Below, in pieces: positions 1 to 64,000 of a stretch of DNA of 64,000 bases. The stretch spans positions 2,466,887 through 2,530,886 of the forward strand of contig JARDVH010000163.1 of the NCBI GenBank assembly GCA_030324005.1, written 5' to 3'. The DNA comes from Negaprion brevirostris. Its lineage: Eukaryota. The notes beneath the pieces are model-generated. The model was not told the origin of the DNA and did no database searches. It saw only the letters and a program-made list of their open reading frames with translations. The position numbers and the translations under genes are program-made. The stretch's first letter is position 1, and every line of letters begins with the position of its first letter.

Positions 1-478
1 TGGTTCAGGCCCAAACCGTCCTGTTTGTACAGTTCCCACCTTCCCCAGAATGTGCTCCAATTATCCAAGTAAATGAAACCCACCCTCCTACACCATCCCC
101 GCAGCCACGTGTTAATCTGCACTCCCTCCCTGTTCCTCAACTCACTAGCATGTGGCACCGGCAACAAACCAGAGATGACAATACGCTTTGTCCTAGCTTT
201 CAGTTTCCAACCTAGTTCCCTAAATTCCTGTTTTAAATTCCCAACCCTCCTTCTACCGATATCGTTGGTACCAGTGTGCACCACGACCTGCGACTGATCC
301 TCCTTCCCCTTAAGGGTCTTGAAAACATTGTCCGAGACATCACGGACTCTTGCACCCAGGAGGCAACATACCATCTGTGAGTCTCTTCTGCTGCTGCAGA
401 ACCTCCTATCTGTCCCTCTAACCAACGTGTCCCCAATATCTACTGCTCTCCTGCTCTCCTCCCTTCCCTTCTGAGCCA
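1..478 (-). mobile_element. CR1-type LINE ORF1 fragment, SGNH/GDSL esterase-like domain
   Basis: Minus frame reads ...DIGDTLVRGTDRRFC...MVCCLLGARVRDV...VVVHTGTNDIG...IVISGLLPVPHAS...YKQDGLGLN without stops to the window edge, matching the SGNH blocks of CR1 ORF1. Confidence 0.85.
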
Positions 479-904
479 CTTCCTTAAATAATCTGGGATG
501 TACATTATCAGGCGCTGGGGATTTCTTGGTCTTTAATCCCATGATTCTCCGCAACACCATTTCGCTACTAGTACTGATCTGAATGCAATGCCTTAGAAAG
601 GCGAACATAATTTGCAGATTTACTAATTGTTTCAATTTCTGTGGATCTACCGATAATATTGACCTGTTTTTTCTAAAAAAAAATTGTGGAATTCATTTTA
701 ATTCCTTGAATAGTTTGGCTATTGCTTGAGTTAAAATATTTCCTTCTTGTACTGACTTACATTAAGAAGTGATCAGTAAATTGGGCCTATCACCCGAGTT
801 TCTAATTGAATGCATAGCATTATGAGATTCACCTTCATCTATTTCAAGTCAATTTAGTCAATAAAATAAGTTTCACCACATGAGTTTGTTGTGTTTGGGC
901 ATGT

Positions 905-2090
905 AGGCCAATAATTCCTTTAAAGTAGCAACACAGGTGGCTAAGGTGGTCAAGGAGCCATATGGGCTTCTTGCCTTCATCAGCCAGGGCATTGAGTACA
1001 AGAGTTGGGAAATCATGTTGNNNNNNNNNNNNNNNNNNNNNNNNNNNNNNNNNNNNNNNNNNNNNNNNNNNNNNNNNNNNNNNNNNNNNNNNNNNNNNNN
1101 NNNNNNNNNNNNNNNNNNNNTTATTGAATGGCGGGGCAGGCTCGAGGGGCTAGATGGCCTACTCCTGCTCCTATTTCTTATGTTTTTATGTTCTTATATT
1201 AAGGGAAAGGGGGTAGTCAGGGAACGAGTAGAGCCCATTAAGGGCCAAAATCTTACTCTGGTGTGGAGCTGAAAAAGTGTAAATGACGTATCAAATATAA
1301 TTTTGCCTCTGTTGTGACTATGAGGATAGACAATGTAGATACAGAGATCAGGGAGAGTGATTGAAATATGATTGAAGATATTAGAATCCAGAGGGAGGAT
1401 GTGTTACCGCTTCTAGCAGTTTAAAGTTGTGTACAGCCACTGGTGCAGATGAGATGTGCTTGGTGCCTAGATTGGAAGCAAGGCAGAAAATTGCAGGAGC
1501 TCTGGCACAATTGTCAATTCCAATCTAGCCAGAAGAGAAGTGTTAGAGAACTGGACGACAGCAAAACAGGAAATAGGGAAAAGACAGGTAATTTCAGGGC
1601 TGGGCATCCTGTGATGAGAATGCAATAAATGGACATTTGGTGGTGCGCGAGTTCATGGGATGAGTGACTATAATATCATATAATTACTCATCAAGATGGA
1701 TCGTGGCATATTCAATCCTGAGACCTGAGTCTTAAATCTTAATAAAGTAAATTTCAGTGGCATGAGGTGTGAAATGGCTATGATGGATCTAAAACATTAT
1801 TTAAAGGCAGTTGATAGGCAATGGCAAGCATTCAAGGAACACAGGTTTCAGTTTCTATGCGTCAACTGGGACAACTATACATTCCTGTCAGGCACAAAAT
1901 TTAAGCGGGAAGGATGACCAAATCATGGCTTAAAGGTAAATCCCAGTTTGTATTGGATCCAATGACGAATCTACAAATTGGCCAAAAAAAAAAGACCTGA
2001 GGATTGGGAACAATATCGAATTTAGCAAAGAAGGATAAGTGATTGATTAACAAGTGGGGAACGTACTCCAGGAATATGCTTGTGGGGAAC
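905..2090 (+). mobile_element. Degraded CR1 ORF2 fragments, including a 3' end with (TTCTTATG)n tail at ~1121-1197
   Basis: KVVKEPYGLLAFISQGIEYKSWEIML; 3' UTR GGCTCGAGGGGCTAGATGGCCTACTCCTGCTCC followed by the octamer tail. Confidence 0.75.
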
Positions 2091-2890
2091 AGAGAGCAAA
2101 ACAAAAAGAAAATTACACCACAGGAACAGACCCTTCGGCCCTCCAAGCCTGTACCAACCATACTCCCAACTTAACTAAACACTCTTCCTTTCCGGAGGTC
2201 ATATCCCTCTGTTCCCGTCCTATTCATGTATTTGTTAAGACGTCCTTTAAAGGTCACTATCGTATCTGCTTCCATTACCTTCTCAGGCAGCGAGTTCCAG
2301 GCACCCACCACCCACTGTGTAAAACAAAACTTGCCTCGTACATCTCCTTTAGACCTTACCCCTCGCACCTTAAACCTATGCCCCCTAGTAATTGATTCGT
2401 CCACCCTGAGAAAAAGCTTCTGATTATCCATTCTGTCCATGCCCCTCATAATAATTTAGACGTCGATCAGGTCGCCCTTCAAACTCCATCGTTCCAGTGA
2501 GAACAAATCAAGGTTTTCCAACCTCTCCTCATAGCGAGTGTCCTCCATACCAGGCAACGTCATGACACANNNNNNNNNNTTTTTTGTACTCTCTCCAAAG
2601 CCTCCATGTCCTTCTGGTAATGTGGCAACCAAAATTCCAAGTGCGGCCGAAGTAAGGTTTTATCAATCTGCAACATGGCTGGCCACTTTTAAAATTCAGT
2701 GCCCTGGCCGACGAAGGCAAGCATGTTATATGCCTTCTTGACTCCTTTCTCCACCTGCATTGCCACTTTCAGTGACTTGTGTACTTGTACACACAGATCC
2801 CTCTGCCTATCAATATTCTTAAAGGTTCTGTTATTTACTGTATATTTTCTATCTATATTAGACCTTCCAAAATGCATGACCTCACTTAAA
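2090..2890 (-). mobile_element. 5'-truncated CR1 LINE 3' end
   Basis: Minus ORFs HFGRSNIDRKYTVN..DLCVQVHKSLK..KKAYNMLAFVGQG and TRGHRFKVRG..FTQWVVGAWNSLP; tail at ~2090-2110. Confidence 0.85.
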
Positions 2891-3669
2891 AAACGACTGC
2901 AAAATTCTTCCCTGCTACACCCTATTTGTTGCTTTATGTTTGGACACTCTGTCCGTTCCTGTCACACTCTGGAAATCATTACCTAAATATTGCCTTGCAA
3001 CACGGTAGTATCCTGTTGTTGTGGAAGCCTACTTATCCCATCTTCAGGGCCATGCCCTATTTAGTGTTCACAGCCCTCCCTCGTTCCCTAGATATGCGGT
3101 TTGCAAGAACTTTTGTCACAGCATTGTTCAAATATAGTCCACCGCAATGACATAGCCTTCACTTTCCCTCTATTCCCCACGATGTCAATGTCCCACGAAG
3201 AGAAACTGCCTTCTCCCCTACCAGTCGTTGATACACAATTACACCCCTTGAACGAACAAAAAAGTAGACTGAATGGGTCGATTTGCAGGCTCTTAATACT
3301 GTGTCAAAGTACGATGCCAATATGGTGTGAACTGTGATGCCGATCTCGAGGCCCTGGAGTAATTTTTCAGTTGGATTTCTTGGGTAGTAATTACTGAGGC
3401 AGCTATTTTCCTGCAAGACATTTCCTAATGGTGATATTTTTCCTTCGCGAAATAGACAGGGTGTAAATATCTATAAGAATAAGCAACTCATAAAATGTAG
3501 AAAACTTAATGCATCTCGAGTAATAATAACCCGTTTTTTTTAAAGAAGTCGTAATCACGCAGACTTCGCCGGGCTTCGGCGACATAGCTGTCGTTGTTCC
3601 TGTTGGAAAATAAGTTTTTTTCCTTGAACTAGCCAATAGTTTTATCTTCTTGATTCTATAAGTTTCAAG

Positions 3670-5145
3670 ATAATTGTGGAAAAGGATAGAAGTAGTCCGC
3701 GTGAAAGTACTGAATTTGATGCTATGACAGTATTAGGCGGAAGCTAGGGAATGGAGACTGGGGGCGGTAGGTCCACATCCGATATGTGGGAGTCTTTAAA
3801 AGTTCAGTTGTTAACAATTCAGGGCAAGTATGTCCCTGTATTAATGAAGGATAATGATGGGAAGATTCAGGGACTCTGGGTGACAAGAGAGATTGTGAAC
3901 TTATTGAAAAAGAAGGAAGTATACATAAACGTGCGGAAATTGGAAACGGATAGGGCTCTTGAGAAATAGAAAAATAGCGGGAAAGAGCTTAAACAGGAAG
4001 ACAGTCGACAAAAAAGAGGCCATAATATGTCCTTAGCAGGCGGAATTAAGAAAATTCCCCAAACTCTTTATGTGTATATTATGAGGAAGAAGGTAACTAA
4101 GGAAACAATGGGTTCACTAAAGGATAGTGGGGGGAATTTGTGTTGCAGCCAGATGAGGTGGGTGAGGTCCTTAACGAGTACTTTGTATTGGCATTCACTA
4201 AGCGATGGATGGTGAGTGGAGAAAGGAGGATGTTGACATTCTAGAACACGTTGAGATCAAAAGGGTGGAGGTATTGGAAGTTTGAAAGACACTATCCCTA
4301 AATACTGAGAGAGGCGATGGAAAAAATTGCTGAGGCCTTGGCCGAAGTCTTTGTATCCTCTTTAGCTAGGGGCGAAGTTCCAGAGGATTGGAGAGCAGCT
4401 CACATTGCTCCTCTATTTAAGAAGAGCAGGACAGATCATTCTGGAAATTACAGGCCTGTGAGCCTTACATCAGTTATGGGGAAATTATTGGAGGAGATTC
4501 TTAGTGACAGGATGTACTTACATCAGGAGACAATAGGCTTATTAGCGATAGGTAGTACGGTGTTGCGAAGGGAAGGTCGTGTCTCACAAACCTGATTGAG
4601 TTCTTTGCGGAAGTGACAAGAAAAGTGGATCTGGGCAGGGCAGTGAATGTTGTATGTATGGACTTNNNNNNNNNNNNNNNNNNNNNNNNNNNNNNNNNNN
4701 NNNNNNNNNNNNNNNNNNNNNNNNNNNNNNNNNNNNNNNNNNNNNNNNNNNNNNNNNNNNNNNNNTGGACTTCTATAAAGTTCACCATGGCAGGATGATA
4801 CAGAAATTGAAATCATATGGGATCCGAGATGAGCTGGTAAAATGGATGCACAACTGGCTTCGGCATAGAAAGCAGAGAGCAGCAGTAGAAGGGTAACTTT
4901 TAAACTGGATATCAGTGACAACCAGTGTTTCCCAAGGATCAGCGCTGGGGCCTTTGTTGTTTGTAATAAATATCGATGATTTGGAGGAAAGCATAGGTGA
5001 TTTGGTGAGTAAATTTGCAGAAGATACATAAATTGGGTGAGTAGTGAATAGTGAGGAGGATTGTCAGAGGACACAACAGCATATTAGTTTGCTGGAGTCA
5101 TGGAAAAAAGATAGCAGATGAAATTAAACCTGGACAAATATGAGC
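3670..5145 (+). mobile_element. CR1 LINE ORF2 (reverse transcriptase) remnant
   Basis: VPEDWRAAHIAPLFKK..NYRPVSLTSVMGKLLE, DF..VHHGRMIQKLKSYGI, SVSQGSALGPLLFVINIDDL, KFAED; multiple frameshifts. Confidence 0.9.
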
Positions 5146-5149
5146 TGAA

Positions 5150-6210
5150 ATCAAAAAGAGAAAATGCTGGAAAATCTCAGCAGGTCCGGCAGCATCTGCA
5201 AGGAAAACAAAACTAAACTGTCGAGTCCAGATGACCCTTTGTGAAGCTAAAAAGGCATAGAAAGTGGGAGATTTTAATACTGTAAGGTGAAGGAATGAAA
5301 GATATGCCAAAGTCACCAAAACAAGGGGAAAGGCTAACAGGTGCTAATGAATTTCGCAGAGAGAATTGGAGGTGTGAGTGGTCAAATGGCAGAGAAATTG
5401 AAATCAGAGGTAAACTGTGGGAGATGAAGAAGTGAGGGGAAGGTGGAATGGTTGGAAAAGAATTAAAATAGAGAGAAAGGGGAAGTGTAGCAAAGGGAGA
5501 GGAAAGGTAAGAAGGAGGTAAATATGGGGAAAGAGTGGGGGTGAAAGAAAAAATAAAGACAATAAAGAAATAAAAGGGAGAACATAAGAACATAAGAACA
5601 TAAGAAATAGGAGCAGGAGTAGGCCATCTAGCCCTTCGAGCCTTCCCCGCCATTCAATANNNNNNNNNNNNNNNNNNNNNNNNNNNNNNNNNNNNNNNNN
5701 NNNNNNNNNNNNNNNNNNNNNNNNNNNNNNNNNNNNNNNNNNNNNNNNNNNNNNNNNNNTGAAGAAGTTCCTCCTCAACTCCGTTCTAAACCGCCCCCCT
5801 TTATCTTGAGGCTGTGCCCCCTAGTCCTACTGTCCTACTGGAGAGAACAGTTAAAATAAAATAAACACAAAGGGGTCGCGGTGGGGTAGAACTAATCATC
5901 TGAAGTTATTGAATTCGATGTTGAGACCGATAGGCTGTAACGTGCCTAGCCTGAAGATGAGATGCTGTTCCTTCAGTTTGCCTTGAGCTTCACTGGAACG
6001 TTGCAACAAGCCAAGGACAGACATATGGGCATGGGAGCAGGACCGTGTGTTAAAACAGCAAGCAAACGGAAGGTCAGGGTCCTGTGCTCAGCAAAGCGAT
6101 CACCCTGTCTACGTTATGTGAAACAGAGTTTCACTTGCACTTCTTTCAATTTGGTCAATTCCAATCGCTGCTCCCGAAGTAGTCGCCTTCATATTGGAGA
6201 AACCAAACTT
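5150..6210 (-). mobile_element. Penelope-like element 3' end (pseudo-LTR plus GIY-YIG C-terminus) with an inverted piece, interrupted by a CR1 3' end at ~5583-5835
   Basis: Minus strand ~5900-5960 encodes LIFRLGTLQPIGLNIEFNNFR*; plus strand ~6115-6210 encodes FTCTSFNLVNSNRCSRSSRLHIGETK (decayed GIY-YIG motif); terminal AAAATGCTGGAAAATCTCAGCAGG; purine-rich tract. Confidence 0.75.
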
Positions 6211-7605
6211 TACTGCACCACTTCCTGTTTTCATCAAACAATCAAATACTTGCAAAATTGTAATTTTTAAGATGCGTCATTTGAATGGTAGAAATTGCGA
6301 GTAAGTATGTTCAAATAGAAACGCACGTCTTGTTCCAATTTCAAGGCTCAACAACATCATAAGGAAGTTTCTGCAAGCTGCACTGCGCTGTAGGAGAAAC
6401 GTATTAATCAATTATTTTACATTCTATTCAGTGTTGGAATGCGCTGCTACTAAATTATTAACTGCAACATTTCCAATGCGCTGTCATTTTTTGTAATTAT
6501 AATTAACTGCCCAAGAAGGGGATTGCGATTGCAGCAAACTGTTGACATTACCATTCGAAAAAATACACATCTGATAGATGATGTAGTCGCCATCATTATT
6601 ACTGAGTTATTTAAGAGTATTCAGCACTATTACCTCACCAAGTAGCTGCGCTAGTACAGGGTTTTGGGGGTGGGAGGGCGGGGGGGTGTGAGGGGCGGTG
6701 GTGGCGGTGGAGCAGGGTGGGGTCGGCGGGGCGATGGGTGACGTCAACTGTAAGAGGATTCATCGGTTTTGCTAAGAGTCTCGCTGATGTTACATGCTGC
6801 TGTATCTCATATCTCATATCTTAGAACGCCTGTCCCCAATTGTGTATGTACCAATTTGGTGTAATGAGAGGAAGAGAGGAAATGTGTGTCTTGTTCGTAT
6901 CTTTCAAAATAGAAACCATTAAAGTGTAAAACATTCCACAGCAATGGCAAAAACATAGCAAGTTTCCATCAATTACAATAATGCTACGTACACTGTTTCC
7001 TTGAATTGACCGCAATCTTAATCGATGTACTTTCACAATTTCCGAGCCACAGCAATGTGATTGACTCTCAACTGCCCTTGGATTACTACGGATGGGAAAT
7101 AAATGCTGGTCAGTTAGCAACGCCCATGTCTCGTGAATGAAGAATAGAGTAAATCAGGGAGGATATCTGAGGTTTAAAAAAGCAGTACTCAGGACCAAAG
7201 CTTGTTTTTGGAAGACCTCTATTTCCAGCTGGGTGTAGCTGCGACCATCGCCCTTGTCAGCTGTTCTTCCCCTGGACAGGACCGCTCCTGCCGCTGATAA
7301 ATGGTTTATCCCTTTTGATTTTGTCTTATCTGAGAAACTAGTCTTAGAATTACATGTATGTGATAGCAATTGGGGCGGATGGAATCAAAGGGNNNNNNNN
7401 NNNNNNNNNNNNNNNNNNNNNNNNNNNNNNNNNNNNNNNNNNNNNNNNNNNNNNNNNNNNNNNNNNNNNNNNNNNNNNNNNNNNNNNNNNNNNNNNNNNN
7501 NNNNNNNNNNNNNNNNNNNNNNNNNNNNNNNNNNNNNNNNNNNNNNNNNNNNNNNNNNNNNNNNNNNNNNNNNNNNNNNNNNNNNNNNNNNNNNNNNNNN
7601 NNNNN

Positions 7606-8150
7606 GAACGAAAACAAAGCCTTCTGCTTTTCTTCCCTATCAAAACAACTCATCAACATAGTAACATGACACATCCTGTGACTTTCCTGATAATCTGGCA
7701 TTCCCACCAGATATTTCACCTCACTCAAATTACTTTCGATTTGATAGGACCTGCTAAATCTTGATTTAAATTGTTCAACTACCACAGCTAATAATACTAA
7801 CACTTTCTCCCCACTAACAAAACTAGGAATTTTTATTCTCATTGCTTTTTCCTAAATCACACGTTATGCCAGTAACAAATTCTGTCTATCCAACTTTCAA
7901 GCCCTAGTCAATCTTTTGCAATTGTATAACCTATTGTCCAAAAATGTAGTCTCAGAACGCTGATTCTCCAACTTCTCCTTGATCAACATAAGTGGTGGCC
8001 TTACTTCATGACCAAAAATCAATCCACATGGATGAATTTAGTTGATTTATTAGCAGCATCCCTGCTTGCAAAGTGTACAAATGAAATTTAAATTTCTGTA
8101 GGCGGTCCATGTCTGGTATATTATGCTATGCAGCTTTAATTTAGAAACCT
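7606..8150 (-). mobile_element. Gypsy/Ty3 LTR retrotransposon integrase C-terminal remnant
   Basis: Minus strand: RDAANKSTKF..LIFGHEVR..LIKEKL..SFVSGEKVLVLL..RFSRSYQIESNLSEVKYLVGMPD..HRMCHVTML (decayed GPY/F module). Confidence 0.8.
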
Positions 8151-8165
8151 TCCGAATAATCCAGT

Positions 8166-8965
8166 TGAATGAGACAAACAAGGACAGTAATTTAGTAATT
8201 TCTTTATTTATACTTCTTGTATCAACTCAAAGTTAAACATTTAACTCTAACTGAACTTCAAGTTTAACGATTTAACTGAAAATAGATACTACCGAGTTTA
8301 GGAAAACGTTGGCCAAGAGATATCCTCGATGTAGAATATATCTTCTTCTCTGTGAAGTATCCTTCAGAATACAAACTTTGTTGCGATGGTTGGTTTCTTG
8401 GAGTTATTGCTACGAAACAAATAATTCACATGTCTTTTATCCATAATTCACCACTTGCTTCTGGAAGATTCTGTGTCATTCAGCCAATGAATTGATCAGA
8501 AACTGATCACGTGGCTTGCACATCCAGTGAAGTTACTTTTGAATGATGCCATGATGCTTAATTCGTTTTACATTCCCATGCATAGTAGCCATAAAAACCA
8601 GAGCTATGGTGTCTCGATTAACGTAAACAAATTCCTTTATCTGAGAAGGTTCAGATCACAGCTCCCAGACCAGGGCCTCTTTACAACTTGAATCTGGTTT
8701 TAAAGTTGACCAAAATTCCCAGAATGCTTAGCTTTCAACCAAAATAGCCATTTTCAGTCACTATTGCCATTNNNNNNNNNNAATCATTGTTGTAGCTGTT
8801 CTTTCTCTGTCCACATCCCCTCCTCCTGATGCTCGGGTGTTTAGTGAAATGGATCACAGACCACGACCAAACTCTTTCTCAACCCAGGTCGTATCAAAAT
8901 CCAGCCAAACTATTAACATGTTACAAATGTTTATTTACAATTAACAATATTTTTGTTTCATAACA
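8166..8965 (-). mobile_element. Possible solo LTR
   Basis: Minus strand begins TGTTATG, has AATAAA near its end and ends ...CTCATTCA; no convincing TSD. Confidence 0.3.
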
Positions 8966-11299
8966 GCATTTTGATATGCAACTGTTGCATCATTTTTCCT
9001 TGCCATCTTACAAATTAAACACTAAGCACTATCTACTTTAATAATGTCCGTATCTTGATGTTTAACTTTCATTGTGTAATTCAAATTGTCTTAATTGGCC
9101 TGATTATTTGAAAATCAACAGTATTAACCGTGAACATTACCTCTCTATAGCAGCTCTAAATCATTAGTTAACGACCTCCCCTAGTGACGTGAACCAGGCA
9201 ATTATTCTTACGCCTCATTTGTCACTGCTTGATTTAACAAACTCTCTGCTAAATAAAAAAAAAATCCAAAGTTGACCGGGATACCGATGTGGTAAACGTA
9301 TTTTAGTGGAATCCAATGCAATTGGCATCAATTTATAGGGAACAATGTTACATAAAACTTGTGCACATGCTATACTCTTTTACAGCTTGATTAAACCAAT
9401 GTTCCCAAAGTACAAGTATGAAGTTGTTCAAACTATTTTCACCCAGTTTAACAACTTACAGAAGAAATTCCTTCATCATTTCATCCAATTTTTATTTATG
9501 AAAGACATGATTTACACAAATTGTTGATTTGTCCCTCTTCTAAGCATTTTAATTCCCATAACCCTACATAAATAAACACTAGGAGTAATCCTGTCATATG
9601 TTGTAATGCCATTGACACTCTCCAGAGCCCTTAATTTTTCACAGAAAATTATCTATCAATTTATTAGCATTTAGGTATATTGAATGAAACGGACTTTACA
9701 TGTGAACATGTGCGTTAACTTATATAACATTAATCAATATAAAAAACTCACAAAACAAGCAAACTTCGTAAAATTATTCCATATTCAAATGCTAACAACA
9801 TAAACTGAGAATATGTTTCAACCTATCCGCCTTTGAATCGCAAAACACATGCAGGCTCTCTTTCCATTACCCATTATTTATCCAAATTAATCTTATTTAC
9901 CCCTTTAGAATTTAGGTATCTCCCCATTTATGAGTTGCTTGTTTTATGCACTCAACTTATTAAATCAATTAAATGTCAGAAACTATAATGTTTAAAACCA
10001 ATCACTTTAATTAAAAAGGTAACAATAAAAAAAAATCGGAATGAGCCAAACTCTTCAGATGTCATTTATCACCGGGTTGTGATATGAAATCTTGAGGCCT
10101 TGAAGTTGCCAGACTTGTCATTCACGAGCCATCTATTTAAAACAAAATGCAAAAAAAACATTTGGTTTGGAGCCAAATGAGTTAATTTGGTCTTGGGCTT
10201 GAAATTTCTGTCGAGTTAAAAACAAAAATGAAAATAAAATTCACGATCCCCAATGTATATAAATTCTTATTCACCAAATTAGGAACAGAAATGGTGAAAT
10301 CTCTGAAAGTTAAGAAAATACAAGAAATAAAACACATTCAGATCTGATGATGTCATGGTTTCTTCAAGGCAAAGAAAGGAGCACATGTTCCCTGTAAATT
10401 TTAAATCCTTTATTATCACAATTTGAGTCCTAGATTGTTCAAAATTCAGATTTGTTATTTCAAACTCCAATTTATGTACTTTGATTTTAAAGTTTCAATT
10501 TCCTTTCCAAAAAAAAGTCGAAACAACTTTCTACATACATATTATATATACATATCCTATATCACCAGCACAATCATGGCCTTTGATTATGTTTGAAAGG
10601 CCAAAGAATGAAAAAAATCTATTTAATCCAATCAAATTTCCAATTATTATTTAAACGCTGTATCAAACGCATTATTTTATAATCACAATTAAGAGAAGAA
10701 CATTAAAACAAACAACAACAAAAACATGTACACAACCACTTTATTAAACACTCAGTCACACGTGGAAGCTTCCAACATTCATTCCACAACATTTCTCTTT
10801 CATTCAAACTCAACATTTTAAACTAGACGAAAATAAATCATTTAAATAAAGTAAATAAAACAAAGAAAACAGATTAAGACAATCGCCTTTATTATTCTTT
10901 CTTCGAAACTATAATGGAATTAAAATAAATTAAATTCAAGAAATCGCAAACTTAAATTTTAATACTTTTAGCACTTTCTCAGTCCTTTTGAAGTTAAACC
11001 AAATTGTAAAGCATTTCATTTACTGCCCGAAATTAGTACTTCACAAGAAAAAAACAATGGCTTTAACAAGTCCTGTTCTCAATCTAATGATTGACCCTGC
11101 TAATTTACCAATCAGTCGCTCTTTGTCAGTTGCTGTCGAAAACGTGATGAACACCGCCTTTCTACACCAGAGTTAGATTTTAGCCTTGCCTCATGTTTGA
11201 CAATACAGTTCCCTTGGCTTACCTCGCTTCAAAACATTACTTGGTAATGAACGAAGGAAGGAAGACAGGCGTTTAGCCCGGGAACAAAGCTCACGCTAA

Positions 11300-12115
11300 A
11301 GTTTGAAATATACTGTAAAGGGCAGACCCCTTAGCAATGTTAACATACGGAGGAATCTGAGCGTGCCGATCCTCTGTTCAATAAACACGGCTACACACAG
11401 GTGGCCAAGGTGGTTAAGAAGGCAAATGGCATGCTTGCTGTCACCAACCAGGGCATTGAGTAAAAGAGTTAACAAATCATCATGCGGCTACATAAAACAT
11501 GCCCCTGCCTACATCAACAGGCATGACGTGAATATGATCGAAAACTTCAAGTTTCTAGATGTCCAGATCACCAAAATCTTGCCCGGGTTCCTCCAGGAAA
11601 ACTCACCAACACCTCTATTTTCTTAGGAGGAAAAGGACATTTAGCACGTCCACTACGACTCTCACCAATTCTCTGAATGAAGAATCCCTTCCACATCTCA
11701 GCGCTGAATGCCTTACTCCTTATTCGGAGACTGTGTCCAGCACTTTTCTGCACTTTTCCACATCGGAAACATTCTTCCCGCATCTAGCCTGTCCATTTCC
11801 ACCAATATCTTATGCGTTTCTATGAGATCCCCTCTCATTCTTTCAAATTCTAGTGATTACAAGCCCAGTCGATTCAATCTGTCTTCATGTGTCAGTCCTG
11901 CCATTCCAGGAATCAGCCTGATGAATCTTCGCTGTACTCAGTCAATAGCAGTGTTGTCCTTCTTCAGACAAGGAGTCCAAAACTGCACACAATACCCAAG
12001 ATACGGCTCCCATAAACCCTGTTATAGAAAGTGTTTCTTCTAGTTGTATCACTGCTCTGCGTGGCTACTGCTCTGTCCAAGTCGACACAAAAACTACAAA
12101 GAATCGTGAACAAAG
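11300..12115. mobile_element. Nested LINE debris: CR1 (+, ~11300-11495), Rex1/Babar-like LINE (+, ~11497-11670 and ~12015-12115) split by CR1 (-, ~11670-12010)
   Basis: PAYINRHDVNMIENFKFLDVQIT..HLYFLRR resembles the Rex/Babar RT C-terminus; the inner piece is the reverse complement of CR1 YCVQFW..FIRLIPGM. Confidence 0.6.
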
Positions 12116-12129
12116 CTGCAAAACATACT

Positions 12130-14235
12130 TAATGGGTTGACAATGGATACGCAATTGCAGCCATTTAAAGAACATATGGATGAACTTCAATAACTGTACA
12201 TCCCTGTCTGGTGTAAGAGCAAAACTGCAAAGGTGGCTCATCCACGCCTAACACGGGAAATCAGGGATAGTGTTAAAGCCAAAGAGGCATATAATTGGCT
12301 CCAAAAGCAGCAAACATGAGGACTGGGAAAAAATTAAAATCTAGCAGAGGAAGACAAAGGGTTCTGCAGCAGGCAGACAAAGATTCGATAGCAGATAATA
12401 GAATATGAGAGTGGATTTGCAGGAAACATGCTGACTGCAAAAACTTCTACAGATATGTGAAGGAAAAATAAAGACTAGTGAAGATAAATATAGGTCCATT
12501 ATAGTTAGAATCAGACGAGCTCATAATGGATAACAAGCAATGGCAGATCAGCTGAACAAATACTTTGGAGCTGCCTTCATTAAGGATGGCACAAATAACC
12601 TTGCAGAATTACTAAGGAATAGAGGGTCTAGCACGAAGGAGGAACTGGAGGAAAACCTTATTATTCATGAAATTGTTTTGAGGAAATTGCTGGGGTTAAA
12701 AGCCAACGGGTCCCCGGGTCCTGATGCTCTGCATCCCCNNNNNNNNNNTGGCCCTAGACATAGTGAACGCATTGGTGATCAGTTTCCAGCATTCTATAGA
12801 CTCTGGAAGAGTTATAGTGAATTGGAGGGCAGTTAATGTACCCCCAATTTTTGAAAAAAAACGGAGGAGAGGGAAAGCAGAGAATTATAGATCGGTCAGC
12901 CTGACAGCAATGATGGGGAAATTGATGCAGTCAATTATTAACGATGTCATAACGGAGCATTTGGAAAACAGTGACGGGATTGCTCCAAGTCAGCATGGAT
13001 TCACTGAAGGGAAATCGTTCTCGACAAATCTTCTGGAACATCTATGGATGTGACCAGCAGAGTGGACGCGAGTGACCAATGGATGTTGTGTGTCTGGACT
13101 TTTAAAAGGTTGTTGACAACGTTCTACACAACAGATTAGCGAGGAACATTAAAACTCGTGGCATTGACGTGGATCGAGAACTGTTGGCAGACAGGAAGCA
13201 GAAAGTGGGAATAGACACGTCTTTTTCAGAAGGAATTCAATGAAATATCTCCAAATTTGCACACGACACTAAGCTGCGTGACAATGTGTATTCTGAGAAG
13301 AACGCTAAGAGGCTACAGGGTAACTTGGATAGGCTGGCAGAGTGGACCAATATTGGAAATGAAGATATTCTGTTTGGTGGCAAAAACAGGAAGGAAGATT
13401 ATTATCTGAATGGTGCCAGTTTAGGAAAAGGGGAACTTCAACGTAGCCAGGATGTCATGGTGGAGCAGCCGCAAAGTCTTTTACTTCTTGGGAATGCCGG
13501 GGATTGCCCGCCGTTCCCTTGTCTGAAAGGACTTGGTACTTGGCATGCAGGTACAGCAGGCAGTGAGAGAAGTTAATGGCATGCTGACCTTCATGGCAAG
13601 AGGATTTGAGTATAGGATATATATTGAGTAAGGATGTCTTTCTGCAGTTAGGTGGGGCTTTATGGGCCTTATCTTGGATATTGTGTGCAGTTTTGATCTC
13701 CTTGTCTGAAGAAGGACATTATTGTTTTTGAGGGAATCCAGCAAAGTTTCATCAGTCTGACTCCGGGAATCGCAGGACTGACACATGAAGGGATATTGGA
13801 CGGACTGGGCTTGTAATCACTGGAATTTAGAAGAATGAGAGGGGATCTGATGGAAATATATAAAATCCTCATGGGACTGGACAGGCTAGATGCGGGAAGA
13901 ATGTTCCCGAAGTGGGAAAATGCAGATTAGGGGGCATAGTCTAAGAATAAGGGGTAAGCCATTCAGCACTGCGATTAGGAAGTTCTTCACTCAGAGAGTT
14001 ATGATCAGGAAAATTCTCTACCACAGAAAGCTATTATGTCCAGTTCGTTAAATTTATTCAAGAGGAAGTTGGACGTGGCCCTTGTGGCTGAAGCGGTCAA
14101 TGAGTATGGAGAGGAAACGAGAGTGGGACACTGAAAGTGAATGATCAACCATGATCATATTGAATGGTGGTGCAGACTCGACGGGGCGAATAACCTACTG
14201 CTGCACTTGTTTTTATGTTTCAATGTTTCTATGCA
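12130..14235 (+). mobile_element. CR1 LINE ORF2 to 3' end, degenerate
   Basis: SPGPDALHP, NWRAVNVPPIFEKK, NYRSVSLTAMMGKL, SQHGFTEGKSFSTNLLE, LQGNLDRLAEW; tail TTTTATGTTTCAATGTTTCTATG. Confidence 0.9.
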
Positions 14236-16446
14236 ATAGGCAAGAAAAGAAGGATGTGGACTGTGTAAGGGCAGAAGGCGTTTTTTTGTAGCTGAATTAG
14301 GGTATCGTGATTCGCATCCGCTTGGAGGGCGGAANNNNNNNNNNNNNNNNNNNNNNNNNNNNNNNNNNNNNNNNNNNNNNNNNNNNNNNNNNNNNNNNNN
14401 NNNNNNNNNNNNNNNNNNNNNNNNNNNNNNNNNNNNNNNNNNNNNNNNNNNNNNNNNNNNNNNNNNNNNNNNNNNNNNNNNNNNNNNNNNNNNNNNNNNN
14501 NNNNNNNNNNNNNNNNNNNNNNNNATTCAAGTCCTTTATGACCATTTGATTTTCTTTTAGATGAATTGAAAACAAATTTCCTCGTCATGTTTATCACATC
14601 TTGGAAGTGTTTGCACGATTCGAATCATTTCTCCACTCGGTTCCTCTGGAAATATGGCCTTCCTCACATTCCTCTAATGACCATAAGACGTGAGTGCAGA
14701 ATTAAGCCATTCGATACAGCGAGTCTGCTCATTTTATAATGATCATGACAAATCTGATCCGACATTCCTCAGCTCTATTTTCCTGCCTGAGGCTTTTGAT
14801 CGCATTGCTCATTAAAAAGGGCCTTTCTCAGCATAAAACACGTTTATCCAATTCAGAAGCATTCACCCCAATGCCAGATCTCAAATCGCCTCAATGAAAT
14901 ATGACGCAGTATTTTCTTTAGAAGATCAGAGGATTTTTTTCACACAAGTATTAGTCTTCTTTGTGGCTATCTGTCTTCTCCTCCCGCGTATTATATCTTC
15001 CCACATATAACCTACTACCCTTATACCTTCATGTATTTTCTGTTTGTTTCACCGTTTTTACATTCAAACGTTATTCTAATTACCTGTAACTGTTGTCTAA
15101 TTGTCTGTCTGGGCTTCCTGAATCCACTTTCGAATTAATGATATTGTGCAAACAGGTCGGTAAGTAACTTTCTTTCACTCTCTATATATGTACATAAAGC
15201 CAAAAATAACTCACCGGACCTTGACCACAATGCTCTGTCAAAATGTATCGTTTGAATGCTTGTACGTCAAAGTAACTTTAAATGTTATTTAATTATCTTN
15301 NNNNNNNNNTTTCATGTGGTTCCTTGTCAGTGTGTGGGGCACACAAAGGGCTAAAGAGAGTTAAAACTTTTGCGGCAGCTCCGGGTGTCTGAGGCGATTT
15401 TCTTTTTTCAAGCAATTTCTGTGCAATTCATTTCATTTTATTGCAGATCGAAGATCAAGCGCTTATGGCGACATATCAGGTTTGTTGTCAATGTCAGCTA
15501 CGGCTTTAAGGAGGGATTTGGACTGCCTTTTTGTAGAAAATCAGCAATCATTTCTCGGTGCCTCTCCCAAAATTCCTCACCAAAGTTTTTTCCCGTCTAT
15601 CCTTATTTAATATGCTATTCCACCTTTGCTTGTGATATCATGTTCCCTTTTGCCTCATTTTCTCTTTGTTTTGTTTCAGTCCATTATTACCAGGAGTTAC
15701 TCAAATTCTGACTGTTTTTCGGCATGTTCCTTGTCATAGCGTACTATGCCAATATTTGCCTGTTACTGACCAATTGATCACGCGTTTTGATGTGGCCACC
15801 AGTTAGCTGTCGCTTTCCCAATAGCATTTGGCGCCTTTGCATATTTGGAATTTCGACTTCAGTTGTTCCGTAACAGTGAATTCCGTTTCTTTATTTTTAA
15901 CTCGGTATTGTTTTCAGACCGTTATTTTCTCAACATAAAATAGGTATTGGATCACCAAGCGCAATCTTTGCTCGATGAGTTGAAATTCCCAGAACTTTAT
16001 ATGTCTTCTTGTGACCTCAATGAATTAATGCTTCAGTTAGCTGCGGTGCCGCCGATATTCAGAATAAATAGCAAACTAAACAGACACACGAAAGGATGCA
16101 AAATCGGTGACATCTCAATAGCAGATGTGATCACGGAGGAGGATCTTGCTAAACATAATTTCCGACGTAAACCGATCGGATCAAATGGCCTCTTCATCCT
16201 GTCAATACTGTAATTTATTTTTGTCTGTTCTTCGGCATCGAGGGTGAACTTTGTTCAGTTTTCCGGCGGAACGAAAATGAAATGAATTGATGTATCCAAA
16301 CATTCTCCGTGGCGCTATTTTTAATAAAAATTATTTTGATTATCAGTTTCCTATTGAAGATCAGCCCGGAAGTTTCAGAGATCTACCATAATCTGCAGAG
16401 CTCTATCAACGGTTACAAGCATCGCACTGTAACAACGGAGAGGAGG

Positions 16447-16599
16447 ATGGAGAATCTGCAGAAAAACGATAAGGCTGAATCTCTTCCAGGAAAATGTAAT
16501 ATCGTTGACCATCAGCGCTACACGGCGTGCGGTTTCACTTTACACATCGGCATATCCTCGTTGGCTGAATTAGGGTTTGGTGCTATAGTGTGGGACGCA
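16447..16599 (+). CDS. EEF1AKMT3: EEF1A lysine methyltransferase 3-like (METTL21B-like), coding exon 1
   Basis: AGGATGG start; MENLQK...YTACGFTLHIGISSLAELGFGAIVWDA, then GTAAGT donor (phase 0); G..VWDA is the METTL21-family N-terminal motif. Confidence 0.85.
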
Positions 16600-16900
16600 G
16601 TAAGTTCAGCTCTTTTTGTTGTTAAGACCAGGGCAGAGACTCCCAACTGCTTTGTGATGTAGGTCTAGGCCCTAAAATCTACCTGTGATGCTGACAGTGT
16701 GAGCATAAGCCGTTTCACTCCATGTATGGGTCACTCCAAGTGACCCAGCAGGAAACTTTCATCAAACAAAGTTTATTTAAGAATACAGTTAGAATACATG
16801 AAAAATAATTAGCATAACCTTTACCAATTACATGCCTTAAACATGACACAACACAACACTTAATAACTAAAAATGTCTGTGCTCCCAGTTAAAGCAATAT

Positions 16901-17248
16901 GGGCGGCACGGTAGCACATTTGTTAGCACTGCTGCCTCACAGCGTTAGGGACTCGGGCTCGATTCCTGGCTTGGATGACTATATATGTGTAGATTGCACA
17001 TTCTCGCTATGTCTGCGTCGGTTTCCTGCTGGTGCTCTGGTTTCCTCCCACAATCCAAAAGATGTGCAGATTAGGTAGATTGACCATGCTAATTTGCCTC
17101 TTAGTGTCCCCCGGATGCGTAGGTTAGAGAGAGGTGAGAGGTAAAGACGTGGGGTTAAGGGGATGGGGCCTGGGTGGGATTGTTGTCGGTGTAGACTTGA
17201 TGGGCCGAATGGCCCCCTTTTGTACTGTAGGGATTCTATGATTCTATG
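16901..17248 (+). mobile_element. HE1-type tRNA-derived V-SINE
   Basis: GGGCGGCACGGTAGCAC..TTAGCACTGCTGCCTCACAGC head, GGTTTCCTCCCACAATCCAAAAGATGTGC core, CR1-like (ATTCTATG)n tail. Confidence 0.85.
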
Positions 17249-17610
17249 AACCGATAGACGTACACCCTTCTTCAGAATTAGTCCGCACTAAAACAAATAT
17301 CCGCAAGTGGGCAGAAAATCAAGCCAGCAGTTTCCACAGAAGATTGTATCCTGAAAACAGCAAATCCTCGGAGAGGTAAATCCAATGTCTGGCAGCTTCC
17401 AGTCCCCAGACTTCAGAGAGCGGAAGAGAGAGAGAGAGAGAGACTGCTCTCCCTTAGCTCAAAAGCATCATCTAAACAGCCACTTATACAGCAGAAACTC
17501 CAAATCCAAAGAGGAGGCAAAACATTATTGGTTGTCTCAGCTCCAAGCAGCTTCTAAAAATGAAACTAATACTAGCTTTCTGTGTGAAGCAAAGCTTGAC
17601 CCAGTCATAT

Positions 17611-17900
17611 AGGTGGCACGGTGGCACTGTCATTAGCAGTATGGCCTCATAGCACCAGGAACCTGGATTCGATTCCCAGCTTAGGTTATTGTCTGTGGGG
17701 AGTCTGCACACTTTCCCCGTGTGTGTGTGGTTTCCTCTGGGTGCTCCGGTTTTCTCTCATAGTCTGAAAGATCTGCTAGTTAGTTGCATTGGCCATGCTA
17801 AATTCTCCCTCGTGTAACCAAACAGGCGCTGGAGTTTGGTGACTAGAGGATTTTCACAGTAACTTCATTGCAGTTTTAATGTGCCAAAAAAACTTAAAAC
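17611..17900 (+). mobile_element. V-SINE (second tail subtype)
   Basis: GGTGGCACGGTGGCAC head, GGGTGCTCCGGTTT core, tail TTTTCACAGTAACTTCATTGCAG. Confidence 0.8.
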
Positions 17901-18597
17901 ATTTGTATGATATGCCACGTCAATCGTCTCAATGAAGCTCGACCTTGCAATCCCAGGGGAACTTTAAAACTACAGAGCATTGCATTGATTCAAATCAAAA
18001 CAAACACGATGTTAATTATCCTGCGCCAATACAGTAAAGGACTTCGGGGCTGCAGACAACATGATGCCGGCAAAATCCCAAGGACTGCTTAAATGTCCTG
18101 CAGAGAAGCATGAGTAAAATATTTTTTTTAAAGGCACAATATCGTCACATTATCTATCGGAACTAAGTGGTATTGGTGCACTGGTGAACATGATTTCGAA
18201 GGCGACTTCCCAAACTGCTGTAAAGGGCTCAACAGACAGATCAACATTTTTGTATTGAGGGAGGACCGCGGTTGCGTGCCTTATTTGAGAGCAGGAAATT
18301 GATACCATAATGGCACCAAGGTGAGGAGAAATTAGGGTTCACTTTGATTTCGGCATGTTTTTATATGGAAATAAAAAAAAATCAAGCTTGTTACATTAAA
18401 TAGATGATCAGAATAATTTGCAATTGAGTTAAAAACTAAAGGCGATTTTTTAAAAGGGGCGGGGGGGGGGGGGGGATGCGGTTGGTGAAGGATTAGCNNN
18501 NNNNNNNNNNNNNNNNNNNNNNNNNNNNNNNNNNNNNNNNNNNNNNNNNNNNNNNNNNNNNNNNNNNNNNNNNNNNNNNNNNNNNNNNNNNNNNNNN

Positions 18598-18670
<73 letters not shown>

Positions 18671-19473
18671 CGGATGGTGAAGGATTAGCCTAATCTGATT
18701 TGAGAGAAGTTCTCCGTGTTGCTGTTCTCCCTTCTGTCAGTTCCATCTTCTAAAGTGACAGAAGCAATCAGTTAACAAATTATTTTGTTCAGCACAATAT
18801 ATATGTTCCATTTCCATATCGCACGGAGAATGCATAACTGGCTTCTTAAGTGTCCACCAGTTAACTTACAGGAAAGGCAAGTTTGCATCCCATCTTGTTT
18901 ATGAAATTTCATAAGCTGTATTAGCCACTTCACTCCTCGCAACGTTTCTTTAGAAATAAGGATCTAGCTTCAGATAGGACTTGCTCACTTTCTTCCTGAA
19001 GAAAACTTCCAGCGTGTTCTCCTAAGAGTTCAAGGATAATGAGCCACATGGATTTCGAAGTGGCTTCGGGCTGAAGACAATGGACGAAGCGAGGTCGTAA
19101 CAGTAAATAAACACAAGGAGGAAAATATAAAAATAAATGCTGCGAATCTATATTGGCCAGTGAGAAGTGGATGCAAATTGGAGTAACAGTTGCCATTTTC
19201 TGCAACGCAGCCACAAAATACCACCTGTCACAATCGACTCTAAATGATGCATCCTACATTTGTCTTGAGATTGAGAAGTTGAAGTGAAGGATACTCGTTG
19301 CATCTACAAAACTGATATTTATTCATGCTCTGGGCAAATGCGGCCATCCGCAGGTCAGAAAACCCAGTGTATATTGTGAACTTGGACTAGGGCTTTGATA
19401 CGAGTGCAAAAATATGGGCTGGGGTCTCTCAAAACAAAACTAAGTGCCCAACCGGTAGGAAAAGGGGTGTATT

Positions 19474-19790
19474 TCATAGAATCCCTACATCGCACAAGGA
19501 AGCCATTCGGCCCGTCGAGACTGCACCGACCGCAATCCCACCCAGGATCTACCCCTATAACCATACGTATTTACCTCACTAATCCCCTGACATTAAGCGT
19601 CTATTTAACATGGCCAATCAATATAACCCGTACCTTTTTGGAGTGGGAGGAACCCGGAGCATCCGGAGGAAACCCACGCAGGCACAGGGAGAATATGCAA
19701 ACTCCAAACCGACAGTGACCAAAGCTGAGAATCGAATCCGGCTCCCAGGCGCTGTGAGGCAGCAGTGCTAACCACGGTGCCATCGTGCAG
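19474..19790 (-). mobile_element. HE1-type V-SINE
   Basis: Reverse complement of the head/core/tail seen at 16901. Confidence 0.85.
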
Positions 19791-21670
19791 GCCCGCTATT
19801 GTCTCCCGCCTGTTTTCCGACGCACTTAGCGCCACGAAACTCTGGCACTCCGAGCAATGCAGAATGCCTCAGGGNNNNNNNNNNNNNNNNNNNNNNNNNN
19901 NNNNNNNNNNNNNNNNNNNNNNNNNNNNNNNNNNNNNNNNNNNNNNNNNNNNNNNNNNNNNNNNNNNNNNNNNNNNNNNNNNNNNNNNNNNNNNNNNNNN
20001 NNNNNNNNNNNNNNNNNNNNNNNNNNNNNNNNNNNNNNNNNNNNNNNNNNNNNNNNNNNNNNNNNNNNNNNNNNNNNNNNNNNNNNNNNNNNNNNNNNNN
20101 NNNNNNNNNNNNNNNNNNNNNNNNNNNNNNNNNNNNNNNNNNNNNNNNNNNNNNNNNNNNNNNNNNNNNNNNNNNNNNNNNNNNNNNNNNNNNNNNNNNN
20201 NNNNNNNNNNNNNNNNNNNNNNNNNNNNNNNNNNNNNNNNNNNNNNNNNNNNNNNNNNNCTATATAAGACCATAAGAAAGAGGAGCAAAATTTAGCCATT
20301 CGGCCCACCGAATCTTATCCGCCATTCAATCATGGCTGATTTTTTTTCTCATCCCCATTCTCCTGCCTTTCCCTTATCAATCAAGAACCAATCTATCTCT
20401 GTCTTGAAGACACTCAATTACCTGGCCTCCACAGCCTTCTGCCGCAAACTGTTCCACGGATTCACCATTTTCTGGCTGACGAAATTCCACCTCATGTCTG
20501 TCTTAAAGGATCGTCCCTTTAGCCTGAGGTTGTGTCCTCTGCTTCTAGTCTTTCATACTACTGGAAACATCCTCTCCACCAGCGCACTATCCAGGCCTCG
20601 CTGTATCCTGTAAGTTTCAATATGATCTCCCTTCATCCTTCTAAATTCCAACCAGTACAGACCCTGAGTCCTCAACCGTTCCTCATATGACAAGCTCTTC
20701 ATTCCTGAGAATAATCTTGCCAACCTCCTCTGGACTCTTTCTAAATCCAGCACATCCTTCCTTAGATATGGGGTCCAAAACTGCTCACAATACGCCAAAT
20801 GAGATCTGTCCATGGTCTTATGCAGCCTTGGAAGTACATCCTGCTCTTGTATTTTAGCCCTCTCAATATGAAAGCAAACATTGCATTTGCGTCCCTAACT
20901 GCTGACTGAACCAGCCCGTTAACCTTAAGAGAATCTTGAAGAAGGACTCCAAAGTATCTTTGTCTTTCTGATTTCCTAAGCATTTCCCTATTTAGAAAAT
21001 AGTCCATGCCTCTATTCCTTCTTCCAAAGTGCATAACCCCACGCTTTTCCACATTGTATTCCATCTGCCATTTCTTTGCTCACTCTACTAACCTGTCCAA
21101 GTACTTCCACAGCTCCCCCACCCACCTTCCTCAAAGTTATCTGTCCCTCTTATCTTTCCATTATGCCCATGCCCAACATTTTTCCATAAGCAGCACCGAT
21201 CGCACTCCTTCTTCTACCTCACACCAATTGTGATTGCACAGTGGCAGCGGCCACCCCCTCACCAATCACCCCCACAAGGGCCCTTGTCTCCACAATGCCC
21301 CGCTCCTCTGGACCCGCCCCGTTGGCGTTGCCTTGTGCTCGGCAGGCAGTGACAATGCACTCAGTGCGCCGTGCCAAGGTGAGCAGTGGGCAGTGACAAT
21401 TTGCCCCTTGGACAGTGCCAGGGTGCCAAGGAAATCACTGCCAGGCTGCCACTGCCCAAGGAACACCACCCTTGCCCCGACCTCCTTGGGGGGAGGGGGC
21501 TCAATGCCTGCTGTCCTCACCGGCGGGGTCAGGATGCCTGTTTCCCGCTTGTGGAGCAGCATTAAACACGTTTGGAGGTAACCACCCCTGGCGGTGAGGC
21601 AGACACTAGCGAGCCTTCAGAATACCGTCCGGGGCCTGTTCATCATCTGGGAATCCAAATTTCCATATTG
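19790..21670. mobile_element. GC-rich non-autonomous DNA-transposon-like element (TGCCA-rich) split by a gap and by a CR1 3' end (-, ~20260-21110)
   Basis: CR1 minus ORFs YCEQFWTPYLRKDVLDLERVQRR and MEYNVEKRGVMHFGRRN; flanking GC-rich TGCCA/GGCA repeats at 21170-21670. Confidence 0.55.
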
Positions 21671-22195
21671 TATTCAGCTCCACATCTTAACAATAGTTAT
21701 ACAAAACTAATTAGCTTAATGTTTACGAAGCTGAAATATTGAACATGATCTGATACATTTCTTAGCTACTAAACTATCTCTATTTGTTCCAGTTAAAACA
21801 ACATTCCCCTTACATACTTCAAAACTTCTTGAAATCCAGTTAGCAAAAACGCATGCTTTTTCGTTTTTATTTGTTAAAAGTTTCTCTCCAGCGAGGTTCA
21901 CATATGATCCACAGCAACGTGGACCTATTAGGATGGTCTTGCCAGTAGCACAATCAGTGCGACCGTCCATTAAAACATGTTCTCTGCCCAATGCTTGTGC
22001 GGCCTTTGCAATATGAACTGGCTTTCAAGAAAAACTGAGGATGTATTTAATTATTCTGCTGCCTAAAATATGAATTCAACAGTGATGCATGGTTGGTGAC
22101 AGTAGAAAAATTTCTATGTAAGTTATTTTCTTTTGCAATTCTTCGTCGGAGCATCTATGTATCATTAACATTGTTGTTTGCATTTTGTTTTAAAG

Positions 22196-22307
22196 TCTGT
22201 AGCTTTGATGCGCTACTTTGAGGAACAGAAGATAAGTTTCGCCCATAAGAAAGTGATTGAACTGGGCTCAGGCACTGGAATTTTGGGCATTCTAACAGTC
22301 CTTCTAG
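22196..22307 (+). CDS. EEF1AKMT3: EEF1AKMT3/METTL21B-like coding exon 2 (SAM-binding motif I)
   Basis: TTTTGTTTTAAAG acceptor; SVALMRYFEEQKISFAHKKVIELGSGTGILGILTVLL(G); 112 bp, phase 0->1; donor AG|GCAAGT. Confidence 0.9.
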
Positions 22308-22339
22308 GCAAGTGAAATGTGTTTCTTGTACACAGGATC

Positions 22340-22655
22340 GCGAGGCGAGTACTATGCGGACATGGGTTAAAATTCCACTTTGGCGGTTGTAAAAAATTGA
22401 ATTCAGTTAATCAAAAAAAATCTGAAATTGAAACATATTCATCATGAAACCACTATCGATTTGTAAAACACTGAATGGTTCATTAACGCCCAGTAGGGAA
22501 GGATACCTGACATCCTTTTCTCCTCTGGCCGATAAATGACTCCAGAACAACATCACCGTGCTTGATTCTTAAACGCTCCGGGAAATGTCCCTGCAAGCCG
22601 TTAAGTTCAAGGTACTTTAGGGACGGGCAACCAATGCTGGCATTGTACACGATTC
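22340..22655 (+). mobile_element. Old tRNA-derived SINE (SacSINE1/MER131-like core), degenerate
   Basis: CATGAAACC..GGTTCATTAA..AGGGAAGGA..TGACTCCAG core; tail GGGCAACCAATGCTGGC. Confidence 0.55.
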
Positions 22656-23054
22656 ACTTATTATATAAAATAAAATATATGAAAGGAAGGGTAAGGCATG
22701 AATCGAATAGAAAATGGGTAAAACCAATCGATCGGAATTTCAAGACAGTACCTTTGGAAAGCGGAGATGAGGTTAAGTTTCCGGGAGATGAACTTTCAGA
22801 ACTGGAGATGATTAAGTATGTAGCAATGCTTAAATGCAAAGCCGGGAAAATTCGGGGAAAGGACAAAAGGCAGCTACAAAGATTGCAGACTCTCCCTCAT
22901 GCCCTCTGATTCTCCCTCCTCTGGATCGCAGACTTGCTCTCACTCTCTCTCACCCCTCTCCACCGATCTCCGACTGTCCCCCACACACTCTAATCCCCCT
23001 TCTTTTCTATTGCATACTCTCTCATTTTCCTCTTACTCCCATGTCACTGATGGT

Positions 23055-23365
23055 AAAGCACGGTGCAGCACGTTGGCACAATGGTTAGCACTGCTGCCTC
23101 ACAGCATCAGGGACAAAGGTTCCATTCCAGGGTTGGGTCACTTTCTGTGTGAAGCTGGCACATTCTCCCCATGTCTGTGTGGGTTTCTTCCGGGTGGTCC
23201 GGTTTCCTCCCACAGTCCAAAGATGTGAAAGTTAGGTGAATTGGCTATGCTAACTTCTCCCTCATTGTATTCGAATCCGCGCTGGTGTGTGGCGACTAGA
23301 AGTTTTTCACAGTGTAGGCATTGCAGTGTTAATGTAAGCCTACTGGTGACTAATACATAAACGTT
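23055..23365 (+). mobile_element. V-SINE
   Basis: TGGTTAGCACTGCTGCCTCACAGC head, GGTTTCCTCCCACAGTCCAAAGATGTG core. Confidence 0.8.
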
Positions 23366-23439
23366 TTTGTTAAGAAAAGGTGTGCTTCTGAGGGTCACCC
23401 ATTGGCAACCTGCATGTCTCAAGACATCGGTCTTTACAT

Positions 23440-24480
23440 GCATCCTTCTGTCATCACAAGAGAAGAATGCCCATAATATTCAGGATCGGCAGAAAACAGT
23501 GGATGATCTGTTTGATTTAAGAGTTCTACCTGGTTTTGAAGATTGGATCTGGTGTGGGTGGATGACAACTGCACCATCAGTGACAACCAGCTCAGGGTGC
23601 AACATAGATTTAATTCCTGTGATATTTCAAGTAAGAGGTATGCAACCCACAATGCTGTCCCTCCTTTGCATTCAACCTTCTGTTCCGTGTTGCAGGAAAT
23701 GATCCAGATGCACCAGGCCGATCTGACATTACGTCCCCCTGCCACAGGCCATTGCCGAATCACAGCAGACAAGCTCAGGGTCTTAACTGGCTTATTGAGA
23801 TTCTGGAGCCCATGGTTGAGTGGTTCCAGACCTTGCAGGAGACCCAGCGGGACAGTGCTGAGACATAGCAGGCTTTTTTTTCCCCAGCCTTTCAGTGCAT
23901 GGCCCACTCACACAGGGTCATTTCTGAGAGGTTGCAGAGCATGGTCCAGCCTCAGAGGGTACCTCCAGCTGCCAGTGACAGGTGGCAGCACAGTGACAAG
24001 ATCATCACTGAGGGCTCTCACACCCTGACAACAATGAAGGCGGCCTTCCAGGACTGGCAGGCCCAGGTGACACCAAGAGCACACAGGAACCCGGAGGGAG
24101 GAAGACAGACTAGATTCCACGCCCGATGCTTCCATCCAGGAGACTGTGGCTGTTGCTACACTTTCTGTCTCTACCCTTCATGACACCAGGATATCTCAGG
24201 GGCAGCCAAATGGACAGGGTGATATGGATATACGGACATGACACTTGAAAGTTGGCCAGGGCTCTCAGGGTTCAGGCACTGCAGATGACGATCAGCAACT
24301 ACGTCACAGGCCACAGGGTGTGGTGGGCAGATGACCACCTCCAACTCTGACGCACAACATGGGGGGAAACTGAGACAGTGCTAGGCCACGTAGAGTTAAG
24401 AAGTTGTAGCAGCACTAGTGTAGCACGGGGGAAGGAGGACACCAGTTAGAGAATTGGAACACTGTTAATTTTGCTTGCAC
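23440..24480 (+). mobile_element. Harbinger-type transposon accessory (Myb/SANT-like) ORF remnant
   Basis: EKNAHNIQDRQKTVDDLFDLRVLPGFED resembles the EK.AHN.RER.KTGGG.PD.R.LT.FE segment of vertebrate Harbinger accessory proteins; decayed Q/E-rich coding sequence follows. Confidence 0.55.
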
Positions 24481-25057
24481 TTGTTCTTATATATGAACAG
24501 TGAGTTTGATGGCACAATTATTGCTCCAACAATTATTGCCACCAGCCACCACTATGACTGAATTGTCTCTGATTAGCCTCGAACAGGAATGTCCTTACCC
24601 CGAACTTTGCCGGAGGGGTCCTGTAAGTTCATGCTGTGAGACAGACTCTTCAGCGTTCACTGGCTACAGCGAATGAACCTTCACTTATGGTACAGAACGA
24701 TAAAATGCTGAGAAATGAAACACGTTACGGAAGCTGTCTATCTTGCCTTAAACAAGAAGTGGAGTGAACACGCGTCAAAAGGAATCGAATACTGAAAAGG
24801 CCGTGGGCTTTGACAACCTTCTGGTAATAGTAGTGAAGACTTCTCCTCCAGAACATGCTGCGTCCCAGGCAATTGTTCCAGCAAGGATAATGGTATGGCA
24901 TCAACCCGGCAATATGGAAGATTGCGCGTGGCTGTTCTGTCCACAAAAATTGGGACAGATCTAACGGTCAATCATCTACTTTAGATCTTCAACAAAATGA
25001 TGGGAAATGTCGTTGATAGTGTAACCCATTGAAACTTGTTGAGCAATTACTGCCATG

Positions 25058-25325
25058 ATGGTACAGTAGTTAGCACTTCCGCCCCACATCGCCAGGGACT
25101 GTGTTCGATTCCCGTCTGTGTGAAGATTGCACGTTCTCCACTTGTTTAAAGATGTGCAGATTAGGTTGATTGGCCATGTTAAAATACCCTGTACTTTCCA
25201 AGGATCTGTCTGTTATTTGGAATAGACATGATAAATTAATGGACTCGTTTAAGGTGCTCTTCCGCAGAGTCAATGCAAACACGCGAGGTGACTGGTCCTC
25301 TTCGACACTGTAGAGATTCTATGAA
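25058..25325 (+). mobile_element. Internally deleted V-SINE
   Basis: TGGTACAGTAGTTAGCACT head, AAAGATGTGCAGATTAGG core, GATTCTATG tail. Confidence 0.65.
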
Positions 25326-25624
25326 TTACCTGAACAATAATGCACAACTGGTGTTCCGCCAGGGCAACTCAGCTGTTGAGGTTATTACAGAGTTTGTCCA
25401 AACATGGACAAAAGATTTGAACCCAAAATGTGACTGTTCTTGATATCAGGACAGAATTTTTCCAATTGTGGCATCAAGAAGCACTAGCAAAACTGGAGTC
25501 AATGTGAACCTGGGGAATTCGCTGCACTGATTGCAGTGAAACCTCGCATATGAGGAAGGCTTTGCGTGTTGGAGGTCGATAAATTCAGTCACAGGATCTC
25601 ACTGCAGCAGCTCATATTGCAATT

Positions 25625-28600
25625 TCCTATGCCCAACTCCCTTCTGCCCAACTTGTTCATGCTGCCCAGTTTTTACCACGAAGCAAATCCCAACTGCATG
25701 CATTTGGCCCAAATCCCTCTATTCCCATTGTACACATGCAACTGTCCAAATGTTTTCCAAAAGACAAAATTGTACCCGTCTCTACTACTGCCTCTGGCAA
25801 CTCGTTCCAGACACTCTGTGAGTGAAAGAAATGCCCCTCTGGACCCTTTTGCACCTCTCCACTCTCACCTTAAACTTATACCCTCTAGTTTTAGACTCCC
25901 CTACCTTTGGGGAAAAAATGTTTACTTTCCAGCTGATTTATGCCCCTTATTATTTTATAAAACTCTATAAGATCATTCAAAACCATTGAACAGTCCAGGT
26001 AAAAAAATTCCAATTGTTACAGCCTCTCCTTACGACTCAAACCATCAAGTCCTGATAGCATCCTCGTGAATGTTTTCTGCACTCTTCCTAGTTTTATAAA
26101 AACCTTTCTGTAATAGAGTGACCAGGGCTGTACACAGCATTCCAAGTGTGCCCTTCCTAATGCGCAACTTCATCAAGACACCCCAGCTTCTGTGTTGATG
26201 GTTTGACCAATGAAATCAAGCATGCTGAATGCGTTCTTCACCATCCTGTCCACCTGTGACTCAACTTCCAAGGCGTTATGAACCTGTACCCCTAGATGTC
26301 TTTACTGTAAAACACCTCCCAACGCCCTTTCATTAACAGAGTAGGATTTGCCTCGTTCGTTCTACCAAAGTGCATCACCTCACATTTACCTAAATTAAAC
26401 TGCATCTGCCATTCCGAGGCAAGTGGCCCAATCGATTAAGATCTGGTTGCAATCCTAGATCACATTCTTCACTGTCCACTATGCCACCAATCTTGTTGTC
26501 ATCGACAAACATTCTAACCATGCCTCCTAAAGTCTCTTCTGAATCCTTATCATAAATATCAAATAACAGTTGACCGAGCACCTGTTCCTGAGGCACATCA
26601 CTGATAACAGGCCTCCAGTTTAAAAAAACACTCAAGACATCATTATTTATCTCCCTGACGCCCTTGCCTTTCTCAACAGTAAATGCCAATGAGAAATATT
26701 AACATAGGATCTCAGCCATCTCTTGTGAATGCGTAGTTAGATGACCTTGTTGATCCTTATTAGGACCCACTCTCTCCCTTGTTACTCTTTTCTCTTTTAT
26801 GTACTTGTCGAAGCACTTCGGATTCTCGTTTGCCTTATCTGCCAAATTAATCTAATGTCCCATTTTTGCCCTCCTGTTTTCTCTCCTAACCCTAGTCCGA
26901 CAATGTCTATGCTCTTCAAGTGATCCACTTGATCCAAGCTACCTATACATGTCATATGTCTCCATCTTTTTTGATCAGAACCTCAATATCCCGAGTTATC
27001 CAGGGTTCCCTACTTTTGCCAGCTTTGCCCTTCCCTCGAAAATGAATGTACATACATTGAACCCTGGTTGACACACTTTTGAAAGACTCCCACGTTCCAG
27101 ACATTGCTTTGCCTGCGAACAAGCTCCCCCAATTAACTTTTGAAAGTTCATATCTAATATCATCAAAATTGGACGACCCCAATTTAGAATTTTAACTTTT
27201 GGCAGACTATCATTTTCCACAGCTATCCCAAAACTAATGGAATTGTGTCACGAGTCCCAAGTGATGCTACACGAAGGCTTCTATCAGCTGCCCTTTCTTA
27301 TTTCCCTAGCGGAGGTCAAGTTTTGCCCCCTCTCTAGTCGGTCCACCCACACAGTGAATGAGAAATTCCTCCTGAATACATCCAACAAATGTCTCTCCAT
27401 CCAACACCCAATGCAATGGCTGTCCCAGTCAATGATGGGAAAGTTAAGATTCCTTACTATTGGCACCCTAACTTTCTTGGAGCTACCTGTAATCTCTTTA
27501 AATATTTGCTCCGCACATTCCCGCTGCCTTTTTGGAAGCCTGCAGTACAATCCTATGAATAGGATGATAGTCAAGAAGCTTTTTCCCAGGGTGGAAGAGT
27601 CAATTACTAGGGGACATAGGTTTAAAGTGCGAGGGGCAAATTTTAAGAGATGTACGAGGCAGATGTTTTGCAAGGAGAATGGTGGGTGCCTGGAACTCTT
27701 TGCTGGAGGAGGTAGCGGAAGCGGTTACAGAACTGACTTTTAAAGGGCGTCTTGACAAGTACATGAATGAGATGGAAATAGAGGGATATGGTCCCCAGAA
27801 ACGTAGGGGGTTTTAGTTAAGTCGGGCAGCATGGCCGGTGCTGGCTTGGAGGGCCGAAGGGCCGGTTCCTGCACTGTAATTTTCTTTGTTCTTTGTTCTT
27901 TGAAACTGTCTTATTGTTCAGTTCTATCCATATGGACTCAATGGGTGAACTGTCAGGCATATCCCGTCTCAGTACTGCCGTTATGTTCTCCTTAATCAAA
28001 AACACAATTCTCACTTCTTTCTTACCTCCTGTTCTGTATTTTCTTTAATATCTGTTCTGTGGAACATGGAACTGGCAGTCTTGCCCCTTCTTTCGCCATG
28101 TTTCAGTAATTGCTATAAGATCCAAGTGCCATGTGTCCATCCATGCCTGGAGTTCATCCGCCTTGCCCGTTAAAACTCTAGCATGGAAATAAATGCATTT
28201 TTAATTTAGACTTCCCTTGCTCTGTCAGACCATCTGTCTGTTCTTGTTTTGTGTATTCTCCCTGTGTTTTTATACAATAGTGCAAAAGGAGGCAATTTGG
28301 CCTTACCATGCTGCATCCAGCACTATCCCACCCAGGCCTCTTCATTATAACCATGCATTTACCACAGCTAGACCCCCCGTTATAAGGGGCAATTTAGCAT
28401 GGCCAGTCTACTTACCCCGCACATCTTTGGTCAATGGCAGCAAACCAGAACATCCGAAGGAAGCCCACACAGGCACAGGGAGAATGTGCAAACTCCATAT
28501 AGACAGTGGCCCAAACCAGAATCGAACCCAGGTCTCTGGCACTGTGAGGCAGCAGTGTGAAACACTGTGCCACCCCAATTTTAGTCTTCTCAGCCTTACT

Positions 28601-28900
28601 GGACCTGTTCACTGAGTTCCTGACAGCCTATGCACTCTGTTCCATGGCCCTTTCTGATTTTCAACTTTGTTTTCTCTGCTTTTCACTTTTTCCCTCAATA
28701 CCTTTTGTTTGTGTCCCCACTTTACACTGCTCTGATTTCTTGCATCAGTTCCTATCACTGTGCTACATTATTTTAAATACTTCCCAACATCACGACAAAA
28801 TGCCCCCTCGAAGACACTGGCTCCAGTCCTGCCCAGGTGCAAGCCATCTGATTTGTACTCGTCCCACTTCTCCGAGAACCAAGCCCAAAAGTCCCAATAT
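25625..28900 (-). mobile_element. Long degenerate CR1 LINE with a nested CR1 3' end (+, ~27560-27900) and a V-SINE (-, ~28270-28576)
   Basis: Minus: LYCRLP..EQIFKEI..NFPIIDW (APE), SDVPQEQVLGQLLFDIY..MFVDDNKIGG (RT), WNELPEAVVE; nested piece TRGHRFKVRG with (TTCTTTG)n tail. Confidence 0.85.
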
Positions 28901-29544
28901 CCCTGATTCCACAATTATGATTATCTTTCCAGTGTCTTACGCAATGCTTGACTGTGCGGTTTCACCTTTTTAATTTTTCCTCTCCCAGTTTGATACAACT
29001 GTGTGGTTCCTAGGCTACTTCTGAGGACTTCAAACAGTTATCATATTAGTATAGCAGGGGACCCACATGTAGAGCAGTCAAGGTCAGGATGGCAAGTATC
29101 CTTCCCTAAGGATTTAGTAGAATTTGCATTTATTCTGGAGGCAGGCACACTCGAGTTGTTTAAGGCTTACCTAGATAGGCACATGAGCAGACTAGAGATG
29201 GAGGGATACAAAAGAGTGTTCTAGTCAAGGATCAAGAGCCTCAGGCTCATCAATAGATTCCTATGCGCCGTCCAACATATTTTATGGCTCACTTGTCTTT
29301 TACGGTGGAGCTACTGGGAATCTTCCATGAATGCCTGAACAGGCTGTGTATGTTTATTGATGTCTCATTTTTACATCCGTTGGTGATTCGGTCTGCCTTG
29401 TTGGCCAATAAGGGGCGTACCCACGGTGGGTCGTGCGAGGGTTGCTCTTGGATGTTGCTTCGAAAGTTGGCTAGTGCTTCATGTCGTTAGTGTACGCTTA
29501 AACTGGACCAACTGAGGGGCAACACGACAACTCAATGACAACCA

Positions 29545-30165
29545 CTGTGTGCTGTGCAGATACAGGGACTTGGGTCGGTGTCTGTGGGAGTTTGCACATT
29601 CCCCCTGTGCTTGTGTGGATTTTCTCCAGGTGCTCCGGTTTCCTCCCACACCCCAAAAACGTGCTTTTAGGCTGATTGGTGTTAACAAATTGTCCCNNNN
29701 NNNNNNNNNNNNNNNNNNNNNNNNNNNNNNNNNNNNNNNNNNNNNNNNNNNNNNNNNNNNNNNNNNNNNNNNNNNNNNNNNNNNNNNNNNNNNNNNNNNN
29801 NNNNNNNNNNNNNNNNNNNNNNNNNNNNNNNNNNNNNNNNNNNNNNNNNNNNNNNNNNNNNNNNNNNNNNNNNNNNNNNNNNNNNNNNNNNNNNNNNNNN
29901 NNNNNNNNNNNNNNNNNNNNNNNNNNNNNNNNNNNNNNNNNNTAGGCTGATTGGTGTTAACAAATTGTCCCTAAATTAGACCTCCCTTAATCTGGCGCAC
30001 ATATAATTCTCTAAATTTGAAACTCTTTATTGTGGAGTCCAAGAGGCCTAGACAAAAGCCCCAGGTAGAAGAAAGGTTGGAATGACGCACTCACTGAATG
30101 TTAAAATGGGCGGCGAGGGCTTGTAGGCCGAAGGGCCTGTTTCCTGTGCTGTGTTGTTCTTTGTT
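29545..30165 (+). mobile_element. V-SINE spanning an assembly gap
   Basis: GGAGTTTGCACATT..GGTGCTCCGGTTTCCTCCCAC core; tail GGCCGAAGGGCCTGTTTCC..TTGTTCTTTGTTC. Confidence 0.65.
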
Positions 30166-30931
30166 CATGGTCATCATTACTGAGGTAAATAAAACAAAGT
30201 AAACTTACATTCCAACAGTGTTGGCATGATCTTAACCTGTGTTTCTCTTTAGTATTTGTTTGGCATCCGTGGTGGGCCGTTCAGTTATATTGCTATTATG
30301 CCGCCGCCTGCTACAGACCAAAACGGAACAAGGATTGAATAATCAATTGCACGTCCCTGCTGCTGTTTGGACTCTTGCAAGTCATATTCAATGCTGAGAT
30401 ACACAAGGCCTCCTCTGCTGCATTGTTAGTAAATATTGCACAACCTCTGTTTGGCCCGTCCTCGTGGTGTAGGGTTAACTCGAGGTGGCTGGTGACGCAG
30501 TCCTGTCACTGATTCGTCTGTTCATATGTTTATACCACAACAGGATATTCCCAGAAATGCGCAAAGAGCAACAATTATTACTTGTAGGTTAAGATTTTTA
30601 AGTTTGCTATTTCAGGCTGATATTTGACTGTTATGAGGCATAGTTCCAATTTTGGTGATGCTCCCCACGTGTTATGGTACCCTATAGACAGTTTGCAAGA
30701 TTTTTTGGGTGGGACTTCCCTTTCCTTATGCTGGGGTCTAGTTTGATGTTTGGTGGTCCACATAATTTATTCATGTTTCACTTCCCCGAAATGGTTTACT
30801 TTCATATTTTAGACGACAATTCGGAGTTAATCACATAGCTTTGGATGAGTGTCGCATTAGGTCAGACAGAGTGACGAAGGCATAACTTTTTCCTAACTAG
30901 CAGAGAAGTAACCTTCTTTGTCCTGTTTCAG

Positions 30932-31344
30932 GTGCCGACGTCACGATTACAGACATGCCGAAGCTTCTTCAGCAAATGGAATGGAATGTTAATTTCAACG
31001 TCCCTCCACCCTTCAGATCTCGTATCAAAGTCTGTGCCCTCTCATGGGGTTATGATCACAGTTCATTTCCATCAGACTACGACTGCATTCTTTGTGCAGA
31101 AATCATGTATTGTTCTGAAAGTCTTCCTTTAATCGTAAGCACACTTCTGCACCTCAGCAATGAAAAAACGATCATTTATTTCGCCAGCAAAATGTCAATA
31201 TACCCTGTAATGACCAATTTCGGATATCAGTATCTGTCTCAGTATTTTAACTGCAAGGTTGTTTACCGAGACCAAGACACCGATGTCCACGTGCACATAA
31301 TGACTAAAATCATTGAAAATAAGCTGGCTGAGACCAAGCCCTAG
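30932..31344 (+). CDS. EEF1AKMT3: EEF1AKMT3/METTL21B-like coding exon 3 (terminal)
   Basis: CTTTGTCCTGTTTCAG acceptor, phase 1; (G)ADVTITDMP..NV..KVCALSWGYDHSSFPSDYDCILCAEIMY..TLLHL..IYFASKM..YRDQD..KP*; the three exons total 678 nt = 225 aa + stop. Confidence 0.92.
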
Positions 31345-32190
31345 AACGAAACCTTCGGTGTTGCTCCAGTGGAGATATTCGCTTGGATCCGTGGCAGTCG
31401 CTTTGAGTGTGGGCCTCAAAATTTCATATTGGGCAGAATGAGAGTTGCTTAACTTTACCCAGCAGCCCATAAAAAAAAATTCGCTTTCCTCAACTAGTTT
31501 TCGATTTAGTACCAATCCGAGTAAGTTATGTCTACTGTTTATATTGATCAGAAAGTGAAATAAGAAATTCAAAACAAGCGAAAGTTTTAATCTGAGAATT
31601 GAAACACAGAATTATGAAGCAGTGGCATTTATTTGTGTTAAAAGTGTCAAAGTGTTTTTAATTATCAGTCTAANNNNNNNNNNNNNNNNNNNNNNNNNNN
31701 NNNNNNNNNNNNNNNNNNNNNNNNNNNNNNNNNNNNNNNNNNNNNNNNNNNNNNNNNNNNNNNNNNNNNNNNNCAGTGTCATTTATTTGTGTTAAAAGTG
31801 GCAAAGTGTTTTTAATTTTCAGTCTAAAGTAATTTTAATTTGGTGCGTATAGGCTCGAAAGGTATCCAGACCGACCTAGGTTTCGGTGTTTACCTCCCCA
31901 TGACCTCAATTTAATTAACATTTGATTTCTTGCAAAGTATTGATATTACATCTTATTTGCAAGGTGGTTTTAAATTAATTCTATTCCGCGGGACAAATAT
32001 TTAACGCAATGCCTAAGTAAGAGAAATGTAATTTGTAACATATCCATTATTTGCAATTCATACCCATATAGGGATGATTGAATATCTATTAATTCAACGT
32101 ATTAGTATCACCATTTTAATCCCAAGTAATTGACTAAAGAATGATGGATTTAAGATCACGTCTGGTGTGTCTTGAACAGGGGGACACTCT

Positions 32191-33225
32191 GGGCCCGATT
32201 TTACCATTTGATTCTAAGTGCTGAATCTGGGCGGAATTCAGATCCCACTTGGAAAATTGTTCTCTGGCGCCCCCAAACGCACTTAGTGCGAAAAAAAATG
32301 GCGAGTCTGAATTGCGCTGTGGGCGGGGCTCATCGCGCTCGAGAGACTACAGCAATGATTGGAACTTCGAACTGCACATGCGCTGTGAGAAAAAAAACAC
32401 CCCTCTCTCACATCGCTTCCAGATCGCAAAAAATGCATAAAGGGGCCCAGTAGTGAAAAGCAGAAGCGATGGCCCACACAGAGATCTCTCCACCCTCACA
32501 ATATAACTGTCCCACTTATCCACACCCTTCACCTCCGCACTTTCCCCACCAATCACCCGCAAATAGGCAGCGAACTCCACACCGCAGCCGCCGACCCCCC
32601 CACCCTCCGCACAGATACATCTGGCCACCCTCCTCCTCCCCGCCCCACCACCACAGAACGAGTGGGCCTGTCCTCCGTCCTCTTTGCCAGAAAGCGAACT
32701 GGCTCTCCTCCTCCTCACCCCTTCCNNNNNNNNNNNNNNNNNNNNNNNNNNNNNNNNNNNNNNNNNNNNNNNNNNNNNNNNNNNNNNNNNNNNNNNNNNN
32801 NNNNNNNNNNNNNNNNNNNNNNNNNNNNNNNNNNNNNNNNNNNNNNNNNNNNNNNNNNNNNNNNNNNNTGCAAGCTCTGAACTTATCTCTTCAGAAGTTG
32901 AAGCCACTGAAACAGACTATTGCGGAGCATGCAGCATATCTGTTTCATGTCGAATCTGGACTTAGGAATGCAATTGTAAAGGGGGAAATGCTGATAACAT
33001 TGGGCGGGCAGCCCATTAGTTCAATTTAAATGCACGCAAATGCATTTAAATCACCTTTGCGCCCATTTTGAGTGCGATTCAGAAAACGGCCATTTTCTGG
33101 CTTTGGTTAAGTGGGCATCTGTGCGGATACAATTGTGGGCATGGATGGCATTAATGGCATCATGCCTGACTTTGCCAAGTTTTCACACCTGAAAACGGGT
33201 GCGACACAATGGTAAAATCAGGCCC
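32191..33225. mobile_element. MITE / non-autonomous DNA transposon with 18-bp TIRs
   Basis: GGGCCCGATTTTACCATT ... AATGGTAAAATCAGGCCC (17/18 complementary). Confidence 0.8.
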
Positions 33226-33226
33226 C

Positions 33227-34340
33227 TACTATTTTAATTCTGAGTGCTGAATCTGTGCACAATTCAGGTCCGACTTGGAAATTTGCTTTCAGGCGTTCCT
33301 ATATGCACTCTGTCTGAATTGCGCTGTGGGCGGGGCTTTGTATACCCAAAACGATTGGAGTTCTGAACTGCGGATGCGCAGGTAGAAAAAAAATTGTAAA
33401 AGTGCACCCGCTGTCACATTGCTCCTGGGCCATAGAAACTGGAGAAAGCAGCCCGGGACAGAAAAGTGGGAGTCATGGCCCCTGCAGACATTACTATCCC
33501 CCTTATCCACCATCCCCACTATCCAGACTGATCACAACCTCCTGCCCCTACACCCCCACCAATCACCCGCAGAAAGGCAGTGAACCCGTGCCCCTCCCCT
33601 ATCCCCCCACCAGAGATAAANNNNNNNNNNNNNNNNNNNNNNNNNNNNNNNNNNNNNNNNNNNNNNNNNNNNNNNNNNNNNNNNNNNNNNNNNNNNNNNN
33701 NNNNNNNNNNNNNNNNNNNNNNNNNNNNNNNNNNNNNNNNNNNNNNNNNNNNNNNNNNNNNNNNNNNNNNNNNNNNNNNNNNNNNNNNNNNNNNNNNNNN
33801 NNNNNNNNNNNNNNNNNNNNNNNNNNNNNNNNNNNNNNNNNNNNNNNNNNNNNNNNNNNNNNNNNNNNNNNNNNNNNNNNNNNNNNNNNNNNNNNNNNNN
33901 NNNNNNNNNNNNNNNNNNNNNNNNNNNNNNNNNNNNNNNNNNNNNNNNNNNNNNNNNNNNNNNNNNNNNNNNNNNNNNNNNNNNNNNNNNNNNNNNNNNN
34001 NNNNNNNNNNNNNNNNNNNNNNNNNNNNNNNNNNNNNNNNNNNNNNNNNNNNNNNNNNNNNNNNNNNNNNNNNNNNNNNNNNNNNNNNNNNNNNNNNNNN
34101 NNNNNNNNNNNNNNNNNNNNNNNNNNNNNNNNNNNNNNNNNNNNNNNNNNNNNNNNNNNNNNNNNNNNNNNNNNNNNNNNNNNNNNNNNNNNNNNNNNNN
34201 NNNNNNNNNNNNNNNNNNNNNNNNNNNNNNNNNNNNNNTGTTCCCTGTAAAGTGGCCATCTGCACCAGTGCGGATCACGTTACTGGATTTACACCGGACC
34301 TTACCACGTTTTCGCGCCCCTGATAGTAAAAGTTGTGCCC
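33227..34340. mobile_element. Second, related MITE copy abutting the first
   Basis: Begins TACTATTTTAATTCTGAGTGCTGAATCTG, like 32202; ends GTAAAAGTTGTGCCC; middle lies in a gap. Confidence 0.6.
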
Positions 34341-36010
34341 TCTGTGTTGGTGTCTCCCATGCTTATAATCAAATGAATCAAATTATAAATTATTCTTTTG
34401 TGTGACTAAACGTTTATGAGTCACAAGTAAGGCTTACATGCCTTGCAGTTACTGCAATTAAGTTACTGTGGAAATCTCCTAGTTGCCACAGTCCAGTGCC
34501 TGTTTGGTTCAATGCAGCTAACCAACTCATCTGTCAGGATGTGGGAGGAAACTGGAGCATCTGGTGGAAACACACGCCGGCATGGGGAGAATGTTTACAT
34601 TCCACGCAGACAGTGACCCAAGGAACGAACAGAACCTTGGCCTCTGGTGCTGTAAGGCAGTAGTGCAAATCACTGCACCACCAATCTTCCTATTTATAAA
34701 ATTATATTTTGCAATTGTGCACTAATATCAGTACCTAAAGTTAATTTAGTTCACGTTTTGAGTTTATCATATACAAAGTGCACGTCTGAGATGATCACCT
34801 ACAACAGAAATCAATCACTCCTGAATCAATCGTTAGAAATTGTTGAATGAAATTCTCACGTTCCGACCTGTGATGGTCGTTGAACTCTTAAGAAAAGTTA
34901 CACAGCCATAAGGTATTAAAAAAAAATGGTAAAAAGCCTGATAACACCAGGTTTTGGTCCAACCGGCTTANNNNNNNNNNNNNNNNNNNNNNNNNNNNNN
35001 NNNNNNNNNNNNNNNNNNNNNNNNNNNNNNNNNNNNNNNNNNNNNNNNNNNNNNNNNNNNNNNNNNNNNNCAGAGTTGAGGAGGAACTTCTTCACTCAAA
35101 GGGTGGTGAATCTCTGGAATTCTTTGCCCGTTGAAGTGGTGGAGGCTACCTCGCTGAATATATTAGTCACGGGTAGAAAAGTTTTTGATAGACAGGGAAA
35201 TTAAGGGTTATGGGGAGAAAGCGGGAAAGTGGAACTGATCCACTTCAGATCAGCCATGAATGGTGGGGCCGGCTCGAAGGGCTAGATGGCCTACACGTGC
35301 TCCTATTTCTTATGTTCTTATGTTTCCTGTAAAGTGGCCATCTGCACCAGCGTGGATCACGTTAATGGCTTCACATCGGACCTTACCACGTTTTCACACT
35401 CCTAATCGTATAATTTGGCCGTCTGTGTTGTTGTGTCCCATGCTTATAATCAAATGAATCAAATTGTAAGTTATTCTTTTGTGTGACTGAACGTTTATTA
35501 GTCACAAGTAAGGCGTACATGCCTTGCAGTTACTGCAATTAAGTTACTGTGGAAATCTCCAAGTCGCCACAGTCCAGTGCCTGTTTGGTTCAATGCAGCT
35601 GACCAACACGTCTGTCAGAATGTGGGAGGAAACTGGAGCATCTGGAGGAAACCCATGCAGGCATGGGGAGAATGTGTACATTCGACGTAGACAGTGACCC
35701 AGGCCGCGAATAGAACCTGGGCGTCTGGTGTTGTGAGGCAGGAGTGCAAATCATGGCGCCACCATGTCTCCCATTTATAAAATTATATTTTGCAATGGTG
35801 CACTAATACATCAGTACCTAAAGTTAATTTAGTTTACGTATTGAGTTTATCATATACAAATTGCAAGTCTGAGATGATCACGTACAACAGAAATCAATCA
35901 TTTCTGAGTCAATCATTCGGAATTGTTGAATGAAATTCTCACATTCCGTACAGTGATGGTCGTTGAACTCTTAAGAAAAGTTACACAAACATAAGATATT
36001 CAAAAAAAAA
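34239..36010. repeat. Diverged direct duplication (~690 bp: ~34239-34926 and ~35321-36010), each copy with a minus-strand V-SINE; CR1 3' end at 35071-35325
   Basis: Both copies start CCTGTAAAGTGGCCATCTGCACCAG and end CTCTTAAGAAAAGTTACACA..AAAAAAATG, with scattered substitutions. Confidence 0.9.
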
Positions 36011-36637
36011 ATGCCAGTGGAGAAGTAATTTTCCCTGAATTTGCTGAATATATTGGGGCACTGAGCGATCTTGGATTTTCTCACAATTGAATATTTATAA
36101 ATCCATGGAAGAAACACAACCATTCATTTTAAATAAGATGAGAAAACTATTGTTCTCTCTGTCCAAAAGCATACATCTCAAGTACCAATGAATCAAGTGC
36201 AATGTTTTGATAATATAATCAATCTTCTTCGCTTGTTTATATTATTTGCATTTCCAATAGAACGAAATGTTTCAAGTTTGGAATTCTAGTATTGAAACTG
36301 TTATACTTGTATGACTTTCATTCTGTAGTAATAAAAAAAAAGTGATACAAGGTGAGTGATTGTCTATTCGTTCAATAACGGCGTGTGGAAATGTGTCCTG
36401 TGGAAGTTAAATAATGAGTGGCCTAAACTATTCAGGTTAAAACCTCTCTGATGAATTTAATACACATGCAATTGTACAACCAATATTTGCATTTCAAGAT
36501 GCGAGACTTCATGTCTATTTAGTTTACAGTAATTAAGTTGAAAAAAGAACTGCTTATATAAAGAAACAATCAAATTCGTAACTTGATTATTTTAAGCTAC
36601 ATGTCATATAAGCAAAATAAACAGTACATACGATCCA

Positions 36638-37048
36638 TATTTACCATTTATATAGATGATCTGGAGGAGGGGGCTGAGTGTAGAGTGTCGAAATTTGCTG
36701 ATGACACGAAGGTAAGTGTAAAAGCAAATTGTGCGGAGGGTGTGGAAAGTCTGCAGAGGGATCTAGATAGGCTGAGCGAGTGGGCGAGGACCTGGCNNNN
36801 NNNNNNNNNNNNNNNNNNNNNNNNNNNNNNNNNNNNNNNNNNNNNNNNNNNNNNNNNNNNNNNNNNNNNNNNNNNNNNNNNNNNNNNNNNNNNNNNCGAT
36901 TAATGAAGGCCAGTACACCATACGCCTTCTTGACCACCTCCTCCACCTGCGAGGCCGATTTAAGAGTCCTGTGAACCCGGACCCCAAGATCCTTCTGCTC
37001 TTCAACACTACTCAGACTTCTGCCCTTGATAGTGTACTCGTTCATCCC
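36638..37048. mobile_element. Young CR1 RT fragments in opposite orientations around a gap, flanked by a 14-bp direct repeat
   Basis: + FTIYIDDL..KFADDTK..LQRDLDRLSEW; - EYTIKGR..DLGVRVH..KKAYGVLAFIN; GTACATACGATCCA at 36624 and 37049. Confidence 0.8.
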
Positions 37049-37599
37049 GTACATACGATCCAAAACCTAAATAGTTATTACTAATCAACCCGCTAATCTG
37101 GTAGATTTAAAAATAATGCAACATAATGTGGGATGATATATTTTCAAATGAAGAATGAGGAGAACCAGTCAGAAAGAAAGAGCATGGTTCTAAATGTGTA
37201 CAATGGCAGAGAGGCCTGCGACTTTACATTCACACATCTTTTAAAGTGCATGAACAAGCTGATGAAACAAATGCAGGATAAATTAGTTTAGCAAAGTGAC
37301 AAGACTGTGTAACATTTTAGAAGATGCCTTGAACCGTAATAAATCATTGATTTTGATTAATTTGGAGCATGTTTCCAATTGCTGTTATCACTATAGAAAG
37401 GCTGTTGAATTTTTGGAGAGAGTGAAACCAGTTTAATCCAAATGATGCTAATTTCGAGGAGTTGCAGTTAAATGTAATGGCTAGAGAAGCCATAAGGAGA
37501 CTAATTACTTTGAAACTTAGTTTAGAAATTCAAAATTTTGAGGAGTGTTATAGATTAGGTCTTGTATTGCTCCCAGTGACAGGAGTTCAATTAACCAAA

Positions 37600-39330
37600 T
37601 AAGACTGATTTGAAATTAATGGCAAAAGAGCCAGAGAGTAGTTCTGAGAAATGGGAATCATAATCTCAATAGTACACATTCCAATTTCATGGAACATAGG
37701 CGTTGCTAATTGTACTAGCATTTATTGCCCATCCCTAAGTTTATTTAAGTTTCAGGGTTCTCATGTCGGCCAAAACAGGCAAGGAAGACACACTTATTTC
37801 TCTAGAGGGCACTAATGAACCAAATGTGTTTTTCGACAATGGTTTCGTGGTCATCAAATTTTGAACAAAATAGAGAATAGTCGACTTAGTCGGTAATAAA
37901 AACAGAAAATGCTGGAAAAACTGAACAGGTCNNNNNNNNNNNNNNNNNNNNNNNNNNNNNNNNNNNNNNNNNNNNNNNNNNNNNNNNNNNNNNNNNNNNN
38001 NNNNNNNNNNNNNNNNNNNNNNNNNNNNNNNTAAGACTGATTTGAAATTAATGGCAAAAGAGCCAGGGAGTAGTTCTGAGAAATGGGAATCATAATCTCA
38101 ATAGTACTAGCTACAATTTCATGGAACATGGGCGTTGCTGATTGTATCAGCGTTTATTGCCCATCCCTAAGTTTATTTAAGTTTCAGGGTTTTCATTTCG
38201 GCCAAGACAGGCAAGGAAGACACACTTATTTCTCTAGAGGGCACGAATGAACCATATGTGTTTTTCGACAATGGTTTCGTGGTCATCAAATTTTGAACAA
38301 AATAAAAAATAGTCGCCTTAGTCGGTAATGAAAACAGAAAGTGCTGGAAAAACTGAACAGGTCTGACAAGATGTGTGGAGAGGGAAACAAATTTGAAGTT
38401 TCAAGCCCATTATTATACTTCTTTGGGTTAAAATGGCCTTGACTTGAATAACGGTCATATTGGGCTCCTTTTCTCCCTCAGCAGAATTTTCTTTTCAAAA
38501 AAGAAACTTTTTTCTCTCTTATCGGATGCTGCCGTAGCTGTGCGATTTAGTTTTTTTAGAATTTTCTGGTCTGGTTTCAGATTTCAAATACATATAGCAT
38601 TTTGCTTTCATGTCTGAACTGCCGAATAATTACATCAAAGAGTTGACGCACAGTGGCCCCCTTCTGCGCTGTATGAATAAGTTATTATATAAAACGGTAA
38701 CAACAAATGCAACGTATGCTTGAGCACTCCCAGAAAGGAAGGGCAGAGTGGTNNNNNNNNNNNNNNNNNNNNNNNNNNNNNNNNNNNNNNNNNNNNNNNN
38801 NNNNNNNNNNNNNNNNNNNNNNNNNNNNNNNNNNNNNNNNNNNNNNNNNNNNCAAATTTTGAACAAAATAGAGAATAGTCGACTTAGTCGGTAATAAAAA
38901 CAGAAAATGCTGGAAAAACTGAACAGGTCTGACAACATGTGTGGAGAGGGAAACAAATTTGAAGTTTCAAGCCCATTATTATACTTATTTGGGTTAAAAT
39001 GACCTCGACTTGAAAAACGGTCATATTGGGCTCTTTTTCTCCCTCAGCAGAATTTTCTTCTCAAAAAAAAACCTTTTTCTCTCTTATCGGATGCTGCCGT
39101 AGCTGTGCGATTTAGTTTTTTTAGAATTTTCTGGTTTGGTTTCAGATTTCAAATACATATAGCATTTTGCTTTCATGTCTGAACTGCCGAATAACTACAT
39201 CAAAGAGTTGACGCACTAATGATTGGCCAGTGGCCCCCTTCTGCGCTGTATGAATATGTTATTCCATAAAACGGTAACATGATAAATGCAACGTATGCTT
39301 GAGCACCCCCAGAAAGGATGGGCAGAGTGA
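37600..39330. repeat. Interleaved duplicated segments (A-left / B / A-right) around gaps; contain a SINE fragment and Penelope-like termini
   Basis: 37600-37931 resembles 38032-38362; 38286-38752 resembles 38853-39330; the 37855 and 38853 copies are identical, the middle copy is diverged. Confidence 0.9.
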
Positions 39331-39465
39331 TGAAGTGACGAAAGCGCCAGGCAGCATGATGTTCTTATTGCAATCTACATAACCATGTATATGTATTCCA
39401 TGCACTGTCATTTGATTTGGAAGTGGTCTGAAGCGCCTTACAGTTCTCCACTACGTTAAAGAGCT

Positions 39466-39590
39466 GGGCGGCATTTTCCTGCCGCGCTTGCCCCGAAAAC
39501 GATAATTCCCGCACTCGGTCAAGTGACCATTCCTTGGCCCGCCCCTCGCCGACTTCGATTCCCGTGGCTGGCAAAGCGGGAAAATTGGCC
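39466..39590. mobile_element. Short GC-rich MITE
   Basis: GGGCGGCATTTTCC ... GGGAAAATTGGCCG imperfect inverted ends. Confidence 0.5.
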
Positions 39591-39689
39591 GAGCACTATA
39601 TCAATAGAAGGGTCCGGGTGCGAAGGGTCACTTGTAACCTAGCAGAAAAGACGGAATTAGATACACCATATAATCTTTTAAAACATCAT

Positions 39690-40030
39690 TTATGGAACAT
39701 GCGTGTCGCTGGTTGGCCAGCATTTATTACCATCACTAATTACCCGTGACTGGCAATTGAGAGTCAATCACATTTCTGCAGCTCTGGAGTCACAAGGAGG
39801 TCAGACCAGGAAAGGAGGGCAGATTTCCTTCTTGAAGGACATTGGTGAACCGGATGTGTTTTTCCGACAATGGTTTCATGGTCACCAGTAGATTCTTAAT
39901 TCCAGATTTATTTTATTGAATCAAACTTTGCTATCTGCCCTGGCGGGATTTCAACCCAGACTCCCACAACATTAGTTGAGTTTCTGGATTAATAGTCTGC
40001 TGATAATACCACGAGAGTCTCCTCCCCTTA
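39690..40030 (-). mobile_element. tRNA-derived SINE (SacSINE1/MER131-like)
   Basis: Minus: GTGGTATTATC..GGGTTGAAATCCCGCC head, ACCATGAAACCATTGTCGGAAAAAC..GAAGGAAATCTGCC core, AAATGCTGGCCAACCAGCGAC tail. Confidence 0.7.
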
Positions 40031-41439
40031 AGCGGCTATACTGGTAAAAAAAAAACTAATTGCAGTTTTGTTGAGGATATATATAATTTTATTATTTTGC
40101 TCTGTTTTTAAAAGCTTAAGCATAAACGAGTTAGGACTTTGCACTATAGCTCAAATTTTTGCTCAGCTTCCTGCTTCCCCTCACTCGATCATGTATTGCT
40201 GCTGCAAACTGCTGCAGGCATCGCATCAAACAGGCCTTAGTGCTCGATTATGTAGCAGGCGTCAACCACAGATGATAAGATAAGCAATTGCTATACTTCA
40301 GTCTGAGGTTTGTGTCACTACTCATAAACAAACGGTAGTTTCCAGGCTTACAGCTGAGCTCATAGCCGCACTTATCAAAAAATTGCAAGAGTTATTTGCA
40401 AACTTTTAAATTTGCAAGTGATCAGTTGAATCAATTGTACCTCAAAGCAATTCGAAGTGCTGTGACAGCTCATATCCCGTGCCTATGGTGTATGCGTGCT
40501 CCGGAATCTCCAGTAAAATCTGGCAACTTGGATAACTACGGAAATTGCCCCCACTTTCTTAAAATGATTGCTTCTGGTCTTAACAAGCCGTTGAGGTCAC
40601 CGTCACATATAGAAACACTGCAGAAGTCAGGGAGGTAGTGAACAAATAGCGCCAGACAGTTTAGAAGGGCATTAGCAGGGTAAGCTTTGGAGTTCGCAGC
40701 AAAAGACAGAAAGTGCACGATACCGCCAAATGTGTGTTTTCTCGTGATGATTATCTGACATGTTGACAGATCTTCAGAAAATGCAGTCATAGACATATCC
40801 AATAAACAGTTTGCATATTAGTGCATAACAAGTTTGAATAATGTGTAGAAATAATGTTAGCGTAAGGAGTTTGCTCAACTGCGGATAGGCTGTTCGTTCC
40901 ACAAAAGCCAACTCGAGCCCTTCATGATAACCTGCCACATTAATGGCATGATCAAATAAATCGTTGAGTGGGATCAACTGAAGCACATGGTCACCACAGG
41001 TCCAATGACATGATCAGAGAACATGCTGAAACCTTATGATTAAGTTTTCAAGAGCTATGGGGGCAATAAAACACCAGGGCTTTGAAAGTCGCAGTCTCTG
41101 TTTAGTTCCCAGCCTAAGACATTACAGGACATATGAATAACAATACAACTTAAAGAACAGACAACTATACAATGCCATTGGGTGACCCTTTCTGCAGGAG
41201 GAAGTGCCTGGCTGAGGCGTTGAAGGGAACGGAGTGAAGGTAATTGTGCTCTGAAGGCAGGCCGTCTGAGTTTCATTCAGTACTCTCGAATCTGTGCACA
41301 AGCATTGGGGGTTGCCCTAATATCTCAGTTTCAAACAGGAGGCCGGAAAGCAGCAGATGGATTATAAATGTCAACATGTTGAAACAGTAATGTGACCTGA
41401 GCAGCTTCCACAGACCTGAGGTTTTGTAAATGAGAACTC

Positions 41440-42800
41440 ATATAGTTATAGAGTCATAGATGTTTACACCATGGAAACAGGCCCTGCGGCCTGCTCCAAT
41501 GCTGTAAACTTGTCCATGCCGCCCATTTTTAGCCACTAAACTGGTCCTAATGGCCTGCGTTTGGCCTATATCCCTCGATACCCATCTTACGCATGTAACT
41601 GTCTAAACGCTTTTTAAAACACAACATTGCACCCGCCTCTATTGCTACCTTTGGCATATTGTTCCAGACACCCACCACCCTCTGTGTGAAACGATTCGCC
41701 CTCTGGACCATTTTGGATCTCTTCCCTCTCACCTTAAATCTAAGCCCTTGAGTTTTAGACTCTCCTCCCTTTGGGAAAATATATTGACTAGCTGATCTAC
41801 ACCCCTCATTATTTTATGAACATCTGTAAGATTGCCCCTAAGCCTCCTACACTCTGAGATAAGAGTGTCAGCCTATCGAGCGTCTCCTTACAACTCAAAT
41901 CATCAAGTCCTGCTAGCATCCTAGTAAATCTTTTCTGCACTCTTTGTAGTTTAATGATATCATTTCTATATTAGCATGACCAGAACTGTACACAGTATTC
42001 CAAGTGTGGCATTACCAATGTCTTGAAGAACTTCAGCAAGACATTCCAACTCCTGTATTNNNNNNNNNNNNNNNNNNNNNNNNNNNNNNNNNNNNNNNNN
42101 NNNNNNNNNNNNNNNNNNNNNNNNNNNNNNNNNNNNNNNNNNNNNNNNNNNNNNNNNNNGAACTGTACACAGTATTCCAAGTGTGGCATTACCAATGTCT
42201 TGAAGAACTTCAGCAAGACATTCCAACTCCTGTATTCAATGATCTGGCCGATGAAACCAAGCATACCAAATTCCTTCTTCACCACTCTGTACACCTGTGA
42301 CTCCACTTTCACTGAGCTATGAAACTGTACCCCTAGATCTCTTTGTTTTGTAACTCTCCCCAACGCTCTAACAGTAACTGAGTGAGTCCTGCCCTGGTTC
42401 GATCCACCAAAATGCATCACCCCACATTTATTCAAATTAAACTCCATCTGCCATTTGTCAGCCTACTGGCCCAATTGATCAAGATCCCATTGCAATTGGA
42501 GGTAACTTTCTTCACTGTCCACTATACCACCAATCTTGGTGTCATCCGCAAACGTACTAACCATGCCTCCTAAATTCTCATCCAAATCATTCATATAAAT
42601 GACAAATAAGTGGACCCAACACAGAACCCTGTGGCATATCGCTTGTCATAGGCCTCCAGTTTGAAAAATACAGCCGTCTATATTCACCCTCTGTCTTCTG
42701 TCACCAAGCCAATTTTGTATACATTTTGGTACCTCACCCAGGATTGAGTGAGATTTATTCCTATGCAACAACTACCACACGGTACATTGTCAAACTCTTT
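41440..42800 (-). mobile_element. CR1 LINE 3' portion
   Basis: MEFNLNKCGVMHFGGSN..DLGVQFHSSVK..LVMPHLEYCVQFW, FTQRVVGVWNNMP; (CATAGAGT)n tail at ~41440-41460. Confidence 0.9.
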
Positions 42801-43329
42801 CACCCATCATCCTAAAAGATGGAACTGTGAATCCATTTGAAGACTGTCTACAAAACTGACCAAATTCTGACTTAAAATATAGAGCTTATGAGAAAAAAAA
42901 GCACTGCGATTAATGCCCTTGCTGGAAAGGAGGGTTTTAAACTAAATTGCGAAATTTGCTCCAACCAGGATGAAATAGCAGACAATCGAGATAGCGCAAA
43001 TTGCATTGGGAGAGGTAAATGTGACAGCAGTCGAATACATTAGGCCTAGTTCAGATTCGAAGAGTTTCTCACATGAAGCCATCCAGACATTTTTGGAATG
43101 AATTTAATTAAGTTCATGGAATGTGGTCGATCAATTGCGTAACATAACACACGCTACTACATAAGATGATTAGTTAGAGGTTGCATCAGAGGCCTGTTTC
43201 AGGAAGGTCAGATTACGAACTTAGTATTCCTGCCTACAACTTATTCAATAACGGAAAAAGTGTGTAAAAGAGAGATAAGTCTGACAATTTTGATTTAACA
43301 AGCCATTGTAACTGGGAGAGGGATAATTT

Positions 43330-46300
43330 AGTTGAGGATCAAACTCATGTCTAATTATTTAGAATCCAGCAATAAAGGAGGCTTCACGACACCATTAGGA
43401 TGAATTACATTGGCCATCAAATTCGGGAAAGAGACAGAGGAGCAACATTGCCCGTAACTGGAATAAACGCGTATATCCCACAGATTAGTGACAATAGCGG
43501 AACAAATATTATCCACATTTCGGCTGGTGCAGTAATAGTATAAAGTGCAAGAAGAAAGTCGAATTCCTGAAATATATACTTGAAAATATTTGTTCAGCAT
43601 GTTTCCAGTCCAATGAAGAAGAAAAGAGTGCAGGATTAAGGATCCAAAGAAGGGAGTTCTGGAAGACATTTCACTTAGAAAGCATTTTGTTGATAATGAA
43701 TATAGCATTTTCAGAGGTACAACAATTATGGAAATAATCAGGTACATTAGGTCATACAAACCTTTAACTGGAGCAGGCGTTACTTTAGCCAGTTGAGAAT
43801 AAATCTAGCCCAAATGCACGGAAATCAAAACAGTAACTAAACGTATACAGGACAACAAGAGTGTTTCGCACTTTTTAAATGCAGAGGCGGCGGATTCCCA
43901 TCAAGCAGAAAATAAGCACATCTACAGTCAGAGATCCCTTGACTGAAGTAAGTATGAGATTAGGTGTGCTGACACAACAAATATTAAGGGTCGATAACTT
44001 CCGGTTATGATTGAAGAGACTTTCGTCAGAAATAGGTATGGCCTTAGATAACTGTTGCATTGAAGGTACATCTCAAGGTTATAACTAATATTGTGGAAAA
44101 TCGCCACATTGCCCTGTTGGCATACGTAAACCCAACGACTCATCCCATCGGACCAAGCACTGTCCCATCAGATTACTGAGAATCATCAGAAAAGTTCAGG
44201 GCAGTTTCATGGGGGAAACACATCAAGTGGCATTTACTCAGCAGCAATTTGTTCATCAATGTTCATTTGGATCCGGCAGGATCATTCCGCTACATTAATC
44301 ATTGCCCACCTTTCCAAAAAGAGAATGGTCGAATTTCAGAGTTGAGTTGGGCGTGATTGCAAATGGCTTCAAGGTGATATTGAAAGACCCAGAAATCAAG
44401 GGTTCCTGTTGAACTGAAGTTTATGACATGAGGCGAAAAACATTCCGCATTGGCTGGAGGCACATGTTGTAAAAGTGGTGACGACTGCGATAGGTCAAGT
44501 CCAAACATACTCTTCAAGGTGTGGTCCTAGGCCCAACCATCTTAAAGTACTTTGTGAAAGAGTTTTCCCCCATCAGTAGGTCAGAAGTGGAGATGTTTGC
44601 TGATGAATGAAGATTGTTCATTTCCATGCGTAACTCCTCATCCGCATTCGGGAAAGCTAGGAAACATTCGATTTTCCAAGTACTTGAAAATGACCATCTG
44701 CAACAAAAGACAATTTAAGTATCTCTTCGTACTGTTCTCCGACATGACTAGGGCTGAATGCCCTACTGGATAATGGATCTTATCTTTGGCCAGAAATTTA
44801 ACCATTAGTATAAATGCTCTGGCTTCAAGAGCAAGTCGGAGGCCGTGAACTCAGTACACTTTCATGCCCTTTCTGACTTCCCAAGAGCTGTGTAGATCTA
44901 TTGTGCAAACCTCTTGGTTCTATTAAGTACATCTCCGGGCACATAGAAGAGATGGGATCTCTCTTATTGTACACAAGCCCGTTTGATTGGCACGCATTCC
45001 AGCACCTTATACATAAATTTCACAAAAAAACTGGTGCAGAGGGCAAAAAGTTATTCTATCTGACACATGCAACAGTCCAACGCATATTTGACAGCTTCTA
45101 TGAGACAAGTGTTTTTTATCACCTACGAAAACCAGTATGGAAGATGCAAGTTCCACTCCAAGTTGTACAATTTGTTCTTAATAAGACGCAAACGTCAACA
45201 TGGACTGCAAACGTTAACATGTTTTCTCTCTTCACTGATGCTGCCACACTGACTTTTTTTTTGAAATTTGTTTTGCTTTTATTCCTGTCTTTAACAGGCC
45301 TATCGCTGTGCCTACACCAGAAGAAGGGCGGCTGAACATCACCTCCTGAAAATAAATTTGTAAAAAACTCTAAATGTTGGCCCAGCAGCGATCCCAGTAT
45401 AACAACATAATAACATGAAACGTTTGCAGTAAAGCACTGAGTTGGAACGACAGAACTCACAGATATTACGTGGTGTATCCATGGCAACTGATTGATGCTT
45501 GGATTGACATCTCCACTGCCCTCGAATCCTGCATTGACATTGTGGTGTTGCGAGATACCAGGAGAATAGGGAAAACGCTAAAATGATGAGGTAAAGGTGA
45601 CAACTGCATGCTGGTCAGCTAATACTGTTTCTAGCAACGAAATTTTTGACATGAAACCTGGAAACAAATAATGGATTTTGAGAATATTATGGGCGGAGGT
45701 ATGATAACTAGCGACAGACGCATTAAGAACGCAACATATTTCGAGAATACGCTTGTGGCTTTTGATGAAAAAAACTAAAATAGCAGATGGGACAATAGAA
45801 TCATGGAAAAGTTAAACGCAGAAACAGGCCAAACAATTCATTATGGCTGTGCAGGAAGAATAGTAAAAAAGAGAAACGAGCCCTTCGTTCTAATCCAATT
45901 TTCCAACATCTGGTCCATAGTATTGCATGTTACAGCACACGGCACCCAACATGAAAAAGAATCAGGCAATAGAAATGTTATAATAATAAAAAGAAGCCTT
46001 TAAAGTTGCCAGAAATAATAGTGAAGTTGCGGATTGGGGTGTTTTGTACAGGGGGGATGAGAACATGTAAACAAATATAGCAAGGGAGAATAGAATATCA
46101 GTGAAAATAGGTAAGTTACATATAACTGGATTGCAAAACAAATATAGATACATAAAAGAAAGCATTTGGCTCAGAGGAATTTGGCTTCATTACTGGCAGG
46201 CCGAGGTGAATTTATAACGCAAAATAGAGGAATGACAGAGAATTGTGATGATTACTTGGTGTATGTCTTCACTGCGAAAGTTATAAGAAATTTTCCAGGA

Positions 46301-47500
46301 ATAGAGATCAAGGGAACTAGAGAGAGCAGATTTATTGTGATTGTGGGACATGTGTGTCGCTGGTTGGCAAGTACCTATTTCCCATCCCGAATTACCCTTT
46401 GCGGGAAGTTGAAATTTAACAACATTGCTGTGGCACTGGAGTTACACGTAGGTCAGAGCAGATAAGGAGGGCAGATATCCTTCCTTAAAGGATATTGGCG
46501 AACCACATGGGTGTTCCAACATGGCTTCATGGTCATCTGCTGATTCTTAGTTTACTGAATTCAAATTTCACCAGCTATGGTGATGGGATTTGACCCATGT
46601 CCTCAAAACATGAGCTGATTTTCTGGAATAACAGCCTGAAGATATAACTACTGGGCCATTGCCTTTCCCAGCCACTCCTAATAATTATTGAGCGAAATTA
46701 GTGATGATCAGAAAACGATTCTGCAGAAATAAACAGAAAGCAGATTTTTAAGACTCCAGAGTTGATGTTCTGACATAAACGTTGGAAGGGATAATAGAGA
46801 TAATTGTAGAGATAATTGATGTATTGTTGATCATTTTGCAAATTTCAAAAAATCCTGGAATGGCCCCTGCAGACTCAATGGGAGTCACTCTAATACTTTC
46901 AACCTCCTCGGTGTGCAGGGGAAGGAGAGTAGAAGAGAACTGCAGACCCTTTAATCTTATGTAGTCAGTTTGTTGGAATCTAAAAGATAAGTTGTGATAA
47001 GTGGAAAAACGAATGATAATGTCCTGGTTGTTTACAATCATTCTGGATTTATGAATTGGAAATTACGTTTAAAGACAAAACTGTAAGAGTGTTTAGACGA
47101 ATTGGCGAACAGAAGAAATAATAGTGAATCAGTCGGCGTTGTATATTTGGATTTTGAGAAGATATTCTTTGAAGGCGCACACGGAAGGTTGGCTCGAAAA
47201 ATTAAGGCACATTGGATAAGAGGTGACATACTAGTGTGGGTTAGAAATTGTCTCAGATGCACAAAATAGAGAGTAGAATGCAATGCGTCATCTTTGATTG
47301 GCAGGTCTTAATCAGTGGATTAACACAAGGATCCGTACTTTAGCCCAGATACCCTCATCATATTTCAATGAATACGATACAATAATGGATACAGTTTCGC
47401 GGATGACAGAATCTAAAGAGGAAGGGTGTGTTGTGAGGGAGATGGGAACGGCCTCAATGGAATTTGGTCAGATTGAGCAACCCACACTGGATTAGACCAC
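43330..47500 (+). mobile_element. Very old LINE debris (CR1 ~43330-43900 and ~45600-47500; L2/CR1-like ~44200-45200) with a minus-strand SINE at ~46340-46670
   Basis: Remnants such as QGVVLGPT..MFADE (44515-44610), VYLDFEK (47140), and the SINE core matching 39690. Confidence 0.6.
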
Positions 47501-47869
47501 ATTATAGATCCTCAGGATGACCTTACACTTCCTTTTTGCTGAGCTAAGAGATTTACTAATCATTCGACACGACTGATTTAATCCTTCTGAGTATTTTCTA
47601 GATGATGTGTACTTCCGTTGGAGAAGAACCAAACTGCATGTTCACCCGAACTGATTTGTTGTTTCAATGCAATTACTCATTAAACCCAGCCCCCTAATAT
47701 TTTCTAAATTTGAAGTCTAATTCGAAACATGCCTGGCAATGTCGATATCTGTAACCCCACCCATCGCAACGCAGTTACTAACCGTTTGCCTAAACTGGTA
47801 ACGATACCGGTCACTGCTGTACGGTTCCGGTTGAAAAATCAGAAAAGAATGTCAGCAATCACTGACATG

Positions 47870-48009
47870 TGATGCATAAATATAATCTTTGTTTCCTGAG
47901 CGCCACATGTCCTTCTCAGCGAGCTGGGGTACGATTTCTCCGCAGAACCATTGATCACGTTTCCTTCGGTTCTGTATAATACAATCGCCGAGAAAAGCAG
48001 CGCTTGGAG
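47870..48009 (+). promoter_or_regulatory. Putative promoter / 5' UTR of the secreted-protein gene
   Basis: Locally CpG-rich unique sequence; TATA-like CATAAATATAA at ~47875; G at -3 of the ATG at 48010. Confidence 0.35.
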
Positions 48010-48040
48010 ATGTTGGTGCTGTTTCTCCATGTTTTACTGG
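48010..48040 (+). CDS. Signal-peptide exon of an unidentified secreted protein
   Basis: ATG TTG GTG CTG TTT CTC CAT GTT TTA CTG G|GTAAGT = MLVLFLHVLL, consensus donor, phase 1; in frame with the 50892 exon. Confidence 0.65.
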
Positions 48041-48600
48041 GTAAGTATATCTCCATTCTGCTTTCCTGAATTTGGATAGGAGGCATGATCTCCGAGTGCT
48101 TTTGCATATTCCAATTTGTCGCACAGAATGCATCATCATTTTAAAATGATGCGCCTTTTGTTGCTTATTTTCACGGTGTCCAAAATTTACCCGGTGTTAC
48201 AAATTCTCAGCTCCGAATCGCTCAGGAGCAAACGGATAAGGAAATGTCAATCGCCGTTCGACAATTTATGATTGTGCAATATAAAGCTTCGTTTTTGGCC
48301 TGTGCACTTATCATGAACGCTATTTCCAGAAATTATTCTAATTTCATAGAATTAGGTAGATATTTGGTTTGAATGTGTAACAATCCAAAATTTATTGAAC
48401 CTTAAATTGCCAAAGACTGATTTTCAGCTGCCTGAGCTGGTAGATAGTTAACTAATTCTATCGAATAATTATATAATAGTATAACTTGGTACCCTCTACG
48501 GGAATAAGTTAATCATATGTCACAAAGTTTGTGATTTGAGATGAACATGTTTGATGAAAGCCTGAATGTGCTTTGGAAACCATAGTTTTAAAGAAAGTAA

Positions 48601-48920
48601 GGGCGGCATGGCGACACGGTGGTTAGCCCTGCTGCTTCACAGCACCAGGGACCCCGGGTTCAATTCCGGCCTCGGATAACTGCCTGTGTCGAGTTGCACA
48701 TTCTCCCCGTGTCTGCGTGGGTTTCCTCTGAGTGCTTCGGTTTCCTCCCAGACTCCAAAGATGTGCGGGTTAGGTTATTTGGCCGTGCTAAATTGATCCT
48801 AGTGTTCGACCATTAGCAGGGTAAATATGTGGGGTTACGGGAATAGCGTCTGGTTGGGATTGTGGTCCATGCAGACTTGATGGGCCGGGTGGACTCTCTC
48901 TACACTATAGCGATTCCAAT
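48601..48920 (+). mobile_element. HE1-type V-SINE
   Basis: GGGCGGCATGG..GGTTAGC..GGACCCGGGTTCAATTCC head, core GGTTTCCTCCCAGACTCCAAAGATGTGC. Confidence 0.85.
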
Positions 48921-50891
48921 CCACAATTCCGTGATTGATTTCATGATTTGGATTTGGATCCTTGAGTTAATATTGTAAATCCCCGAGGATAACAGAGACA
49001 AACATTGGCGAAATAATTTCTTTCGAAAAAATAAACAGACTTCTCGTCTCAATCTGTCGCCATGTAGACAATTCCAATCTGGAATTAATTGTATTAATTT
49101 GCATTAATAACAAAAGACAGGACATGTTTATGAATTAGATATTCGAAGCGATGTTGTGTTGGACTCAAAAATGGAGATTCACTTATCTCTACTTGACGTT
49201 CTCATCCAGGAAATCAGAAAATTTGAACCATGGGAATCAATAATTTGGTACATTCCGTTAGTACTATTTTAGAATTTTACTTACTGCGATGTTTTCACTG
49301 ACTTTCAACATTTCAAGACCGGAATTTATTGGTGAATGTGAAGCCGACGTACCTTGAACCAAAGAGAAGCGTTTCATAATTTCACCAAGTTCCTAATGCA
49401 CCTGAAAGGAATCATGCCATGAGCATAATGCCTCTTTCACTTTGCAACGTTGCTCGCAAGCACAATCCGAGGAACTTTCCTCATTATTCTGGAAAAAAAG
49501 GCGAGGTGACATCCAACATCCAGCTTGAACTATTTGTATGTGCAATGGCGTCTATAACCTTTCCTCTCTTCAATCGGGGCCAGATTTAATTCAACCGATT
49601 CCACGTACGTTTCCTTATTCTTCTCCGTTCTGTGAGTATACGTTAACTGAGAGTAGGATGCGAATCCGCCTTAAATCAAGCCCACTCAAGGTGATGGGGA
49701 AGTGGAATGAACGGGGGCCACGGAGTTAGTTGGTATGCACAATGGCACGGAAGGCGAACGGCAGTGAATTGGCTCTTCGGGTAATTTTGAAGCTTGCCGC
49801 TCCAGAAATAATGTAAATCAGGAGTAAGCGGAGGTGGTCTTAAACCTACACCTGATTCACTGCAACCAGTTTACACCCGACCATGGAAGCTAAAATGATG
49901 GGTAACTGGATGCAAATGTCACTGGCATAATTCGAATTTAGTTACATAGACCGCAAAGCGAAATTTGATTTATTCCTTCAGGATTCTGCTTGGAGATAAA
50001 TCCAACCTGCATTATTGTACACAATCCCGGTGATGCATTCACGGGGATGACATTTGTCCTTCAACTGATATCGAGGACAATGAAATAAGCGAGATGTGAA
50101 CGTTCTATTTTACGAAAAATTTGCAGAGACTAATTTTGAAACGGATGCGATTCAAAAATTAGAGATATATAAAAGGGCAGGCGATTCGATAAATTACTGT
50201 ACAAGCTTCAGACATATACCCTTTTCAATATTATTAATTATTCTTTGCAAAATTTCATTGACGTTTTAGTTGTTTAATTCATAGGTATAAAATAAAATGT
50301 CAGAGTGAAATGGACACTGAGCTCAACATTGCCAGGCATTATTGGCTCAGACAATGGATCAAATTTCCTTGCACGGTGACTGGCAGTAAAGATGTGGCTA
50401 TTTCTCTGAGTTGTTTCAATGCGTGTTCGGAAGCGTAGGTATGTTATTTGTCGTTATTCACGACGTTCTTTAAATTATGTGGGCTCCCAGTCCAGAGTAT
50501 GCAATTCAATTGAATGGCGGTGCCCCAAAGAATGAGCTCTTAATGCAATTTTTCAATTATTTATAATCTTCCTCATTGGTTCCACTGTTATGGTAGGACG
50601 TTGTGCGATGTGCGTTGGTGGAAGCCGAGTGAGCGCGGGGGGAGAGGGGGCGGGGGGAGCGACGAATTGGATTCCTCGTTAAAAGCTTAACATGTACGGA
50701 ATAAATTGAATGGCCTTCTTCCGTAACATTCCATTTGACTATAGTTCTATTCCTTGTACGGCTTGAATTAATACAATATAAGTTAAATGAGAGGATTTTT
50801 GAAATTACAGTGTTCAGTTTCGTATATTTATTAACACTAGTCAAACGTTGTTGCGTTTTAGAACTGATATCATCCATTATTTGTGTTTTAG

Positions 50892-50960
50892 CCGCAGCAT
50901 TTGGAACACCTTTGCAACCGACAAGTCAACCAGCTACCGTTGAAGAAGTTACTGAGGAAG
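50892..50960 (+). CDS. 69-bp phase 1-1 exon, copy A: (A)AAFGTPLQPTSQPATVEEVTEE
   Basis: TTTGTGTTTTAG acceptor, AAG|GTAAGA donor, open frame that completes a signal peptide. Confidence 0.7.
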
Positions 50961-51383
50961 GTAAGACATTCCTAAATTTGGAGCTAAATGAACAATAAAA
51001 TATTAATTACCGGAATAAAATGATTATTTGTATCCATTTCAAAATGTTGGTAAGCAGATGTAGGCCATACATCTTGTTCCCTGACGATACAGAATTTTGC
51101 TTTTCTGAGGTTCAACACTGAGACTGCAGGACAGTTAACTCCTCTGGACATGTGCTATTGCTGAAGACATAGCTCGAATCTCGCTTAAAGTTTGGTGTTT
51201 TACTTTCATTAAACAGTAGCCTGAATCATGATTATATTGCAGCGCCCTTCTTCAGCCTCTTGAATCTTATGCGTCCGTAAAATTTCAGTGGGCCCCTGAT
51301 GTAGACACTCCAGTTGCATGGCTCTCTGGGAAAGATAAAAGCAAATTACCGCGGATGCTGGAATTTGAAACATGAAGAGACAA

Positions 51384-51545
51384 TGCTGGAAAATCTCAGC
51401 AGTTCTGGCAGCATCTATAAAGAGAGAACAAAACGGACGTTTCGAGTCCAGTTGACCCTTTGTCAAAGCTTTGTCATCTGGACTCGAAAGGTCATCTCTT
51501 TTCTCTCCTTCGAGATGTTGCCAGACCTGCTGAGATTTTCCAGCA
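51384..51545. mobile_element. Penelope-like pseudo-LTR fold-back (also 52497-52659 and 53556-53717) with a minimal hammerhead-like motif on the minus strand
   Basis: Arms TGCTGGAAAATCTCAGCAG..TTCGAGTCCAG.TGAC / GTCATCTGGACTCGAA..CTGCTGAGATTTTCCAGCA; same terminus as the GIY-YIG element at 5150. Confidence 0.75.
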
Positions 51546-52004
51546 ATTTCTCTTTTAGCCTGTGAGAAANNNNNNNNNNNNNNNNNNNNNNNNNNNNNNN
51601 NNNNNNNNNNNNNNNNNNNNNNNNNNNNNNNNNNNNNNNNNNNNNNNNNNNNNNNNNNNNNNNNNNNNNATTATTTATAATCTTCCTCATTGGTTCCACT
51701 GCTATGGTGGGACGTTATGCGATGTGCGTTGGTGGAAGCCGAGTGAGCGCGGGGGGCGAGGGGGTGGGGGGAGCGACGAATTGGATTCCTCGTTAAAAGC
51801 TTAACATGAACGGAATAAATTGAATGGCCTTCTTCCATAACATTCCATATGACTATAGTTCTATTGCTTGTACGGCTTGAATTAATGCTATATAAGTTAA
51901 ATGAGAGGATTTTTGAAATTACAGTGTTCAGTTTCGTATATTTATTAACACAGCCAAACGTTGTGGCGTTTTAGAACTGATATCATCCATTATTTGTATT
52001 TTAG

Positions 52005-52073
52005 CCGCAGCATTTGGAACACCTTTGCAACCGACAAGTCAACCAGCTACCGCTGAAGAAGTTCCTGAGGAAG
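52005..52073 (+). CDS. 69-bp phase 1-1 exon, copy B: (A)AAFGTPLQPTSQPATAEEVPEE
   Basis: Same splice signals as copy A; two substitutions, both non-synonymous (V>A, T>P). Confidence 0.65.
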
Positions 52074-53899
52074 GTAAGACATTCCTAAGTTTGGAGCTAA
52101 ATGCACAATAAAATATTAATTACCGGAATAAAATGATTATCTGTATCAATTTCAAAATGTTGGTAAGCAGATCTAGGCCATACATCTTGTTCCCTGACGA
52201 TACAGAATTTTGCTTTTCTGAGGTTCAACACTGAGACTGCAGGACAATCAACTACTCTTGACATGTGCTAATGCTGAAAACATAGCTCGAATCTAGCTTA
52301 AAGTTTGGTGTTTTATTTTCATTAAATAGTAGTCTGAATCATGGTTATATTGCAGCGCCCTTCTTCAGCCTCTTGAAACTTATGAGTCCGTAAAATTTCA
52401 GTGGGCCCCTGATGTATATACTCCAGTTGCATGGCTCTCTGGGAAAGATAAAAGCAAATTACCGCGTATGCTGGAATTTGAAACATAAGGAGATAATGCT
52501 GGAAAATCTCAGCAGTTCTGGCAGCATCTGTAAAGAGAGAAAGAAAGCGGACCTTTTGAGTCCAGATGACCCTTTCTCAAAGCTTTGTCATCTGGACTCG
52601 AAACGTCAGCTCTTTTCTCTCCTTAGAGATGTTGCCAGACCTGCTGAGATTTTCCAGCAATTTCTCTTTTGGCCTGTGAGAAAGATCTTTGGAGGTGCGT
52701 CTCCATAGCTACCTGTGGTTTCCGCCATGATTACAGATTCTTCATGCAGCGCAGGCTGCACAACAAAGCTCGGGAAGTGAACTCCATGCTGCCATTCAAT
52801 AGTGCGTCTTGATTTGGGCCGTAAAATAATGTTCAGCTGATAAACATGGAAGCAGAAACAACTGGGCTAGGTGTATGCTGTTTAACCCTTTGAACCTGCT
52901 CCGCCATTCAATGTGATGATGGCTGAACATTTGTTTCTCACTGCCACATTCAGAATTTCTCCTCTTTACGCCTTTGACAGCTAAAAAACATCCTTGAGTA
53001 GATTGTCACGTGGTCTCCACAGCCGTGTTTGGTGGATAATTCCCCAGATTTCTTTGAGTGAAAAAANNNNNNNNNNNNNNNNNNNNNNNNNNNNNNNNNN
53101 NNNNNNNNNNNNNNNNNNNNNNNNNNNNNNNNNNNNNNNNNNNNNNNNNNNNNNNNNNNNNNNNNNATAAAATATTAATTACCGGAATAAAATGATTATT
53201 CGTATCCATTTCAAACTGTTGGTCAGCAGATCTAGGCCATACATCTTGTTCCCTGACGATACAGAATTTTGCTTTTCTGAGGTTCAACACTGTGACCGCA
53301 GGACAGTCAACTACTCTGGACATGTGCTAATGCTGAAAACATAGCTCGAATCCAGCTTAAAGTTTGGTGTTTTATTTTCATTACACAGTCGTCTGAATCA
53401 TGGTTATATTGCAGCGCCCTTCTTCAGCCTCTTGAAACGTATGCGTCCGTAAAATTTCAGCGGGACCCTGATGTTGATGCTCCAGTTGCATGGCTCGCTA
53501 GGAAGGAGAAAAGCAAATTACTGCGGATGGTGGAATTTGAAACATAAGGAGACAATGCTGGAAAGTCTCAGCAGTTCTGGAAGCATCTATAAAGAGAGAA
53601 AAAAGCGGACGTTTCGCGTCCAGATGACTCTTTGTCAAAGCTTTGTCATCTGGACTCGAAACGTCAGCTCTTTTCTCTCCTGAGAGATGTTGCCAGACCT
53701 GCTGAGATTTTCCAGCAATTTCTCTTTTCGCTTGTGAGAAAGACCTTTGGAGGTGCGTCTCCATAGCTACCTGTGGTTTCCGCCATGATTACTGATACTT
53801 CATGCAGCGCAGGCTGCACAACAAAGCTCAGGAAGTGAACTCCATGCTGCCATTCAATAGTGCGTCTTGATTTGGGCCGTAAAATAATGTTCAGCAGAT

Positions 53900-56560
53900 A
53901 AACATGGAAACAGAAACAACTGGGCTAGGTGTAGGCTGTTCAACCCTTTGAAACTGCTCCGCCATTCAATGTGATGATGGCTGAACATTTCTTTCTCACT
54001 GCCATATTCAGAATTTCTCTCCTTTACGCCTTTGACAGCAAAAAAAATCCTTGAGTAGATTGTCACGTGGTCTCCACAGCCGTGTTTGGTGGATAATTCC
54101 CCAGATTTCTTTGAGTGAAAAAAAATTCTTAACCTCAATCCGAAATAGTCCACCCCGTATTTTGAGACTGCGACCTCTTTTTCTGGACCGAATCGCCCCT
54201 GCACCCCTCCATCGCCCCCAAACTAGCACACACATTCTCCCTGCATCGAGCATATCCCGCTCTATCGGAATTGGATAGGTCTTCATCAGCATTTTTTCAG
54301 CCTTTTAAATGCTTGTGCAAACAGGCCCAATGGAACCATAAGCTTAGCAAGCATGCGCTCGACCCCCTTTATGGCAGTTAAATCATTTCTTGGGTAGGGA
54401 ATCCAAAACTGCTTGTCACCCACAGCCAAACGTGGTTATACCAAGGCGCTATATAACTGCAGTGAGACATCACTTCTTCTGAAATCAAGTTGCCTTGCAG
54501 TGGAATTCAGCATATTATTTGCCTTCCTAACTGCTTGCTGACCCTACGTTTCCACTCCCATTCTCTTGCGTACAATGACACCCAGATCTTTTTGTACATC
54601 CACATATATTACAGTTGAATAATACTCTTCCCTTCTGTTTTGTTCACATTGGTGCTCATAAATTCACATTTTGGCAATTGTACCTCATCTGACACGAGTT
54701 TGTACACTCAGTCAACTTATGCATGCCATCCGGGAGCTTTCTTGCTTCCTTCTCACTGCTCTGCCCAGTTTTGTGTCGTCAGCAAACTTAGAAATGTTAC
54801 ATTTCGTTCCCTAAACCAGGCAATGTATCTATTTCGTGAACGGCTGAGGCCCAATCAGTGATTCCTGCAGACCTCACGAGTCAATGTTGCCAATCGAAAA
54901 TACCCATTGGTTTCCAATCTCTGCTCCCCATCTGTCAACTAATTTTGTATCCATGCAAATACATCCCACATCCATCGGTTTTGCCCAACAAACGCTCATG
55001 AGAGGCCTCGTCAAAAGCTCCTGAAATTACATATCGACACATCCATTGGTTCTCTCTGATCTATTCCACGAGTTGCATTCTCAAAAACTGTAGCATACTT
55101 GTTCAACATGATTTACCTTTCATAAGTCCATTTTGGATTTCTTCAACCCGGTTAATGTTTTCCAAATATACTGCAGTCCATTTTTTATCATAGTCTTGTA
55201 TCTTTTCCATTATTGATGTAATGCTAACTGGTCTGTAACTCCCCTTTTGTACGTTTCTTCTCCCGTTAACTAACGGAGTTACATGTGCCACTCTCGAATC
55301 TATAGGAATTATGCCAGAGTCTGTAGAGTTATTGAAGATGTCACGAATTTATCCAGTATTTTCAGAGCCACGTCATTTAATATCCTGGCATGCAGATTGC
55401 CAAAGCCTAGTGATCTATCAGAATTTGACACCATTAACTTCACCAACAACATTTTCTGACTGATACAGATTTGCCTCATTTCCACCCATTCGTTAGGCCA
55501 CTGGTTTCCTAAGATTTCTGGGGGCTTATTTGTGCCCCCTTTTGAAAAGGCAGTGCCTGAGGTTGTGCTGAACTCTTCTGTCATTTCTTTTTTCTCCATT
55601 ATGATTTTCCCAGTTTTTGATTGTACGAGACTTACAATTATGTTTATGAACTATTTTTTCTTCACATATGACAGAAGCTTTTAAGGCCAGTTTCTATATT
55701 CCCAGAGATTTTACTCTGAGTTCTTTTCACACTTCTAATCATTTTTGGCCACTTTTGTTGATGTCTAAAGCCGTCACAATCCTGATGCATGCTGCTTTGT
55801 CTGCCAATTTTATAGTTTTCTTTCTGACTCATAGAACTATAGAGATTAGGAGCAGGAATAGTCCATTCGGCCCTTACAGCCTGCTCCGCCATGCAATTTG
55901 ATCATGACTCATCATTGGATTCAATATCCTAATCACCCCTTCCTCCCATATCTCTTGATCCCTTTCGCACAAGAGTTATTTCTTTTTTTTTCCTCTTGAA
56001 ATCACAGAGCGTTTTGGCCTCAACTACTCTCAGTGGAACTGGATTCCACAAATTCTCCACCTGCTGGATGAAAAATTTCTCCTCACCTCAGTTCTAAACG
56101 TTTTACCCCTTATCCTCAAACTATGACACCTAGTTCTGGACTCCCGCACCATTGGGAATGTTCTTCCTGAATCTATCCTGTCTAACACTGTTAGAATTCT
56201 ATACGTTGTTGTGAGATCCACCCTCACTTTTCTGAACTCCAGTGAATATAATCCCAAACTACTTAATATATCCTCATATGACGAATTTACCATCCCAGGA
56301 ATCAGCCTGGTAAACCTTCGCTGTACTTCCTCTATAGCAAGGAATAGAACACCAAAACTGCACACAATACTCCAGATTTGGCCTCGCCAATGCATGATAC
56401 AATTGTCGCAAAACGTCTCTATCCTATAGCCAAATCCTCTCGCTATGAAGGCCAACACACTGTTTGCTTCTTTATTGCCTCCTTTCCTTGCGCACTTCCT
56501 TTCAGCCACTGGTGCACGTTGACATCATAGTCTCATTGGTTCTTCAATGTATTAATAATA
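53900..56560 (-). mobile_element. Degenerate CR1 LINEs (old copy ~53900-55830; second 3' end ~55830-56560)
   Basis: SYRPVSITSIMEKI..QNGLMKGKSC; ANSVLAFIARGFGY..VQRRFTRLIPGM..LGLYSLEFR..TRCHSLRIRG. Confidence 0.85.
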
Positions 56561-57206
56561 AAAAAAATACGTACACGTTCCAGGGCTCTCTTTGCATTAC
56601 GAATTTGGTTCAGCCAGTCTATGTGTAAATAAAAGTCAGTAAAAAGTCTGACAACACCAGGTTTTAGTCCAACCGATTTATTTGATAATAAACCCACAAG
56701 CTTTCGAGNNNNNNNNNNNNNNNNNNNNNNNNNNNNNNNNNNNNNNNNNNNNNNNNNNNNNNNNNNNNNNNNNNNNNNNNNNNNNNNNNNNNNNNNNNNN
56801 NNNNNNNNCCTTTAAATTAATAAGTCTTGTATAAGCTGCCTGAAAAAGAGTGTATTAAGTATGGCATTCTTTTCAAAGTTCACCATTCTATTTTTAGTAT
56901 TTCACTACACATCCTAAAATACACAAATACAGCCAGAACTTAAGTTGCAAGAGCTACTACTGGAAGTCACTAGAGTTAAAAGTATTTACAGTTTGGAATG
57001 CTAATCCCCTTCAGAATGTCCATTTTGCTGAATGAGGAATTCAGGTTCCCTGCTTCTACCAAATAAAACTTGGGAAAAACCAAGGAGAAATGGAGAGAGG
57101 CATGCCAGGTTCAGAGAAACAAAACCGCTGCCACTATAGGCTTCGTTGGAATTAAAATTATCACCTTATATGAAACTTTTCAGATACTAATCTGATCACT
57201 ACTTAC

Positions 57207-57283
57207 CTGAGGCAGTGTGTAATTGATGTGTTCTGTTCTACATCAACTGAAAGATCCAGAAAGTCTTCATCTTTGCTGCTAAC
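57207..57283 (-). CDS. USP46: USP46 deubiquitinase internal exon (77 bp)
   Basis: TTCTACAG|[25 protein letters not shown](R)|GTAAGT; continues the 59862 exon in phase 0. Confidence 0.93.
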
Positions 57284-58559
57284 CTGTAGAATTACCCATT
57301 TATGCAATAAAATTAGTTCCTGGGAGGCACAGAATACAAGAACAAGGAATTCATGCAAAACCTTTACAAATCTCTGCTTAGGTCAAAGCTGGAGTACTGT
57401 GTACAATTCTGGACACTGCACGTTAAGAATGAAAAGGCCCTGGAAAGAGAACCAAGGTAGTGTATCAGAATGAGACCGGGATGAGGGAGTTCAGTTATGT
57501 GGAGAGATAGGAACATTTGGGGAATTGCTGTCCTTGGAGCATTGAAGTTTATGGAGATATTCAAAATTATGCAGGATAGTTTCACCCTGCTTGCTCTATT
57601 TCCTCTAGCAAATGGGGTGGCAACAAGAGATAATAAATTTAAAATAATTCACAATTAGAGGATAAATGAAGAGAAACCTCACACAGATGGTTAAGTTCTG
57701 GAACACATTATCTGAAGATATGGGGAAAATCAAATTCCATAGTAATTTGCAAATGGCAATTAGGACCGAACTTGGAGGGACCTAGCTTTCAGGGTTATGA
57801 AGCTAAATTACAGCCCTGTAGAGAAAATAAGCCTTTATGACATCTGTTCTAACTTTCTTTATTGATAAAGGTATCAAGGGGCAATGGTTAGATTCCCTCC
57901 TGTTGGAGAGAATTTCCAGGCATGTGTGGCACAAAATGTTACTTACAACACAGGGACAGATTTACACCATTCCCTGGCACAGGGTCCCAAACCATGGGAG
58001 ACCCCATCCTGAGTGATATTTGAAAAAAACCACAAGTGGTAGAGCTGCTCATCCAATCACTGGCTGATTCCTCCCTACATTTCCTATCAGCAGCAAATGC
58101 AGAGTGAAATCTGACTACAACTGGATGAGAAGCAAAGAGGGAAAGAATCATGAAGGAAAAAATTCAAACAGTTGAGTTGCATTTGGACCCGACCAGCAGG
58201 CAATGGAAAAGCAACAAGTCCTGAGACAAGGGAAAGGCAGCCACAGTGAGCACCAGGTATGTGTGTGAGGCAATGGACCCCAACCCAGCAACAGGTGAGG
58301 TAGAGAACCACAGGTGAGGCAGCAAAGCAGACAGATGACCCCAGGAAAACAGCAAAGCAGACAGAGGACCCTAAAGACACGCAAGGGGTGGAAGCATGAG
58401 CTATGGACAGAGCAAGAGTTGTAGGGAATCAATGATCAGAACGACAGCTTCTTAAAAGCTTGGATTTCAGCAATTATTTGTACAGGACTGTATCTACATG
58501 TGAAAAAGTTGTGTTCAATAGGTCTATTTTTATGATTTTTCCCTTTGTGTTCTGGGAGC

Positions 58560-59310
58560 AGGGTGAGCATAGGACCCCACAAAATGCAAATCCACTTCTG
58601 GTGCCCTTATCTGTCCAAGCCTTGCTGCATAAGGACACGGACTGCTTCAGTATCTGACGAGTCACAAATGGTACTGAATATCAGCAAACGTATGATCTTG
58701 TGATGGAAGACTGGTCATTGGTGAAACACCTGAAGATAGTTGGGTCTAGAACATAACTCCAAGGAACTGCTATAGCGATGTCCAGGGACTGAGATGATCA
58801 ACCTTCAGCAAATACAACCATCTTTGTGCCAGGTATGACTAACGGAGAGCCCCCAATCTATTCCACCATTTCCCATTGACTTCAGCTTTGCTAGGCCTCT
58901 CTGATGCCACACTTGTTGACTTGATGTCAAGGACAGCGACTCTCACCTCAAGTTCAGCTTTTTTGTCCATGTTTGGACCAAGACTGTAATGAGGACAGGA
59001 ACTGAATGACCCTGGTGGAAGCGGCACATCAGTGAGCAGGTGCCACTTCATTGCACTCCTGACCAACCCTTCCATCACTTTACTGACAATCATGTGCTGA
59101 CTGATGGGGCAATAATTGGCCTGATTGAATTTTCCTTTCGTTTTGGACAGGTTTCCACATTGCCGGGTAGATGTCAGCATTGTCAGACCAGCTTGCCTGG
59201 GGGCTCGGCTAGTTTTAAAGCACAAGGCTTCCATACTGTTGCTGACTGTTGGGACCCATAGCCTTTGCAGTATCCAGTGCTTTCAGCCATTTCTTGATAT
59301 CATGGAATAA
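58560..59310 (-). mobile_element. L2/CR1-like LINE fragment in the USP46 intron (also a CR1 + fragment at ~57320-57800)
   Basis: NQANYCPISQHMIVSKVMEG..EVRVAVLDIK. Confidence 0.7.
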
Positions 59311-59861
59311 ATCAAATCGCTAATTCAATCACTGAATCCTGATTTCACTTGTAATGAAATGAACTTCACATTAATTTACATTTTCTCCAAAGAACAGCTT
59401 CTCTGACAACATTGCACTCAGTTGAGGAGTGCTATTTGACCAATTCAGAAAATAGTTCAAATTTATATTCTCTAAATAAATCCTCTTCAATTTTTTAAGC
59501 CAAAATAAAAATTTCACATTAGGTGATAAAATATTGTAAGTTAACTACACTTTGATACTTTCCTGCTCTAGAAATGCCTGTTGAATTCATAATCTTAACT
59601 ATACTTCCAGAAAGATACCAAACTAATTAAGGAATATACAGACCACAGGAGGGGAAAAAAGCGAAAGAGTGTGTGTGGGGTGCGGTGAGGGAGGGAGGGA
59701 GGGAGGGAGATAAAAAAGATATGCACAAAAGTACAGCAAAAAAAAAAAAAACTTCTCACTCCTCAATCCAGGAAGGAATGAAACACAAGAGAAAATAACA
59801 AGAAGACATTTATAAAATGATCAAGAAAAATAATGTAACTTTTCTAAAAATCTTTGCCCAC

Positions 59862-60091
59862 CGTTTCACAGTTCAGACATCGTGTCTCATTCGTAAGTGT
59901 TCCTTGAAAGATCTCATGCACCCAGGTCGGTTCAGGCTTACTATTTTCTTCTATTTCATTTGCATTTCCGTTCTTCAATTTCCCATTCTGTTTCTCTTGC
60001 TTCTTCTCTTCCTGCAAGATGTCAGCGATGGTGTTCAATAGGTAGTTCAGAAACTCATGTGCATCTTGTTGCATGTAGTTATCAAACAAGT
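59862..60091 (-). CDS. USP46: USP46 deubiquitinase internal exon (230 bp)
   Basis: TTTTAACTGTAG|(D)[68 protein letters not shown]|GTGGGC; QQDAHEF box; EEKK, KLKNGN and CLNCE favour USP46 over USP12. Confidence 0.93.
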
Positions 60092-61199
60092 CTACAGTTA
60101 AAAGAAAAATAAATGTTACTGTCAACTTTGACCCATTTCCAAAGGGATTATAGTTTGCAGAGCAAGTGAAGGTGACATTACAATAGTAAGGCACTAATCA
60201 CATGGCCCTCTTTCCCTACACCTGGCTTCAGCTGATGACTGTTCACATGCTAACAGTGTAGGGCAGGTGGGAGAGAACATAGGGCACCTTACTTGTAGTG
60301 AAATTATAAATATGCCATTTTATAAATACATGATTCAAGACATGAATGAAAGGAATCTCCCAACAAATGTTTGTAAAGTTATTGTTTGGCAATGATCCGA
60401 CTATGTTATAATAGAAAAATAATAAAACAGATTTAAATAAAAGGAGCAAACCTTGGAGTTTTAGTTCTACACCTTCTAATTTAGCTTTAGAAACATAGGA
60501 AATAGGTGGAGCGGGCCATTCAGCCCGATGAGCCTGCTCCACTATTCAATATGATCATGACTGATCCTCTATCTCAACATCATATTCCCACCCTCTACCT
60601 ATACCCCTCAACACCTGTAGGGTCTAGAAATCTATTTCCTTCTTAAAAATATTCAGGTACTTGGCCTTCGGTGGTGAGGAACTCCACAGGTTCACCATCC
60701 TCAGTAAAGAAATTTCTCCTCATCTCAGGGCAGGGTAGGTGTAGGAGGATGTGGCGGTGCGGGCTCGTTGGGCCGAAGGGCCTGTTTCCCGTGCTGGGTT
60801 GTTCTTTGTTCTTAATACTCCAGATTTGGCTTCGTCAATGCACGATACAATTGTAGCAAAACGTCTCTATCCTATGGCCAAATCCTCTCGCTATGAAGGC
60901 CAACACACTGTTTACTTCTTTATTTCCTCCTTTCCTTGCGCACTTACTTTCAGCCACTGGTGCATGATGACATCATAGTCTCATTGGTTCTTCAATGTAT
61001 TAATAATAAAAAAATACGTACACGTTCCAGGATTCTCTTTGCAGTACGAATTTGGTTTAGCCAGTCTATATATAAATAAAAGTCGCCTATGATTACTCTT
61101 ATGCCCTTATTGCATGCACCTTTAATTTCTTAGTTAATACATTCCCTTACATATCCACACTATCCGTTGGTGGTGGTGTATTGGGGGTTTTGGGGGTAC

Positions 61200-62222
61200 A
61201 TAGGGAGATGGCTGTTGCTGTGGAGGGTCAGTTATCTCAGCTCCGGGATATCCCCGTAGGAGTCCCTCAGGGCATTGCCCTGGGCCCAACAATCTTCAGC
61301 TGCTTAATCAATGATCTTCCCTCTGTCATATGCTGAGAAGTGGGAATGTTCGCCTGTGATTGCATAATGTTCAGCACCATCCATGGCTCCTCAGATACTG
61401 AGATAGTCTACGTTCAAATGCAACAGATCTGGACAATATCCTGAGTTGGGCTGACAAGTGGCAAGTAACATTCGCGCCACACAAATGCCAGGCAATTACC
61501 ATCTTCAATTCGAGACATTCTAACCATTGCCCCTTGACAATCAATGGTGTTGCCTTCACTGACTCCCCATCCGTCAATATCCTTGGAGTTGACCAGAAAC
61601 TGGAGTTGGCCAGCAGCGACTCACCACATAAAAACAGTGGCGACAAAAGCAGGTCAGAGGCTAGGGATACTGTGGCAAGTAACTCACCTCCTGACTCTCC
61701 AAAGTCTATCCGCCATCTACAAGGCACAAGTCAGGACTGTGGTGAAATACTCCCCACTTTCCTGGATGGAGTGCAGCTCCAACAACACTCAAGAAGCTTG
61801 ACATCATCCAGGAAAAAACCGCCTGCTTGATTGGCACGATATTTACAAGTATCCACTCCCTCTACCAGTAGCAGCAGTGTGCACTATCCATAAGACTCAG
61901 CAATTCAGCAAAGATTCTTAGATTGCACTACGACTACTTCCACCCAGAAGGATAACAGTAGCAGGTATATGGGAAGACAGCCACCTACACGTTCACCTTC
62001 AAGCAATTCACCATCCTGATTTGGAAATATATCAGCGTTCTTTCGCAGTCGCTGGGCCAAAATCTTGTAATTCCCTCCCTTAATGGCATCGTGGGTCAAC
62101 TAATAGCACATGGCCTGTAGCGATTCGAGAAGGCAGCTCACCACCACCTGCTCCAGGTCAGTTAGGAATAGGTAATAAATGCTGGCCAGCAGCGATGCCC
62201 ATGTCCCACAAATAAATTAAAA
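61200..62222 (+). mobile_element. L2/CR1-clade LINE 3' portion
   Basis: GVPQGIALGPTIFSCLINDLP, DLDNILSWADKWQVTFAPHKCQ, KAGQRLGIL..YKAQVRTVVKYSPLSW; tail AATAAATGCTGGCCAGCAGCGATGCCCATGTCCC. Confidence 0.85.
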
Positions 62223-62229
62223 CAACTGT

Positions 62230-63475
62230 AGCAACATTTCTTGTCGTCTGCTTTTCCCTATCTACACACATACAAATTGTACACAATGATTTTCCGAGTC
62301 ATTTGCCCGTCTTCGCTTGCATCGACGCCCTTCTTTGCTAACAACACTGCTCCACCTCCTTTTCCCTTTTCTCCGAAATTCCTAAATAGTGAACACCTCT
62401 CAATGGTCCGTTCCCATCCTTGGGAAACCTGAAGAAATGACTCTGCATTGGCAACGATCTCACAAATTTGTCTCTCTACTTGCCTTTAGACTTGTCTTTT
62501 TAACTTCGTTCGTCGTATTCGCTTTACTTTGCTTTATTGCCCAATTTGTTCCCCGCCTTTGCCTTTTCTGCCTCCCATTTTTGCTTCTTTCACTTCTATC
62601 TTTTGTTCCTATCAGTATTTCGCCGTCTCCTGCCTCTGCCCAGCTTCTCATCGTGCTGCCTTTCTAGTATATATCCTAACACGCGACACTGGTGGTATCC
62701 TGATTTAACCTTTGAGTTTTACCTTTCAATTGTCATCCTAACATCATATTTTCTGCTGGTGGCACCACGTACTTTTTTAACCCAGGATATGTGTACCGAT
62801 ATCTACCACGACCATTGTCTGTTCACTCTCCTTCATAATCCCTGCACCGACTTCAAATCACCCTTTACTCTGGCACCAGGGAGGCAACTAATCTTCCTGG
62901 AGTTACTTATGCGGCCGCAGAAGCGCCTGTGCAATCATAGAATCACAGTATCATGGAGATACTGATCCTCAGACATATCACATCGCATCTTCTTCTCTTA
63001 AAATAAACAACTTGTCTAATTCTATTTTCATTCCTTCTCTCCGTAAACCTTAACATTGTTTATGACAGTCACATCCCTTTGAATGCTTCGATTGAAACGG
63101 CCCCTACAATTCCCTCAGCTCATGCATTCCACCCCTAATGATTTTCTATGTGGAAACTTTTCCTCATATTTCTATTCCTCCTGTGATCGTTACTTTCCAA
63201 TTATCCCACTCTTTTCGTTCCATTCACGATAATGAACCGTTTATTTCTATCTTCTCTACCCAGATTCCTTTTGATTTTGCATACATTGCCTCTCACTTCT
63301 CAAAGGACAAAATATATATCTTCGTCGATACATCTGAAGCTACTCATCCCAGAATTATTCTCACGAATAACTGATCCACTTCAGATCAGCTATGATCTTA
63401 TCGAATGGCGGGGCAGGCTCGAAGGGCTGGATGGCCTATTCCTGATCCTTTTTCTTATGTTCTTACGTTCTTATG
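62230..63475. mobile_element. CR1 debris (minus ORF1/inter-ORF and 3' end; short plus-strand 3' end at ~63370-63475)
   Basis: CTCTGGCACCAGGGAGGCAAC is the reverse complement of the CLPGARV block; (TTCTTATG) tail. Confidence 0.6.
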
Positions 63476-64000
63476 AATATTTTCTGCATTCTGTCCAATG
63501 TGTCCAAGTCACTCCTGAAGTGTGGCTCCTAGAAGTGGACGTCATCATCTGTTAAAGTCTTTCTCGTGATTCTTGCAAATTCAACATTACCTGCTTGCTC
63601 TTGCAGTCAATATTATCATGAACTATTGCATTGCTGAAAGTCTGTCATTGTCTGCACTCATACAGAAAGTTATACATTATCTGCATGATGATAAGAGTAA
63701 CACATTTAGGTCTTATACAAACGGAACTGATTTTGATTTGTGCATGAGGTCAATCGAACATTAAATTTCATCCCTTGCAATTCGTGACTCTGCCATTTAG
63801 AAATCCAGAGAACATGGTCCCGTTGTTATTGGAGTTCTTGGACAACTCGATATAATTTTTGGCTATGAAAAGCAAGGTAGCAGTATATTCTCTATACAAA
63901 ACCGTAAGGTGCTGGTGACCCTCACAGTCAGTCACTATGTTGTTCCCGCAGTGTGGCAAAAAACGTTTCCCCCAAAAGTCATAAAAGTCCCTTTCATAAT

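Follow-up and report, generated by a model that had tools for sequence, protein, structure and literature searches.

Two small exons of Negaprion brevirostris probably open a CD163c-alpha/WC1-type receptor gene with recent copies that are likely collapsed at assembly gaps

In a window of 64,000 nucleotides from Negaprion brevirostris (contig JARDVH010000163.1), a very short exon with a hydrophobic leader can be joined at consensus splice sites to a 69 bp exon coding for an acidic segment, and this second exon recurs further downstream. To which gene do these exons belong, and what does the repeat represent? A sequence-only reading had proposed either one gene growing a mucin-like repeat by exon duplication or a young tandem family of small secreted precursors, and regarded it as an undescribed candidate. 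Our data instead suggest that the two exons begin a receptor of about 990 residues, the repeated exon probably representing two or three recent whole-gene copies that were collapsed and stacked at assembly gaps.

Leader and spacer exons

The exons proposed to be joined, 48010-48040 and 50892-50960, were found as described in their letters and splice sites, the second with its 1-1 phase and length of 69 bp, and the splitting of the leader across the micro-exon and the 69 bp exon is the same in orthologs and in a paralog on the same chromosome, here called gene B. In short-query tblastn searches over 264 kb, five of seven N-terminal pieces of other sharks' proteins peaked on the leader or spacer exons (best E values of 3.3e-5 for the spacer and 1.8e-4 for the leader), while a horn-shark leader and one bamboo-shark spacer had no best match on these exons. 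A bamboo-shark leader matched the exon ending at 48040. Both the acceptor and the donor of the leader exon are conserved in gene B, which also has a 69 bp counterpart of spacer exon version A. Since the acceptor at 47946 is conserved, the leader exon probably spans 47947-48040 and follows a non-coding exon, suggesting that its 5' UTR starts at 47947; the non-coding exon expected further upstream was not found within the window. On sequence grounds, the leader and spacer exons are more than a product of chance.

Spacer exon version A carries the end of the signal peptide plus a spacer of 23 residues, and cleavage would occur after the small residues at the exon start. An alternative acceptor lies 6 nt further in and has a higher score in a simple matrix, and the phase-0 frame of the 69 bp exon is also free of stops; the orthologs match the phase-1 frame. 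Compared with nine orthologous segments, 4-12 of the 23 residues are identical. The acidic character that had been pointed out holds for this copy (4 D/E vs 0 K/R) but is not conserved, as the nine orthologous segments are balanced (1-3 D/E vs 1-3 K/R). When the spacer and its surrounding frame (47 residues) were searched against proteins, 158 candidates were obtained, none at E<=10, and Pfam gave no domain. A single spacer-like segment precedes 10 of 17 SRCR1-type domains (at least 42 % identity), in several cases after a matching leader, and is absent before the other seven. Because the segment is S/T/P-rich, clearly acidic only here and absent from some relatives, it looks like a short, dispensable stalk. 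Within one 90 % cluster of whale shark models (P0048, P0142 and P0143), the spacer is found in one model and absent in two; the ray models P0099 and P0144 are without it, and skate models start without a leader.

The start codon has moved in this copy: AAG stands where gene B and other sharks have their ATG, and five codons further on an ATT has become ATG (47992-48012). The leader is thereby shortened to 15 residues and has no charged n-region. No RNA datasets matching 47800-51569 were found; one run of unrecorded kind (X1) contained a fraction of 0.70 of the words. Read coverage was examined for 50670-51340 only, a stretch that includes neither the leader exon nor the junction with the USP46 piece described below.

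The receptor gene downstream

On the strand of the leader exon follow eight group B SRCR exons, an interdomain exon, a TM exon and tail exons; they are in phase 1 and arranged as in the orthologs (Table 1). SRCR1 starts 1544 bases beyond the window end, and the later exons lie within about 62 kb.

Table 1. Features of the locus. Positions follow the window numbering, extended past 64000; the position on the contig (C163) is the number plus 2466886.
Feature	Position	Strand	Remarks
Lysine-methyltransferase exon	30901-31341	+	PF10294
Leader exon	47947-48040	+	probable start at 47947; ATG at 48010; 10 codons + 1 nt, phase 1; donor GTAAGT
Contig version A, end	50556-51569		repeated at 95 % as start of next contig
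Spacer exon version A	50892-50960	+	69 bp, AG..GT, phase 1-1; 23-residue S/T/P-rich segment before SRCR1
Contig version B	51670-53066		between two 100-N gaps
Spacer exon version B	52005-52073	+	69 bp, AG..GT, phase 1-1
Contig version C	53167-56708		first part repeats the final 959 bp of B (94 %), then LINE-rich intron
USP46-like exons	57190-57290 and 59847-60098	-	in the second intron of the receptor
Second intron, remainder	60814-64000	+	gene continues past window end
SRCR1 exon	65544-65855	+	splice scan
SRCR2 exon	77245-77574	+	
SRCR3 exon	83043-83357	+	
SRCR4 exon	85738-86055	+	partly in gap
SRCR5 exon	99341-99652	+	
SRCR6 exon	104854-105168	+	
SRCR7 exon	105567-105881	+	
Interdomain exon	112582-112656	+	75 bp, between SRCR7 and SRCR8
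SRCR8 exon	114815-115120	+	
TM exon	119626-119757	+	
YEEI exon	123061-123147	+	first cytoplasmic
Second cytoplasmic exon	L008:9214-9295		frameshift; numbering of stretch L008
Last exon	126412-126467	+	
Gene B	221975-163866	-	paralog

The SRCR domains are of group B, with one exon per domain and with CD163, CD5L and CD6 as PDB matches. All seven fully assembled SRCR exons are open and have intact splice sites; six domains contain eight cysteines and SRCR5 contains six, without Cys2 and Cys7, SRCR4 being partly gapped. The summed exons predict a product of about 990 codons, with SRCR4 counted as 315 bp and the damaged second cytoplasmic exon skipped. In the assembled copy the latter also has no GT donor; skipping it preserves the frame, and some orthologous models skip the same exon. 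We consider it almost certain that the leader and spacer exons open a receptor gene of the WC1/CD163 family, and the predicted product is likely a type I membrane receptor of the CD163c-alpha/WC1 (SCART) kind. Splicing from the spacer to SRCR1 would follow the orthologs and gene B, the latter having a leader, one 69 bp spacer and SRCR1 about 0.5 kb further.

The hydrophobic leader followed by an S/T/P/E-rich segment would also fit a separate small secreted precursor or growing mucin unconnected to the SRCR exons, particularly as SRCR1 lies 14.6 kb and three gaps away from spacer version A in the assembly. However, orthologs and gene B join both exons to SRCR1, a splice scan of 54-65 kb gave no further credible exon and the acidity is unconserved, which makes this explanation hardly tenable; what had been taken for a small secreted precursor is predicted to be the start of the membrane receptor. 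Neither is a mucin growing here, as in ten orthologous cases no second copy precedes the spacer.

A search with SRCR1 retrieved shark RefSeq models at 50-72 % identity. Those under accession numbers XP_067898921.1, XP_078059644.1, XP_072329695.1, XP_043557568.1 and XP_020379640.2 are orthologs or paralogs with 55-72 % identity on SRCR1 and the same domain order, from which this copy differs by its shifted start codon and its more acidic spacer. They bear the automatic names DMBT1-like or M130-like, and several fuse neighbouring genes. As annotations of the gene exist for other sharks, albeit under these misleading names, it is largely a known gene rather than an undescribed one. No description of the receptor in sharks was found among the open-access papers listed, with no mention of nurse shark in the best 20 of 328 of one listing, and the accessible part of the text supplement of PMC3964593 contained no match.

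Gene B lies tail to tail with the receptor gene, has nine SRCR exons including two of SRCR2 type, and is close to Mustelus asterias models. Two further SRCR1-type exons with 50-53 % identity are found on the unplaced contigs C12174 and C3356, and we regard them as further members of the family. In relatives, several models fall into a single 90 % cluster on one chromosome (five in manta, two in Mustelus).

Origin of the repeated exon

The 69 bp exon does recur at 52005, with two differing positions inside the exon. That they follow each other as exons within a single gene was not confirmed. The copies are spread over three contigs with 100-N gaps between them, and the contigs overlap at their ends: the final 1014 bp of A are found again at the beginning of B, and the final 959 bp of B at the beginning of C, with an identity of about 95 %. 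Moreover, 56366-56637 of contig C recurs at 60814-61084 (94 %). Counting overlaps of 200 bp or more and skipping gaps flanked by under 100 bp, the end of one contig is repeated at the start of the next at 9 of the 17 100-N gaps in the interval of 30-127 kb, i.e. the gene and its upstream flank, and at 1 of 44 gaps outside this region (0/12 upstream, 1/32 downstream). Across 12 overlap pairs, divergence is 4.5-10 %. Tandem Repeats Finder, with a period limit of 500, reported nothing at this site.

In an alignment of A, B and C with 576 columns, the versions show 19, 14 and 25 private changes, respectively, which are interleaved and not arranged in blocks. Three interleaved DNA versions imply that at least two recent loci were likely collapsed. 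In run X1, eight contigs cover parts of 50670-51340, and all 33 listed substitutions correspond to letters of B and/or C; three contigs are identical to A. The only X1 contig spanning the spacer exon has a letter combination of neither assembled copy, so the third exon copy suggested earlier is plausible as a version, but contig mosaics would look the same. X1 possibly comes from the very sample that was assembled, so it shows real DNA versions rather than independent support and yields no copy number. Unplaced contigs carry versions of 42160-44950, 46788-47958 and 49783-50643 at 91-95 %, the last of which is a third version extending upstream past the start of B, and a version of the intron before SRCR1 at 90 %. 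These versions (90-95 %) cover promoter and introns, so that more than the exon was duplicated; they agree with the earlier suggestion of a young duplicated family. Only one near-identical copy each of SRCR1 and the leader exon is present in the assembly. Very probably, the repeat consists of collapsed recent paralogs; duplication would have involved the whole gene rather than a local segment, and contig version B probably belongs to a paralogous copy of the gene.

A true tandem duplication of the spacer inside the same receptor gene, with units of 1.4 kb or more and a longer acidic stalk, would fit the three real versions of the stretch as well as the single leader exon and single close SRCR1 exon of the assembly; additional copies would splice in frame, the exon being symmetric, and junctions could be hidden, as gap sizes are placeholders. 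However, no contig contains a head-to-tail junction, the A/B/C homology stops exactly at the contig ends, the third version reaches upstream to 49783, the same overlaps are seen in introns and at the SRCR2 and TM exons, and the repeat is missing from all ten orthologous segments. Therefore, we find such a duplication unlikely. End-to-start overlaps at gaps are the usual sign of unmerged haplotypes, and the pattern would be typical of alleles of one very heterozygous locus. Three finely interleaved versions of the A/B/C stretch exceed two alleles, and the 4.5-10 % divergence also speaks against them, making an allelic origin highly improbable.

The integrity of the assembled copy is a further point. 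Two USP46-like exons lie between the spacer and SRCR1 and are joined gaplessly to the SRCR1 contig via LINE ends at about 60490-60813; the junction is either a chimeric contig or a real rearrangement. Short motifs of other USP46 exons matched nothing over 464 kb except the second exon of the known pair; a pattern search gave no match genome-wide, being weak in that it covered one serine codon family only, and the 71 PF00443 matches included no further one near the locus. The leader and spacer could thus stem from a broken or pseudogene copy, severed from SRCR1 by a LINE-mediated rearrangement with the USP46 piece. The lost ancestral ATG, the frameshifted cytoplasmic exon and the isolated USP46-like exons mean that the assembled copy may be broken or the contig chimeric. 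On the other hand, the seven fully assembled SRCR exons are intact, a new in-frame ATG is available, the joining point falls within LINE sequence, in which contigs built from short reads can be wrongly joined, and the lesions may stem from different copies, the model being a mosaic of copies. Altogether, a broken copy seems quite unlikely. The same lesions, including the leader without a charged n-region, and the intervening USP46-like piece also count against a receptor gene with collapsed copies, as do the single near-identical copies of SRCR1 and leader. Upstream, the window contains a lysine-methyltransferase exon of an expanded family, with 20 genome matches, 5 on C163 and 11 on C115.

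The exons and the repeat themselves are ordinary, being the opening exons of a receptor family that is already annotated, together with a duplication that was collapsed. Caution is warranted, as overlaps of a contig end with the next start at 100-N gaps can mimic exon duplication.

Placement among SRCR receptors

A phylogenetic tree (WAG+G4, midpoint root) was built from 73 domains, seven of them our own and the others selected from 10 database proteins. It placed SRCR5, 6 and 7 with domains at the n, d and e positions, respectively, from turtle, caecilian, sturgeon, cyprinid or marmot proteins (UFBoot 98, 94 and 73). SRCR5 groups with the same-position turtle and caecilian domains (UFBoot 98), the labels being given by position and a named SCART1 being absent from the tree. 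Support was weak for SRCR3, 4 and 8 (54, 38 and 37), and the d' position remained ungrouped. By score, SRCR3 is best on SRCR5 (b) of human CD163, SRCR7 on SRCR7 and not SRCR8 (112.9 vs 59.7 bits), and SRCR8 is tied between SRCR7 and 9; the scores of SRCR7 and SRCR8 and the weak tree support speak against CD163c-alpha typing. With domain types assigned by position, the gene appears to belong in the CD163c-alpha/WC1 branch and is not a proven SCART1 ortholog.

Several relatives were rejected. DMBT1, a secreted protein with a near-identical SRCR array, has CUB and ZP domains; it is excluded by the TM and tail exons, close orthologs list only PF00530/PF15494, and cat DMBT1 domains form a separate clade in the tree. 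An SCPP/SPARC-like secreted protein, prompted by the USP46 neighbour, would have phase-0 exons and its entire signal peptide on one exon, and is excluded by the phase 1-1 exons and the SRCR linkage. CD5 has three SRCR domains, as has CD6 in the accessible text of PMC4533223, and eight domains rule out both. WC1 proper, with an a-type first domain and a b-c-d-e-d repeat without n, is ruled out by the n-type domain and the lack of an internal repeat.

In a proposed working, the protein would be displayed on leukocytes and recognize microbial surfaces or a counter-receptor through its SRCR array, and phosphorylation of the YEEI tyrosine would boost antigen-receptor signalling, as in WC1. SRCR7 contains the VEVLxxxxW motif, which reportedly has a role in DMBT1. 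This role, with the spacer as a dispensable stalk, appears to us evenly balanced between right and wrong. According to the accessible part of PMC2906472, the counterpart tyrosine of WC1 must be phosphorylated for potentiating T-cell activation, and that of PMC9276791 reports that a CD163-like gene in cod marks T-cell subsets, including putative gamma-delta cells. It is tempting to speculate, if only tentatively, that sharks possess a still-expanding CD163c-alpha/WC1-type co-receptor array in the eight-domain mammalian layout, acting as germline pattern receptors on gamma-delta (or NAR-TCR) T cells, so that WC1-style co-recognition would date from the origin of jawed vertebrates, with one member recently copied two or three times and its start codon turned over. 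Shark genes filed as DMBT1-like or M130-like have the CD163c-alpha/WC1 layout, which the accessible text of PMC2906472 follows back no further than birds and platypus. Shark immunology thus gains a candidate T-cell co-receptor and marker.

Among known systems, CD163c-alpha is described in the accessible text of Herzig et al. 2010 (PMC2906472) as m-l-b-c-n-d-e-d', i.e. eight domains with an SRCR5 without Cys2/Cys7, an interdomain exon and a cytoplasmic Y-(Q/E)-(D/C/E)-(I/L) motif. The shark gene shares with CD163c-alpha/SCART1 the eight group B domains, the cysteine loss in the fifth, the interdomain exon, the TM exon and a tail whose YEEI matches this motif. It differs in an SRCR7 that is d-like by score against human CD163, in its recent multi-copy state and in having more than the two cytoplasmic exons given for the bovine CD163c-alpha gene in the same text. 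CD163A (M130) is there given nine domains (h-i-j-k-b-c-d-e-d') and a YREM tail; eight domains and YEEI exclude it, although human CD163A is the best solved-structure match and SRCR3-4 of the horn-shark ortholog align in register with its SRCR5-6. With WC1 of ruminants and the WC1/CD163c hybrids of chicken and platypus, as far as described in the accessible parts of PMC2906472 and PMC2681482, the shark gene shares a multigene array, one exon per SRCR domain, an interdomain exon and a tail tyrosine. A divergent first domain is a further common trait, SRCR1 having 50-53 % identity to other SRCR1 copies in the genome, and the WC1/SCART2 class is further characterized by gamma-delta T-cell expression and tail phosphorylation. 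In contrast, WC1 has 11 or 6 domains rather than eight, and bovine WC1 is without the n-type domain present here.
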